A stretch of DNA of 64,000 bases, taken from positions 14,840 through 78,839 of IMG/VR virus record IMGVR_UViG_3300043464_001679. One strand, 5' to 3'. This stretch comes from a virus. Position numbers and translations under genes: made by a program. Positions 1 to 64,000 of this stretch are shown here, piece by piece. The number at the start of each line of letters is the position of its first letter. Position 1 is the first letter of the stretch. The notes under the pieces were generated by a model. The model was not told where the DNA came from. It made no database searches and was given only the letters and a program-made list of their open reading frames with translations.

Positions 1-510
1 CCACCTGGCACAAATACTGGTGAAGGTTATCAGGCAGCAGGTTTTTTACCATCTGAAATAGGTTTAAAAAATAATTTTAAGAAAAGTTATTTTAGATTAT
101 ATTTTTATGATAATAATGATACTAAAACACAAAATTTATTATTAACTGAAGATATAAGTACCTATGGTAGTACAATACCTTCGTTTAATTTTAGTAAAAT
201 TTTTTGGTTAAAGAATGACCCAGTATTCTCTTCTACTACTATCATTAATAGGAGGGTTTACATGGAAGCAAGATTTTTTAATGCTAAAACTGGTAGAGTA
301 CATAGATTTATTAATACCCCTTTAAGCGTATCTTTTCCGGTAAACATAAGTATATTAGCTAACAACCAAAGTTGGAAAAGTAGTAAAATTTTAATATTAA
401 ATCCTAAATTAAATAATGGAAATAGATATTTTGAAATAGACCAATCACTACCACTTGGGGCTAACACTACGAATAGTATAACATTTACAGAATATGTACT
501 AGAAGTTTAA
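1..510 (+). CDS. Putative virion structural protein, 5'-partial
   Basis: Frame 1 is open from base 1 (PPGTNTGEG...KKSYFRLYFYD...) into the track ORF 262-510; lies in the structural module. Confidence 0.7.
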   Translation, partial: PPGTNTGEGYQAAGFLPSEIGLKNNFKKSYFRLYFYDNNDTKTQNLLLTEDISTYGSTIPSFNFSKIFWLKNDPVFSSTTIINRRVYMEARFFNAKTGRVHRFINTPLSVSFPVNISILANNQSWKSSKILILNPKLNNGNRYFEIDQSLPLGANTTNSITFTEYVLEV

Positions 511-511
511 A

Positions 512-2971
512 ATGAGTTTTTATAATAGAAAAATACAATATTACAAATCTTTTAAATTAATTGATACAGACGGTGATGGTGTTAATGATACCATGGCATA
601 TAGCCCAATATCTGAATATTATTACCTACAATTTGGATTAGATCAAGATGTTAGGGATATTGGGCATTACACAAAAGGTGTTGAGTTAAAAAAACCTTTT
701 CTTGAAATAATACCCTCTATTGGTCTTTGGTCTAAAAAATCTTTTAACGATAATACTAATAAAAGCCCATTCTCAACACCAATTGAATCTGGTACAACAA
801 TACCTTTTTGTAACGACCCAGAAGCCAATAACTATAATTCATCTTTATTTGGTTTAGACGGTTATTTACCTTGTACTGAAAATGAATGTTGTACTTACAA
901 CCAAACAAAAAATTATACTAAAACTAAGTCTAACACAATAGAAGAAGATTTAAATTGTTTAGCCTTTTATACCGATTGGGGTCCATGGAACAACGAATTA
1001 ATTTATAACGATACTAAACAATCATTTATAAAAAAAACAGATTGTAGTTTTTCTTTAAGGTTAATAAATCAATTAAGTATTGAAAATGAATTTGTTAAAG
1101 GTGGTTGGTATGGTTCCTCTATTTTAATAGAGGTGGATAGTGGTCTTGGTTACACAATTTTAGAACCTGGAAATCCTATAATATACAATATAGACAATGG
1201 AATTGTTTTCAACCAAGAAAGTAAAACTTTTACTTTAGATGATAAAATTAGAGTTTGGAAAGCCAATTCTAATACAAACCCAAATAAGTATTACACAACA
1301 AAACCTTATAGAGATATAACTTTTAAGGCTGACAATAATAGTAAAATTAGGGTAACTTATTTTAATTCCAATATTGATATTACTTCATACCAAAAATACG
1401 CTAAATATTTAAGATTACAAACAATAAAAGGTAGTGTCCCGTCAACAATACCAACACCACCAACATTAACAACAATATTAAGTGGTTTTACTTGGGCTCA
1501 AAATTTAGAAAATATAAACAATTTTTTAGGTACACCAATTAATAGACAAAACGAAAACGAAACTTTCCATTTTATAAATGATGGTGAAATAGAAACTAAA
1601 CATATAACTTGGAATAATTATTTAAACGGTTATAAAAACCCTACAACAAAAGTTTATTGGGGGCCTTCTTCTAGTGAAATAGAGGTTGGTACTTTTTATT
1701 CTAATCCTGGTGTAGGTGTATTAAGTGATTTTGGTGATTCTATCACAAAAAATATTTTATACGGAATAAACAATAGTGATTTAAATTATTTTAGTAACCC
1801 TGAAGAATTATTAGAAGAGTATATTTTTACTTGTGAAACTAAAGAAAATTATATTTCTTTTTTTGATAGAAATGGTGATGGTATTGTAGAAAGTGGTAAA
1901 AACGGTTCAGTAGATGATGGTTTATTTAGTAAAACTAGGTATGATTCACCATATATTTTTATAAAACCAGGTACAACAGACGGGGTAGAACTTTTAATTG
2001 ATAATCCGTTAACTATTACCTCAGAACAAGAAAAAGATTTTCCTTATAGTCCAAGTTCAGTAGGTGGTTGGAAAAATTATGCTTACGTTACTACTAATTT
2101 ATCTAAACAATTAAGTAATAATACGGGTAAATACTCTTTTAAAAATGTTTCACCTACATGTCAAATGGGTGGAATCAACAATTTAAAAACTTTTGATGGT
2201 AACTTAGTAGATTCATCAAACGTGAATATATTTTTACAACAACCAATATTTAATGACATCTCACAGAAAGCTGATTTTGGTACTGGAACGACTGTACCTC
2301 ATTTATGGAATAGTGACTTTATAAAATATAAAGGTGGTTGTTGTAGTAAATCTTATGACAGTTCATTAGATATATCTAAAAACGGACCTTATTATAATAG
2401 TGAGTGTTTTAATTGTCATACTCAAATGACATCTAGGTCTGCACAACCTATTTTGGAAAATTCAGTTAGAATATCTATGCAAACAACTGATAGTGATGTT
2501 TATTACGGACCTTTTTATGACCCTCAAAACCCAACTTATAACGGTTACGGTTTAGCTTTTTCAAAGGCAAATAAATTTTGTAGAGAAGTTAAAAATAAAA
2601 ATGGTGTTGAGGTCATAAATTCTGAAACTGGTGTAAACGGTGATGAACTTTACCTTGGTGGTATATTACACGGAGGTGGTGTACAGTATACCCCGAATAC
2701 AAGTTTAGAGAATAATTATGGGGTAATAAAAAGTGTTCAGTTAGGTTTTGAGGAGATAACATCAGTAAATTCTAATTCAAATTGTGTTAATGGAACTAAA
2801 ATACCTCTTAAATGTAGTAAAGTATTTAATGACCCTAACTGTCCAAAGAACAATTGTATGAAATGTATATTTTGTTTTAAATGTAATTCAGAGGATAAAC
2901 AACCTGGCATATTTACAGGTAATAACAGTGACCTAAAAGGGCCAACTGACGGTATAAATTATTTAGGGTGA
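512..2971 (+). CDS. Large Cys/Asn/Thr-rich putative virion (tail/baseplate) protein
   Basis: 819-aa ORF with Cys clusters and DxDGDG motifs; coupled to neighbours. Confidence 0.6.
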   Translation: MSFYNRKIQYYKSFKLIDTDGDGVNDTMAYSPISEYYYLQFGLDQDVRDIGHYTKGVELKKPFLEIIPSIGLWSKKSFNDNTNKSPFSTPIESGTTIPFCNDPEANNYNSSLFGLDGYLPCTENECCTYNQTKNYTKTKSNTIEEDLNCLAFYTDWGPWNNELIYNDTKQSFIKKTDCSFSLRLINQLSIENEFVKGGWYGSSILIEVDSGLGYTILEPGNPIIYNIDNGIVFNQESKTFTLDDKIRVWKANSNTNPNKYYTTKPYRDITFKADNNSKIRVTYFNSNIDITSYQKYAKYLRLQTIKGSVPSTIPTPPTLTTILSGFTWAQNLENINNFLGTPINRQNENETFHFINDGEIETKHITWNNYLNGYKNPTTKVYWGPSSSEIEVGTFYSNPGVGVLSDFGDSITKNILYGINNSDLNYFSNPEELLEEYIFTCETKENYISFFDRNGDGIVESGKNGSVDDGLFSKTRYDSPYIFIKPGTTDGVELLIDNPLTITSEQEKDFPYSPSSVGGWKNYAYVTTNLSKQLSNNTGKYSFKNVSPTCQMGGINNLKTFDGNLVDSSNVNIFLQQPIFNDISQKADFGTGTTVPHLWNSDFIKYKGGCCSKSYDSSLDISKNGPYYNSECFNCHTQMTSRSAQPILENSVRISMQTTDSDVYYGPFYDPQNPTYNGYGLAFSKANKFCREVKNKNGVEVINSETGVNGDELYLGGILHGGGVQYTPNTSLENNYGVIKSVQLGFEEITSVNSNSNCVNGTKIPLKCSKVFNDPNCPKNNCMKCIFCFKCNSEDKQPGIFTGNNSDLKGPTDGINYLG

Positions 2972-3447
2972 TAATTACAGGATTTACAGACTCAAGGCTA
3001 AATGAAGTTAAAACTTATGACGATAATAATCCTTATGTTGTAGGCGTAAACGGTGTTACAAATGTTGTTTACGAAACTACTTATGGTATCGATTCTTCAG
3101 GTAATACTTTAACAGAACAATCATTATCTAGTGTTGAATATGAAATAAATGGTATTAAATATACCACTAATATATTAAACCCGTTGTTCCCAGACTCAAA
3201 TCTATTTTTTAAAACACAGACTGTTTATTTTTTTGAAAGTAGTGGGTTAACTGTACAAAATATAAACTTAATAAAAAGAGAAGCTGAAATGGGTATATCT
3301 TTTCCTCCTAAAGTTGAAAATCAGATATTTATTGAAAGACAGTCAATATCGGTATTTGAAAGACATTTAAGATTGGAAGATATAGAAAGTATTGATCAGT
3401 TTGATACATATAGAAATGGATATTACAATATTTTTAATATAGAATAA
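2968..3447 (+). CDS. Putative virion structural protein
   Basis: 159 aa; GTG start overlaps upstream TGA. Confidence 0.55.
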   Translation: MIITGFTDSRLNEVKTYDDNNPYVVGVNGVTNVVYETTYGIDSSGNTLTEQSLSSVEYEINGIKYTTNILNPLFPDSNLFFKTQTVYFFESSGLTVQNINLIKREAEMGISFPPKVENQIFIERQSISVFERHLRLEDIESIDQFDTYRNGYYNIFNIE

Positions 3448-3448
3448 A

Positions 3449-4342
3449 ATGGCTACAGGAAATTACGGAACAATAAGACCGGCTAACGTATCACCAGATG
3501 ATATAGATATTTTTTATACCTACTCACCTAGTAGAGACGTACCACCTACAGTTCCCGTTAGAGTTTTAGATGCTAACTCTTTTTTAACACAATTTAATAA
3601 CCCATTAAGCGTTAATGGAGTACAACCAATATTGGGCGGTCTATATAACTTAAATTTACCGGCAAACCTTTTTTCTTCAAAAGGTTACTACACAATAATG
3701 ATAAGACCTAAGCAATACTATGTAACAATAGCTGATTGTGGTGTTTTATCTGCTTATCCTGATATAAAAGGTATTGTATTTAATACAAATGACTTACCAC
3801 CAATCTTAGCACAAAATGATTCTATGGTTGGTTATAGAATAGAATATTTGGATGACACTAATCAAATATTACCGAATACTTATAGAATTGTAACATCAGC
3901 TAATTTAACTGAGGCGGTTAATCAAAATTTATCTAATACCTCACAAAAAGCTATTAGATATAGATTTAATGACAATTCTAATTTATTGTTCTGTACATTA
4001 ACACCTTCCTCACCTTCAGTAGTAACACCAAATAAAATACCTTTTATTGGTTCACCTGGACAATCGGTTGTAATAACAAACACATTTTTTAATCCAATTA
4101 CTATTGAATTAGAAATGGTTGAACATGATATTGAGACATTAGCTTACGGTTTATTTGGTAACCAAAGTAAAAGTATTGCTGATGGTAAATACACTATCTA
4201 CGATTTTGATAATAGAATTTATAAACAATACAATCTTTACGAAATACAAGATCAGTTTACTAGTCAACCACTTTATGAAATTAGAGAAGAAGTTGATGAA
4301 ATTGATGATACTAAAGATTTTGATACAATAACTACCCTTTAA
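3449..4342 (+). CDS. Putative baseplate/tail structural protein
   Basis: 297 aa, tightly packed in the structural operon. Confidence 0.55.
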   Translation: MATGNYGTIRPANVSPDDIDIFYTYSPSRDVPPTVPVRVLDANSFLTQFNNPLSVNGVQPILGGLYNLNLPANLFSSKGYYTIMIRPKQYYVTIADCGVLSAYPDIKGIVFNTNDLPPILAQNDSMVGYRIEYLDDTNQILPNTYRIVTSANLTEAVNQNLSNTSQKAIRYRFNDNSNLLFCTLTPSSPSVVTPNKIPFIGSPGQSVVITNTFFNPITIELEMVEHDIETLAYGLFGNQSKSIADGKYTIYDFDNRIYKQYNLYEIQDQFTSQPLYEIREEVDEIDDTKDFDTITTL

Positions 4343-4357
4343 AATTTTTAAAATTTA

Positions 4358-7300
4358 ATGCCTAATAAAATAGTAGTACCGGGGTCAATAACAGAACCAT
4401 ATAAAATAGGTCAAGGTGACTTTGCCCCAAATTTGGTGGGACAACAATTTACAGATGGTGTTACACTTTTTACTTTAGGTAATTTTGCTATTACAACTAA
4501 CGCTAATCCCGTTACTAGTAATGTTTATAGTACTGGTACATTTTCTGAATCTTATAATTTAAATGATTTAGATTTAACCAACATAGACTCAGAAGAATTA
4601 TCAAACGAAAGTTTAAAAATAATTCTAAATTTAGATCCCAACAGGATAGAAAGATATGTTTACTTTGGTAGTTTTTATGAATTTATTAAAAGTAATATAG
4701 AACAAATTTTATTAAAATGGAAAGGTTCTTTATTTATAGAAAATTTATTAGACGATGACCCAACTAGAACATATAAAAACACTGTCCTTAATTATCAATA
4801 TGATAGTTTGTCAGGTACTTCCACTTTTAAAATACCGACAGTTTTAATAAAAAATAAATTCGCTTTAATTTATAGTAGTGAAGTACTCTTTAGTACATAT
4901 GATAATTATGGTGATATTTCTAATTTAAATACAAGTTTCCAAGATTACCAAATAAGTAATATTTTCGGTGATTTTTATGTTTTAGGTTTTACTGGTAGTA
5001 CTAATATAGATAACTACATTTATTTACAGGTTAATGGTAATCCTTGGCCAAATTTAGTGGGTGTTGGTTTTGGTAGTTTCAATTATCACGTAAGACCCAA
5101 AGAAGAAATTATAAATAAATATTTTTTTAGTAAGTTAAATGAGTTTGAGTCACTAATATTAAACAGATTAGTATCACCACCTTATACAATATCTGTTGAT
5201 TTACCATTAAGAAATGAATCTGGGGCAATCTTTTCTAGTAATAGAAGATTAACTTGGCCAACAACAGACGGTTATAATTTAGATAATGGATCAACAGAAT
5301 TCACCAACTATCTTAATGATTGGATAGACATAGCTTTACAAATGGACCAAAATAAAACAGACCTTGTTGCTAGAAGGTTTGTTACTGAGTCTATTATAGA
5401 GTTTGATACTGAAGGTGATGGTACTGAAATTTATGGTAGAAAAGTTAATAAATTATTAAGACTTTATGGAAGAGAGTTTGACCAAGTAAAACAATATATA
5501 GATGGTATAACATTTTCTAGGGTAGTTACTTATAATAAAAAAGATAACACCGCTGATGAGTTAGTGAAAGTATTAGCTTCAGAATTAGGTTTAGATGTTT
5601 TATTAAGTTATTTTGATAATAATTTATTTGGTAATTTCTTACCTTCTAATTCTGGTGAAGAGGGGTATGGGGCAACTTTTAATACACCTTTTTCGGGTTA
5701 TTCTAGGGGTTTATCCCCAAGAGAGCTAGACTTTGAGTTATGGAGAAGATTAGTTATAAATGCTTGGTGGTTATTTAAATCAAAAGGTCATAGAAAAGTT
5801 TTAGAGTTTTTCCTTAATTTATTTAGAATACAAGAGTGTGTGGTTAGTTTAGATGAGTACTTATACATAGTTAAGGACAGACTTAATGTTGATGAAACGT
5901 TAAATACGATTGCTGATTATCTAGGTATTCCATTAGATGAATTATTAGTACAAAGTGGTGATGGTATTATAAATGGTGGTTATCCTATAGATAATTTTGG
6001 GTTCCCTTATATACAACCATTTGACGTGGCCACAGAAGATAATGATAGAGTCACAAGGTACTATCAAGCTTATGGTTTTTGGTATAATGGAGGTAATTTA
6101 TCTGATTTAGGTAATAACCCACACATTGGTGTATATGATTATGGTAAACATTATGTAGATGGTTTTAGATGTTTTATTGATAATTTTTCAGCAGTTACAA
6201 TAAATACGGTAAACTTTATAACATTAGATAATTTATTCACAGAATATAGTACAGAGGATTCTAACACACAAGATAATGTACCTTCTTATGGTGAAAATTT
6301 TGCTGAAATATTAAATAATAATGGACAAGTTTCATCTAACGCTACTATTTTAGCCGCAGGAGCTTCTACTGACATTGTTTATAATAGTAATAGTACACCA
6401 ATAAGAATCACATTTAATTATGGTGGTTCTAACTGTGAATTAACGTGCCCTACTGATTTAGTTTACTATGATAATGGTGTAATATTCGCTAACGAACAAA
6501 CAACTTTAATTTTAACCGAATCTAATATAAGTGGTTATATAGATACAAATCAACAAGATTTAATTGATGCAACAGAAATATCACAAACTTGTTGTTTGGA
6601 ATTGGGTGGATATTATTTACCAGCTAGTACTTTAATACCTAATGGTGTTGGTGGTGGAATATGCCCTTCTGAAGGACAATTAATGATATTAGAATCTGGA
6701 TTAGTTTTAGGAATAAATAAACAAGCTTGTTGCCAAAATAGTGTAGTAGGTTCTAATGTTTACTGGGATGGTAGTAGGTGTTTACTTGTAGGTACTAATA
6801 TTAATGCCGTAGAAGATATTTTTACTGTAAACGAATTATTTGGTAATACTATTACAGATAATTTAGCTTGTTTTTGGTGTCCACCAACAAAATTAGTTTG
6901 TGACGATGATTATTATAACCTTAAATCAAATATTACAGTAGAACCTAATAAACGTGAAGTTAAAGGTGTGAGTATTAACACTGATTTCACTTTTAAAAGT
7001 GGTTGTAATTTAGCTAATGGTAGTCTTTACACAGACCCAGATGGTTATACATATGTAATACAAGAGTCACCTAGTACATTACCATTAATAATGTGTGATT
7101 CATTTTATAGTAGTAGTTGGGAACAAATACCTGGGTCTACTCTATTTCAAAAAGGATGTTGTAAAGGTTATAGAACATGTGATAAAGTAAGTACATTAGA
7201 TAGTACTGGTTGTGAAATAAATCCCCTAACAGTGGTGACTAGACCTGATAAAGTTTTAATTAACGAAGGAACACCAATTGGAGGGGAATGCTGTGATAGC

Positions 7301-7573
7301 CAAATTTTGGGTTATGACGTTCATTGGAATGGTGAATATTGTATACTAGGAAATGCACCAGAAACACCTACAGTTAATTGTGTTATAGTTAGTATTTCCG
7401 ATAAAAATATAACAAATGAAAAATGTTGTAATACTAAAGGTGGTGTTTTAGGTGAAGATTCTTTAGGTAATATAATTTGTTTAAAAAATATTGCTATAAC
7501 AAATAATGGCTCTACACCTGTTGATGTTCTTGATGGTATATCTTTAACTGATATAAATCAAACTACAGACTAA
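4358..7573 (+). CDS. Putative baseplate wedge protein with C-terminal Cys-rich repeats
   Basis: LWRRLVINAWWLFKSKGHRKVLEFFL resembles the wedge/P2 gpI-like 'KGT' segment; CC..W..C repeats. Confidence 0.55.
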   Translation: MPNKIVVPGSITEPYKIGQGDFAPNLVGQQFTDGVTLFTLGNFAITTNANPVTSNVYSTGTFSESYNLNDLDLTNIDSEELSNESLKIILNLDPNRIERYVYFGSFYEFIKSNIEQILLKWKGSLFIENLLDDDPTRTYKNTVLNYQYDSLSGTSTFKIPTVLIKNKFALIYSSEVLFSTYDNYGDISNLNTSFQDYQISNIFGDFYVLGFTGSTNIDNYIYLQVNGNPWPNLVGVGFGSFNYHVRPKEEIINKYFFSKLNEFESLILNRLVSPPYTISVDLPLRNESGAIFSSNRRLTWPTTDGYNLDNGSTEFTNYLNDWIDIALQMDQNKTDLVARRFVTESIIEFDTEGDGTEIYGRKVNKLLRLYGREFDQVKQYIDGITFSRVVTYNKKDNTADELVKVLASELGLDVLLSYFDNNLFGNFLPSNSGEEGYGATFNTPFSGYSRGLSPRELDFELWRRLVINAWWLFKSKGHRKVLEFFLNLFRIQECVVSLDEYLYIVKDRLNVDETLNTIADYLGIPLDELLVQSGDGIINGGYPIDNFGFPYIQPFDVATEDNDRVTRYYQAYGFWYNGGNLSDLGNNPHIGVYDYGKHYVDGFRCFIDNFSAVTINTVNFITLDNLFTEYSTEDSNTQDNVPSYGENFAEILNNNGQVSSNATILAAGASTDIVYNSNSTPIRITFNYGGSNCELTCPTDLVYYDNGVIFANEQTTLILTESNISGYIDTNQQDLIDATEISQTCCLELGGYYLPASTLIPNGVGGGICPSEGQLMILESGLVLGINKQACCQNSVVGSNVYWDGSRCLLVGTNINAVEDIFTVNELFGNTITDNLACFWCPPTKLVCDDDYYNLKSNITVEPNKREVKGVSINTDFTFKSGCNLANGSLYTDPDGYTYVIQESPSTLPLIMCDSFYSSSWEQIPGSTLFQKGCCKGYRTCDKVSTLDSTGCEINPLTVVTRPDKVLINEGTPIGGECCDSQILGYDVHWNGEYCILGNAPETPTVNCVIVSISDKNITNEKCCNTKGGVLGEDSLGNIICLKNIAITNNGSTPVDVLDGISLTDINQTTD

Positions 7574-7605
7574 TAAATTAAAGAAAATAATATTTATAAA
7601 AATAA

Positions 7606-10206
7606 ATGGCGGAAACAATTAATAATAGTGAATGGCTTGGAGGTGGGGGTGGTGATATCATCACTACTTCATATTGTTGTACATTATCACCCGGATCAAA
7701 TATTTTTAATGCACCAGTCAATCAATTACCTCCCGGTGTTACCACAGGAACAATTGACCTTCAAATAGCTTCTTCTAGTACACCTTGTATTGGTGTTGGT
7801 GACATGTGTCCTGAATATAATTCAAGTCTTACATGGGCTTTACAGGTTGGTACTTCGCCAGTTACATACACTAGAGGTTGTTGTGTAGCTTATTATTTTC
7901 CTGGTGGTGTTGGTCCCAGTTCTGGTATAGATACGGATGGTGATACTGGGCCTTGTGCTGATTACCCAACCATACTAAGTTGTGAGGAACTTTTTAATAG
8001 TAATGGTTATAACGACATTGATTATTGGGAAAACCCAGAGGGAACAATAGTCAACGGAACTTATCCAAACAATAATCCATTATCTAACATATCCCTTAAC
8101 CCTGATTGGGATTTAGCACTAAATGCAGGATGCCCATTAACAGATATAGAATCTTGTTGTACCGAACAAAATATAGGTTTCCCAGTTCAATGGGTAAACA
8201 CACCCTACAATGGTTTTAATAGTGGTAGTATTACTTTAACATCTGAACAATCTTCTTTGTTACAAGGTAGATGTATTTCACTTAATAATTGTACCTCACA
8301 AATTGAGGGCTTTACTATTCTTGAAGACAATTCTATAGAATATAATGTTGGTTTTACAAATACCACACTTCCTGTGCCACAAAACTGTTGTACAAATTAT
8401 GTTGTAGGTGGTTTAGGTTATTCTGTTACATGGGATCCAACTTTACAAAAATGTTTTTCAGTACCAGACCCATGTCCTACTGTATCAACAGTGGTATTAG
8501 ATACAACTAATTACATCGTATTAAATGCGACTAGATATGATTGTTGTATACCCGAAAATATTGGTATAGATACTGTTTATTGGGATTACATAACAAACCA
8601 ATGTCGTTATATACCACAAAATGATGGTAATATTGTTAATCCCTGTACTTACGATTCTTATGAAATAGCACCATACCAAACAACGGCACAAAATTTAACA
8701 CCCCAAAATGTACAACAACTTTTTGGTTATGTTGATGGTGAATTATTACCTGTTAGTAGAGGTTGTTGTAGTTCTGAAGTCACTGGTTATAATGTAGAGT
8801 GGAATCCAGATTTAAAAATATGTCAGTATACTTCTACTAATGGTATAGATATTGTTTTAAATGATGAACCTATATCTATAGATGGTTGTGATGATGTATT
8901 AGTTTCCGTTAAAATGTATTTTACAAAACCTTCAGATGAATGTATTACTTCTGAAGATTCTATAACAGTATCCCTATTACCAAATAACCCAAATATTACA
9001 GTAACACAAATAGATGTGTTTGATTCTATTACTGATGGATTTGATGAATGGATTAATTTAAGTGCCAGATTTTCATCTGTTTCAGGTGGAACCTTTAACC
9101 TAAATTTAAATATAAGTGGTGGTATTGTTTTGTGTTGTGAATACGATATTAGAGTAGACGATATTAGGGTGGATTGTTACAAAGAAAATGAAAGACTTTT
9201 CTTTGACACCAAAAAGTGTGTTGGTTTTGATCTAACTAGAGTTATAGATAATAAACGTTCATGGGTGTATAACCCTGGTGCTGATGACATAGGTTCTACA
9301 CAAGATAATTTAATTAGAGATAGAGGGGAAGATGGCCTAATACAAGGTTATGGTTTTATAAATAGAACTTTTGCTCCTAGTGCTGATGCTGATATTCCTT
9401 GGAGGTATACTGACTACTATGAACAATCTAATATATTAGAACCACATAGTAAGGCTGTTATAATCAGTAAAGAAATGGAACTCACATTTAATATGTGTAG
9501 TGAATGTTGTGCAACTTATTCACAATGTCCTTCTGATTATACATTAGTAACAACCACAGGTGGGACAAAATATTGCACTAAAACTACAATTTATTGTCCT
9601 AGTGGGTATACTTTAAGTGCTGGTACTTGTTATAGTGGTATTACAACCGCTAGTACAATATCGGAAACAATAACTGGTGAAACAGGTTCTTATTGTGTAC
9701 AAACAGCTAACTTATTACAATTAGAGGAATACAAAAAAGTTTTCCAAAGTTTTTGGGTTAGAATGATTGAACAATTTGTTCCGGCCACAACAATATTCAT
9801 TTCGGGTGAAAAATGGTGTAATAATGACGCTTTTATTTGTACACAATTTGAAGAGTGTGATTATGATTTTGAATACGTTGATTCTGAAATAACCATATTA
9901 GAATACTCAACAGATCCAGAATTACCTGAAGGTCCTCATAACACTAATGGAGGTGATGTTGATGAGACTTTTGAACCAGGTCTACCTATGGATAACACAC
10001 CTAATTCTGAATTAAGTGGGTCAAATAATGAACCAATAGTTATTGATGGATTTAATATAACACCAGCAGACCCAGACCCAACCGGTGGGGGTGGTATATT
10101 GGTTGAAAGAGAAATAACACCAAGATTAAATAGACCTTTTGAGGTGATTAAAGAAAGATATTATAACGGTATCATTAAAGGAGGGGTAAAAGAAATATTT
10201 CAATAA
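7606..10206 (+). CDS. Cys-rich putative baseplate/tail-associated protein
   Basis: 866 aa with CC-x5-G-x2-V-x-W-x(4-6)-C repeats; ATATTTAT motif upstream. Confidence 0.55.
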   Translation: MAETINNSEWLGGGGGDIITTSYCCTLSPGSNIFNAPVNQLPPGVTTGTIDLQIASSSTPCIGVGDMCPEYNSSLTWALQVGTSPVTYTRGCCVAYYFPGGVGPSSGIDTDGDTGPCADYPTILSCEELFNSNGYNDIDYWENPEGTIVNGTYPNNNPLSNISLNPDWDLALNAGCPLTDIESCCTEQNIGFPVQWVNTPYNGFNSGSITLTSEQSSLLQGRCISLNNCTSQIEGFTILEDNSIEYNVGFTNTTLPVPQNCCTNYVVGGLGYSVTWDPTLQKCFSVPDPCPTVSTVVLDTTNYIVLNATRYDCCIPENIGIDTVYWDYITNQCRYIPQNDGNIVNPCTYDSYEIAPYQTTAQNLTPQNVQQLFGYVDGELLPVSRGCCSSEVTGYNVEWNPDLKICQYTSTNGIDIVLNDEPISIDGCDDVLVSVKMYFTKPSDECITSEDSITVSLLPNNPNITVTQIDVFDSITDGFDEWINLSARFSSVSGGTFNLNLNISGGIVLCCEYDIRVDDIRVDCYKENERLFFDTKKCVGFDLTRVIDNKRSWVYNPGADDIGSTQDNLIRDRGEDGLIQGYGFINRTFAPSADADIPWRYTDYYEQSNILEPHSKAVIISKEMELTFNMCSECCATYSQCPSDYTLVTTTGGTKYCTKTTIYCPSGYTLSAGTCYSGITTASTISETITGETGSYCVQTANLLQLEEYKKVFQSFWVRMIEQFVPATTIFISGEKWCNNDAFICTQFEECDYDFEYVDSEITILEYSTDPELPEGPHNTNGGDVDETFEPGLPMDNTPNSELSGSNNEPIVIDGFNITPADPDPTGGGGILVEREITPRLNRPFEVIKERYYNGIIKGGVKEIFQ

Positions 10207-11837
10207 TGTGTTTATTATGTAAATATAAAAAAACAAGTATACCTACAGTAGATTTAGAATCTGTAGCTCAAATTGAGGTAGATAGATCAAGAGGACTATC
10301 TAATGTTTATAATATCGGTAATGAAGTAAGTTTTGTTGATGAGGTTTTTTTAGAACCATTATATACATTATCAGGGGCAACAATACCTAACTCAGGTTTT
10401 ACTACTACTAATTGTAGTGGTGTTACAACAGCTAGTACTTATACAACATCAGGTTGTACAGCAGTTTATAACTTATCAGAAGTTGATGAAATAGACCTCG
10501 TATTTCAAATAACAGGAAATACAGAATATACTGGTTATACAGGTAGTTTTTGTTACCACACCTTTAATTTAAATAGAATACCTAAAGATAGGGTGTATGT
10601 CACAAAAAAAGATGCAGTATATTCTAAATGTTTTGAATATTCAGCTATAACCGCTAATACAATTTATGATACAATAAATTCTTTTTCTATAGATAAAGGT
10701 GATTATGAATATATAATAAAAGATTATAACATTTTTACAACAAAAAACTTTTTAGATAATTTAGAAGTAAATTCATTTGATTTAACTACATATCCTAAAG
10801 AAGATTTATTTAATGATGGTTGGTATTTTGTAACATCTGTTAATCCCGAAAAACCTATAGTTAGTAAAACTAGGGCTTTTGACATAACACAAGATACTAT
10901 TTTAGTAACAGAAACACCTAATTTGATTGAGGGTCAAACTACTATATTTAAAATTGGTGGTTATGCTTTAAATAACAAATTTATTGTATTTGTTAATGGT
11001 ATTTTATTAACAGAAAATTTAGATTGGATTTACAGACCTGATTTAGGTAATGGGTATTTTGAACTTATTTCAGGAACACTAGAGCCAACAAAAGACGTTA
11101 TCCAAGTTAGTTACCTAAAAAATATTTCAGTAGATGTTGATATAATTAATCTTAATGAAACAGGTTTAATTGTGGATGCCGGTATAGTTAACTCAATAAC
11201 TACAGGTATAACTTCTGGTGTTACTAATTTAACTGTAAATTATAACCCTATAAAATCTAGACAAGAAATATTACTCACCTACCCGAATAGAAGTGGTTCA
11301 GGTTTAATATTTGTTGTGAATGGGATTAAATTGAAAGAAAATGTAGAGTATTTTATTAGTACTAGTGATAGTAGAAAATTAATAATGAATCCGTCTAATG
11401 AAATAAAAATTGGTGATGCTTTATCTATTTTTTATATTACGGACCAAAGTCTTCTTTATTATGATTTAGGTTATTTTAGAACACTTACACCAACTGTTTA
11501 TTGGTCGGCACCTGATAGTTATTCTAATTATAGAAGTGAAGATGGTAAATTCTTATTACAAGTTACTACTGGAGATGATACTGAATTTTTAAATCCAATC
11601 CAATCCAAATTTTATGATTTTTATAATCCATTAGGACAAATAAATGTTAGTGCGGTAACTGAAACTTATTCAGCAACACTAGACCAATTACCAACAAATG
11701 TAGGTGAAAATTTCTTATTTAGAGTATCTTTTTTCAAAGATTATCATATATTATTCAATAATACAATAACAACTAGAGCTGTTAGTGAAATTGTTGCTTT
11801 TAGAGTAAACATAGCTTACGCACAAAATAGTTATTAA
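10206..11837 (+). CDS. Putative tail/baseplate protein
   Basis: Two VFVNGI-x5-(D/E)(W/Y) type repeats typical of phage tail proteins; many (S/T)GxT motifs. Confidence 0.55.
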   Translation: MCLLCKYKKTSIPTVDLESVAQIEVDRSRGLSNVYNIGNEVSFVDEVFLEPLYTLSGATIPNSGFTTTNCSGVTTASTYTTSGCTAVYNLSEVDEIDLVFQITGNTEYTGYTGSFCYHTFNLNRIPKDRVYVTKKDAVYSKCFEYSAITANTIYDTINSFSIDKGDYEYIIKDYNIFTTKNFLDNLEVNSFDLTTYPKEDLFNDGWYFVTSVNPEKPIVSKTRAFDITQDTILVTETPNLIEGQTTIFKIGGYALNNKFIVFVNGILLTENLDWIYRPDLGNGYFELISGTLEPTKDVIQVSYLKNISVDVDIINLNETGLIVDAGIVNSITTGITSGVTNLTVNYNPIKSRQEILLTYPNRSGSGLIFVVNGIKLKENVEYFISTSDSRKLIMNPSNEIKIGDALSIFYITDQSLLYYDLGYFRTLTPTVYWSAPDSYSNYRSEDGKFLLQVTTGDDTEFLNPIQSKFYDFYNPLGQINVSAVTETYSATLDQLPTNVGENFLFRVSFFKDYHILFNNTITTRAVSEIVAFRVNIAYAQNSY

Positions 11838-11839
11838 TA

Positions 11840-14329
11840 ATGGAGAATAAGACTATAAGAATACGAACTACACCAGGTGAAGATAAAAATATTAGTGTAG
11901 ATTTAAATCAGGATTTTGATTTTATAGAGATTCTAAGTTTAAAAATCACACAGAAAGATGTTTATGAATCTTTTTGCGCTGATTATGGTGTCGTTATTGG
12001 CAGAGTAATAGCTAATCAAGGATTTGGTGTACCAAACGCCAAAGTTTCTATTTTTATTCCCATTTCTGACGAAGACCAAAAAAATGAATTAATAAGTACT
12101 TTATATCCTTACAAAACAGTTACCAGTACTAATAGTGAAGGGATTAGATATAATCTATTACTGGAAGAATCTACCTGTAATCTTAGTGTCGCTGTTGGGA
12201 CATTCCCAACCAAAGAAACTATATTAAACAATGACACTTATTTAGAGATATTTGATAAATACTACAAATATACGACAACAACTAATGATGCTGGAGATTA
12301 TATAATATTTGGTGTACCAACTGGACAACAGACAGTACACATGGATGTTGACTTAAGTGATATAGGTTTTTTAAGTTTAAGACCATACGATTTAATAGAA
12401 CAAGGATTTTCAGAGTCATTATTTGACGGTAAAAATTTTAAAACATCTAATAATTTAGATACTTTAGCACAAATTAGAACACAAAATAAAGGTGTTGATG
12501 TTGTTCCTTTTTGGGGTGATACTGAAAAATGTAATTTTGGTATTACTAGAGTAGACTTTAATATTGGTAATGATTTAGTTGCTAACGCTATTTTTATGGG
12601 ATCTATTTTTACAGATTCAGATAAAAACGCTTTAAAACAAAATTGTAATGTTAAGAAATCTATGGGAGAACAAGAACAATTAATAACTGGCCCTGGACAA
12701 GTAGACATTTTAAAATTAAATTACATACCAAACCAAAATGTTACACCTAGCAATCCAAACATAGATTCACCAACCTTTATTGAAAAATTATCACCAAAAG
12801 AGATAGATGAAAATGGGGTTTACGCTTTTACGATACCTTTATATTATGATAAAGTTATAACAGATGAATTTGGTAACCTTGTTAGATCTTTAGACCAAAC
12901 AAAAGGGGTCCCAACAAAAGGTAAATACAGGTTTAAATTAAAATTCAATGATAATACCACAATTTTTAAAGGTAAAAAAACGTTTAGAACGGCTAGTTTA
13001 ATTATACCTAGCAATCAAGATTCAGTTAGATTTACGGCTGACATAGATTCTTATATAAATGATGATGTTGAGTGTGATTTTCACCTTTTTGAATGGAAAC
13101 AAGTTTATACAACAACACAATATATTAGAAAAATAAAAAATAACAACTCTGGTAGATTTGATTTTATAGGTTTAAAGGATTGTGGCCAATTTTTATTACA
13201 AACTGTTGGTTCACCCGATGTGACAGGTATTGGTGAGACAGAAGAAGGTGATACTAACACTAAATCAAATTTAGATATACCATATAACAACGCTATAAAG
13301 AGGACCTTTAGTGAACTTAGTAAACAAAAGAAAATTAAACTATGTTTTTATGATTCTTGGTTAAATGGGGGTTGTTATTTGTATAAATTTAGGGTTAAAT
13401 CAAAAAATAATGGGGAATATAAATGTTGTGGTTTTGGCCATAATAATAGTGCATCTTTTTTAACTGAAAACAATAATACTTATACACCGAATACAACGGG
13501 TTATCCCACTGGTAATGCTTGGGGTGATGCTATTAATAATGGGACAGAATTTCCATCAGGTGTTAGATGTACCTTCATAACACCAAAATCTATACCAGGG
13601 GTATTAAATGGGGCGAATGATACTGAAGAATTTGTTTACTGTAAATGGACCTCAAACACCGTAATAATGAATATAGGCTCAATGTTAATGTGTAAAGAAA
13701 CTTTAGATACTTTAAAAAGTAGTCTATCTTCAGATACCGATAGTAGTTTAAAACCATTCACTAAAGGTGGTGGGAGTAATTGTATTGGAGGATATTGTCA
13801 AAATTCAGAAAAAGGTATTAGAACAGTAAATTTAATACCTTTTTTAGCTACAACAACATATACAGATTTAAATGATCTATTTCCATACCAAATGGCTGGT
13901 GAAAACGGTTTCGATGGTAATTTATATGAAAAATGGGGTAAAGCTTTAAATATATTTCCAGCTAATTCTTTTTTAAACTCTGGTTATTCCGAAAAAGAAC
14001 TAAAAGCAGAAGTAGGTGGTACTATTTTAAAATACTATTGTAGGATTGATTATGATGAACCTGATCCTGTAGATTGGCTTCCTGGTAATATACCTACATA
14101 TTCAGGTGGTGAACCATTACCTATTGGTCCACCAGAAATAAATCTTAATGATTATGGTAATTTAAATCCTAATGCTTTAGATTCTGAATTAAACAGTTAT
14201 TTTGGGTGTACTTATAATCTAGGTAAAGACGTGTATTATTATGCTAAAAATGATCATCCATATTTTTATTTTGGTCTTACTGAAGGCTCAACAGCTCTAG
14301 ATAAATTGAAAAAAGATTTTTTTGATTAA
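11840..14329 (+). CDS. Putative virion protein with N-terminal carboxypeptidase-regulatory-like beta-sandwich
   Basis: GVVIGRV...GVPNAKVSI...TTTNDAGDYIIFGVPTG pattern. Confidence 0.5.
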   Translation: MENKTIRIRTTPGEDKNISVDLNQDFDFIEILSLKITQKDVYESFCADYGVVIGRVIANQGFGVPNAKVSIFIPISDEDQKNELISTLYPYKTVTSTNSEGIRYNLLLEESTCNLSVAVGTFPTKETILNNDTYLEIFDKYYKYTTTTNDAGDYIIFGVPTGQQTVHMDVDLSDIGFLSLRPYDLIEQGFSESLFDGKNFKTSNNLDTLAQIRTQNKGVDVVPFWGDTEKCNFGITRVDFNIGNDLVANAIFMGSIFTDSDKNALKQNCNVKKSMGEQEQLITGPGQVDILKLNYIPNQNVTPSNPNIDSPTFIEKLSPKEIDENGVYAFTIPLYYDKVITDEFGNLVRSLDQTKGVPTKGKYRFKLKFNDNTTIFKGKKTFRTASLIIPSNQDSVRFTADIDSYINDDVECDFHLFEWKQVYTTTQYIRKIKNNNSGRFDFIGLKDCGQFLLQTVGSPDVTGIGETEEGDTNTKSNLDIPYNNAIKRTFSELSKQKKIKLCFYDSWLNGGCYLYKFRVKSKNNGEYKCCGFGHNNSASFLTENNNTYTPNTTGYPTGNAWGDAINNGTEFPSGVRCTFITPKSIPGVLNGANDTEEFVYCKWTSNTVIMNIGSMLMCKETLDTLKSSLSSDTDSSLKPFTKGGGSNCIGGYCQNSEKGIRTVNLIPFLATTTYTDLNDLFPYQMAGENGFDGNLYEKWGKALNIFPANSFLNSGYSEKELKAEVGGTILKYYCRIDYDEPDPVDWLPGNIPTYSGGEPLPIGPPEINLNDYGNLNPNALDSELNSYFGCTYNLGKDVYYYAKNDHPYFYFGLTEGSTALDKLKKDFFD

Positions 14330-14365
14330 AACGATAATAATGATATTTATAAAAAAACATAAAAA

Positions 14366-16402
14366 GTGAGTTATATAGATAAAAATTCAAATATTGTTGT
14401 AAGTGCTAGACTTACAGATAAAGGTAGAGAATTATTGGCTAATGGAGCCTTAACTTTTAACACCTTTAAATTAGGTGATTCAGAAATTGATTATACAACT
14501 TTAGGTCCTACTTATGACATTACTTTAAATAATGTTTTAAGAGCTAAAGCTAATCAACCTGATATGAAAACATTCTTGTTACCTACAACAACAAGTACAC
14601 CAAATCAGGCTTTCATGGGAATAACCCAACTTACAGCTCTAGAATTAGTAACAACAACTCAGGCACCTGAATTAGGATTTTTTGAAACAAGTACTGCTAG
14701 TACAGAATATACAGCTTATACAAGTACTAGTTATGTTTTACAGGCTGATAGTATAATTCCTTTAAGTGGTTTAACAGGTTGTACTAATGTTGTACCTGTA
14801 ATACAATCAGCTTCTTATGGTGTAAATACATACGAACCTTCTATTGGTGATTTTATGTTGGTAAAAATGAGTAATGACCAGTTAACTTTACCACAAACAG
14901 ACGGTGTTATTGATGAGAACGTACCTGTCCCTTACCTTTGGTTTAGGGTACAAGATAAAAGTGGTACCCTGTCGGCAAACACATTGAACGTAACTTTAGA
15001 TAGAAATTTCCCTTATTACCCTGGTTATGTGGGTTCTAATCATTGTTGGACAGCTTTTTATCCTACAGGAAATACTTTTAGTACGGGTGGAATTTATTCA
15101 GCTGGGACAGTGTGGAACATGAATAATGTGTGGTCATACCCTATAGCAGGAGCTGATGATGGTTTAGGTACTTATGAAACTTTTAATAATTATGGTAGTG
15201 AAAATTATATTGGTTCTAAAGAATATTTTGGATATACATCTGAAATTACTAGTAATTGTGAAGATGAAAAGTCTATAGCTATTATACATTACACAAACGT
15301 ACAGACTTGCAACAATCAATCAGAAAATGTTTACGGACAAAGATTTTATATTGATACAACAGTTCCGTCAGCACCTAAAATAAAAATGCCAACTTTAATG
15401 TGGCATGGTAGAGTTTTTTCGGGTTCAGGAACAGCGGATAAAATTGGTGAGTCTTTTTCTGGTACAGGTGTTGAAAAATATGTTACTTTAAGTGGGGTTT
15501 CTACAGAAGTTAGATATTACGATTTAGTTGATAGTAGTGGTAATAACTTTGTTGGTAGAGTTTTCCCTGACCATGAAGTATTTACCGTAGATAACCAAGA
15601 GTTAGTTGCAGCACTTTCATACAAATCAAATAGAAACTGGACCTTACCAACAATGGATTACGGTCTATTTACATCAGCTAATGGTTTGATTGGTCAAACA
15701 CAAGATTTATATGTTTCTTATATGTTTGAAAATACTTCAGCATGTACCACAAGTTTACACGCACAAAATTATACTTGTGTTGTTGTAAGTGAGGAAGAGT
15801 GTCCAGATAACGCTAAGAAAGATGTACAGTTAACATTCCCAACCTCTAGTTTACCTTATATGATGGTAAGTGGGGGGACAGGTTTCCAAGCAGATAAGTT
15901 TTATATTATAGCTCAAAGAGTGACAACAGGTAACAAACCAACATCAGATGGTTGGTTTATTATGGACTATACTAATCAAATAAATGGTCACACAACTGGT
16001 ACAACAATAAACCCTATTAATCTAGAAAACACAACATTCACCATAAATAACGCGATGTATATTTCTGGTTCTACTTTGTTTGATTTACATAACTATATTA
16101 ATATACCTACTACATCAGAAACTAATTTATTACAATTTGGGGATGAGAATTTCTTTTTTGGCAATATAGAAGCAGCTGGTTCAGTAAGGAAATGGAGAAC
16201 TAAATTTAACATAGTAGTACCGCCTACAATGTTTAATACAACAACTAACCCAACTTGGTTGAATAGTGCACAAAACGTACACATTTCTGAGGTTGGTATT
16301 TATAGTACTGGTGGTGATTTAGTGGCAATAGGCAAAATGAATCTACCTATTGAAAAAAATAACACAACAACAGTTATAATTGAAATAGCTTTTGATTTAT
16401 AA
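14366..16402 (+). CDS. Putative baseplate/tail-fibre attachment protein
   Basis: N-term LTDKGRELLA..FKLGDSEIDY and C-term ISEVGIYSTGGDLVAIGK resemble tail-collar/fibre-attachment domains. Confidence 0.6.
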   Translation: MSYIDKNSNIVVSARLTDKGRELLANGALTFNTFKLGDSEIDYTTLGPTYDITLNNVLRAKANQPDMKTFLLPTTTSTPNQAFMGITQLTALELVTTTQAPELGFFETSTASTEYTAYTSTSYVLQADSIIPLSGLTGCTNVVPVIQSASYGVNTYEPSIGDFMLVKMSNDQLTLPQTDGVIDENVPVPYLWFRVQDKSGTLSANTLNVTLDRNFPYYPGYVGSNHCWTAFYPTGNTFSTGGIYSAGTVWNMNNVWSYPIAGADDGLGTYETFNNYGSENYIGSKEYFGYTSEITSNCEDEKSIAIIHYTNVQTCNNQSENVYGQRFYIDTTVPSAPKIKMPTLMWHGRVFSGSGTADKIGESFSGTGVEKYVTLSGVSTEVRYYDLVDSSGNNFVGRVFPDHEVFTVDNQELVAALSYKSNRNWTLPTMDYGLFTSANGLIGQTQDLYVSYMFENTSACTTSLHAQNYTCVVVSEEECPDNAKKDVQLTFPTSSLPYMMVSGGTGFQADKFYIIAQRVTTGNKPTSDGWFIMDYTNQINGHTTGTTINPINLENTTFTINNAMYISGSTLFDLHNYINIPTTSETNLLQFGDENFFFGNIEAAGSVRKWRTKFNIVVPPTMFNTTTNPTWLNSAQNVHISEVGIYSTGGDLVAIGKMNLPIEKNNTTTVIIEIAFDL

Positions 16403-16644
16403 TGGGTTTTTTAGACAAAAATAATGATGAAGTGAAGTTGATTTTAACACCTCACGGTAAAGTAAAATTTTTATCTGAAGGTCTTAAAGATACTTTTGTA
16501 TATTTTACTTTTTCGGATGATGACTTATTATATCATTTATGTGTTGAACCACAAGGTATTTTAGAAATAAATGGTAGTCATAAAAGTTCTACTACCATAA
16601 AAGAACCTAAATATAAAGTAAAAATAAGAGATAATGGCGAATAA
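16402..16644 (+). CDS. Small structural protein, paralog of the 14366 N-terminus
   Basis: LTPHGKVKFLSEG..YFTFSDDD. Confidence 0.55.
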   Translation: MGFLDKNNDEVKLILTPHGKVKFLSEGLKDTFVYFTFSDDDLLYHLCVEPQGILEINGSHKSSTTIKEPKYKVKIRDNGE

Positions 16645-17782
16645 TGTAAATTTAAAATTAACTAATCACGGTTTACGTAAGATTATGAGTGAAGGAGCTA
16701 AAAAATCTTTCGCTTTTTTCAGTCTTGGTGATATGAATGAACGTTACGATGTTAGTACTGAACCTAATTTATCTGATATAAATAACATAAGTGGTTCTAA
16801 AACTTTATTTACTGCTAGAAAATCTTGTATTGATTCGGTACCTACTAAAGTAGAAGTTATAGAACCACCAGTAGAATCAGTCACTAAAACAGCACAAAGA
16901 TGGGTTATTAATTTTTACAAACAAAATTGTGGTTTACAGGATTACACAAAAAGTAATCTAACTATGACTATAAATTTACATGAGTATTTTGATTGGTTAA
17001 CAGATATTGCAACTAATTCAGCTTACACAGAAAGTTTAGAAACTAGTTTAAAAATAATACAAGGTATTTATCTGATTAAACAAGAACAAAATTTTGTTTC
17101 TAATGCGTGGTCAAACTTATTAACAACAAATAATTTCTCACTAAACTTTATGTTTAAGAGTAGTGAGGATAAAGACAATTATTTAAAATTAAACAGTAAA
17201 TATGTTTCATATAACAATAATAGTTTAAAAACACAAATAGATAATTCTTTTGATAGGTTTTATACTAGTCTATTGTTTGGTTTTGGTGCTAATATAGAGG
17301 GTTCTAGATATCTAGAAGGTCATAACGCATTTTTAACTTTTCAACCACCACAATTTGGTTATGTAGTTAACGGTAAAACAAACTTTATACCACTAACCAA
17401 AATGGGTGATGTTAGTAGATATGAAACCATTACACCTGCAGTGATTTTAGATTCTTCTAAGACAGGGGTTTATTATCTTACAGAACCTAGTAGATTCATA
17501 ACACAGGATATAAATGGGTTTATGGCTCAAGCAATATGGGGTTATAAAAATTCTACTGGTCAATCATTAATAGAAGGTATGATTGCTAAAGCTAAAAATC
17601 ATATAGAATTTTATTTTAAAGAAACCACAACCAACAAATGGGAATTACCTATTAATTCACAATTGGTTGTAACAAGTAATAGTGAAAACCTACCAGTTAT
17701 AGGTGGTAATTTAAGTCTTAACTTTGTATACGATTTAAATGCAACTATTTCAGGATATAACAATATATTAATAGTCGGGTAA
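16634..17782 (+). CDS. Putative structural protein, paralogous N-terminus
   Basis: LTNHGLRKIMSEG..FFSLGD. Confidence 0.55.
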   Translation: MANNVNLKLTNHGLRKIMSEGAKKSFAFFSLGDMNERYDVSTEPNLSDINNISGSKTLFTARKSCIDSVPTKVEVIEPPVESVTKTAQRWVINFYKQNCGLQDYTKSNLTMTINLHEYFDWLTDIATNSAYTESLETSLKIIQGIYLIKQEQNFVSNAWSNLLTTNNFSLNFMFKSSEDKDNYLKLNSKYVSYNNNSLKTQIDNSFDRFYTSLLFGFGANIEGSRYLEGHNAFLTFQPPQFGYVVNGKTNFIPLTKMGDVSRYETITPAVILDSSKTGVYYLTEPSRFITQDINGFMAQAIWGYKNSTGQSLIEGMIAKAKNHIEFYFKETTTNKWELPINSQLVVTSNSENLPVIGGNLSLNFVYDLNATISGYNNILIVG

Positions 17783-17784
17783 TA

Positions 17785-18090
17785 ATGTTAAAAGTATATT
17801 ATAATAGTTCAAGAGACTATAACAATAAGAATAGATTTAAAGATTCAGTTGAGGGTAATTCTCTTAATGTTGAATATAACTCTTTTGTTTCTGCTAGTTC
17901 TGTAGATCTTTATTATAAAGTTAACGGTAGACTACAAACGATAAATTTTCAAATGTCTGATATAGTACCTCTAGCTATTTATGATGCCGATTTAAAACCC
18001 GGCAGTAATAATACAAAAATAGATAACAGTAATGGTGTTGTAATAGAATATAATAGTATTAATAACACACAAACAATAACAAACCTTTAA
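17785..18090 (+). CDS. Hypothetical structural protein
   Basis: 101-aa ORF in operon. Confidence 0.5.
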   Translation: MLKVYYNSSRDYNNKNRFKDSVEGNSLNVEYNSFVSASSVDLYYKVNGRLQTINFQMSDIVPLAIYDADLKPGSNNTKIDNSNGVVIEYNSINNTQTITNL

Positions 18091-18101
18091 ATAAAAAATA
18101 A

Positions 18102-19253
18102 ATGAGTTCTTTAGTACCAGTAGAAAATGTTAACGTAAGTAATAAAGAAGAGGAAAGTCCGTATTTTTATGCTATTCCTGGGGGTAATATAGAATGGACT
18201 TACATACCACCTTCAACAGATACTGGATTTACAACAAATTCATGGTCTCATTTTTACGCTAATTTAGGCATATATACAAACGAGATAGCTAATAATTATA
18301 ACATTTCTTTTGATGATGGTGGGTATTTAAACACTTCATTAGAGAAATTATATGACGCTTATTATAATACAGGAATTGTTGTAGGTTTAATTGATAATGA
18401 AACTTATAGACAAGCAATTATCGGTAGAGACGGGGCTGTTGTAATACCTACTAGTTTTACTGGAGCTACTCTTTCAGGTATAACAGCATTAACTAATTAT
18501 TTTACTTTTTACGAATCACCTGATTTATTAAATAGAACTACATCTGGTGTTTGTGCTAAAACTGTTGCTGATACAAGAAAATTTGAATCTTTAAGAGAAG
18601 CCGTAATAAATACAGGTATCGGACAAGGTGAAGGTAGAGGAAATAATGGTGGTGAATATGAAAGTGGGGTAGCCTTCATCTTTAATGATTATACTAGTTT
18701 AACTTCAGGTTCTACATCAGGATTCAGCCAATCACACAAAGTAACAAATCCATACGCAAACGGTAAAAAAACAGCTTTATTTAATGGTACAGGTTATCAT
18801 AGAGCGGCTGGTATGATAGATTGTATTAGTGGTATTATTACTTTTTGGGACCCAGAAATTGTACAAGGATTTAATTTTGGTTTGGGTACAGGTGGTACAG
18901 GTACAACTAGTGTGACATTCGCATCTAACACGGCTTATGCAGTTGTAACAGATTATGATAGTAGTGTATCAGCTGAAGTTAGAATAAATGCTTCACCTGG
19001 TATTCTAAAATACACTACTAACCCTTCTAGAAAACAGGCAATAGCCAACGGTGATACAGGCTGTGAAGAAGTTGTTAATATAACCCAAGTTTGTTTATAT
19101 GATACAAATGGGCAAGTAACAGCAATTGGTGTTCCTACAAATATTATCAAAAAAGAAAATAACTACGTAACAATGAATTTAAGTGTTACACTAGATGGTG
19201 GTATTGGAGATGTTTGGGGTACTTCGGTAGATACATCTTTATATCCATCATAA
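18102..19253 (+). CDS. Putative tail/baseplate protein, paralog of the 14366 C-terminus
   Basis: ITQVCLYDTNGQVTAIG matches ISEVGIYSTGGDLVAIG. Confidence 0.55.
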   Translation: MSSLVPVENVNVSNKEEESPYFYAIPGGNIEWTYIPPSTDTGFTTNSWSHFYANLGIYTNEIANNYNISFDDGGYLNTSLEKLYDAYYNTGIVVGLIDNETYRQAIIGRDGAVVIPTSFTGATLSGITALTNYFTFYESPDLLNRTTSGVCAKTVADTRKFESLREAVINTGIGQGEGRGNNGGEYESGVAFIFNDYTSLTSGSTSGFSQSHKVTNPYANGKKTALFNGTGYHRAAGMIDCISGIITFWDPEIVQGFNFGLGTGGTGTTSVTFASNTAYAVVTDYDSSVSAEVRINASPGILKYTTNPSRKQAIANGDTGCEEVVNITQVCLYDTNGQVTAIGVPTNIIKKENNYVTMNLSVTLDGGIGDVWGTSVDTSLYPS

Positions 19254-19254
19254 T

Positions 19255-19287
19255 ATAAAAATTTTAGGTTTAGATGTTTTAACTAAT
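19255..19287 (+). pseudogene. Relic 5' stub of the RuvC-like gene
   Basis: ATA AAA ATT TTA GGT TTA GAT GTT TTA ACT AAT = (I)KILGLDVLTN, matching KVIMGLDVSSK of the 20130 gene. Confidence 0.55.
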
Positions 19288-19311
19288 TTTTTTTCACAAA
19301 ACTATATATTT

Positions 19312-20151
19312 ATGTATATGATAGTAAGTGAAATAGTGTACATATATGGTTTAGTTGACCCGTTAACAAACCAATTAAGATATGTGGGTAAAAGTGTAAA
19401 TCCCAAATCTAGACTTAGGAGACATATAGCTGATAGAAATATAAATGATTCATATAAAGATAGGTGGATTAGATCATTGAATGAAAAAAGTCTTAAACCA
19501 ACATTATTAATAATAGATGTTGTTAATAAAAATGAGTGGGTTTATTGGGAACAATTTTATATATCTTATTTTAAATTTATTGGTTTTAACATGGTCAATG
19601 GTACTATTGGTGGTGATGAACCTCCCTCTACAAAAGGCAGAAAACACACTGAAGAATCAAAATTAAAAATGTCTAGATCAAAAAAAGGTAAACCAATACC
19701 ATGGTTAAACAACAATAAATCTAGAAGTGAAAGACACAAAAAAAAATTATCTGATTCATTAAAAGGTAGAAAATCTGAAAAAAAAGGTAAAACATATGAT
19801 GATATATATGGTAAAGAAGTTAGTGAAATATTAAAGAAAAAACTTAGTGATTCACATAAAGGTTTAAATTGTGGTGTTAATCACCCCATGTATAATAAAA
19901 AACATAGTGAGGAGGTTATAGAAAAAATTAGAAAAAAAAGATCTGAACAAATTTTTTCTGAAGAGTCTATAAAAAAAAGAACAAATTCTATTAAAAGAAA
20001 GGTTTACAAATATGATTTAGATGGTAATCTAATAAAAATTTACGATTCACTTGGTGAGGTGTATAAAGAAATAAGTCATAAAAAATTAAATAAACACTTT
20101 GAAAGTGGAAATCCAATTAATGGGTATATATGGAAAAAACAAATAAAATAA
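19312..20151 (+). CDS. Free-standing GIY-YIG homing endonuclease with NUMOD3/NUMOD1-like DNA-binding motifs
   Basis: VYIYGL..RYVGKS..RLRRH; HTEESKLKMS and HSEEVIEKIR repeats; C-term KVYKYDLDGNLIK...GYIWK (start may be 19318). Confidence 0.85.
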   Translation: MYMIVSEIVYIYGLVDPLTNQLRYVGKSVNPKSRLRRHIADRNINDSYKDRWIRSLNEKSLKPTLLIIDVVNKNEWVYWEQFYISYFKFIGFNMVNGTIGGDEPPSTKGRKHTEESKLKMSRSKKGKPIPWLNNNKSRSERHKKKLSDSLKGRKSEKKGKTYDDIYGKEVSEILKKKLSDSHKGLNCGVNHPMYNKKHSEEVIEKIRKKRSEQIFSEESIKKRTNSIKRKVYKYDLDGNLIKIYDSLGEVYKEISHKKLNKHFESGNPINGYIWKKQIK

Positions 20152-20789
20152 AAGAAGAAAAAGTTATAATGGGTTTGGATGTTTCCAGCAAAACTATAGG
20201 TATATGTCTTTTTAATACAAATGGCAAATTATTAGAATTAACTCACATAACACCAAAAATAAAACCCCAACCCGAAACAAAACTAGAAGAATTGTTTAAA
20301 AAGGTTGATGCTTTTGAAAGATTAATTACAAGATATATCGAATTAGATATTGAAAGGGTTATAATTGAGGAACCTTTATTAAGTAGTAATAATGTGTATA
20401 CTGTGGCTACTTTGTTAAAGTTTAACGGAATGATTTCTAAAGTAGTTTCAGAAGTATTAAATGTTATACCTGAGTTTATTTCTTCTAATGATTCTAGAAG
20501 ATATTCTTTTCCAGAATTAGTACAAAAAAGAACACATAATAAAAAAGGTGAACCATATAGTCAAAAGGACATTGATAAAGCTAAACCTGTTTTGTTTGGT
20601 TCTTACTCATGGGATGTAGATAAAAAACAGATTGTTTGGGATAAAGTGGCTAATTTAGAACCTCAGATTGTGTGGGAGTACGACAAAAATCAAAAACTTA
20701 AGAAAGAAAACTTTGATATGACCGATGCTTATTCTTGTGTTAGAGCTATTATGTGTCGTGATAATATATGGGATTGTACTAAAAAATAG
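20130..20789 (+). CDS. RuvC-like Holliday junction resolvase
   Basis: IMGLDVSSKTIG, VIIEEP, FDMTDAY catalytic pattern of the RNase H fold. Confidence 0.75.
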   Translation: MEKTNKIKEEKVIMGLDVSSKTIGICLFNTNGKLLELTHITPKIKPQPETKLEELFKKVDAFERLITRYIELDIERVIIEEPLLSSNNVYTVATLLKFNGMISKVVSEVLNVIPEFISSNDSRRYSFPELVQKRTHNKKGEPYSQKDIDKAKPVLFGSYSWDVDKKQIVWDKVANLEPQIVWEYDKNQKLKKENFDMTDAYSCVRAIMCRDNIWDCTKK

Positions 20790-20812
20790 TTTTTTATTTA
20801 AATATAAATTAT

Positions 20813-20843
20813 AATATCGGTTTTTTTGACCGATATTTTTTTT
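20813..20843 (+). terminator. Hairpin/intrinsic terminator, left boundary of R-M-like module
   Basis: AATATCGGT-TTTTTTG-ACCGATATT followed by T run. Confidence 0.7.
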
Positions 20844-20858
20844 GTAACATTTTTTCAT

Positions 20859-20866
20859 TATATTTG
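20859..20866 (+). promoter_or_regulatory. Bacteroidota-type -7 promoter element
   Basis: TATATTTG upstream of ATG 20891. Confidence 0.6.
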
Positions 20867-20890
20867 CATTGTAATTTAAATACAACCAAT

Positions 20891-21907
20891 ATGACCAACC
20901 AAACAACTTATGACATTACTAATAAAGATAGAATGTTCGTCTATCTATGGAGTGAAGACGATAATGAATGTAAATTCGGTCAAAGATTCGTATTTTTGGG
21001 ACAAGACCCACATGTAGAATGTAATAAACGTATACGTGAGTCTTTGGGTGTTAGAAAGGATAAATTTGATGGTGGTGGTATTACTGTTCACGGTATTTTT
21101 GATGTTAGTGAATATGCTAAAAAAAATAACATATTTGATAAGAAATCTAAAGTAGATGACCATATACGTAAAGAAATAGGGTTTGTTAAACAAGGAGAGG
21201 TACATAGTGTATCAGCGGAAGTTTTTATAAAATATTTTACAAATTACATGATTAAAAGTATGACGGTATTTAGGCCTAAGTATGTACCTAGGTTCTACCA
21301 AGATTATGTACATATGTTATTTATTGAAAAACTAATAGAGTCTAATAAAGAAAAAATTGATTTTGCTTTGGAGTTAGCTCCACGTTTTGGTAAAACCATA
21401 TGGGCAATTAATTTAATACAAACCTTATTTAATGATTTTGGTTATAAAATATGTTTTTTACCATCTTACATGTTAACTGTAATGCCTTCTTTTAAAAAAG
21501 ATTTTTATGGTTTTGACGGTTATACGGAAAATATGGTATATGTGAGTGATAAAGAGGATTTAAACACAGTCATTAATGAGTGTTATGGTAAAAAAATGAT
21601 TATTGTGGAGACTTCTTTACATATGAATGAACATGAAAGTAAGTTGGATTTAGTTAATAATATACCAGTGAGAGAAAAAGTTTGTTTTATGGATGAAGCC
21701 GATTTTGGTACACATCGTATTAAAAGTCAAGATTTTATTAGATTTATCAACTCTAAACTTAATGTTTATATGACTGGTACGGCTATTGAAAAGGTAATCA
21801 AACCGTTAGAAAATATAGATGATAATATTATTCGTTGGTCTTATACAGATATGTTAATGGTTAAAAATGGCCAACACCCACTACAAAAATTTTTGGCCAA
21901 TAATTAA
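20891..21907 (+). CDS. Restriction-type SF2 helicase, N-terminal half, with possible GIY-YIG/T5orf172-like nuclease
   Basis: Walker A APRFGKT, Walker B DEADFG, motif III MTGT; N-term VYLW..CKFG. Start moved from the track's TTG 20864 to ATG 20891. Confidence 0.7.
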   Translation: MTNQTTYDITNKDRMFVYLWSEDDNECKFGQRFVFLGQDPHVECNKRIRESLGVRKDKFDGGGITVHGIFDVSEYAKKNNIFDKKSKVDDHIRKEIGFVKQGEVHSVSAEVFIKYFTNYMIKSMTVFRPKYVPRFYQDYVHMLFIEKLIESNKEKIDFALELAPRFGKTIWAINLIQTLFNDFGYKICFLPSYMLTVMPSFKKDFYGFDGYTENMVYVSDKEDLNTVINECYGKKMIIVETSLHMNEHESKLDLVNNIPVREKVCFMDEADFGTHRIKSQDFIRFINSKLNVYMTGTAIEKVIKPLENIDDNIIRWSYTDMLMVKNGQHPLQKFLANN

Positions 21908-21915
21908 TTAATTAC

Positions 21916-21923
21916 TATATTTG
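21916..21923 (+). promoter_or_regulatory. Bacteroidota-type -7 promoter element
   Basis: TATATTTG 4 nt before ATG 21928. Confidence 0.5.
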
Positions 21924-21927
21924 TTTC

Positions 21928-24447
21928 ATGGAAAAAATAATAAACATTCTTAAACAAAAATACACTTTACAAAAATCTATAGATTCCGTTAAAGATATAG
22001 TCAACCCCAATTTTTTTAGGTTATCATTAGGTGGTGTTATAGATAAATCTAATAATGTATCTGAAAATTATAAAACAGATTGGTCTAAATTATTGATTGA
22101 TGTTAAAAAATCAAGAGGAACCATTTCCAACTTAATTAAAGGTTTGTTCGGTACTTATGGGGGTGAAATGGAATATATTATAGATTTAAATACCGACGAA
22201 AAATCCCCAAAAGACGTAACCATGGTTTTTGCAGGTACACCTAAAAAAGAACAACAAGAAGAATTAGTTAAAGTTTTTCAAGAATCTTTGGGTCCACAAT
22301 ATGAAGTGGTATTAATTAATGGTGATGAAACTAGTAATCGTGAAGCTGAAGAGTTGGCTAAAAAAACTGTAGCAAAGGCAAAAAGAGAAGGTAAAAAAGT
22401 TGTTTTTGTTAGTAAAGATATGGGTTCACGTAGTTTTTCTGTTTCAGAAATTGATACTGTTATTTTGATGTTTGATAGGGGTTCTTATGCAACTATTAGT
22501 CAAAAAATATCTAGAGTATTAACACCTGGTAAAACATACCATGGTAAAGAAAAAACTGATGGTTATGTAATATCATTGTCTTTAGATCCCAATAGAAATG
22601 AAATTAACCCAATTGATGAGTACATTGTTTATGAAGCTGAAAAAGTAAACGTAAATGAACTATCTGATGGTATTAAAAGAGTTTTAAACTCTATAAACAT
22701 TTTTACTAATGGTAATGGAGGTTTATTTAATCTTGAGATTGACCAATATGTTGATAGATTAATTAACTCTAGTTCCCTAATTAGATTGGGTAAATATTCT
22801 TCTAATCCTGACACTATTATGATGGATGATAACCTAATCAATTTGTTGACGGGTATTGACGTTTATAAGGGTGAAAAAGAAAATGATGAAAAATTGGTTG
22901 GCATTGATTCTTCTTTGGTTAAAAAATTCTTGGAAAAAGAAGTTAAAGAAAGTCAGGAATCTGTAGATGATGAAAAAGAAAACAAAAAAATCATCTCTAT
23001 CCGTGAAAAGATTAGAGAACACATGGAAAATATTGTTGATAACATTGTTGAAATCTCTGAAATAAATAATTGTGAATCAAATGATGTTATTGAGTGTTTG
23101 AACATGATTAAAGATAAGGGTTACGAAAAGGGAGTTCTTTTTGAAGTTGATATGGATTGTGATACTCTTAAAAAAATTATTGAACTAGGTGGTGTGTCTC
23201 ATAAATTGTTAAATACTATTATTACTTCATATAATAGAAATCCTGAATCTAATAAATGGAAACAAAATCCTGGTAAAGGTGAAGTTTTTACCCCAAAAGA
23301 GTTGGTTAACGAAATGTTAGATAGAATACCTGAAAAAGTTTGGAAAAACCCAAAATCAACATTTTGTGATTTATCTATGGGTACCGGTTCTTTTTTGATT
23401 GAAATTGTTAATCGTTTAGTTAATATTTATAAGTATACAGAAGAAGACGCAAAATCCCGTGTCTTTGGTTATGACATTCACGTTAAATATGTAAATTATT
23501 TAAAAAGAATGGGGTATAAAAATCTGTTTTGTACAGATTCTTTAAAAGAAAATTTTAAAATGAGATTTGATGTTGTGATTGGTAATCCTCCTTATCAAAA
23601 ACAGGTAGGACCTAAAAAAACAGAAGCTATTTGGCCTAAATTTGTTGAAAAATCTTTTGATATATGTAAAGAGGGTGGATATGTGAGTTTAATACACCCA
23701 AGTGGGTGGAGAGACGTAAAAGGTAATTTTTCGTTCATAAAAGACTTATTAAAATCTAAAAATATTAAACATCTAAATGTGAACGATTTTAACACAGGAA
23801 AAGAAGTTTTTGGTGTTGGAACTAATTTTGATTGGTATGTAATTGAGAACTCTGAAAATATAAATGATATTACGGAAATTAATAGTATAGATAATGAGGT
23901 TTATGATTTTAATTTAAACAATATTAGTTATATACCTAATGGTATGATTGATATCTATGATATTTTGGTTGCTAAAGAAGGTGAAGAGACAGTTGAGGTT
24001 TTGTATAGTCGTTCTGGTTATGGCACAGACAAATCACATATGTTAAAAGTTAGAACAGAAGAAAATATTTATCCTTGTGTTTATACTATAACAATAAAGG
24101 ATGGTTTGAAATTTTTTTATTCCAATACAAATGATAACGGTTTTTTTGGCGTACCTAAATTAATATGGTCTAACGGATTAGGTACTTATCCTGTTTTAGA
24201 TTTAGATGGTGAATATGGTTTAACACAATTTGCTTACGCCATTGTAGATACAAAAAAAAACTTACCTTTAATTAAAGAAGTTATGGAAAGTGATATTTTT
24301 ATAAATTTAATGAATTATGTTAAGTTTACAAACAATAAATATCACTATAAAATCATATCAACCTTCAAAAAAGACTTCTGGAAATACTTTTTAGATGAAA
24401 ATAACAATGTTATTGAACCTAATTTTGAAAATGTTGAACGAGTATAA
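21928..24447 (+). CDS. Helicase C-terminal domain fused to an N6-adenine DNA methyltransferase (Eco57I/type IIG-ISP-like)
   Basis: SRSFSVSEIDTV..QKISRVLTP (helicase motifs V/VI); GEVFTP, DLSMGTGSF, GNPPY. Confidence 0.8.
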   Translation: MEKIINILKQKYTLQKSIDSVKDIVNPNFFRLSLGGVIDKSNNVSENYKTDWSKLLIDVKKSRGTISNLIKGLFGTYGGEMEYIIDLNTDEKSPKDVTMVFAGTPKKEQQEELVKVFQESLGPQYEVVLINGDETSNREAEELAKKTVAKAKREGKKVVFVSKDMGSRSFSVSEIDTVILMFDRGSYATISQKISRVLTPGKTYHGKEKTDGYVISLSLDPNRNEINPIDEYIVYEAEKVNVNELSDGIKRVLNSINIFTNGNGGLFNLEIDQYVDRLINSSSLIRLGKYSSNPDTIMMDDNLINLLTGIDVYKGEKENDEKLVGIDSSLVKKFLEKEVKESQESVDDEKENKKIISIREKIREHMENIVDNIVEISEINNCESNDVIECLNMIKDKGYEKGVLFEVDMDCDTLKKIIELGGVSHKLLNTIITSYNRNPESNKWKQNPGKGEVFTPKELVNEMLDRIPEKVWKNPKSTFCDLSMGTGSFLIEIVNRLVNIYKYTEEDAKSRVFGYDIHVKYVNYLKRMGYKNLFCTDSLKENFKMRFDVVIGNPPYQKQVGPKKTEAIWPKFVEKSFDICKEGGYVSLIHPSGWRDVKGNFSFIKDLLKSKNIKHLNVNDFNTGKEVFGVGTNFDWYVIENSENINDITEINSIDNEVYDFNLNNISYIPNGMIDIYDILVAKEGEETVEVLYSRSGYGTDKSHMLKVRTEENIYPCVYTITIKDGLKFFYSNTNDNGFFGVPKLIWSNGLGTYPVLDLDGEYGLTQFAYAIVDTKKNLPLIKEVMESDIFINLMNYVKFTNNKYHYKIISTFKKDFWKYFLDENNNVIEPNFENVERV

Positions 24448-24850
24448 AGAACATATCAGAAACAGACCTTATATGTCGGGTGTTGATCGAGATAAACTTA
24501 GAGTTAAAAAAACAGCAGAAGTTTTTACACCACAACACCTAGTGATAGAAATGTTAGATAAGTTAGAACAGGAAAATCCTGAATTATTCACAGACCCTAC
24601 CAAAACATTTATTGATAATAGTTGTGGTGATGGTGAATTTTTAGGTGAGATTGTTATTAGAAAAATGGAAAGAAGTGGATGTCCATTAGAACAGGCATTA
24701 TCTACAACATATGGTGTTGATTTAATGGAAGATAATGTCGAGGAATGTAAAAAAAGATTATCAGGACCAAACCCAACAGAAGAGATTTTAAATATTTTAA
24801 ATAAAAATATTGTTTGTCATGATGGGTTAACATATGATTATAACTTTTAA
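24431..24850 (+). CDS. Short SAM-binding methyltransferase-like protein lacking NPPY
   Basis: AEVFTP, DNSCGDGEF, YGVDL; no motif IV. Start set at ATG 24431. Confidence 0.7.
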   Translation: MLNEYKEHIRNRPYMSGVDRDKLRVKKTAEVFTPQHLVIEMLDKLEQENPELFTDPTKTFIDNSCGDGEFLGEIVIRKMERSGCPLEQALSTTYGVDLMEDNVEECKKRLSGPNPTEEILNILNKNIVCHDGLTYDYNF

Positions 24851-24880
24851 ATATCGGTCAAAAAACCGATATTTTTTTTT
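24850..24880 (+). terminator. Hairpin/terminator, right boundary; inverted copy of the 20813 hairpin
   Basis: AATATCGGT-CAAAAA-ACCGATATT plus T run. Confidence 0.7.
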
Positions 24881-24925
24881 AACACATAAATAGACTTTAT
24901 CCTTAAAATTGACTATATTTAATAT

Positions 24926-25402
24926 ATGACTGAAAATAAAAAATTAGCATTAGAATGTTTGTGGGAAGAAGCTAAAATGTATTCTAAATTATATTATGAA
25001 ACAGATAATGAATACAAAAAACATAAGTACGTTTCACATTTTAGGAGTCCAATCTATGACGAGACAAACATTTCATTTTTTCAAAAAGAGTTTATTTCTT
25101 TAAGAGCCTTTAATAAAGAAGGTAAAATCACAGAAGAACATTGTAATGGTAGAACTAATTGTTCTAAAAAATTATTAGAAAAAATACATTTAAAAGAAAT
25201 TGTAACTTTTGATGAATTTGTTAACTTCCTAAAAGAATATTGTTATACAATAAAAATCTTATCAGAAGAAAATGTTTCTGTAGCAACTTATCTTAAAAAA
25301 CATAAAGAAAAAAATTTTATAGAAGCTTACAATGATTTAGGTATTATAATTTGTGACCAAAAAGGTACAATAATCGAAAAACTTGATTTACCTATTATTT
25401 AA
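24926..25402 (+). CDS. Hypothetical protein
   Basis: 158-aa ORF. Confidence 0.6.
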   Translation: MTENKKLALECLWEEAKMYSKLYYETDNEYKKHKYVSHFRSPIYDETNISFFQKEFISLRAFNKEGKITEEHCNGRTNCSKKLLEKIHLKEIVTFDEFVNFLKEYCYTIKILSEENVSVATYLKKHKEKNFIEAYNDLGIIICDQKGTIIEKLDLPII

Positions 25403-26368
25403 ATGGCTGAAAACACCTTAATTTACGGTATAATATTAGATATTCTAGGAAGACCTAAAAAAAAGAACGAATCAAAACAACAATATAGTTTTGATTGTCC
25501 TGTTTGTTCTGCTGAAAAAGGTGAGTATGACGGTGACGGGAAAGGTAATCTAGAAGTTAATCTAGGTGAAGGTGTTTATAACTGTTGGGCTTGTGGTGAT
25601 ATTAATGGGACAAAGGGTAGTTTAAAAAAATTATTTAAAAGTTTTGCTAATAAACAACAAGTTAAAAAATTAAAAATGATTGGTTATTCTTTGGATGACT
25701 TTAAATCTAAAGTTAAAGAAACCAATGTAATTGAAGACTTAACCCTACCAAAGGGTTTTATTAGTTTCGAAGATGGTAATACAAAATCACTCTTATATAA
25801 ACAGGCATGGAATTATTTAACTAAAGAAAGAAAATTAACCCCCGAAATAATTAAAAGACATAAAATGGGTTATGTTAGTGGGGGTCAATATGATTCTAGG
25901 GTTGTAATACCTTCATATGATATAGATAATAAATTAAATTATTGGGTAACAAGAACTTATGTTAATGCTAAACCAAAATATTTAAATCCTGATTCAGATA
26001 AAGAGGTTTTAATATTTAATGAGTGTTGTGTTAATTGGGATTCTGATGTTTATTTAGTTGAAGGTCCTTTTGACCACATTGTTGTACACAACTCAATTCC
26101 ACTTTTAGGTAAGAAAATTTCAGATAAATTAATGCACTCACTTTTCCACAAAGCTAGTAGTAATGTAATAATTCTTTTAGATTCAGATGCGTGGGATGAC
26201 GCAAAAAAACATTATGCAAAGTTGAATGTTGGAAAATTATTCGATAGAATTAAAATAATTAAAATGAAAGAGGGATATGATATCGCTAAAATACATGAAG
26301 ATTTTGGTAGACAAGGTGTTATTGAGGTTATGAAAAGTGGGATAAAATTAAAAGAAAGTGAATTATAG
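25403..26368 (+). CDS. DNA primase (Zn finger + TOPRIM)
   Basis: CPVC..CWAC; YLVEGPFD; LLDSDA. Confidence 0.9.
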   Translation: MAENTLIYGIILDILGRPKKKNESKQQYSFDCPVCSAEKGEYDGDGKGNLEVNLGEGVYNCWACGDINGTKGSLKKLFKSFANKQQVKKLKMIGYSLDDFKSKVKETNVIEDLTLPKGFISFEDGNTKSLLYKQAWNYLTKERKLTPEIIKRHKMGYVSGGQYDSRVVIPSYDIDNKLNYWVTRTYVNAKPKYLNPDSDKEVLIFNECCVNWDSDVYLVEGPFDHIVVHNSIPLLGKKISDKLMHSLFHKASSNVIILLDSDAWDDAKKHYAKLNVGKLFDRIKIIKMKEGYDIAKIHEDFGRQGVIEVMKSGIKLKESEL

Positions 26369-26370
26369 TT

Positions 26371-26577
26371 ATGGGGTTTAATAAGAAGATAATTAAAAAA
26401 GAAATTTTAATAGAAAGATTTAAATTAGAAGGTTATCAGGGTATAATAGATTATATTGGTAATTCTGAATCTTTATTTGGGTTAGACGAAGAAATAAAAA
26501 ATGTTCTAGATTTAGTTTACTGTGATATTTGCCCAACTAAAAAAAATATAGAAATAAATAAGATAATATATGGCTAG
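26371..26577 (+). CDS. Hypothetical protein
   Basis: 68 aa, coupled in operon. Confidence 0.55.
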   Translation: MGFNKKIIKKEILIERFKLEGYQGIIDYIGNSESLFGLDEEIKNVLDLVYCDICPTKKNIEINKIIYG

Positions 26578-26821
26578 TATATGTGACCCCCCTTATTTTG
26601 AGTATGAGGGACCAAGAATTAATGAAGAGTATGTGGCTATTAAAGTCAATGAAGAACTTTTACAAAGAATTGAATCATTAGAACGAAAGGTTGATGATTT
26701 ACAAAATAGGAATAAAAAATTAGAAAATATTTTAAAATATTCTTTTATGTCTTTTAAGTTTAAAGGTGAAGCAAAACCAACCGAGTCTTATCAAAGATTT
26801 AGAACCCTTCTTGGTTTATGA
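26570..26821 (+). CDS. Hypothetical coiled-coil protein
   Basis: 83 aa, coupled. Confidence 0.55.
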   Translation: MASICDPPYFEYEGPRINEEYVAIKVNEELLQRIESLERKVDDLQNRNKKLENILKYSFMSFKFKGEAKPTESYQRFRTLLGL

Positions 26822-27561
26822 AAAGAGAATGTGATGTTTATCTTGAACCGATAGAACACGTTTATATACACCGTAAAACAGGTGAGAAGTTTAAATCGGT
26901 TACCACAGTTCTAGGGATGTTAGAACCACATTTTCCTGCAGAAGAAGTTGCTCTTAGAATTTCTTTACAATCCGATGAAGTAAGAAAACCTGAATATAGG
27001 GGAATGACCCAACAACAAATTTTAGATGAATGGGTTAGAATAAATAAAGAAGCTAATGAGTATGGTACTGAAATACATGAGATACTTGAAAGATATCTTT
27101 TAGCTGGTAAAATATATTTCCCTAAAAACGACTACGAAAGAAAAATAATTACCCTTTTCCAAGAGGTGGATGATATGAGGGGTACTATTTACCCTGAAAC
27201 AGTTTTATTTTCTGCCAAACATAAATTAGCTGGTACCGCTGATATTATTGAAGACTGTGGTGATTATTTTAATGTTAGGGACTTTAAAACAAACAAAAAA
27301 ATTAACTATATATCGGAATACGGTCATTGGTTAAACCCACCCGTTTCACATTTAACTGATTGTCAGTATAGTATCTATAGCCTACAAATGTCAATTTATG
27401 CCTACATGTATCAAATTGAGACACGTAAAAAAGTTGGTAAAATGAATCTTTTTTATTTAAATCCTGAGACTGAAAAGTTTGAGGTTATCTATGTACCTTA
27501 TATGGGTTTGGAAGCAAAAAAGGTACTTGATTATTGGAAAGAAACTCAATTAAATAAGTAA
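26818..27561 (+). CDS. PD-(D/E)XK family exonuclease
   Basis: SVTT, GTEIH, AGTADI, DFKT, QMSIY motifs. Confidence 0.85.
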   Translation: MKRECDVYLEPIEHVYIHRKTGEKFKSVTTVLGMLEPHFPAEEVALRISLQSDEVRKPEYRGMTQQQILDEWVRINKEANEYGTEIHEILERYLLAGKIYFPKNDYERKIITLFQEVDDMRGTIYPETVLFSAKHKLAGTADIIEDCGDYFNVRDFKTNKKINYISEYGHWLNPPVSHLTDCQYSIYSLQMSIYAYMYQIETRKKVGKMNLFYLNPETEKFEVIYVPYMGLEAKKVLDYWKETQLNK

Positions 27562-27619
27562 TCAAAAAAGTATTTATTGTTTAAAATATTTTGATTATTT
27601 TTAAATAAATAAAAAGAAT

Positions 27620-28759
27620 ATGCCTGAAGAAATTAAATTAACAAGAGAAGAAACACTTGAAATTAAAGATAGATTTATGAATTTCTATAAAGATTTAGAG
27701 TCTATCCAAGACTACTTCCTTGCCAGAAAAAAAGAAAAAATTATTGGTATTGACCATGATAAATATACTAAAGACATGTTTACCGATTATAACATGCAAC
27801 CAAAAGATATGGACTTTGAAATGGAGGTCATTGAAGGTAGTTTGTTTAGTCCCACCACACAAATTATAACTTCTTTACCACTAGAATCACAAATTGGTAG
27901 ACAAATTATGTTGGGTGTTAAAGAAAAAAACACAAACAAATATATCGGATTTATTCGTATGGCTTCACCTGTTTTATCCATTAAACCTAGAAATGACCAT
28001 TTTGGACAAACTATTAGAGCTACTGCTGTAAATAAACATATGATTAATGGAGCTATCATTGTTCCTGTACAACCTTTTGGATATAATTATTTAGGGGGTA
28101 AACTTTTAGCTTTAATGGCATGTTCACATGAAATTAGAAACATGTTAAAAGAAAAATATGGTGATAAAATAGATACTTGTTTCATGGAAACAACGTCTTT
28201 ATATGGTGATATTAAAGGTATGAGTCAATACGATGGTTTAAAACCATTTATCCGTTACCAAGACATGACAGAATCAGATTTGTTTCTTTTCCCAACAGAG
28301 GAAGTTTATGGACCAATCAGACGTAAAATTAGAGAGCTTTATGGTAAACCTGAGTGGGGTGGAAATACTGTAGACCCAGGACCATCAGGGCCTAAGATGA
28401 GAGAATTTAATAAAGCTATTTCTATATTAAAAAATCACCTTAGAGAATATGATATGGATGCTTATAATGAGTTCCATAAATTTACTAAGACACATATGAA
28501 AGCTAAAACTAAGAAAAGATATTATTATTCTAATTTTGGTTTTGATAATGTTATTGAACATGTTAATTCTAATGGTGAAACTCCTTTGGTTGAGGGGCAA
28601 AATTATCATAAACATAATCTTTCATACATGATTGAATGGTGGAAGAAAAAATCTCAAAAAAGATATAATACTTTAAAAGAAGAAGGTAGACTTAGAACTG
28701 AATTAGAAATATATACTGAAGATAGTATAAATAACAAAGAAGTTGATATGGTTAGGTAA
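27620..28759 (+). CDS. DUF4338-like (Druantia DruA-related) protein
   Basis: VPVQPFGYNYLGGKLLAL, ETTSLYG..SQYDGLK. Confidence 0.7.
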   Translation: MPEEIKLTREETLEIKDRFMNFYKDLESIQDYFLARKKEKIIGIDHDKYTKDMFTDYNMQPKDMDFEMEVIEGSLFSPTTQIITSLPLESQIGRQIMLGVKEKNTNKYIGFIRMASPVLSIKPRNDHFGQTIRATAVNKHMINGAIIVPVQPFGYNYLGGKLLALMACSHEIRNMLKEKYGDKIDTCFMETTSLYGDIKGMSQYDGLKPFIRYQDMTESDLFLFPTEEVYGPIRRKIRELYGKPEWGGNTVDPGPSGPKMREFNKAISILKNHLREYDMDAYNEFHKFTKTHMKAKTKKRYYYSNFGFDNVIEHVNSNGETPLVEGQNYHKHNLSYMIEWWKKKSQKRYNTLKEEGRLRTELEIYTEDSINNKEVDMVR

Positions 28760-29112
28760 TGAAAGATAATAAATTAAAACATAGTTTTGTTGAAAAAGAT
28801 GAATCTACAGAAACTTTTTTAAATGAATGGTTAAGACTTACCACACCACAGGCTCAACCTTTCACAATAGAACAATCTTTTCGTAATTATGAAGATGTCG
28901 TTGTAAGTGAAGCAATATTAGACCATTTGTTAGTGGATAATAATGATGATTATGTTGAATATGTTAAAAAAGAATTATCACATAGACTAGCAAAAATATT
29001 ATTAGACGAGGGTTTTATTGATTTTTCTGTACATAAAAACATTTATACAGACTATACTGATTTTAGGATGAGAATAAAAGTTATTAGAAACTCCGAAAAT
29101 AATGTACGTTGA
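28759..29112 (+). CDS. Hypothetical protein
   Basis: 117 aa, coupled. Confidence 0.55.
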   Translation: MKDNKLKHSFVEKDESTETFLNEWLRLTTPQAQPFTIEQSFRNYEDVVVSEAILDHLLVDNNDDYVEYVKKELSHRLAKILLDEGFIDFSVHKNIYTDYTDFRMRIKVIRNSENNVR

Positions 29113-29521
29113 GATATCTGCTAGACAAACAGGTAAGACTACTAGATTAGTGGATGATTTAGTAAATTTTTTACAAACAAATGGTGATAAATCAGCTTTA
29201 GTTGTTTCATCACACAACCCCTCTAGAAAATCAATAAAACAAAAAATAATGGAGAAATGTGGTTTACCCTGTGTTAATAGGACTATAACTTCACACAAAA
29301 TGTTACCACCTTCTAATAGTATGAAACAATATGTGGACGAGTTTTTTTATCTAGAACCAAACAAATTAGTTTTGGATGAAAATGCATATTATACAGGTAC
29401 CCCCAAAGAACGAATATATGGAATATATGAAGAAATTTACTGTACATTTCAAATAAAAAATAATGGTAATATGGTACCTATTAAACCAATAAAAAGACAT
29501 GGATTTGGAGGAAATAGTTGA
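29102..29521 (+). CDS. Small P-loop protein resembling a terminase ATPase fragment
   Basis: SARQTGKTT, YVDEF, YTGTP. Confidence 0.55.
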   Translation: MYVEISARQTGKTTRLVDDLVNFLQTNGDKSALVVSSHNPSRKSIKQKIMEKCGLPCVNRTITSHKMLPPSNSMKQYVDEFFYLEPNKLVLDENAYYTGTPKERIYGIYEEIYCTFQIKNNGNMVPIKPIKRHGFGGNS

Positions 29522-29885
29522 AAAATGGGAGATTACGGGTCTTCTATCTGATTTACCTAATGAGTGGATTAAACAAAATTTAGCTTTAACTTACGAAAAA
29601 ATAACCACTCACTTATTAGATGGTGACGCTAGTTATGTTACACTAACTTTCCCTATAGTACATAGAATTTGTAAAACAGGTTTAGTTATTACAAATATAG
29701 AACATTTTTTGGGTGAGGTGAATAATTTTTTCCATTCTAATCAACATTTATTAGATGGTACTTATGATAGTATTGATATAGAGTTTGAACTTTGTAGGGT
29801 TTTTTCTGAAGATTATATGGAATGGTTAATAGATAACCCACAAAATCTAGAACCTAATAAATTTTTACCAAAACATAATCTATGA
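29499..29885 (+). CDS. Hypothetical protein resembling the N-terminal region of a T4-type major capsid protein
   Basis: EKWEITGLL...NLALTYE...FPIVHRI. Confidence 0.45.
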   Translation: MDLEEIVEKWEITGLLSDLPNEWIKQNLALTYEKITTHLLDGDASYVTLTFPIVHRICKTGLVITNIEHFLGEVNNFFHSNQHLLDGTYDSIDIEFELCRVFSEDYMEWLIDNPQNLEPNKFLPKHNL

Positions 29886-30175
29886 TAGCTTTATATACAT
29901 TGCTTGATATATGGTTTAATGAAACATACGGGTATTTAGGTTTTAAAATTTCAGAACCATACCAAGATGAAGAAAATTTAAAGTTTTATTTTGGCATACT
30001 ACATAACAACAATAAAACAGATATACGTAGAGTAAACTTAGAAAACATTATGGATTTTACTGTTGGTAATTTTGAACTTAGAAAAACAATATTTGATACT
30101 TTACTAAAATCACATGGGTATAGATTAGATAATGACTTTACACCGATAAAAAAAATCAATAAACTTAGTTTATGA
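29882..30175 (+). CDS. Hypothetical protein
   Basis: 97 aa, coupled. Confidence 0.55.
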   Translation: MIALYTLLDIWFNETYGYLGFKISEPYQDEENLKFYFGILHNNNKTDIRRVNLENIMDFTVGNFELRKTIFDTLLKSHGYRLDNDFTPIKKINKLSL

Positions 30176-30507
30176 AGGTTGCTGTGATTGGTAGTAGAAA
30201 TTTTAATGACTACGAAGAAGTCGAACAGGTGTTATCAAGTGTAAAGATAACATTATTGGTTTCTGGTGGTGCTAAAGGTGCTGATACCCTAGGTCAAAAG
30301 TACGCTGAAGAACATAATATTGAAACTAAAATATTTTTACCTGATTGGAAAAAATATGGTAAAAAGGCGGGTTTTTTAAGGAATTCAGATATTATAAACG
30401 AATCTGAATTAGTTGTAGCTTTTTGGGATGGTTTTTCTAAAGGTACCTTAGATTCTATAAAAAAGGCTGAAAAAAAAGGTAAAAATATATTATTAATAAG
30501 AATATAA
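30172..30507 (+). CDS. SLOG family protein (YspA/DUF2493-like)
   Basis: VIGSRNF, VSGGAKGAD, AGFLRN, FWDGFSKGT. Confidence 0.85.
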   Translation: MKVAVIGSRNFNDYEEVEQVLSSVKITLLVSGGAKGADTLGQKYAEEHNIETKIFLPDWKKYGKKAGFLRNSDIINESELVVAFWDGFSKGTLDSIKKAEKKGKNILLIRI

Positions 30508-30511
30508 AAAT

Positions 30512-31336
30512 ATGACTGAAAATAAAAAAATACGTTTTATTTATCATTGTGCTGATTTACACATCAGACTTTATAAAAGACACGATGAATACCGTGAACA
30601 ATTTCAAAAGTTCTTTGATTCAGTTAAAGAACATATGGAAGAAAACAACCTTAACAGAGAAGAGGTTAGGATTGTTATTGCTGGTGATGTGGTACACTCT
30701 AAGAATCAATTAACACCTGAATTGGTGGATTTAACAACATGGTTCTTTAAGAATTGTTGTGACATTTGTGATACCATAGTTATTTTGGGTAACCACGATT
30801 TCTTAGCTAATAACTTAGATAGAATGGATGCTCTAACACCCATCATTGAAACGATGAATGATAATAGACTTAAGTTTTTAAAACACACAGGATGTTTTGA
30901 GGATAAGAATATTGTTTGGTGTTTATATGGCCATATGGAAGGTTCACAGAGACCTGAAATAGAGAAGGCCAAAGAAGAGTTTGGTGACAAAACATACGTT
31001 GGTTTATATCACGACCCTTTGATTGGTTTAAAGACAAATGTGGGGTTTGAATTTGAGGACGGACAGGACATTTCTATTTTTGATGGTTGTGACTTTGTTT
31101 GTTGTGGAGATATTCACTTATATCAGGTAATGAATTATCATGGAATTACTATCGTACAACCATCATCAATGATACAACAAGATTTTGGTGAGTCTGTAGA
31201 TAAACATGGGTTTGTTATATGGGATGTAGAAAGTAAAAAACACAAACACATACATTTAGAATCTGATTACGGGTTCTACACATTTAAAATAAGTTCAATA
31301 GAAGATATTGAATCAGAATTAGAAAGATTAGTTTAA
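30512..31336 (+). CDS. SbcD/Mre11-like metallophosphoesterase nuclease
   Basis: ADLH, AGD, GNHD, GDIH motifs. Confidence 0.85.
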   Translation: MTENKKIRFIYHCADLHIRLYKRHDEYREQFQKFFDSVKEHMEENNLNREEVRIVIAGDVVHSKNQLTPELVDLTTWFFKNCCDICDTIVILGNHDFLANNLDRMDALTPIIETMNDNRLKFLKHTGCFEDKNIVWCLYGHMEGSQRPEIEKAKEEFGDKTYVGLYHDPLIGLKTNVGFEFEDGQDISIFDGCDFVCCGDIHLYQVMNYHGITIVQPSSMIQQDFGESVDKHGFVIWDVESKKHKHIHLESDYGFYTFKISSIEDIESELERLV

Positions 31337-31524
31337 TGGAACCAATAAAAAAATTAAAAAAACACCATGTAACAAAGGTTAAATATGATGAATCTTTATG
31401 GCAGGAATTAAGTAATCTTTTTGAATCTAATAATACGAGGAATAGGGGTTTTATTAACTGGATTATCACATCACCAGAATTAGCAAAAATTATAAATAAT
31501 ATGGATAATGAAAATAGGGGATAA
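31336..31524 (+). CDS. Hypothetical protein
   Basis: 62 aa, coupled. Confidence 0.5.
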   Translation: MEPIKKLKKHHVTKVKYDESLWQELSNLFESNNTRNRGFINWIITSPELAKIINNMDNENRG

Positions 31525-31732
31525 AGTAAAATTTGAGGATAATTTTTCTGATACTATGTATGGAATCATAGTCGGTAAAGAAGTACCTAGATGTAAATGT
31601 AAGGGTATGGGAAAATGGGTTATCGATTTTAATGGAGAAACAAAGTATATAAAAATAGGTGACATTAGATTAAGTCACCATAATATGGAACCAAGTAAAA
31701 GTTCTTTAGGTTTTAATTTCAGTAATGGCTAA
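31508..31732 (+). CDS. Small SH3/KOW-like hypothetical protein
   Basis: MKIGDKVKF start. Confidence 0.5.
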   Translation: MKIGDKVKFEDNFSDTMYGIIVGKEVPRCKCKGMGKWVIDFNGETKYIKIGDIRLSHHNMEPSKSSLGFNFSNG

Positions 31733-32132
31733 AAAATATCCTGATAATATTGTCTTTAACGAAGAAACAGATAAGTTTGACGCTAATTTAAAACATTACC
31801 CTACAACTGTGGGGTCACAAAAATTTGAAATTTTACAAATTGATAAATCTGATGCTTTAAAAGCTGATAAATACTTTAATAAAAGGTTGGAGGAGTTAAA
31901 AGAAGAGTACAATAAATTAATAAATGAGTACGAAACAACAAAATTATTATATAGTACGAGTTACGGATTTCAACCAATATTAGGGCATTTATACCACATT
32001 TATAGGGGTAAAGATGGGAATACTTTTCTTAGTTTAATTAATCCTAATGAGTGGAATAAAGAATATTTAGGTTCCTACAGACTAAATACTAACGGTACAT
32101 GGGAAAATATTAATGTTAATTTAAAAATATAA
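31725..32132 (+). CDS. DUF2452-like protein
   Basis: FQPILGHLYHIY...FLSLINPNEW. Confidence 0.65.
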   Translation: MAKKYPDNIVFNEETDKFDANLKHYPTTVGSQKFEILQIDKSDALKADKYFNKRLEELKEEYNKLINEYETTKLLYSTSYGFQPILGHLYHIYRGKDGNTFLSLINPNEWNKEYLGSYRLNTNGTWENINVNLKI

Positions 32133-32136
32133 ATAA

Positions 32137-32736
32137 ATGAATCGTAATTTAACCTTACAAGAAAAAAAAGAAAAACTACTATCAAATTCTTTCCATACTT
32201 TAAATCAAAACATAACTAGTGGTAATCAACAAATTAGTCGTGATAGATATGAGGGTTTTAGGGAAGATATTACAGCTTTAATGGAATACTTTGAACACCA
32301 TAGAGTTTACGTTGTAGATCTTCCAGCTAATATAATACCACACCCTGAAAACAGAAGAAGAAGAGTAGACCCTGAATTAGCTAACACCCCAACAACAAAA
32401 ACTTTAGTAGTAAACTCATGGCGCTTTGATAACTTATATCTATTAACAGAAAAGTTCAATCAACTTTTAGATGAAAATAAAGAAATATTTGTTTATGTTA
32501 TAGAGACGGTACAATTTTATGATCCTATGAATTTTGAACCAACCTATAGATATATGGTTAGGTTTGGAACTATTGATTTAGATTATTGGTATAATCCTGA
32601 GTATAGAGAAGAAATAAATGAACCTGTACAACCTGAACAATATTTTGAGAGATATACTAGAAATAGGACTGAAAATAATTTAGAAGAAAATAAACCGATG
32701 TCTGTGGGTAAAAGTATTTTAAAACATAAATTTTAA
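32137..32736 (+). CDS. Hypothetical protein
   Basis: 199-aa ORF. Confidence 0.6.
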   Translation: MNRNLTLQEKKEKLLSNSFHTLNQNITSGNQQISRDRYEGFREDITALMEYFEHHRVYVVDLPANIIPHPENRRRRVDPELANTPTTKTLVVNSWRFDNLYLLTEKFNQLLDENKEIFVYVIETVQFYDPMNFEPTYRYMVRFGTIDLDYWYNPEYREEINEPVQPEQYFERYTRNRTENNLEENKPMSVGKSILKHKF

Positions 32737-32742
32737 ATAAGA

Positions 32743-34113
32743 ATGGAGTTAATTATTAAAAACATAGAGCCAATAAACGAAGAACAAAAAAGAGTTATTA
32801 AAGAAGTTAGAAATTTCATTAATAACGGTGATCCAAATGATTGGTTTGTTTTAGAAGGAAAAGCAGGAACGGGTAAAACAACTATAATTACCAAAGTCAT
32901 CGAACCTTATATCAATAAAAAAAGAATTGAGGTTTCAGCTTTATCTCATAAAGCTAAAAAAGTTTTATGGAATAAGGTTATTGATGTTTATGGTGAGGAA
33001 AATATTGGTTTAAGTTCTAGGAGTGTTTCTTCCATGTTAGGAATGACTTTAGATATGGAAAGTGGTAAATTTACTAAAATCTTTAGCAAAAAGAAACCAC
33101 CTATTAGATGGGACGATATTATTATTGTTGATGAAGCATCAATGATTAATGAGGAGGGTTTAAAACTAATAATGGAATTAAAAAAACCTAAAGCCAAAGT
33201 TATTTTTATTGGTGATGTAGGTCAGTTACCACCGATAAGGGAAGATGGTGATGAAAATGTTGGTAAAATAAGCCCCGTTTTTAATACCATGAATAAAATA
33301 ACTTTATTAAATAGGGTTAGACAAAGTTCCGATAGTAATATATTACCATACTCTGATTTTTATTGGGATAATTCAGTTAAAAATGATGGTATAGATGAAG
33401 ACCCGATACCACTAAATAAAAGAAAAAGTTGTGAACAAATGGTTTTTTCTGATAATTTAGAAGAAGTTTTATCAGAAAATGTTGATTTATTTTTGGAATC
33501 AATACAAAATAAAAATACTGATTTAGTTAAAGTTATTGTTTATAGAAATAACACAAAAAAAGCTATTAACTGGTACATTAGAAATTTATTATTTGGTCAA
33601 CCTAAAGAATATGAGTTAGGTGAAATTATTATTTTTAACGATAATTATATTGTAGACGATATTGATGAAGATATAATAGAAAATTCATCAGAATGGAATA
33701 TAGTTCAAATTACAGAAAAAGTTTTTTATAAAAAATATAAAGGTTATACTTTAGTTCTTACTGATGAACAAAATACTTACAATGTTGATGTTATCAGCAG
33801 TGAAAGTATTAATGATTGGAATAAACATGTTTCAGATTTATTTACAAAAGCTAAAAAAGAACCTTTTGGTAAGTCTAGAAAATTAGCCTTAATGAAGGCA
33901 TGGGAGGCAAAGAAAAGATTTGCTGATATTGATTATGCGTATACAATAACATCACATAAATCACAAGGTTCAACCTATAAAAATGTTATTGTTGTTGAAG
34001 ATGATATTTTGGAAGTGGCTATGATAGGTAATATTGAAAAATCACAATCTTTGTATGTCGCGATAACTAGAGCATCAGATAAAGTTTATATTGTGTCAGG
34101 ATTGAATAGTTAA
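32743..34113 (+). CDS. Dda/RecD-like SF1B DNA helicase
   Basis: GKAGTGKT, DEASM, GDVGQLPP, TSHKSQGST, YVAITRA. Confidence 0.9.
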   Translation: MELIIKNIEPINEEQKRVIKEVRNFINNGDPNDWFVLEGKAGTGKTTIITKVIEPYINKKRIEVSALSHKAKKVLWNKVIDVYGEENIGLSSRSVSSMLGMTLDMESGKFTKIFSKKKPPIRWDDIIIVDEASMINEEGLKLIMELKKPKAKVIFIGDVGQLPPIREDGDENVGKISPVFNTMNKITLLNRVRQSSDSNILPYSDFYWDNSVKNDGIDEDPIPLNKRKSCEQMVFSDNLEEVLSENVDLFLESIQNKNTDLVKVIVYRNNTKKAINWYIRNLLFGQPKEYELGEIIIFNDNYIVDDIDEDIIENSSEWNIVQITEKVFYKKYKGYTLVLTDEQNTYNVDVISSESINDWNKHVSDLFTKAKKEPFGKSRKLALMKAWEAKKRFADIDYAYTITSHKSQGSTYKNVIVVEDDILEVAMIGNIEKSQSLYVAITRASDKVYIVSGLNS

Positions 34114-34114
34114 A

Positions 34115-34858
34115 ATGGAGTTACCTAAAGATTTAAAAGACGAAATATGGGAGTTCTGCCGATTGAATGATATTACTGATTTGAATGCTTTTATGCTTAG
34201 GATGTTGAGACAAGGTTATACAACGGAAAAATATGGACCAACACCATTTAAAATAGGTGGTGAGACTATAAAGGAGGTTGTTGTGGAAAAAATTGTTGAG
34301 GTACCTGTTGAGGTTATTAAGGAAATAGAAAAAATTGTTGAAGTACCTGTTGAAGTTATTAAGGAAATAGAAAAAATTGTTGAGGTTATTAAAGAGGTTC
34401 CTGTTGATAGACTAGTAGAAATTATTAAAGAGGTTCCTGTTGAGGTGATAAAAGAGGTAATTGTAGAAAAAACAAGTGGAGAACAAGAAAAATGGGTGGA
34501 AAAGGAGGTAATTGTTGAAAAACGAGTGGAAATACCTGTTGAAGTCATCAAAGAGGTCGAAAAAATTGTTGAGGTACCTGTTGAAGTTATAAAGGAAGTT
34601 TTTATTGAAAAAGAGGTTGTAAAAGAAGTCCTCGTTGAAATAGAAAAAATTGTTGAGGTACCCATTAAAAACGATGAACAGGTTAAAAAATTAGAACAGC
34701 AAATCCAAAACCTTAAAATAGAGTTAGAACTAGAACAAAATAGGAATTATCAACCAGTGAAATTAGAAAAACCAAAAGAAGAAAAAAATAAAAATATGTT
34801 AGGTAGTATTATTAATTGGGTTTCTAAGGGTGAAAGAGATGATTTATATGGTGAATAA
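34115..34858 (+). CDS. V/E/K/P low-complexity repeat protein
   Basis: Repeated EKIVEVPVEVIKE units. Confidence 0.75.
   Translation: MELPKDLKDEIWEFCRLNDITDLNAFMLRMLRQGYTTEKYGPTPFKIGGETIKEVVVEKIVEVPVEVIKEIEKIVEVPVEVIKEIEKIVEVIKEVPVDRLVEIIKEVPVEVIKEVIVEKTSGEQEKWVEKEVIVEKRVEIPVEVIKEVEKIVEVPVEVIKEVFIEKEVVKEVLVEIEKIVEVPIKNDEQVKKLEQQIQNLKIELELEQNRNYQPVKLEKPKEEKNKNMLGSIINWVSKGERDDLYGE
34270..34665 (+). repeat. Degenerate tandem coding repeat (EKIVEVPVEVIKE)
   Basis: gaaaaaattgttgaggtacctgttgaggttattaaggaa recurs with variation. Confidence 0.8.
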
Positions 34859-34909
34859 CCAACCCTTTATTTAATCAAAAATTTTAATTATCTTTTATAA
34901 AAAATAAGT

Positions 34910-37288
34910 ATGAACGACTTAGTTAAAGAAGTAAAAAATATTGTGCCTGAAAAGGCGAAAGTTCGTGTTATATGGGAAGATTTACCCGAAAATTACACAC
35001 AAGAAAGATCAAAAAGAATTGTTAAATACATAACCGAAAAATACGGTAACCCAAATGTACAGGTTATCTTTAAACCTAAAAAAGTACTTACCGAAGGTGG
35101 TGAAGTAGAAATGACTGTCGCTGATAATGTAATGGATTCTACTTATCAAAGAAAATTATTTAAACAATGGGTTACAGATAATAAAGTTGATGTAGATTGG
35201 GATAGATTATTACGTTTAGACGATAAGGTTAATGAAAAATTATCTCAACAAAGAGAAACAGATTATAGATATAGAAATTGGTATATTAAAGAGTTAGAGT
35301 GGTCTAATTTTCTTTCTTATGGTGATGGTAATAAAATATCTTTTAAAGAGTTAGAGGGTATCACTGTTATTACATCTGACCCACTTAACATGGGTGGTAA
35401 AACTACTTTAGCTTTAGATTTACTTTTGTTCTTATTTTTTAACACAACAACAAAAGGTAGTACAGCTATTAAAATGTTTAATCTTTTTAGAGAGGATTGT
35501 AATGAAGTTTCAGTTAAAGGTAAAGTGGCTATTGATGGTGTTGATTATATTATTGAAAGAACTGTAGTACGTAAGGCTAAAAGAACTGGTGATGATTATA
35601 CCACAAGAACTGATTTGTCTTTTTATAGAATATTACCTGATGGAAGTATAGAAAATTTAGAAGGTGAACAAAGACGAGAAACGGAGGAGTTTATTAAAAA
35701 ATCGGTTGGTTCTGTGAATGATTTCTTATTAACAATAATTGCTGATGCTGACAATCTTGAGGACATCATTCATACCAAACCAACCGAAAAAGGTAGAATT
35801 CTATCTAGATTCATTGGTTTGGAGATAATTGAAGATAAAGAAACCATAGTAAAGGAGATGAAATCTAATTGGTCAAAGGGTCTTAAATCAGATATTTATA
35901 ACATAACAGATTTATCTTCTGAAATAGAAAATCTAAAAGACACCAATATTAAAAATGAGTCTGATATTGAAGAAAATAAAAGTGATATAAAAGTTTTAGA
36001 AGAATCAATTCAATCAGCTACTAATAAAAAAGAAGATTTAATTTCTAGAAAAATAGAAATAGATTCAGAAGTTATTAATTTAAGGCCTGAAGATATTGAT
36101 AGGGAAATAGAAGATATTTTAGAGAAGGGTAAGAAAAAGAAGGCTGAATATGAAGATGCCAATTCTATTTTTAAAGAAATGGTGGAACCTGTTTATGATG
36201 AAGATTTACACAAAGAATATGTTAAACAAGAAAGAGAATTAACTTTAGAAGTTGAAAGGGTAAAATCTAAAATTAAAGAAACACAAGGAAGAATTAAAAA
36301 TCTAGAAGAAGGTGAGTTTTGTTCACTTTGTAAACAACCCTTAGTTGATGTTGACCATTCTGAAGAAATTGAAGAGAATAAAAATTTATTAAATAAGTTA
36401 GGTTCAGACTTGCTTTCTTTAGGTGAAAAGTTGGTAGAAATTAGTACTTTAGTAAAAGAACAAGATACAATTAAATCATCTGTTTCTGAATACGATAGGT
36501 CTTCATTAAAAGTGGATAAATTAAGTTTAGATTTGGAAAAATTTAAACTAGAGTTAAAGGAGAAAAAAGATTTAAAACAAAAATACGAGTCTAATCTAGA
36601 CAATATCCAAAAGAACAAAGATTTGGATAGTAAAATTTTGGGTTATAATTCTAAAATAGGTAACCTACAATTAGAAAAAACTGAAAAAATAAAATTAGGT
36701 GAAAGATTATCTTCCGAGATTGAAAGTAATAAAATAAAAATAGCTAAAAACGAAGAATATATTAAAACGATTAAATCAGAGGAAGAAATTAAATTAATTT
36801 TTGATATCTACGCTAGGATGGTTGGTAAAAATGGTATTCTAAAGATGATAATGAAAAGTGTTATGCCTTTGATTAATTCTGAATTAGATAGATTATTGAT
36901 TGATACAGCACCATTTAAACTTGAGGTCGATATAAATGATAAGAAAGAGGTTGAGTTCTTAATAATAAAAGAAAATGAAAATGGTGAAACAATAAAGTAT
37001 CCTGTTAACGAGGGTAGTGGTTTTGAAAAAACTGTTGCGTCATTAGCATTACGTTGTGTTATGTCTAAAGTTAGCTGTCTACCAAAACCTAATATAATCG
37101 TTTTTGATGAAATTTTGGGAAAAGTGGCTAATACAAATTTAGAGTTGATAGGTAATTTCTTTCAAAAATGTGCAGAAATGTTCCCTAATATTTTTATTAT
37201 AACACATAATGAAATCGTTAGGGATTGGGCAAATAAAATCATTACTATTAAAAAGAAAAATAATATTTCATCTTTAACGGTACAATAA
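34910..37288 (+). CDS. SbcC/Rad50-like ATPase
   Basis: NFLSYG, NMGGKTT (variant Walker A), CSLC zinc hook, coiled coil, SGFE, FDE, ITH. Confidence 0.9.
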   Translation: MNDLVKEVKNIVPEKAKVRVIWEDLPENYTQERSKRIVKYITEKYGNPNVQVIFKPKKVLTEGGEVEMTVADNVMDSTYQRKLFKQWVTDNKVDVDWDRLLRLDDKVNEKLSQQRETDYRYRNWYIKELEWSNFLSYGDGNKISFKELEGITVITSDPLNMGGKTTLALDLLLFLFFNTTTKGSTAIKMFNLFREDCNEVSVKGKVAIDGVDYIIERTVVRKAKRTGDDYTTRTDLSFYRILPDGSIENLEGEQRRETEEFIKKSVGSVNDFLLTIIADADNLEDIIHTKPTEKGRILSRFIGLEIIEDKETIVKEMKSNWSKGLKSDIYNITDLSSEIENLKDTNIKNESDIEENKSDIKVLEESIQSATNKKEDLISRKIEIDSEVINLRPEDIDREIEDILEKGKKKKAEYEDANSIFKEMVEPVYDEDLHKEYVKQERELTLEVERVKSKIKETQGRIKNLEEGEFCSLCKQPLVDVDHSEEIEENKNLLNKLGSDLLSLGEKLVEISTLVKEQDTIKSSVSEYDRSSLKVDKLSLDLEKFKLELKEKKDLKQKYESNLDNIQKNKDLDSKILGYNSKIGNLQLEKTEKIKLGERLSSEIESNKIKIAKNEEYIKTIKSEEEIKLIFDIYARMVGKNGILKMIMKSVMPLINSELDRLLIDTAPFKLEVDINDKKEVEFLIIKENENGETIKYPVNEGSGFEKTVASLALRCVMSKVSCLPKPNIIVFDEILGKVANTNLELIGNFFQKCAEMFPNIFIITHNEIVRDWANKIITIKKKNNISSLTVQ

Positions 37289-37331
37289 TTTTACATATCT
37301 TTGTACCAAGATATTTATAAATAAAAAGGTT

Positions 37332-37790
37332 ATGGAGAAAAGATATATAATCATTGTCTTTGGATCTTACAGAGGTGTTTACGAAGATTTAAACCATATC
37401 GCTAGTTCTGAAAACGGCGTTAATTATGTAGATGGTAATGGTATTTTTATGGGTACTTTTTATAGTATTTACGATACTAAAGAAATGTATGACCTATTGT
37501 TAAGTATACCAGCATATTTGTTATTTGAAATAACCGATTCAAATACCAGTGTAGTAAACCTACCAACAAAATATTTAAAGGGTTTATTCCCTGAAATAGA
37601 ATCTGTAATAGACGAATTACAAAAAGGACCGTCTATTAAAGAGAAGAAGACTAGAAGAAGAAATAAAAAGTCTGTTGAGGTTGAGGAATATAATACTATT
37701 GATGATATTCTAGATAAACTTAGTAGAAACAATTATGATAGAACTTGTTTAACTGCTGGTGAAATAGAAATATTAGAAAAAGGTTCTTAA
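37332..37790 (+). CDS. Hypothetical protein
   Basis: 152 aa; C-term IDDILDKL...LT..E motif. Confidence 0.6.
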   Translation: MEKRYIIIVFGSYRGVYEDLNHIASSENGVNYVDGNGIFMGTFYSIYDTKEMYDLLLSIPAYLLFEITDSNTSVVNLPTKYLKGLFPEIESVIDELQKGPSIKEKKTRRRNKKSVEVEEYNTIDDILDKLSRNNYDRTCLTAGEIEILEKGS

Positions 37791-37873
37791 TTTGGTTTTT
37801 TATTAATTTTTTATTATATTTGTAAACTTAATTGTTTTTAAGTTAATCATTGACCCACCAAATTAAAAAATTA

Positions 37874-38266
37874 ATGGAATACGCCAAGTACGAAAAAATA
37901 TTAAAAAAAGGGGAAAAAGTAGATTGGTATGGTGTTGAAGTTCCTGAAGAATTATTAACATCTTCAGTTAGATTTGCTTCAGAAAATTTATCCCATGAAT
38001 TAGATAAATTAGAATCTAGTTTAGATGAATTAAAAGGTTCTGATTTAGAAAAAAGAAAAAGTTATATTAAGGTTCTTTTACGTAATTTACAAAATTTACC
38101 ATATGTTTTAAATGGTGATTTTTATTTAAAAAAGAAAAAAAGTATAGAATCTGAAATAGAAGATACTGATAAAAAAATTGTAAAAGAAAAGAAAAAAATT
38201 AGTAAATCTTCAGATAAAAAAGTCGTCAGAACAAAAAATAATGATTTAATCTTTGGTAAAAAATAA
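37874..38266 (+). CDS. Hypothetical Lys-rich protein
   Basis: ATG 37874 downstream of TATATTTG 37815-37822. Confidence 0.55.
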   Translation: MEYAKYEKILKKGEKVDWYGVEVPEELLTSSVRFASENLSHELDKLESSLDELKGSDLEKRKSYIKVLLRNLQNLPYVLNGDFYLKKKKSIESEIEDTDKKIVKEKKKISKSSDKKVVRTKNNDLIFGKK

Positions 38267-38436
38267 ATTATATAAAAAGGTGTTTTAATACATTTTTAAT
38301 TGGTATCTTTGCTTTAAATCTGATACCATCTATAATGACAGAAAATTGGACTAGTTTAATGGTTCGGTCTTGAAAAACTTTAATACAAATACAATTAATT
38401 AATCTAACAAAAGAAGAATAATAAATAAAAAAAAAT

Positions 38437-39252
38437 ATGGTAGGAAACAAACGTTACATTGACACAACAGAAGATTCAATCTCTAACTACTTAAAAGAGG
38501 TTAGAAAAATTAATTTAATAACACCCGAAGAAGAAGTTGAATTGACTAAAAAAATTGCTGAAGGTGATAAAAGATCACTAGACAAATTGGTTAACGCAAA
38601 TCTTAGATTTGTTATCTCAATCGCTAAAGAGTATCAAGGTCAGGGTATTCCTTTAGTAGACCTTATTTCTGAAGGTAATTACGGTTTAATAAAAGCCGCA
38701 ACAAAATTTGACCACACCAAGGGATTCAGATTTATATCTTACGCTGTATGGTGGGTTAAACAATCTATCCTACAATCTTTATGTGAGAACTCACGCACTG
38801 TTAGACTACCAGTTAATATCACAAATCAGTTAACTAAAGTTAAAAAAGAAATCGCTGCTTTTGAACAAGAACATCAGAGAATGCCAATCAACGGTGAAAT
38901 GGATTTATCTGTGTTAAACCATCCTACATGTACTTCATTGAATGAAAAAATAAATGAAGAAGGTGATGAGATTATGGACTTAATTGCTGATAATACATTT
39001 GCTAGACCTGATGATGATTTAATGACAGAAGACATTTTGAAATCAGAACTAGAGAGAACCCTTTCAATATTAAGTGATAGAGAAAGAAAAATTATTGACA
39101 TGTATTTTGGTGTTGATGGTGGCTCTTTAACTCTTGAACAAATTGGTGACGAGTTTGGGTTAACTAAAGAGCGTATTCGTCAGATTAAAGAAAAGGCTTT
39201 AAGAAAACTTAAGAATAATTGTGAAAATTTGTTTGAGTTTATCCATAAATAA
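38437..39252 (+). CDS. RNA polymerase sigma-70 family factor (RpoD/RpoS-like)
   Basis: NLRFVISIAK, DLISEGN, RFISYAVWW, TLEQIG..LTKERIRQI. Confidence 0.92.
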   Translation: MVGNKRYIDTTEDSISNYLKEVRKINLITPEEEVELTKKIAEGDKRSLDKLVNANLRFVISIAKEYQGQGIPLVDLISEGNYGLIKAATKFDHTKGFRFISYAVWWVKQSILQSLCENSRTVRLPVNITNQLTKVKKEIAAFEQEHQRMPINGEMDLSVLNHPTCTSLNEKINEEGDEIMDLIADNTFARPDDDLMTEDILKSELERTLSILSDRERKIIDMYFGVDGGSLTLEQIGDEFGLTKERIRQIKEKALRKLKNNCENLFEFIHK

Positions 39253-39276
39253 TATTGCCAATCAAAATAGAAACTT

Positions 39277-39284
39277 TATATTTG
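39277..39284 (+). promoter_or_regulatory. Bacteroidota-type -7 element
   Basis: TATATTTG with TTG about 20 nt upstream. Confidence 0.55.
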
Positions 39285-39340
39285 TATTATAGATAAGGAA
39301 ATAAATTAAATGTTCTTCTTGTCAGAATACATTAAGAACA

Positions 39341-39368
39341 GCCACGGTCAGAACACCGTGGTTTTTTT
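39341..39368 (+). terminator. Intrinsic terminator
   Basis: GCCACGGT-CAGAAC-ACCGTGGT plus T run, between convergent genes. Confidence 0.8.
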
Positions 39369-39762
39369 ATGGTACAAATATTTGTAATTGTCCAGAACTT
39401 ACAGTAAAATCAGATTTCTTCATCACTGTAATAGTCACCAAATTCCAATGAGTAGTATCTAATTTTTCGGGGTTAATAACAACATTTAAATAATCACCAC
39501 CATCCCTAGATATAATAAATCTTCTATTATGTCTAATTTCTCCGTCTATGATACTATAAACTATCTCTTCTTTAGCATCGTTAAGTAACTTAACAATATC
39601 AATGTCATATATTTTTTCACCACTACCATGTCTCCATTTTCTTTGAGCTGTATGACCACCAGAATCATGATGTAAATCAAACGTGAAAGTAATTTCACTA
39701 TTTAATTGATGAAATTTTTCTTCCCTCAATATAGACTCTTTTATAATTCTTTTAACATTCAC
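39367..39762 (-). CDS. Hypothetical protein with N-terminal IIKESILREE motif
   Basis: 131 aa, GTG start, ATATTTAT upstream on the - strand. Confidence 0.7.
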   Translation of the reverse strand: MNVKRIIKESILREEKFHQLNSEITFTFDLHHDSGGHTAQRKWRHGSGEKIYDIDIVKLLNDAKEEIVYSIIDGEIRHNRRFIISRDGGDYLNVVINPEKLDTTHWNLVTITVMKKSDFTVSSGQLQIFVP

Positions 39763-39766
39763 ATAT

Positions 39767-39780
39767 TATAAATATTTATA
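39767..39780. promoter_or_regulatory. Palindromic divergent phage promoter candidate
   Basis: TATAAATATTTATA carries ATATTTAT on both strands between divergent genes. Confidence 0.45.
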
Positions 39781-39837
39781 TAAAGATAAATGGTATACTT
39801 TTACCTATAAATTAATTAAAATTAAAAAAAAAATATT

Positions 39838-40167
39838 ATGAAAAATTTTATAGAATTTATTAAAAAATATAAGATACATATCTTATCATCTCTTTTATTT
39901 ATCTTCTTTTTTCGTTCTTGCGTTAATTCTGGACAAGTTAGAAAATTGGAAAAAGTAGAAACAGAAAATAATAAAACTATTGACAGTCTTAATTTTTTAA
40001 TCAAAGGACAACAGGATACTATTAATAATATATCTGAGGTTATCAGATTAGAGAAAATTAAGGTTCACACAGAATACGATAATTATATTTCTGAAAGGGA
40101 TAGAGGTGAACAATTAATGGAATTGCATAAGATAGTTAAACAAAATCTTAAAGAACTTCAAAAATGA
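39838..40167 (+). CDS. Membrane-anchored coiled-coil protein (spanin-like candidate)
   Basis: N-terminal TM ending FFRSC, then coiled coil. Confidence 0.5.
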   Translation: MKNFIEFIKKYKIHILSSLLFIFFFRSCVNSGQVRKLEKVETENNKTIDSLNFLIKGQQDTINNISEVIRLEKIKVHTEYDNYISERDRGEQLMELHKIVKQNLKELQK

Positions 40168-41060
40168 AAAAACTTTGGAATTGGGTTAAAGATAATCCGA
40201 ATAGGTCTATGTTCTTGGTACCGATACTCTTGGTAGCCGGAATCTCAATATCACACGTAGTTTCGTGGTATAATATCGCTAACCCATTTAATTGGGCAGT
40301 TTATCTGTCAATTGCTATTGAGGTAGGTGCGATGACTGCTTTAGTTGCAGCAACAAATAAAATTAAAGGTGGTGTGTGGTTTATGTTTGGTATCGTGACA
40401 TTGATCCAAATGATAGGTAATATTTTCTTCACTTATAAAGAAATTGATCAAAATGGAGAACTTTTTAAATCTTGGGTTGAATTAACAGGACCTATTTGGG
40501 AAATGGTTGGTTCAGACCCGGCTGATATATTATCAATGAAAAGATGGTTAGCATTTTTAGAAGGAGGTCTTCTACCTATTATATCTTTAACGTCACTTCA
40601 CTTTTTTGTTAAATATGATGGTAAAAAAGAAGAAGAAACTGAAACAACCCCACAAGTACTACACAAGCACCCCACAAGTAACGACGAAGTAATTGATGAA
40701 AAAAATGTAGAAAAATTAACTGATTTACAAAAAGAGTCAAATAAAGTTTGGGAAAAGGTAAGTGAACTTAGAGAAGAGGGTAAATTACCCACACAACCTA
40801 CTGAAAAAGAATTAGAAGAAGAACCTACGGCATTAGCTTTTACGCCATACGACATCCAAGAAGAAGAATATGATGAACAACCTGTTTTAGTTGAGGAAGA
40901 AAATCCTGAAGACGAAATAATATTCCCAATAACAGGTAATACCGAAACAAAAAATTTTGAAGAGAGTATTAATGACCAAAAAACTTTAGGAGACGAACTA
41001 ACCAAAACTTGGAATAGGATTATTAAAAAAACAAATAATAATATCCAAAGAATCGATTAA
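40164..41060 (+). CDS. Multi-pass membrane protein with acidic tail
   Basis: About 4 hydrophobic segments. Confidence 0.65.
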   Translation: MKKLWNWVKDNPNRSMFLVPILLVAGISISHVVSWYNIANPFNWAVYLSIAIEVGAMTALVAATNKIKGGVWFMFGIVTLIQMIGNIFFTYKEIDQNGELFKSWVELTGPIWEMVGSDPADILSMKRWLAFLEGGLLPIISLTSLHFFVKYDGKKEEETETTPQVLHKHPTSNDEVIDEKNVEKLTDLQKESNKVWEKVSELREEGKLPTQPTEKELEEEPTALAFTPYDIQEEEYDEQPVLVEEENPEDEIIFPITGNTETKNFEESINDQKTLGDELTKTWNRIIKKTNNNIQRID

Positions 41061-41653
41061 TGATTAATACATTAACATATATTTTACCTGAAAATAATTT
41101 TTACAAAGAAGTTTATCACAAAACTCAAATAGTTATTGGTCATAATAGTAGGAAGGATATGAGACATTATTATACTTGGATTAATAGGAGAAATGGTAAC
41201 TATAAAAAAACCGCCACATACTCAATAGATAAAGACGGGACAATATATCAACACTACGACCCAAAATACTACTCTGATTTTTTAGGTTGTGACCAAGATA
41301 AATGTAACATTTCAATTATGTTAGTTAACGAAGGTTGGTTAAAATTAAATGAGATGAATGTATTTGTTGATTGGTTAGGGCATACTTATAGTAAGAACAT
41401 TGACTTAATAGAAAAGAATTGGAGAAATCACAAGTATTGGGTAATGTATACAGAAGAACAATTTAATTCTTTAAAATACTTAGTAGGTCATCTTTGTGAT
41501 GAGTTTGGAATAGAAACTGATTTCATAGGTAATAATGTTTATAATGAAAACGCTGATTTATTTAAAGGAATAACTTTTAGAAGTAATTACTTTAAAGATA
41601 TAACGGATGTGAGTCCGGCTTTTGAACTAGAAAAAATAACACAAAATGGATGA
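41060..41653 (+). CDS. N-acetylmuramoyl-L-alanine amidase-like protein (Amidase_2 fold, degenerate Zn ligands)
   Basis: QIVIGH, YSIDKDGTIYQ, YTEEQFNSL, DVSP. Confidence 0.65.
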   Translation: MINTLTYILPENNFYKEVYHKTQIVIGHNSRKDMRHYYTWINRRNGNYKKTATYSIDKDGTIYQHYDPKYYSDFLGCDQDKCNISIMLVNEGWLKLNEMNVFVDWLGHTYSKNIDLIEKNWRNHKYWVMYTEEQFNSLKYLVGHLCDEFGIETDFIGNNVYNENADLFKGITFRSNYFKDITDVSPAFELEKITQNG

Positions 41654-42173
41654 AAGAAAATTTCTTAGTAAGATTAGAAAATTACAAGAAAGTGGTGAAA
41701 AAATTGGTTTAACTGAATTTCCATCTAAATTAAAAGATGGTGATAAATTTTTAATGTCTGAAAATAAAATTATTTTAAAAGAAGATGACGTTCAAACAGT
41801 TGAACCTGATGAACAAAGAGACGAAGAAAATAAATTTAGAGATACTGTAACTAACCTAGTTAAATTCCAACCAATTAAAGTACACAAAGAAAATGTAGTT
41901 TGGTCTGGTTATTTAGTTAGAGAAAAAATAAGATGGAATTATTCATTGGATGAAAGTGTTGGTTGTTATATACAATCAATGGGTGAAGATGATACTAGTA
42001 GTTCTATACAATTAACTGACGAAACTTTAACAGTAATTAAAAAAATTAGAGGTTATTATGACGTATGGAGTGAAGAATGGGCTTCTAGATTAACAGGTGG
42101 TTCAGCTGAAGAAAACGAGGAAGGTATGAGTGGAAATGAAACTGGTGGTGAAACTGGTGGATTTGAGTTTTAA
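41646..42173 (+). CDS. Hypothetical protein
   Basis: 175 aa, coupled. Confidence 0.6.
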   Translation: MDERKFLSKIRKLQESGEKIGLTEFPSKLKDGDKFLMSENKIILKEDDVQTVEPDEQRDEENKFRDTVTNLVKFQPIKVHKENVVWSGYLVREKIRWNYSLDESVGCYIQSMGEDDTSSSIQLTDETLTVIKKIRGYYDVWSEEWASRLTGGSAEENEEGMSGNETGGETGGFEF

Positions 42174-42184
42174 TTAATTTAAAT

Positions 42185-42976
42185 ATGAGAGATAAAATTT
42201 TATTTGGTGGTATACTTGTTTTAATTTTTCTTTTAATAGTTAACCATTGTGAAAAAGTTAAATTAGAAAAAGATTTATATGAACAAGTTAGAACAACCAA
42301 TATAGAGGTTGTTAAAAACAGTAAACTAATAAAAGAGAAAGACGGTCAGTATGCTAAATTTGTTAACAATTTTAATGAACAAAAAGATTTGTTAAAACAA
42401 TTAAAAGAAGAAAACAAAGATTTATACAAAACCATCAAAAAAAATGACGAGAAATTATTAATGATTAATAATACGTTAATTACTTTGGATGGTAAAGTTG
42501 AAGAAGGTTTTGGTAAATTTAATCCTAATGATAGTAATTTAATTGATTTAAAATTAAAATACCCTGACGATAAAGCTTGGTTTATATCTTGGGATGGTAG
42601 TGTTCATAAAAAGACCGCACATTACAAAGGTGATTGGAAATTTGGTAACTTACCTTTACAAATAGTATTAACTGAAACTGAAAAAGGTATATGGAATAGT
42701 AGATTAATTGGCCCTGAATGGTTAAAAGTGGAAAAAATGGAAGTTAATGCTATTAAACCAGAAAACATAGTTTCCCCATACGTACCACAACCAAGAAACT
42801 ACGGATTTATTTTAGGTGGTGGTTATGTAAAAGATTTAAACAATAACCCACAAAATGGATTCTCAGTCGGAGCTGGAATCTACTTTAAAAATAGTTCTTT
42901 TATAATTAATGGTATGTCTAATAACATTGTGGGCTTTAATTATTATTATAGATTTGTTACATTTAAGAAAAAATAA
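42185..42976 (+). CDS. Membrane-anchored protein (TM, coiled coil, beta-rich C-term)
   Basis: N-terminal TM; C-term GFILGGGY..GVGAGIY. Confidence 0.6.
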   Translation: MRDKILFGGILVLIFLLIVNHCEKVKLEKDLYEQVRTTNIEVVKNSKLIKEKDGQYAKFVNNFNEQKDLLKQLKEENKDLYKTIKKNDEKLLMINNTLITLDGKVEEGFGKFNPNDSNLIDLKLKYPDDKAWFISWDGSVHKKTAHYKGDWKFGNLPLQIVLTETEKGIWNSRLIGPEWLKVEKMEVNAIKPENIVSPYVPQPRNYGFILGGGYVKDLNNNPQNGFSVGAGIYFKNSSFIINGMSNNIVGFNYYYRFVTFKKK

Positions 42977-42979
42977 GTT

Positions 42980-43306
42980 ATGTCACAAAATTTACAAATA
43001 AAAAGATTGTTAGAAGAAATACAGGAAAATAGTCACAAAAAGATTGTTTTTTATACATTAGATGGTTGTCCAGCTTGTAATGAATTAAAAGAAAAATCCG
43101 AAAAAATTGGTTTAGTTTGGGAAAGTGTTGAGATGAATGGTAATGAAGTTATGTGGAAAAAATTAGAAGATATGGGTGGTAGTGAATATGTGCCACAAGT
43201 ACAAGTAGAGGATTACTTAATTAAAGAAAATGAATATGAAGATGTTAATGAATTAATTAGTAAAACCTTAAGTAGGTTATTAGAAAGAAGAATTATTATA
43301 AAATAA
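42980..43306 (+). CDS. Glutaredoxin-like protein
   Basis: GCPAC and YVPQV. Confidence 0.85.
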   Translation: MSQNLQIKRLLEEIQENSHKKIVFYTLDGCPACNELKEKSEKIGLVWESVEMNGNEVMWKKLEDMGGSEYVPQVQVEDYLIKENEYEDVNELISKTLSRLLERRIIIK

Positions 43307-43310
43307 AAAA

Positions 43311-43332
43311 GCCACCACAAGGTGGTTTTTTT
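43311..43332 (+). terminator. Intrinsic terminator
   Basis: GCCACC-ACAA-GGTGGT plus T run. Confidence 0.75.
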
Positions 43333-43389
43333 ATGCTTTAAAGACATATTTATTTAATAAATAATAATCGATTATTAAAAACCAAAAAA

Positions 43390-43551
43390 ATGTCTAAAAA
43401 AGTATTACGCTACACAGAAGAAGAATTTGTAACTCTATTAGAAAATATTGTTAAAAGAGTTAAAAAAGAACAAATGTTAGAAGAAGCTAGAAAATCTAGA
43501 AGAGCTAACTTATCAGAAAGATTCGAAAGAGAAAGAAGACGTAGATTTTAA
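43390..43551 (+). CDS. Small protein absent from the ORF track (53 aa)
   Basis: MSKKVLRYTEEEFVTLLENIVKRVKKEQMLEE...RRRRF; ATATTTAT upstream at 43346. Confidence 0.7.
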   Translation: MSKKVLRYTEEEFVTLLENIVKRVKKEQMLEEARKSRRANLSERFERERRRRF

Positions 43552-43557
43552 TAAATC

Positions 43558-43827
43558 ATGAAAAAAGTAATTAAACAAATCCTCAAGGAAGAATTAACTC
43601 GTGCCGATAAAGCTGAAATCAAAAAAATAGCTAAAGCTGAATTTGAAGACATGCTTAAAACGACTAATATTAAGTCAAAAATTGAGGATTTGGTTAAGAA
43701 ACAACTTAAAAATGATAAATCAACACAAAAAGAAGTTGCTGATATCACACAAAAAGTTTTAGTACAATTCTATAAAACCCTTTGGACTAAAAGAAGTTTT
43801 TGGGCAAATAAATTAGACAGTATTTAA
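43558..43827 (+). CDS. Hypothetical protein with N-terminal IKQILKEE motif
   Basis: 89 aa. Confidence 0.65.
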   Translation: MKKVIKQILKEELTRADKAEIKKIAKAEFEDMLKTTNIKSKIEDLVKKQLKNDKSTQKEVADITQKVLVQFYKTLWTKRSFWANKLDSI

Positions 43828-45419
43828 TGAGTTGGTTCGAGAAAAATACAAATTTTGACCCAATAGCTAAAGTGGGTATGAGAATTAGGATGGGTGATAC
43901 TGATGCTTTTAACCCTGAAGGTTTAAAAGAAAAAAATCCAGTAAAACCTGATATGGAGGGTACCATTGATAAAATTGATAGCATTGGTACTTTACATGTT
44001 TTATGGGATCCAGATGAAAATGGGAGTCAAAGATATTTTGGGGTTATACCTAATATAGATGATTATACATTGTTACCATCTTTAAAAGACCAAGTAACTA
44101 TAGATAGTTTTAATGAATCTAAAGAAATTAACCCTTCTGTGGGTAAAAGAATAGATTCCGATTTGAAAAAAACCGCTAATAAAATTAAACCAATAGAAAA
44201 ATTAAAAGCTTTTGAATCTGAAAAAGATTTAGAAGAAACTGTGGTCACTGGGTCAGCAGCAGGACCATATTATGGTCCATTAGGTAGTAGAAAAAATGAA
44301 TCCATTAAAGTAAAAGATTTTATTAGTGAAACAACTGGTGTTAGTGCTATTAGTGCTACTGTAGACTTTTTAATAAGTAATTTAATGGGTTGGGGTACTA
44401 TAGAGGATATGAGTCCACCTTGGCCTAGTTTAACAAAAAAGGCTGACAACAATAAAAAAGAAGATTGGTGGTGGCAAAAAATACCCACATACAATGGTGG
44501 TGTAATAACAGACCCATACGCTAAGACAAACCAAACGTGGGATGATGATAGTCTTGAGGTCGATGTAGATCAAGATCTTAATATCTTTAGAAAAGAGGTA
44601 GAAAAAAACCCTAAAAAATATAAACAATCTGTTATTACAATAGATAAGGGGTTTGATTTAAATATTGATCCTCGTAATGAGGATTGGAAATCTTCTTTAC
44701 AAAAAGGTGTTGATTTAAAAAATGACCATACAACTGGAGAGATACAAACTTTTCGTAATAAATCATACAGTAGAACACTAAAAAAAGAAGATATTACTAA
44801 TTTTTTAGATAATCTAATTTCAGAAGGTAAAAAAAAGGATAAAAAAACTAAAGTACACACCAAAAAATGGGACCGTTGTGTTGAAGCTGTAAAAATGAAA
44901 AACAAAGAAAACGGTACAGATTATAATCCTTATTCTGTTTGCCAATCTTCAATTGGATACGAAGGTTCGATAAAAAAACCACATAGAAGACAAGAAGTTG
45001 ATGAGGAGGGGGTTAATGAAACGACTACTTTCGGTTCTGTTTTTGGTGGTGGATTTCCTGTAACACCTATGTTTGCAGCTAAAAAAGGACAACACAGACC
45101 TTCTAAAAAACCTTTATGGAAAGGCGGTCAAATCATACAAAAAGTGGATGGTCACGGTATATTTAATGAATCTGAAGAAAAAGTTTCTTTATTGGATGAA
45201 ATAAATAAAGTTAAGTGGACTAAGGGAGCTAAATACGTTAAGATAAAAGACAAATGTGCTAAATACAATAACCAACCGTGGTGTAGTCAGGGGGCTATTG
45301 ATAATCCATTAGAATTGAGTGATAAAACTTTTGAATCTGTATCTAATTTGGCTAAAAAATTAGGTTTATCAGAAGAATTTATATTGGATAAAATAAATAA
45401 GACTTTAAATAAAAAATAA
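43827..45419 (+). CDS. Multi-segment protein, putative internal head protein
   Basis: N-term DUF4314-like (GTIDKIDSIGTLHVLWD); many hydrophobic-x-E sites. Confidence 0.55.
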   Translation: MSWFEKNTNFDPIAKVGMRIRMGDTDAFNPEGLKEKNPVKPDMEGTIDKIDSIGTLHVLWDPDENGSQRYFGVIPNIDDYTLLPSLKDQVTIDSFNESKEINPSVGKRIDSDLKKTANKIKPIEKLKAFESEKDLEETVVTGSAAGPYYGPLGSRKNESIKVKDFISETTGVSAISATVDFLISNLMGWGTIEDMSPPWPSLTKKADNNKKEDWWWQKIPTYNGGVITDPYAKTNQTWDDDSLEVDVDQDLNIFRKEVEKNPKKYKQSVITIDKGFDLNIDPRNEDWKSSLQKGVDLKNDHTTGEIQTFRNKSYSRTLKKEDITNFLDNLISEGKKKDKKTKVHTKKWDRCVEAVKMKNKENGTDYNPYSVCQSSIGYEGSIKKPHRRQEVDEEGVNETTTFGSVFGGGFPVTPMFAAKKGQHRPSKKPLWKGGQIIQKVDGHGIFNESEEKVSLLDEINKVKWTKGAKYVKIKDKCAKYNNQPWCSQGAIDNPLELSDKTFESVSNLAKKLGLSEEFILDKINKTLNKK

Positions 45420-45428
45420 GTTTAAGTT

Positions 45429-47630
45429 ATGGATTTAAAAGTAACTAACTTATATAATAAATCCCTAGATAGATTAAACGATCCAATATATATTAAAAAT
45501 GTGTTGGGTATATCTGTGCCATTAAATGAATCTTTTGGTGGTTATAACCCTGAATTAAGAAATTTAATAATCCAAGAACAATTAATTTTAAAGGGTTTTA
45601 TGGATTCTTTAAATAAATGGGTTAAAGATACAAAAGAAACTGTTGTTAGTGTAATAAAGTCACCAGCAGACATAGCTTTATTATTAAAAAATTTAATTGA
45701 AAACCCTAAAGTATTAGATTCTTTAAATAGTGCCTACAGGAAAAAAATAGAATCTTTTAGTGATAAATTTGAGGAAAAACTAAATGGTATTGCTAATTCT
45801 TTGGATAAGGTAGGTATTATAGTAAAATCTAAAGCTCCAGAAACTTTTGAAACCATTAAAAAAGTTTATCTTTCTTTTTCTGAAAGTTTAAAAAATTATG
45901 TCAAAAAATTTAATGATTTTTTAAATAAAAACAAAACAGAGGGGTGGTTAGGTTTTTTAAAATCCCTTGTTTTAAGTGCCACATTAAGTTATGTTAATGG
46001 TAAGATAGATTTTTATGTTAAAAAAATAAATGCCTATTTAAATGCTGTTGGTGACCCACAAAATTTTTCTAAAGACGAAACTAAGGATGGTTTAAACAAA
46101 TTAAAAAAAGAGGTTGAGGGTGGTTTAAGTGATCATGTTAGTTCTATTTTAACGGGTGTAGGTAGTTTGGCAAAAGATAGTTTTGACAGTATTGCTAATT
46201 TTTTTAAAGCTATTGCTGGTAAATACAAATGGTTATGGACCTCTGTTGTGGGGTATTTGGTTGAGGTTTCTAAAATTGTTAGAAATAGTATAGAAAATGA
46301 TAAAGGTATTGATTTAACACATTATCGTAGTATGGATAGAGAGTTGGCATCAATAAAAGATTCGTATAAAAGAGATGGTATAGGTAAAATAATTGAAGAA
46401 AATAAGGCTAAATCATCAGATAATGATATTTATATAAAAAAAACAGATATGTCAGATAATATCAAAAAAATAGTAAAAAATAAATTGAACACTTTACTTG
46501 AAACTAAAGGGTTTGAGGATATGGAAGTGGCTTTCGGTGTTAAGCACAAAAGTGATAATCTTTCTGATGCTGAAAAAGGTCAGTTTGGTTCATTAGAAAC
46601 AATCCAAGATAAAGAAACAGGTTTAGTTAACCTGGGTAGTGCTTCAGTACAACCTAAATTGGATAAGGTACACAAAGAAGATGTTAAGGATGCTGAAGAA
46701 TATTATAAAATGGTTTTGGATAGAATGAGAAACTTCCAAAAAACAGATACAGCAGAACCATCACAAATAGGTGAGGCATTTGAACCTAAAAAAGTTAATA
46801 GAGAGGACGACCAAACAAAAGATTATGATGTATACGATACTGAAGCTTTAGGACCTGGTATGTTAGCTTTAAGATATGATAATGAAGGTACACCTGTACA
46901 TGATGAGTTTATGAAAAGACAGGATGAATTAAATGGAAACGATTCTACTTATCTAAAACTTAGAAATTATTCAGAAAAATATTTAAAACATAAATACGAA
47001 AAACCTGATGAGTATCACTATTCACCAAAAGTAAGAACAACAGAAAAACCTATTAGTGAGTCTGAAATAAATAAAGCAAAAACTCATGATGTAACAACTA
47101 CAGATGGTAAAACCATTGTCGGTACACATCAGTATGGCGTTGGTTTCAAACCTAATAATATAGGGATTGAAATGGGTTTTAAAGAAGATCCTGAAGTGAT
47201 ACCAAAGGGTACTAGAATACAAAAAGATACGCCATTATTAAGAATAGGACAAAAAAACCCTACAAGAATGGAATCAGAAAATAAATATTCTGATGTTATG
47301 ACTGAAAATATTTTTAAAGTTAAAGGTGAAATTAAATCAAAAGAACAAGTTCTTAAATTAACAGAAAAGTTACCTTCTAGAGTTAAAATGGATGAGACTA
47401 TATTCGCTGTAACTGACGGTGAAAACTATTATAGATTAATATGGGAGGGTAATGAAGATGGTGAAGCTGTTATTACCCATGAAAAAAATATTAACATAGT
47501 TAATGAAAGTATTGATAAGATGAAACACTTATGGGGATTTAAATCTTCAAAAAACAATTCAACAAAAAATATTGTTAAAGAAAGTGAAGAAGAAAATTTT
47601 AAAAAATTGTTTAGAAAATTAAAAAAATAA
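45429..47630 (+). CDS. Large putative internal head protein (probable fusion, second start at 46449)
   Basis: 733 aa; internal ATATTTAT at 46426 and in-frame ATG 46449. Confidence 0.55.
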   Translation: MDLKVTNLYNKSLDRLNDPIYIKNVLGISVPLNESFGGYNPELRNLIIQEQLILKGFMDSLNKWVKDTKETVVSVIKSPADIALLLKNLIENPKVLDSLNSAYRKKIESFSDKFEEKLNGIANSLDKVGIIVKSKAPETFETIKKVYLSFSESLKNYVKKFNDFLNKNKTEGWLGFLKSLVLSATLSYVNGKIDFYVKKINAYLNAVGDPQNFSKDETKDGLNKLKKEVEGGLSDHVSSILTGVGSLAKDSFDSIANFFKAIAGKYKWLWTSVVGYLVEVSKIVRNSIENDKGIDLTHYRSMDRELASIKDSYKRDGIGKIIEENKAKSSDNDIYIKKTDMSDNIKKIVKNKLNTLLETKGFEDMEVAFGVKHKSDNLSDAEKGQFGSLETIQDKETGLVNLGSASVQPKLDKVHKEDVKDAEEYYKMVLDRMRNFQKTDTAEPSQIGEAFEPKKVNREDDQTKDYDVYDTEALGPGMLALRYDNEGTPVHDEFMKRQDELNGNDSTYLKLRNYSEKYLKHKYEKPDEYHYSPKVRTTEKPISESEINKAKTHDVTTTDGKTIVGTHQYGVGFKPNNIGIEMGFKEDPEVIPKGTRIQKDTPLLRIGQKNPTRMESENKYSDVMTENIFKVKGEIKSKEQVLKLTEKLPSRVKMDETIFAVTDGENYYRLIWEGNEDGEAVITHEKNINIVNESIDKMKHLWGFKSSKNNSTKNIVKESEEENFKKLFRKLKK

Positions 47631-47637
47631 AAATTAT

Positions 47638-47664
47638 AAACCCTCTAATTTAGAGGGTTTTTTT
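47638..47664 (+). terminator. Intrinsic terminator
   Basis: AAACCCTCTA-ATT-TAGAGGGTTT plus T run. Confidence 0.75.
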
Positions 47665-47695
47665 ATATCTATTAATATTTATAAATAAAAAAGAT

Positions 47696-48310
47696 ATGAG
47701 TCTAAAAAAATTACAAGAAAAGATTGGCACAACACCAGACGGTGCCTTTGGGCCAAACACTCTTAAAAAGGCTATGGAGTATTTTAAAATGACACCTGAA
47801 AGGGCTGCCCATTTCTTTGCACAAACAGCACATGAAACAGGTGAATTTAAATTATTTACAGAAAATTTAAATTATTCAGCAGCTGGATTAAGAAATGTAT
47901 TCGGTAAATATTTCCCAAGCACATTGGCTGAATCATACGCTAGACAACCAGAAAAAATAGCATCAAGAGTTTATGCTGAGAGAATGGGTAATGGTAACGA
48001 AGCTTCAAAAGAAGGTTGGGTATTTCGTGGAAGAGGTGCGTTACAATTAACTGGTAAATCAAATTACAAAGTATTTTCTGATTATTTGAAAAAACCAGAA
48101 ATAATGACTAACCCTGATTTGGTATCCACTGATTTTGCTTTTGAATCGGCAATATTTTTCTTTGATAATAATAAACTTTGGTCTATATGTGATAGAGGTG
48201 TTTCAGACGCAACCATATTATCTTTAACAAGAAGAATAAATGGGGGGACAAATGGATTAGAACATAGAAATGAATTAACTAAAAAATATTATGGTTGGTT
48301 AAAAAAATAA
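47696..48310 (+). CDS. GH19 glycoside hydrolase (endolysin) with short peptidoglycan-binding N-terminus
   Basis: DGAFGPNT; FFAQTAHET, ENLNYS, RGRGALQLTG, INGGTNGL. Confidence 0.9.
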   Translation: MSLKKLQEKIGTTPDGAFGPNTLKKAMEYFKMTPERAAHFFAQTAHETGEFKLFTENLNYSAAGLRNVFGKYFPSTLAESYARQPEKIASRVYAERMGNGNEASKEGWVFRGRGALQLTGKSNYKVFSDYLKKPEIMTNPDLVSTDFAFESAIFFFDNNKLWSICDRGVSDATILSLTRRINGGTNGLEHRNELTKKYYGWLKK

Positions 48311-48314
48311 CATT

Positions 48315-48923
48315 ATGTATACAAGAGAACAAATTAAAAATTCTGTTGAGGTAAAGGGTTATAAATGGTTTAATGATGAATCAAATAAAAGTTATGACGT
48401 TAATATTGTAGGAATACGTAATTCCTCTACAGGAAAGAAAGTAACAAACGTATTTGATGATTATATTACCATATCATTTAAAGATGAGAGTGGTAATTGG
48501 CAATTCTATTCTTGGAATGCAACTACTGACCCAGGTAAAAAATCCATGTTAGAATGGAATAAAATGGGTATTAAAGGTGGATGTGCCAGATTAGTACCCA
48601 ACCAATACAGAAGTGTTTGGGGTGTGAGCAAACACCAAGGTAAATACGACGCATTATGTCAGATAAATGGTAAAGTAAAAGTTTATCGTGATGCTGATTT
48701 TGACCTTGAATATGATGAGAATAAAATCACTGAGGGTATTTACGGAATTAACATACATAAAGCAGGGCAAGATTCAACTTGGGTAGAAAATTGGTCTGCG
48801 GGATGCCAAGTATTTAAAAGAGTTAAAGATTTTGATGTATTCATGAAGATATGTAAAAAAGCTTCTAAAATACATGGTAATAAATTCAGTTACACATTAT
48901 TAGAATCGATTGATATTGTGTAA
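48315..48923 (+). CDS. YkuD/L,D-transpeptidase-like cell-wall enzyme
   Basis: GINIH...WSAGCQV His/Cys motif. Confidence 0.6.
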   Translation: MYTREQIKNSVEVKGYKWFNDESNKSYDVNIVGIRNSSTGKKVTNVFDDYITISFKDESGNWQFYSWNATTDPGKKSMLEWNKMGIKGGCARLVPNQYRSVWGVSKHQGKYDALCQINGKVKVYRDADFDLEYDENKITEGIYGINIHKAGQDSTWVENWSAGCQVFKRVKDFDVFMKICKKASKIHGNKFSYTLLESIDIV

Positions 48924-48963
48924 AAGGTTTACAAAGGAAAATCTATCTATTACTAATTAAACA

Positions 48964-49443
48964 ATGACTAAAATTAAAAAAATATTAAATACGATAGATT
49001 TCATAGAATACATATCAAAAGCTATGAAAAAGGAAGATTTATTTTTACTATATAAAATAAACAATATCACACAGGAAAGAATGGAATTATTTTCAGACTT
49101 TATCTATGCGTTAAATGAGTTAGTTATTACTACTTATATGGGTGATGATATTACTATAGGAGAAGATAGAATTAAACATTTTAAATGGTGTTGGTCTAAA
49201 ATAATCGATTCTTTTAAACAAGAAAGAATTTATTTTATAGATTCAGTAGAATTGTATAATTACTTCCATGAGTTTTATAAAGAATCTTTTTACGATGAGG
49301 AGGATAAAAATAATGTTATTATAAAAAAGTTAAGTTCTTTTTGGGGGGATTTATTTGATTATAATCAAAATAAAACTATGTCTGAGTATGAAACTTTGAT
49401 AGAGTTATATAAAATTTTTAATAAAAGTTTTATTGTAAATTAA
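48964..49443 (+). CDS. Hypothetical protein
   Basis: 159 aa. Confidence 0.6.
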   Translation: MTKIKKILNTIDFIEYISKAMKKEDLFLLYKINNITQERMELFSDFIYALNELVITTYMGDDITIGEDRIKHFKWCWSKIIDSFKQERIYFIDSVELYNYFHEFYKESFYDEEDKNNVIIKKLSSFWGDLFDYNQNKTMSEYETLIELYKIFNKSFIVN

Positions 49444-49499
49444 TTCATATTATTGTTTAATTTTTATTAAATGATGGTATTTTTATATAAAAATGTTTT

Positions 49500-49727
49500 A
49501 TGAATACTAGAGATTTAGATATTATTAGTAATGAACTATTGCAAGAAAAACTCAAAGCAGAGGTTAATCTTGAGTATATTATATTGGACAAAAGTGTGAG
49601 TCCTGAAGCAAAAATTGAAAAAATAAAAAAAGAATTAGGTAGATTAAAAGACTCTTCATTAATGTTGAGTTATTGGGAATCTTTTACTACTAATAATCTA
49701 ATAATCCCACAAAAAAAAGGGGAATAA
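49500..49727 (+). CDS. Hypothetical protein
   Basis: 75 aa. Confidence 0.55.
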   Translation: MNTRDLDIISNELLQEKLKAEVNLEYIILDKSVSPEAKIEKIKKELGRLKDSSLMLSYWESFTTNNLIIPQKKGE

Positions 49728-49749
49728 TAAAAACAAAATAAAAATTAAA

Positions 49750-49932
49750 ATGGAAAAAGTTGTTGAACTAGAAAACCTTGTTAAACTCTTTACTGAAGAG
49801 TATACTAAATTTATCGAAAAAGGTAATAAAACCGCCGGAACTAGAGCTAGAAAGGCTTTACAGGACATTCGTAATTTAGCTAAAGATACAAGAGACGAAA
49901 TTAGTAACACTAAAAGACAAATGGTGTCTTAA
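49750..49932 (+). CDS. Histone H1-like (Hc1 family) nucleoid protein
   Basis: KFIEKGNKTAGTRARKAL. Confidence 0.8.
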   Translation: MEKVVELENLVKLFTEEYTKFIEKGNKTAGTRARKALQDIRNLAKDTRDEISNTKRQMVS

Positions 49933-49936
49933 TTAA

Positions 49937-50140
49937 ATGGGAGAGTTTATTTTAAATAAAGTTTTATTACTTATATTCATTCTTTGTGTATTGAATTGTT
50001 CAAAACACATATGGAATATAGTAAACGGTTTGAGGGAGGAAGTGCCTACTAAATATGAAATCTCAAAGTGGGATAGATTTTTATTAGGTCTTTCTGTTTC
50101 ATACATTATTACAACGTTTTTTACAGGAATCCAATTATAA
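49937..50140 (+). CDS. Small two-TM membrane protein
   Basis: Two hydrophobic segments. Confidence 0.55.
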   Translation: MGEFILNKVLLLIFILCVLNCSKHIWNIVNGLREEVPTKYEISKWDRFLLGLSVSYIITTFFTGIQL

Positions 50141-50637
50141 TGATACAAAAAAGATTAGACATATTACAACCTTATTTTAAAGGGTTAAAGGTCGCCGAAA
50201 ATTATAAAATAGTGGAACTCACCTTAAAAAGATCTTGGGACGTTGAACACAATGATGACATTATGTTTAACCAAAAAGAAACTAAAGAAGGTGGTAATAC
50301 TCTATACACAATGTTTTATTCAGAAACAAAATCATTTGATCAAATTTTAGATTTTATTGAAGAGAAAGTTATCAATTATAATTTGGAAGTTGAAGAAAAA
50401 GAAAGATTACTTAAAGCTAAAGTTGAAGAATTAAAACGTGTATTTGAGACTAAAAGTTTAGATGAATTAAATCATTTAAAATTCACAACTGAAGGTGATT
50501 CACTAAAATTAAATCATACTAAAGTTAACACAACAACCCCATCACTAGATGGAGACACACAAACCAAAGGTGTAAATACTTTAGATTTAGAAAAGGTTGT
50601 TAATAACGTAAACGGAAAAAAAACAGAAAAAGCTTAA
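50140..50637 (+). CDS. Hypothetical protein
   Basis: 165 aa, coupled. Confidence 0.6.
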   Translation: MIQKRLDILQPYFKGLKVAENYKIVELTLKRSWDVEHNDDIMFNQKETKEGGNTLYTMFYSETKSFDQILDFIEEKVINYNLEVEEKERLLKAKVEELKRVFETKSLDELNHLKFTTEGDSLKLNHTKVNTTTPSLDGDTQTKGVNTLDLEKVVNNVNGKKTEKA

Positions 50638-50640
50638 CAT

Positions 50641-51036
50641 ATGGGAGTTCCAAAAAATTATCATAAAACTGTGAATCTACCTAAAATAGTAGAAGCTCTA
50701 GAAGATTTAAATTTTTACGAATTTAAATACACCGTAGTATTAACTGAATCATACAATAAAAATTTACGTGACGCTGAGCTTTTAGGTCATATAATTGAAA
50801 CTGATTTAAATGTTATGTTTAGAAAAGGTGATAGGACTTTTAATTGTATGAAAAGTTTTAGTGCTGTTGATGATGAAACAGCTAATAATAAAATAACTGA
50901 ATGGTTAGATTCTAAAATAAATAAAGGTGAAATTTCTTCCTATGTTATAGATAGTATGAAATTTAATACCTTTTATGAAGAGTTAGAGGAAAGAAATTTA
51001 GATAAATTATTTGTAAAAGAAAAAGGGACTCTGTAA
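50641..51036 (+). CDS. Hypothetical protein
   Basis: 131 aa. Confidence 0.6.
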   Translation: MGVPKNYHKTVNLPKIVEALEDLNFYEFKYTVVLTESYNKNLRDAELLGHIIETDLNVMFRKGDRTFNCMKSFSAVDDETANNKITEWLDSKINKGEISSYVIDSMKFNTFYEELEERNLDKLFVKEKGTL

Positions 51037-51048
51037 AGTCCCTTTTTT
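51020..51048. terminator. Bidirectional terminator
   Basis: AAAAAGGGACT-CTGTAA-AGTCCCTTTTT between convergent genes. Confidence 0.75.
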
Positions 51049-51388
51049 AATCTTCATTAAACGCTCTTTCACACATTTCTTGAAAGGTATGTATAAGCCA
51101 AACCCCACCTGTTGATAATAACCCGTTCAAAAAAGTCATTAAAAATAAATTCGTGATGCCTAATGAACCAACAGGAGTTAACTCACCATAACCAAAAGAA
51201 GACATGATTAAGGATAGAGCAAAACCCATCCAAGTACCCAAACACATAAAACAGGTAAATAGTTTGTGAAAACTATACCCACCAGTCCCCATTTTGGATA
51301 AAAAGTTTCTCCAACCCTCAAAAATGGAACCATATATCAAATTATTACAGGCTCCATATGAAATTAAAATAAATAAAAGTGTGTTCAT
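51047..51388 (-). CDS. DUF1360-like membrane protein
   Basis: LFTCFMCLGTW, three TM segments. Confidence 0.65.
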   Translation of the reverse strand: MNTLLFILISYGACNNLIYGSIFEGWRNFLSKMGTGGYSFHKLFTCFMCLGTWMGFALSLIMSSFGYGELTPVGSLGITNLFLMTFLNGLLSTGGVWLIHTFQEMCERAFNED

Positions 51389-51434
51389 ATATAGATTGTT
51401 TTATATTTATAAGTATAGTATATTTTATATCATA

Positions 51435-51929
51435 ATGAAAGAGTCTGTAGGAATTTTAATTATAGCGAGAGATACAAATAACTTTCTTTTGTTACATAGA
51501 GCAGAAAGGCCGATTGTGTGGTCTATTTTAACTGGTACTATGGATGTTGAGGGTGAAACTCCTTTAGAATGTGTAAAAAGAGAAATAAGAGAAGAAATAA
51601 ACATAAACCCCAATAGAGTAAAAGATATACAAGAATTAGGTGTTGTTGATAATGATAGAGGTATTTTCCACGTTTTTATTGGTTATACAGATACAGAGTT
51701 AGATTTGAATCTAAAAATGGATGAAAATGATGACTATATGTGGACTGGTAACAATAATTTACCAAGACCTATACATAAAGGTTGGGGTAAAACTTTTCAA
51801 TTAGTAGAACCTATATTAAATTTAAATGAGTCTATTAAAAAAAATTTAAAAAAATTTTTATATGAACAGAGAAGAGTGGGAAGTAGAGCAAGAAAAGAGA
51901 AAAATATTACAGGACGCTTTAATTACTGA
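51435..51929 (+). CDS. Nudix hydrolase
   Basis: G..GETPLECVKREIREE Nudix box; start reassigned to ATG 51435. Confidence 0.8.
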   Translation: MKESVGILIIARDTNNFLLLHRAERPIVWSILTGTMDVEGETPLECVKREIREEININPNRVKDIQELGVVDNDRGIFHVFIGYTDTELDLNLKMDENDDYMWTGNNNLPRPIHKGWGKTFQLVEPILNLNESIKKNLKKFLYEQRRVGSRARKEKNITGRFNY

Positions 51930-52059
51930 AATTAAAAAAAATAAATTCATTGAAGAAATACAGAATGGTTTGGGTGAATCAATATTAAAAGAACCTAATA
52001 AAGTACAAAAAAAACCTTCTTTATTTTCCAAATTCAAAAAATTATTAGGATGGAATTAA
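51862..52059 (+). CDS. Hypothetical protein
   Basis: 65 aa. Confidence 0.55.
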   Translation: MNREEWEVEQEKRKILQDALITEIKKNKFIEEIQNGLGESILKEPNKVQKKPSLFSKFKKLLGWN

Positions 52060-52286
52060 AAAGTTTTGTTGATTTTGCCTATTCAATGGCAAACATGGAA
52101 GAAGTTAAAAGTGGTAAATTTATTTTACCTAAAGAATTAGTTTTTGATTTGAATAAAAATTTACATACAGAAGTACATAAAGAAATTCAAAGAGAAAAAA
52201 ACCAAAACAGTAATATTGATTTAAACCAAGAGTTTGAAGTGGAGATTTTTGGTATAAATTTTAAATTTATCAAAAATGAGTCTTAA
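52050..52286 (+). CDS. Hypothetical protein
   Basis: 78 aa. Confidence 0.55.
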   Translation: MELKSFVDFAYSMANMEEVKSGKFILPKELVFDLNKNLHTEVHKEIQREKNQNSNIDLNQEFEVEIFGINFKFIKNES

Positions 52287-52320
52287 ATCCTATTTAAACG
52301 AAAATCTTATTGGGATATAA
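52276..52320 (+). pseudogene. Relic 5' stub of the RNase HII gene
   Basis: MSLKSYLNENLIGI* overlapping the upstream stop; resembles a Bacteroidota RNase HII N-terminus. Confidence 0.55.
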
Positions 52321-52388
52321 TTTTTAAGTAAAAAATCAGTTAGACGAACTTTGGGGTGGTAATCACGTATTTATATATAAAACTTTTT

Positions 52389-53084
52389 ATGTATAAAATA
52401 TATGTGTTAAAAGATGTTGAAAATTCTATAAGATATGTTGGTATAACAAAAAACGAATTAAATATTAGGTTAAACGCTCATATAACTAAATCTAAAACAA
52501 AAGCTGATTCTACACATAAATCTAATTGGATTAGATCTTTGTTAAACGAAAATAAAAAACCCATAATAGAAAAAATTGAATGTGTTGAAACAGAGAAAGA
52601 GGCTTTAGAAAAAGAAATTTTTTGGATCAGATTTTTTAAAGAAAAGGGTTGTAAATTAACTAATATTACAAATGGGGGTGACGCTTCAAATATGAATGAT
52701 TATATTAGAAATAAATTATCGTTAATACAAAAGGAAAATTACAAGAATGGCTTTATTAACCCAATGAAAGGTAAAAAAAGACCAGATTTATTAATAAGAA
52801 ATTTAACAAACCACCCGACAAAAGATAAAAAAGTTAGAGATAAAATTTCTTCTTCACTAAAAGAAAGGTACTCTAATAAAGAAATTAGACAATTAGCAAG
52901 ACTGAGTCAAAAAACAAGAAAAGAAGTGTTACAAAAAACATTAAACAATGAAATTGTAAAAAAATGGGATTCACTATCACAAATTTATAGTGAATTAAAT
53001 TATGATAGGTCAACAATAACTAAGGTTTGTAAAGGTAAAAGTAAAACAGCTTATGGGTATAAATGGGAGTATGTTAAAAAGTGA
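52389..53084 (+). CDS. Free-standing GIY-YIG homing endonuclease with NUMOD1-like C-terminus
   Basis: KIYVL..RYVGIT..RLNAH; C-term ITKVCKGKSKTAYGYKW; start ATG 52389. Confidence 0.85.
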   Translation: MYKIYVLKDVENSIRYVGITKNELNIRLNAHITKSKTKADSTHKSNWIRSLLNENKKPIIEKIECVETEKEALEKEIFWIRFFKEKGCKLTNITNGGDASNMNDYIRNKLSLIQKENYKNGFINPMKGKKRPDLLIRNLTNHPTKDKKVRDKISSSLKERYSNKEIRQLARLSQKTRKEVLQKTLNNEIVKKWDSLSQIYSELNYDRSTITKVCKGKSKTAYGYKWEYVKK

Positions 53085-53664
53085 TATAGAAATATCAAAT
53101 GGTTTTGTGGCCGCATTAGATGAAGCCGGAAGAGGTTCATTAGCTGGACCTGTTTTTGCTGCAGCCGTAATCCTACCTAAAGACTTTAATTCAGAATTAA
53201 TTAAAGACTCAAAAAAATTATCTGAAAAAAAGAGACAAAAGGCTTTAAAAGAAATTGAAGAAAACGCTTTAGCTTGGTCTGTCCAGTTGGTTGACGTGGA
53301 AGATATTGATAAATACAATATTCAGAATGCTACTTTCGGTGCAATGAATAAAGCTATAGGTGAGTTATCTGTTAAACCTGAACATATTTTAGTTGATGGT
53401 AATGTTTTTGAATCTTACGATGACATACCTTTTACGTGTGTAATAAAAGGTGATAACGAATATCTATCTATAGCGGCAGCATCAATAGTAGCTAAAGTTT
53501 ATAGAGATGAATACATGAATTTATTAGATGAAAAATTTCCTGGATATGGATGGAAAAAAAATAAAGGGTATGGTAGTAAGGGTCATATAGATGTTATTAA
53601 AGAGGATGGTATGACCAAATACCACAGAAAAACTTTTCTAAAGAAAATACTTACACATGCTTAA
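53071..53664 (+). CDS. rnhB: Ribonuclease HII
   Basis: DEAGRG, DSKKL, LVDGN, KGD..SIAAASIVAK, NKGYG. Confidence 0.93.
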   Translation: MLKSDIEISNGFVAALDEAGRGSLAGPVFAAAVILPKDFNSELIKDSKKLSEKKRQKALKEIEENALAWSVQLVDVEDIDKYNIQNATFGAMNKAIGELSVKPEHILVDGNVFESYDDIPFTCVIKGDNEYLSIAAASIVAKVYRDEYMNLLDEKFPGYGWKKNKGYGSKGHIDVIKEDGMTKYHRKTFLKKILTHA

Positions 53665-53863
53665 TGAAATAAAACATTACATTAAAACAATAAGAAAAAG
53701 AATAAAAGATTTGGTACCAGAGGAAGAATTGGAACCAATAATGTCTGAAGTTTCTGAGATTGTTTTAAAAAATTGGGTTGACGAGGAAGATTATAGAATG
53801 TCCAAAACCCAAATAATGTCTTTGGTAAGAAAACATATAGCAAAAAAATATAGACAAAATTAA
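53657..53863 (+). CDS. Hypothetical protein
   Basis: 68 aa, coupled. Confidence 0.55.
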   Translation: MLNEIKHYIKTIRKRIKDLVPEEELEPIMSEVSEIVLKNWVDEEDYRMSKTQIMSLVRKHIAKKYRQN

Positions 53864-54501
53864 CGACTACAATTTCTATAAAGTCTGTTATATCCCACAC
53901 CTGTTTGTTCGTGTATTTTTTTATACCACTCCTTTTTATTTTGTTTAGGGACAGAGCCAAAAAATATTATATTTTTAACTTTATTATCATAACAATGAAC
54001 TCTTATCTTGTTATATAATCTAACAGCTTCATTAACATCTTTGCAGGTAATCATATTTAAAGTAATACCCTCTACCACTATTTTATTATTCAATATAACT
54101 ACTTGTTTAGGGTTTTTATCACTTAATTTACTCAATAAAACATAATTAATTATTTCTTGTAGATTAAGTTTACGATTAGCACCAGTAACAGAAAATTGTT
54201 CTTCCATATTATACTCAGAACGACCAAGAACAACCCAATCAGAGTCTTCAGTAAAAGTTTCTAGTAATTTACCATATTTATCCCTTATAGTAATACCCTT
54301 ATCACCATCACCTCTTTTTTTAAGAAGTAATACATGATAATTAACCTCGGTTAAAACTTTATTTTTATAGACTTGTTTTTTTGGAAATAATATCTCTTTA
54401 TTACTAACATTGGTAAAACGATACAATGCATCATACTCACGATTGTAAGTATAAAGTATTTTGATTTTTTTGTCGTTTTCTGTTAAAATTATTTGATACA
54501 T
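53860..54501 (-). CDS. Hypothetical protein (minus strand; track label + is wrong)
   Basis: Reverse complement from 54501 reads ATG TAT CAA ATA ATT TTA ACA = MYQIILT. Confidence 0.75.
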   Translation of the reverse strand: MYQIILTENDKKIKILYTYNREYDALYRFTNVSNKEILFPKKQVYKNKVLTEVNYHVLLLKKRGDGDKGITIRDKYGKLLETFTEDSDWVVLGRSEYNMEEQFSVTGANRKLNLQEIINYVLLSKLSDKNPKQVVILNNKIVVEGITLNMITCKDVNEAVRLYNKIRVHCYDNKVKNIIFFGSVPKQNKKEWYKKIHEQTGVGYNRLYRNCSR

Positions 54502-54554
54502 ATTTTAATATTACATAGATTTACATTAAATGTCCACACTATTATAATTAACAA

Positions 54555-55505
54555 ATGAAGGAATATTACAAAATTTTAGGGTTAAATGAGGGGGCCAGTG
54601 ATGATGAAATAAAAAAGGCCTATCGTAAGATGTCTAAAAAATATCACCCCGACCTAAATCCTAATAATACTGAAGCTGAGGAAAAATTTAAACAGGTAGT
54701 AGAAGCATATGAAATTTTAACAGGAAAACAAAAACCGAAAAACCAAGGAGACCCTTTTGGTGGGTTCAATCCTTTTGGTGGGTTCAATCCTTTTCAAAGA
54801 GGTAATGCTAAAGCAAAACCTTTAAAATTAATAATAGAAGTTGATTTAGAAGAGGCTTATTATGGTACAAATAAAGTAATAAATTTCCAAGTTACAGACC
54901 CATGTAATAAATGTAATGGTGAAGGTGGCTTTGAACCACAAACTTGTAATCAATGTGGTGGTAATGGGTATATAGCACAAGGACCTTTTATGTTTGGTTG
55001 TAATAATTGTGGTGGTAATGGTAAACTATTTAAATCTGTGTGTTATACCTGTAATGGTAATGGGTTAATTAATGGAGTTAAAAATATAGAGGCTAACATA
55101 CCCAAAGGTACTACTCAGGATAGTTTATTTATTCAACCTAATATGGGTAATTGGTCAAAGGGTGTTGGTAGAGGAGATGTTTATTTTGTTATTAAAATTA
55201 AACCTCATCAAATCTATGAATTAGACGGTTTAAACCTAAGAAGAAAATTAGATATACCAGTTTTAGATATATTATTGGGGGTTGAATCAGAATTTGAGAC
55301 TTTGGATGGTTCTGTGAAAATTAAAATCCCTAAATTATCTGAAATAAATAAAACATTTAGATTAAAAGGTAAGGGTTTTATTGATGGGTCCACAAATATT
55401 ATAGGTGATTTATATGTAACCCTAAACCCAATTATACCTAAAGAAATTAATGAGTTAGAAGAGGTTAAAATAAAAGAATTAAAAGAAATGCCTAACTTTA
55501 ATTAA
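54555..55505 (+). CDS. dnaJ: DnaJ chaperone
   Basis: J domain with HPD, G/F region, four CxxCxGxG repeats, C-terminal domain. Confidence 0.92.
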
Positions 55506-55528
55506 GGATATTTATTAATAAAATATTA

Positions 55529-56728
55529 ATGAAAAAACAATTAATAAATGAAATAATGGGTGTGCCAAAAGTTCTTGACCCGTGGGTTAGAGCTTTCACT
55601 GAAATTATGTTAGATATTGTTGAGGAAGTATCTGAATTAGGTTGGGAACAAAGGGGTGAAATAAATTACAATGACCCTGACACTGGTGAAGAAATAGAAG
55701 CCGAAATATTTAAAACAGAAAATATATCTTTATCAGGTAAAGTATTCATGGAAGAAATAATGAAAAAGATGGGTTTTAATGATATACAAGAGTTTATCAA
55801 ATCCCAAAATTTTCAAGAGCTACCAATATGGAGACCAACATTAAATGTTTCTATTGTAGCAGTACCATCAGCAATTTTAAGTAAAGAAGAAAGTACCATT
55901 CAAGCGTCTGTAAGTTTAGATTTAGATAAAGGATTTTCTAATTTAGGTAAGGCAAAAGTTGTATCCGAAATGGTTTTTAACTTTAATTTAGTTGTAGAGT
56001 TAGAGGGTGTTTCTGAGAAAGACATTACTGAATTAGAAGAGGCGGTGTCACACGAATTATTACATGCTTACCAAAAGATAAAACAATTAAAAGGTGGTGG
56101 TTCTAGTCATTTTGGTCGTGAAACCGCTTTAAACGCTTTAAGTAACAACCCACATTTTAGTGAAATAAATATTGATTGGTGGTCAGAATTTTTAAATTTA
56201 GTTTATTTACACCTATCTTTTGAAATAAACGCTAGGATAAATCAGTTATACTATAGATTAAAAAGAAAAAACATTAATAATACTGAAGATTTTTTACGTG
56301 AACTACATAAGAGTTATTTATGGGAACAAATGAAAAAACTAGAGAATTTTAATGCTGAAGAGTTTATTAATAAATTTGAAGTCCCTGAAGAGGAAATGGA
56401 TTTTTCTAATCCATTAGCTATGTTACATAGTTTAATACATGGTTCACGTTTTAAATCTTTGGGTGTAGATACCAGTTCAAAAGAAGAAGCAATTAAATCA
56501 CTTATCGACCTTTGGGATAATATATTATCAGTAGGTGTTAGAGCTATGGGTAACATGGGTGCTAACATAACAATGGATAATGTACCACAAAAAGCTAAAG
56601 AAGACCCTTATGTATTTTTTAAATTTTTTGAAAATAGATTCCATAAAAAGGCTGAGACTTGGAAAAAGAAAATGTATAGAATTGGTGCTTTAATTTTACA
56701 AGAAAAAAATGATAGCACTTTACAATGA
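55529..56728 (+). CDS. HExxH metallopeptidase-like protein, putative head-packaged
   Basis: SHELLHAY ... EINAR; N-term MKKQLINE; ATATTTAT upstream. Confidence 0.55.
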   Translation: MKKQLINEIMGVPKVLDPWVRAFTEIMLDIVEEVSELGWEQRGEINYNDPDTGEEIEAEIFKTENISLSGKVFMEEIMKKMGFNDIQEFIKSQNFQELPIWRPTLNVSIVAVPSAILSKEESTIQASVSLDLDKGFSNLGKAKVVSEMVFNFNLVVELEGVSEKDITELEEAVSHELLHAYQKIKQLKGGGSSHFGRETALNALSNNPHFSEINIDWWSEFLNLVYLHLSFEINARINQLYYRLKRKNINNTEDFLRELHKSYLWEQMKKLENFNAEEFINKFEVPEEEMDFSNPLAMLHSLIHGSRFKSLGVDTSSKEEAIKSLIDLWDNILSVGVRAMGNMGANITMDNVPQKAKEDPYVFFKFFENRFHKKAETWKKKMYRIGALILQEKNDSTLQ

Positions 56729-56778
56729 TAAAAATTAAAAGTATCATTGTTTAAATAATTAGAAAAAAAATAAATAAA

Positions 56779-57192
56779 ATGATTAAAGAAGGTAGCAAAG
56801 TAAAAGTACACTACACAGGTAGATTTGAGGATAATAATGTTTTTGATTCATCTGAAGGTAGAGAACCAATTGAATTTACAGTTGGTGAGGGAATGTTAAT
56901 TCCTGGTTTTGAACAAGGTGTTATGGGTTTACAGGCAGGTGATAAAAAAACTGTTGAGTTGGAACCTGAAAATGCTTACGGAGAAGTTAGAGAAGAATTA
57001 ATTAATCAAGTACCATTGGATAGATTACCAGAGGGGGTACAAGAAGGCCAAATGTTGGAAGCACAAACAGAAGCAGGACCAATACCTGTTCTTGTTACAG
57101 AAATTACCGATACAACTGTTACTGTTGACGCTAACCACCCATTAGCTGGTAAAAAATTAATTTTTGATTTAGAGATTGTTGAAATAGTCTAA
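56779..57192 (+). CDS. FKBP-type peptidyl-prolyl isomerase (SlyD/SlpA-like)
   Basis: VHYTG..FDSS, IPGFE, VDANHPLAGKKLIF. Confidence 0.92.
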   Translation: MIKEGSKVKVHYTGRFEDNNVFDSSEGREPIEFTVGEGMLIPGFEQGVMGLQAGDKKTVELEPENAYGEVREELINQVPLDRLPEGVQEGQMLEAQTEAGPIPVLVTEITDTTVTVDANHPLAGKKLIFDLEIVEIV

Positions 57193-57215
57193 TTTTAAAA
57201 AATCATAAAAAAATT

Positions 57216-57246
57216 AATCCCATATGTTATCATGTGGGATTTTTTT
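57216..57246 (+). terminator. Intrinsic terminator
   Basis: AATCCCATATG-TTAT-CATGTGGGATT plus T run. Confidence 0.7.
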
Positions 57247-57260
57247 ATATCTTTGTATCT

Positions 57261-57488
57261 ATGTGGACAGCTAAAGAAACAACAAGAGAGTACAAGGGAA
57301 TCACCATTACGAAGTATGAAGGATCTAAAGTTAAAGAATCCTTCAAAAATAGAGATCCACGTACAATACAAAAAGACGATAACAGATTCACCAAATGGTA
57401 TCTATATGAAACTATTGTTAATGGTGTTAAATATAATTCAGAAAAGTTGAGAGATGTAAAAGATTTCATTGATACTCAAACAAAATGA
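57261..57488 (+). CDS. Hypothetical protein
   Basis: ATG 57261 (MWTAKE) just after TATCTTTG 57248-57255. Confidence 0.6.
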   Translation: MWTAKETTREYKGITITKYEGSKVKESFKNRDPRTIQKDDNRFTKWYLYETIVNGVKYNSEKLRDVKDFIDTQTK

Positions 57489-57679
57489 AAAAACCTTGTA
57501 AAGAATGTCCCCACTTTATTCGTAATCGTCACAACGATACTATTGTTGATTTTGCTGAAAGAACTGGTAAGAAACACAATTGTCATATGACGGAAGGAAA
57601 AAAAGATTTGTGGAATGTTAAAGATGAAAAATTAGAATGTTATGGAAGTAATAGACACAGCAACAAAACTAACCAGTGA
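57485..57679 (+). CDS. Small Cys/His zinc-binding protein
   Basis: PCKECP..HNCHM..C. Confidence 0.6.
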   Translation: MKKPCKECPHFIRNRHNDTIVDFAERTGKKHNCHMTEGKKDLWNVKDEKLECYGSNRHSNKTNQ

Positions 57680-57737
57680 TAAAATTACAAGGTTTGTTGA
57701 AAGATTGAAAAAAATTAAAATTAATATAAGATTATGA
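57642..57737 (+). pseudogene. Truncated paralog of the 59812 gene
   Basis: MEVIDTATKLTSDKITRFVERLKKIKINIRL* versus METKDTATDKSMEKLKVFVDRLNKIGIEVKL. Confidence 0.6.
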
Positions 57738-57919
57738 AAAGATTACACGTAAAATTTATCAAATGGTTGTCCAATAAATTTGGTTATAAAATTGTGATGT
57801 TAAAAGGTAAAAATGGTACAACCACCATCGAAGGAGACCGAGAAATATTACCTTATGTGGATATAACAGGATACTTTTTCAAAAAAGAACCACTTAGACG
57901 TAATGTTGGAAAAAATTGA
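57734..57919 (+). CDS. Hypothetical protein
   Basis: 61 aa. Confidence 0.5.
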   Translation: MKRLHVKFIKWLSNKFGYKIVMLKGKNGTTTIEGDREILPYVDITGYFFKKEPLRRNVGKN

Positions 57920-57922
57920 ATA

Positions 57923-57970
57923 TAACGTCCGATGATAAACAATCGTTTTAATGTTGTTTATCATTTGTTA
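57923..57970 (-). repeat. attC-like site A
   Basis: TAAC GTCCG ATGATAAACAA TCGTTTTAATG TTGTTTATCAT TT GTTA. Confidence 0.8.
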
Positions 57971-58037
57971 TAACCAGTATTTTTGTGGGATGGTTGATAA
58001 ATTAGAAATAAATTAGTATATTTGTGAAAAAGTAAAT

Positions 58038-58250
58038 ATGGATAATAGAAATAAAGTGCATTGTTTAGTATATGATTATACTGGTGACACTAATAATGTT
58101 TATGTAAGAGTTTCAAAAGTTTATGAAGTAGATGAAAATGTTTATGTTAAAATACAGAAACCTGTTGTGAATAAAGGTTTACTTCAATATCAACATAGAG
58201 ATTTATGTGGTACTGGTTGGGATGAGGGTGAAAAAAAATATTGTGTATAA
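58038..58250 (+). CDS. Cassette 1 hypothetical protein
   Basis: 70 aa; own TATATTTG promoter at 58017; stop is the TAA of site B. Confidence 0.6.
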   Translation: MDNRNKVHCLVYDYTGDTNNVYVRVSKVYEVDENVYVKIQKPVVNKGLLQYQHRDLCGTGWDEGEKKYCV

Positions 58251-58371
58251 CGGTTTGCAGCTAAACGAGGTGGCGTTTTTCACTACAAAATATTATTAAA
58301 AACACAAATTATGAATACAAAAAAAAAGTTATTAGAAAACGAAAACGAGCCATCTTGTTTAGGTGCTGTTA
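58248..58371 (-). repeat. attC-like site B (long loop)
   Basis: TAAC GGTTT GCAGCTAAACGAGGTGGC ... GCCATCTTGTTTAGGTGC T GTTA. Confidence 0.75.
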
Positions 58372-58544
58372 GCGGTAGTGATTTAGAAAAGGCTGATATG
58401 TGGTATTGCTTACATAAAAACCACGTAAACAAGTTGTTTAATAGCACTAAAAACGAATACCCACCAACCGAATTAGAAGATGTTAAAAACCCTAACCTAT
58501 GGAAAGCAGAGCATTGGAGATGGTTTCTAAATAATTACCGCTAA
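58311..58544 (+). CDS. Cassette 2 hypothetical protein (starts inside site B)
   Basis: 77 aa; EPSCLGAVSGS is encoded by the hairpin arm; stop is the TAA of site C. Confidence 0.6.
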   Translation: MNTKKKLLENENEPSCLGAVSGSDLEKADMWYCLHKNHVNKLFNSTKNEYPPTELEDVKNPNLWKAEHWRWFLNNYR

Positions 58545-58589
58545 CGGTTGAGTGTAAAAAATCGTTTTAATGTTTTTTACACTTTGTTA
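58542..58589 (-). repeat. attC-like site C
   Basis: TAAC GGTTG AGTGTAAAAAA TCGTTTTAATG TTTTTTACACT TT GTTA. Confidence 0.8.
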
Positions 58590-58633
58590 TACACAGTCAA
58601 AAATTATTTATAAACAAATTAAAATCACTTGAT

Positions 58634-58828
58634 ATGGAAATTACAAAAGAAATGATTGAAAAGGAACTTGGATATGAGATTAATAAATTCAAGTTAGAAC
58701 CACTTTATAAAGATGGTGAATGTATTGGATTAAATGTTAAAGTTGAACCGAAGAAGAAACTTGAATTTATTAATACTACGATAACTATTGGTAAAACAAG
58801 TGATTTTAATACCGATGAAAAAGAATAA
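58634..58828 (+). CDS. Cassette 3 hypothetical protein
   Basis: 64 aa. Confidence 0.6.
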   Translation: MEITKEMIEKELGYEINKFKLEPLYKDGECIGLNVKVEPKKKLEFINTTITIGKTSDFNTDEKE

Positions 58829-58842
58829 TTTTTTATTGTGTA

Positions 58843-58890
58843 TAACGTCTGATGATAAACAATCGTTTTAATGTTGTTTATCATTTGTTA
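58843..58890 (-). repeat. attC-like site D
   Basis: Identical to site A except one base (GTCTG vs GTCCG). Confidence 0.8.
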
Positions 58891-58939
58891 TGTGTAGGTG
58901 TGAATATTAAATCTTAATATTTATATATAAAAGAAAATA

Positions 58940-59350
58940 ATGAAAGATTTGAGACATTTTATTAAAACCACAATTCGAGAATTCTTGAATGAGGATACTA
59001 ATAAGTTTGATTTTATTATAGGTAAAAAATATGAATTTGAAGATTTACCTAAAAAAATTCAGAATGATATTGAAATACAATTCGATGAATATTCCGAATT
59101 ACAACCAATGGATTATTACTATGTTTGTAAAATATTAAAACCAGAAGAAATCGAAGAATATTTAATGAGTGTTTTTGGTGAATATGAAATAGGTGATGTT
59201 TTGGAAGAACCATATATGAAAAAACTAATTAAAGATATTAAAAGAAACGGATTAGACTACCCATCTGTTGGTATAGAAGGTAATCATAGAGCTTTAGCTC
59301 ATTGGTATTTAGGTAGAGATTTACCTTATCTTGAAATGATTGAAAGATAA
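58940..59350 (+). CDS. Cassette 4 ParB/sulfiredoxin-like domain protein
   Basis: LIKDIKRNGLDYPSVGIEGNHRALA..LG; N-term IKTTIREFLNE; ATATTTAT at 58917. Confidence 0.6.
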   Translation: MKDLRHFIKTTIREFLNEDTNKFDFIIGKKYEFEDLPKKIQNDIEIQFDEYSELQPMDYYYVCKILKPEEIEEYLMSVFGEYEIGDVLEEPYMKKLIKDIKRNGLDYPSVGIEGNHRALAHWYLGRDLPYLEMIER

Positions 59351-59366
59351 GCGGAACACTTACACA

Positions 59367-59455
59367 TAACGGTTGGGTGTATATGTAGTTTTTTATTTGG
59401 AAATGTCAAAACTTATTCGTACCTTTGTAAAAAAAATTACATATACACCTTGTTA
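59367..59455 (-). repeat. attC-like site E, with a promoter in its loop
   Basis: TAAC GGTTG GGTGTATATGTA ... TACATATACACC TT GTTA. Confidence 0.8.
59396..59427 (+). promoter_or_regulatory. Bacteroidota -33/-7 promoter inside site E
   Basis: TTTG-20 nt-TACCTTTG. Confidence 0.7.
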
Positions 59456-59498
59456 TAAGTATGTATTATTTTTGTTTTACCTTATAAAAAATTAAATT

Positions 59499-64000: not shown

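Follow-up and report, generated by a model that had tools for sequence, protein, structure and literature searches.

We consider it likely that a short stretch of the viral DNA analyzed here is an orphan five-cassette array of an integron-like system by which large lake phages of Bacteroidota type shuffle genes, with the mechanism proposed below. This reading builds on observations of the anatomy of the units, the covariation of their stems, the linkage of such sites to a recombinase in related phages, the positions of the junctions, and an inverted gene orientation. The DNA under study (the window) measures 64,000 nucleotides and forms the final 64 kb of a 78.8-kb IMG/VR virus record with an estimated completeness of ~24%. 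Five hairpin sites lie on its + strand between positions 57923 and 59709, each followed by one small + strand ORF (70, 77, 64, 136, and 65 aa), so that the full array is longer than the segment covered by a preliminary description of this DNA. A unit of the proposed system would span from one TAAC to the next and would comprise a hairpin site, a short arm (y), a small gene read from the strand of the site, and a second arm (x) whose sequence complements y. The features of the array are as follows.

57923 to 57970, + strand: site A, a short-type hairpin that heads unit 1 (TAAC-GTCC, 12–13 bp stem, loop TCGTTTTAATG, T-GTTA; ΔG −10, z −3.7)
58038 to 58250, + strand: unit 1 gene, 70 aa, no family; the stop is the TAA of the site B TAAC
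58248 to 58371, + strand: site B, a long-type hairpin (TAAC-GGTTT, 17-bp imperfect stem, 74-nt loop, T-GTTA); the 3′ arm and GTTA are translated
58311 to 58544, + strand: unit 2 gene, 77 aa; the ATG lies within loop B and the stop is the TAA of the site C TAAC
58542 to 58589, + strand: site C, a short-type hairpin; loop as in sites A and D, stem fully compensated relative to both
58634 to 58828, + strand: unit 3 gene, 64 aa; the unit recurs in contig L038 with other neighbors at 98.9% identity
58843 to 58890, + strand: site D, a short-type hairpin, 95% identical to site A; the identity stops at GTTAT
58940 to 59350, + strand: unit 4 gene, 136 aa, no family
59367 to 59455, + strand: site E, a medium-type hairpin (20-bp stem, 36-nt loop, z −3.75)
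59396 to 59427, + strand: promoter-like motif of Bacteroidota type, TTTG-N20-TACCTTTG, inside loop E
59499 to 59696, + strand: unit 5 gene, 65 aa; homologues in relatives adjoin several hairpin types
59706 to 59709, + strand: terminal TAAC closing unit 5; the preceding x arm pairs with the y arm after site E

The five sites share a common plan, namely TAAC-G, 3 to 4 unpaired bases, a stem, a loop, the second stem arm, T or TT, and GTTA. Sites A, C, and D have the 11-nt loop in common; C, B, and E differ in stem sequence yet keep the structure. The DNA folds of the hairpins gave z values of −3.7 to −5.2 relative to shuffled controls, and the hairpins are not due to chance. A pattern search found no further TAACG..TGTTA hairpin site in the remainder of the 78.8-kb record. 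What the preliminary description had observed could be confirmed in the sequence. It had placed the start of ORF 58311 inside a hairpin loop, and the ATG indeed lies in the 74-nt loop of site B, with a frame that crosses the 3′ arm and the GTTA core (..NEPSCLGAVSGS.., ..CLGAVSGS..). The promoter-type motif that it had described in loop E is present, and the two ORFs said to end on the TAA of the next TAAC are those at 58038–58250 and 58311–58544, which stop on sites B and C, respectively. As it had also stated, the leftmost gene is headed by a hairpin (site A) and the rightmost has none downstream, being followed only by the TAAC at 59706–59709, after which neither a TAACG..TGTTA hairpin nor an attI-like motif was found.

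Comparison of ten window ORFs with Pfam and PHROGs gave a sole strong match, that of ORF 59812–60081 to phrog_38683, and one marginal PHROG match for ORF 57485–57679 (E about 1e-3); the five cassette ORFs had no match in either collection. A megablast search with positions 55000–63000 against GenBank phages returned no match.

The hairpins belong to a family that is found in many phages. A search of IMG/VR contigs with the exact pattern of the short-type site detected it in at least 118 stretches of viral contigs, many of which are 250 to 325 kb long, and a generic finder was then used for all loop classes. Three classes emerged, with loops of 9 to 12 nt, ~33 to 36 nt, and ~70 to 120 nt. The intermediate loops often bear promoter-like motifs, as in site E, and the long loops hold an ATG and N-terminal codons, as in site B. 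TAACG and TGTTA are invariant in all short sites that were compared (53/53), with TAAC and GTTA paired, and 10 of the 20 stem pairs of these 53 sites show double compensating changes. The inner stems of short-type sites fold without any unpaired base, which means that extrahelical bases are absent; the one recurrent unpaired feature is a bulge in the 5′ arm beside the core, which measures 3 nt in the folds and has 1 to 2 nt opposite. Of 413 distinct sites, 377 folded better on the + strand than on its complement, with a mean difference of 2.6 kcal/mol. The site finder allows G·T pairs and rejects A·C pairs, which exaggerates this asymmetry somewhat, and the conserved G·T pairs on the sense strand are equally compatible with RNA folding. 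Short hairpins are near-identical across many phages, three sites have chimeric arms that combine two different types, and short-type hairpins have been swapped between homologous cassettes of one protein cluster (cluster 46). Both the swaps and the chimeric arms fit homologous exchange inside the repeats.

To establish what moves as a unit, the cassettes of related phages (508 cassettes, 325 protein clusters) were compared. Protein clustering was used because pairwise identity over 40-nt flanks is biased by conserved 5′ leaders. The preliminary description had proposed that the mobile unit is a hairpin plus its downstream gene, and had named as a check whether homologous genes keep their upstream or their downstream hairpin. 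Homologous genes in different contexts had the upstream hairpin in common and the downstream one not in 72 pairs (11 clusters), against five pairs (four clusters) for the reverse, which supports that proposal. When the next gene differed, the downstream hairpin was the same in only 3 of 81 pairs, and when the previous gene differed, the upstream hairpin was the same in 25 of 58. Two unrelated neighborhoods (L225 and L009) contain a module that, between one TAACG and the next, is nearly 100% identical, and individual window units occur at 96 to 99% identity in other contigs with different neighbors (L005, L025, and L038).

The limits of cassette similarity point to the same unit. Of 17 non-redundant cases, 11 had their right end at the next TAACG and two at the 3′ GTTA of that site; the left end fell on TAAC in 7 of 18 cases and inside the hairpin in eight, and in two the hairpin was not shared. 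These boundaries pile up at TAACG even between sites of different types. An alternative model, in which a gene travels with its downstream hairpin as in a classical cassette, had been based on the identity between sites A and D, which stops at GTTAT; it was dropped in the light of the co-travel and boundary comparisons. An ORF begins inside the site in 61% of the long-loop sites, and 78 of 97 such ORFs read the GTTA as GTT (Val) plus A, giving leaders such as ..LNISDVSGS... In units whose ORF starts in the loop, the hairpin is thus, judged by the reading frame, physically part of the downstream gene. Family-wide, the stop codon coincides with the TAA of the next TAAC in 65 of 365 cassettes.

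The two ends of a cassette are complementary to each other. Arm y, which follows GTTA, and arm x, which precedes the next TAAC, form 8.24 Watson–Crick pairs out of 12 on average, whereas shuffled partners form 4.38 and the two flanks of a single site 4.17. At least nine x/y pairs occur in 228 of 365 cassettes, where about six cassettes would be expected. Two examples from the window are the following.

58368 to 58389, + strand: y arm of unit 2, pairing with the x arm at 58524–58545 (22 nt, 91%)
58586 to 58608, + strand: y arm of unit 3, pairing with the x arm at 58824–58846 (23 nt, 91%)

When x-TAAC is joined in silico to the unit's own hairpin, the hairpin becomes 10 to 24 bp longer and the predicted ΔG falls in all five window units, from −12.8, −15.6, −15.8, −10.2, and −16.3 kcal/mol for units 1 to 5 unjoined to −14.3, −30.6, −21.7, −19.6, and −27.9 kcal/mol after joining at TAAC. 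The lower energies predicted for the circle junction fit circular intermediates; they do not tell which hairpin goes with which gene. Contigs from four sequencing runs break at the hairpins, where the read depth is about 5- to 45-fold that of neighboring gene bins. Contig joints such as 58890 to 59367 and 57972 to 59470 were considered as evidence for excision and rejected, as they are single contigs with short sides that probably derive from related phages.

Every site in the window reads TAACG..TGTTA on the + strand, which is also the strand of the genes, in line with the polarity given in the preliminary description. Among the relatives, 359 of 365 cassettes have their gene on the strand that reads TAACG. 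A Vibrio superintegron that was found among the distant relatives of the recombinase (IntI of 320 aa, 505 bits on TIGR02249) served as a control: with the same finder, its repeats (TAACG..TTTGTTA) lie upstream of intI on the intI-sense strand, and its cassette ORFs are on the opposite strand. The comparison supports the view that the phage system has the classical geometry of sites and recombinase with the genes flipped, and thereby also the earlier proposal that the units are inverted relative to classical cassettes. IntI cleaves within 5′-AAC-3′ of the folded bottom strand, bacterial cassettes are mostly promoterless, and cassettes in the opposite orientation have never been seen in bacterial integrons (PMC5027507).

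Since the phage genes point towards the recombinase end, a promoter of the Pc type could not drive them, and each unit would therefore need its own start signals. Candidates for such signals are unevenly distributed. In the window, in-loop signals occur in only two of the five hairpins (B and E); sites A, C, and D have the conserved 11-nt loop, and any promoter of their units would lie after the hairpin. The full TTTG-N20-TACCTTTG pattern occurs 13 times in the window versus 6.6 expected, which is weak evidence alone, and the motif recurs in loops of relatives that have other stems. Only about 21% of the short- and medium-loop cassettes have a host-type −7 motif (TAnnTTTG) no more than 100 nt from the ATG; its density is 3 to 4 times that in coding sequence, and in medium sites it is mostly inside the loop. 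Other loops carry a different common motif, AACTTTAAA..TTAG. Self-expression of each unit, as inferred in the preliminary description, is plausible and a reasonable inference, for which there are no data on starts of transcription or translation; the sequencing runs that carry this DNA are 24 lake or freshwater DNA runs, with no RNA run listed.

A candidate enzyme was found in relatives of the window phage. In three of five related genomes (85–100% estimated completeness), a tyrosine recombinase of 266 to 267 aa lies directly downstream of the array, in the same orientation. Across 51 loci with close relatives of this recombinase, the upstream side holds 237 sites, all of them on the recombinase's sense strand and none on the other; the seven downstream sites are confined to one locus with a gene stump and likewise include none on the opposite strand. 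All recombinase-linked arrays end in x-TAAC/TATATTATATA, with the slash marking the junction, 50 to 53 nt before the recombinase gene. To the right of this last TAAC is a conserved TAT(A/T)(A/T)TATATA-like sequence, and the left side is variable. A variable left and a conserved right are what a fixed point of insertion would leave behind, and the junction would act as an attI equivalent.

The recombinase has the catalytic R..HxxR..H..Y motifs. Its nearest solved relatives are XerA (4a8e, 9e-33), to which it aligns without a break, and IntI4 (2a3v), to which it aligns in two pieces; it has 33 residues where IntI4 has 81, so that the IntI-specific domain is missing. On TIGR02249 it scores 157 to 164 bits in two separate stretches, below the NCBIfam cut-off of 265 for integron integrases. 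Given the unbroken XerA alignment, the split IntI4 alignment, and the sub-cut-off score, the enzyme is classified by sequence as Xer-like and not as an IntI. No recombinase above 37% identity was found in cultured phages. A search of the window's own 78.8-kb record with PF00589 and with the recombinase protein of relatives revealed no tyrosine recombinase or remnant, and attI-like motifs occur in the window at chance level only.

How the array came to its present position can be read from its flanks. The closest backbone relatives lack the array, and in them nothing separates gene 57485 from the homologue of gene 59812. In the window the following two features are found instead.

57642 to 57716, + strand: left scar of the inserted block, a stranded resident 5′ end of gene 59812 that matches relative L124 at about 97% identity
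59812 to 60081, + strand: flanking gene (phrog_38683), a chimera whose 5′ part came with the array and whose 3′ part is resident

The stranded 5′ end together with the chimeric gene indicates that a block from 57717 to about 59886 entered by recombination within the flanking gene. The recombinase and short-type sites are absent from all five closest backbone relatives (73–80% identity). The window array is an orphan, with no recombinase nearby, and judged by these flanks it was inserted as a block by homologous recombination; a site-specific enzyme would not have been needed for this step. As to the cargo, most of the 100 largest cassette proteins of the relatives have no Pfam family. Those with matches include DNA methyltransferases of several classes, Mom, the Thoeris inhibitor Tad6, RNA ligase and RNA repair domains, ADP-ribosyltransferases, and MazG, and the predicted cargo thus has a counter-defence flavour.

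In the mechanism that we propose, the coding strand would fold and the recombinase would carry out strand exchange at the TAAC of this strand. The unit would be released in circular form, with x-TAAC brought next to the hairpin and GTTA-y of that unit so that a single long hairpin results, and the circle could then be re-inserted at the attI-like site TAAC/TATATTATATA before the recombinase gene. Each unit would have its start signals either within the loop, as in sites B and E, or shortly behind the hairpin. What is inferred here comprises the chemistry, the choice of strand, the formation of circles, and the expression of the units. We also lean, with somewhat less assurance than for the array itself, towards a broader formulation: a mirror image of the integron, in which a Xer-type recombinase devoid of the IntI domain would take up units made of a hairpin and a gene with their own promoter and would rearrange them by acting on the TAAC of the coding strand in its folded form, the whole serving as a bank of counter-defence genes, with the window array as an orphan offshoot that spread as a block by homologous recombination.

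The main rival to site-specific exchange of folded strands at TAAC is homology-driven shuffling like that of PeSL cassettes. The hairpins would then be regulatory cassettes (terminator plus promoter) that are shuffled by general homologous recombination only, and the recombinase would have a different task, for instance integration or the resolution of genome dimers. In T4-type phages, recombination between promoter/stem-loop repeats reorders ORFs and yields mini-circles (PMC2839356, PMC4122927), and the backbone studied here is T4-like in look, with DUF2828/TROVE relatives in KVP40-type phages. Behind the stems comes TTTGTTAT, the near identity of short hairpins in many phages and the existence of chimeric arms would be expected, and the window array itself moved as a block by homologous recombination. 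Measured by the PeSL hallmark of near-identical repeats of promoter plus terminator, the picture is mixed: sites A and D are 95% identical, C, B, and E diverge in stem sequence, and the promoter motif was found in only part of the units. Yet exchange driven by homology does not need compensating stem changes around an invariant core of 4 to 5 nt, it gives the cassette-specific complementarity of x and y no role, and it does not explain why the sites are polarized 237:0:7:0 relative to the recombinase or why the attI-like TAAC junction is fixed. Boundaries moreover concentrate at TAACG, also across site types. We therefore regard this explanation as unlikely, although it is the strongest competitor.

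Still less probable is that the structures act in RNA only, with x and y pairing round each gene and the hairpins cutting a polycistronic transcript into protected single-gene messages, like the RNase III sites in T7 or in ribosomal RNA operons. All structures are on the sense strand with conserved, G·U-compatible pairs, the x/y stems enclose whole genes, and the hairpins are positioned exactly between genes, all of which such processing would predict. It would not account for the linkage to a recombinase and the conserved junction before it, nor for the recurrence of whole units in unrelated neighborhoods with breaks at TAAC. A transcript that starts from a loop promoter, or that serves a loop ATG, lacks the 5′ arm, so that the hairpin cannot form there, and no Rfam family matched the hairpins even at a permissive threshold. 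We give hardly any credence to the idea that the hairpins are miniature transposable elements or IS200/IS605-type ends moved by a single-strand HUH transposase. The subterminal hairpins, the short conserved cleavage-like motif, and the conserved 11-nt loop on variable stems do resemble HUH substrates, but the sites occur only in co-oriented arrays beside a tyrosine recombinase and are not dispersed. No Y1 transposase (PF01797) was detected in five related genomes (85–100% estimated completeness) in a search that did detect control genomes and that did not include the record of the window.

Site-specific exchange at TAAC would place the phage system closest to integrons, above all to sedentary chromosomal ones of the Vibrio superintegron type. 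Common to both are a tyrosine recombinase at one end of a co-oriented array (in the relatives), imperfect hairpins with an AAC/GTT core, an asymmetric unpaired spacer and a variable terminal loop, a junction at the AAC of the recombinase-sense strand, a conserved attI-like junction adjoining the recombinase gene, and diverse, mostly ORFan cassettes (325 clusters for 508 cassettes); the geometry of sites relative to the integrase is identical to that of the Vibrio control. The differences are equally clear. The phage enzyme, of Xer-like type, is without the IntI-specific domain through which extrahelical bases are read, and the phage stems have no such bases. The 7-nt consensus RYYYAAC/GTTRRRY is reduced to TAAC/GTTA (4/7 positions conserved), and the complementarity of the phage cassette ends reaches 10 to 24 bp. 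The phage genes are on the folding strand, and the unit is a site plus a gene with its own, inferred, start signals, as opposed to a promoterless gene plus a site. Finally, the carrier is a large phage of virulent type.

The window, with five co-oriented sites and cassettes and no recombinase nearby, resembles CALINs, groups of attC sites that have no integron integrase. CALINs have been reported in phages, where they were called with canonical attC models, recombined with IntI1, and carry DNA methyltransferases (PMC9892861). The sites described here differ from these in forming a separate family that is tied to a non-IntI recombinase and in having inverted genes. In PeSL cassettes, each accessory gene is flanked by a stem-loop and a promoter, and mini-circles may form (PMC2839356, PMC4122927). 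Like the present units, they carry small accessory genes, lie in plastic regions of large myovirus-like genomes, and are shuffled between relatives; unlike them, they rely on sequence homology and have no dedicated recombinase, covarying stems, cassette-end complementarity, or attI-like site. We found no paper that describes the present system, the nearest being the phage attC clusters (PMC9892861) and the PeSL cassettes.

A partial likeness is offered by the integration of CTX-phi, in which the host enzyme XerCD, a Xer-family enzyme without the IntI domain, acts on a folded single-stranded phage hairpin; CTX-phi integration is a single event, without a cassette array. Integron chemistry is thought to need the IntI-specific domain, which reads extrahelical bases, and promoterless cassettes in a single orientation. 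Here, a simpler Xer-like enzyme is tied to sites without extrahelical bases, and the genes face the “wrong” way and must bring their own start signals. If the system is active, the capture of cassettes through folded hairpins evolved, or was simplified, outside the IntI family, and the recombinase and its sites would offer a compact pair with which strand choice could be tested and which could serve as a tool. Phages would then also possess their own counterpart to the defence-gene “biobanks” of bacterial integrons, stocked with counter-defence genes.

The array of five hairpin and gene units (+ strand, window 57923-59709) lies between the two copies of a direct repeat roughly 75 nt long. The resident 5′ end of the flanking gene 59812 (59812-60081, phrog_38683) forms the left copy, with approximately 97% identity to the related locus L124, and the copy on the right, a diverged allele, was brought in with the array. 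Beyond the array lie a DUF2828/TROVE-like gene, a subsequent non-coding stretch, and two tandem Mom-like GNAT genes. In the relative L133, a further hairpin array begins about 750 nt past the Mom-like genes, a position equivalent to one just past the end of the window's contig. The features concerned, including the bins used for metagenome depth, are as follows.

57642-57716, left copy of the direct repeat
59812-59886, right copy of the direct repeat
60476-62430 and 62671-64000, DUF2828/TROVE-like gene, subsequent non-coding stretch, and two tandem Mom-like GNAT genes
57870-57963, 58528-58621, 58810-58903, and 59374-59467, depth bins that hold hairpins

In four lake-water metagenomes, the summed contig depth in the bins of hairpins A, C, and D was approximately 5- to 45-fold that of neighboring gene bins, and the excess in the site E bin was smaller. 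The same sites seem to be common to many co-occurring phages.

“Empty” cassette bodies were observed directly before the recombinase gene at three related loci (L215, L217, and L234) and also at L015 and L049. These bodies consist of GTTA, 3 to 5 nt, the 11-nt motif TCGTTTTAATG, 3 to 5 nt, and TAAC. The same motif caps the short hairpins (loops of 9–12 nt), and it also caps the stem formed by the complementary arms at cassette end and start (x/y) when the hairpin loop holds cargo. Three short-type sites (in L010, L063, and L112) have 5′ and 3′ arms from different stem types that do not pair with each other; these sites look like products of exchange within the conserved loop. The loop of a + strand site in L085 (starting near 3822) contains two stretches resembling a tRNA T-arm, GGTTCGATTCC and GGTTCGACTCC, and tRNA-like genes may be among the cassette cargo.

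Several arrays in L257-L260 (e.g., IMGVR_UViG_3300033995_001164) terminate at the attI-like junction (x-TAAC followed by conserved sequence), beyond which the recombinase gene is reduced to its first 38 codons. These arrays are decayed platforms.

TAACG..TGTTA sites whose loops measure 100 to 150 nt also occur as arrays in two Paenibacillaceae genomes.

L292:9399-16372, array in a Fontibacillus sp. BL9 contig
L296:9406-14918, array in a Paenibacillus haidiansis contig

In both contigs, the array is adjoined by a recombinase that lacks the IntI insert and has the same orientation as the cassette genes. The Fontibacillus enzyme is XerA-like and shares 41% identity with the 267-residue Xer-like tyrosine recombinase of the related phages. 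The two arrays look like integron-like arrays in Bacillota.
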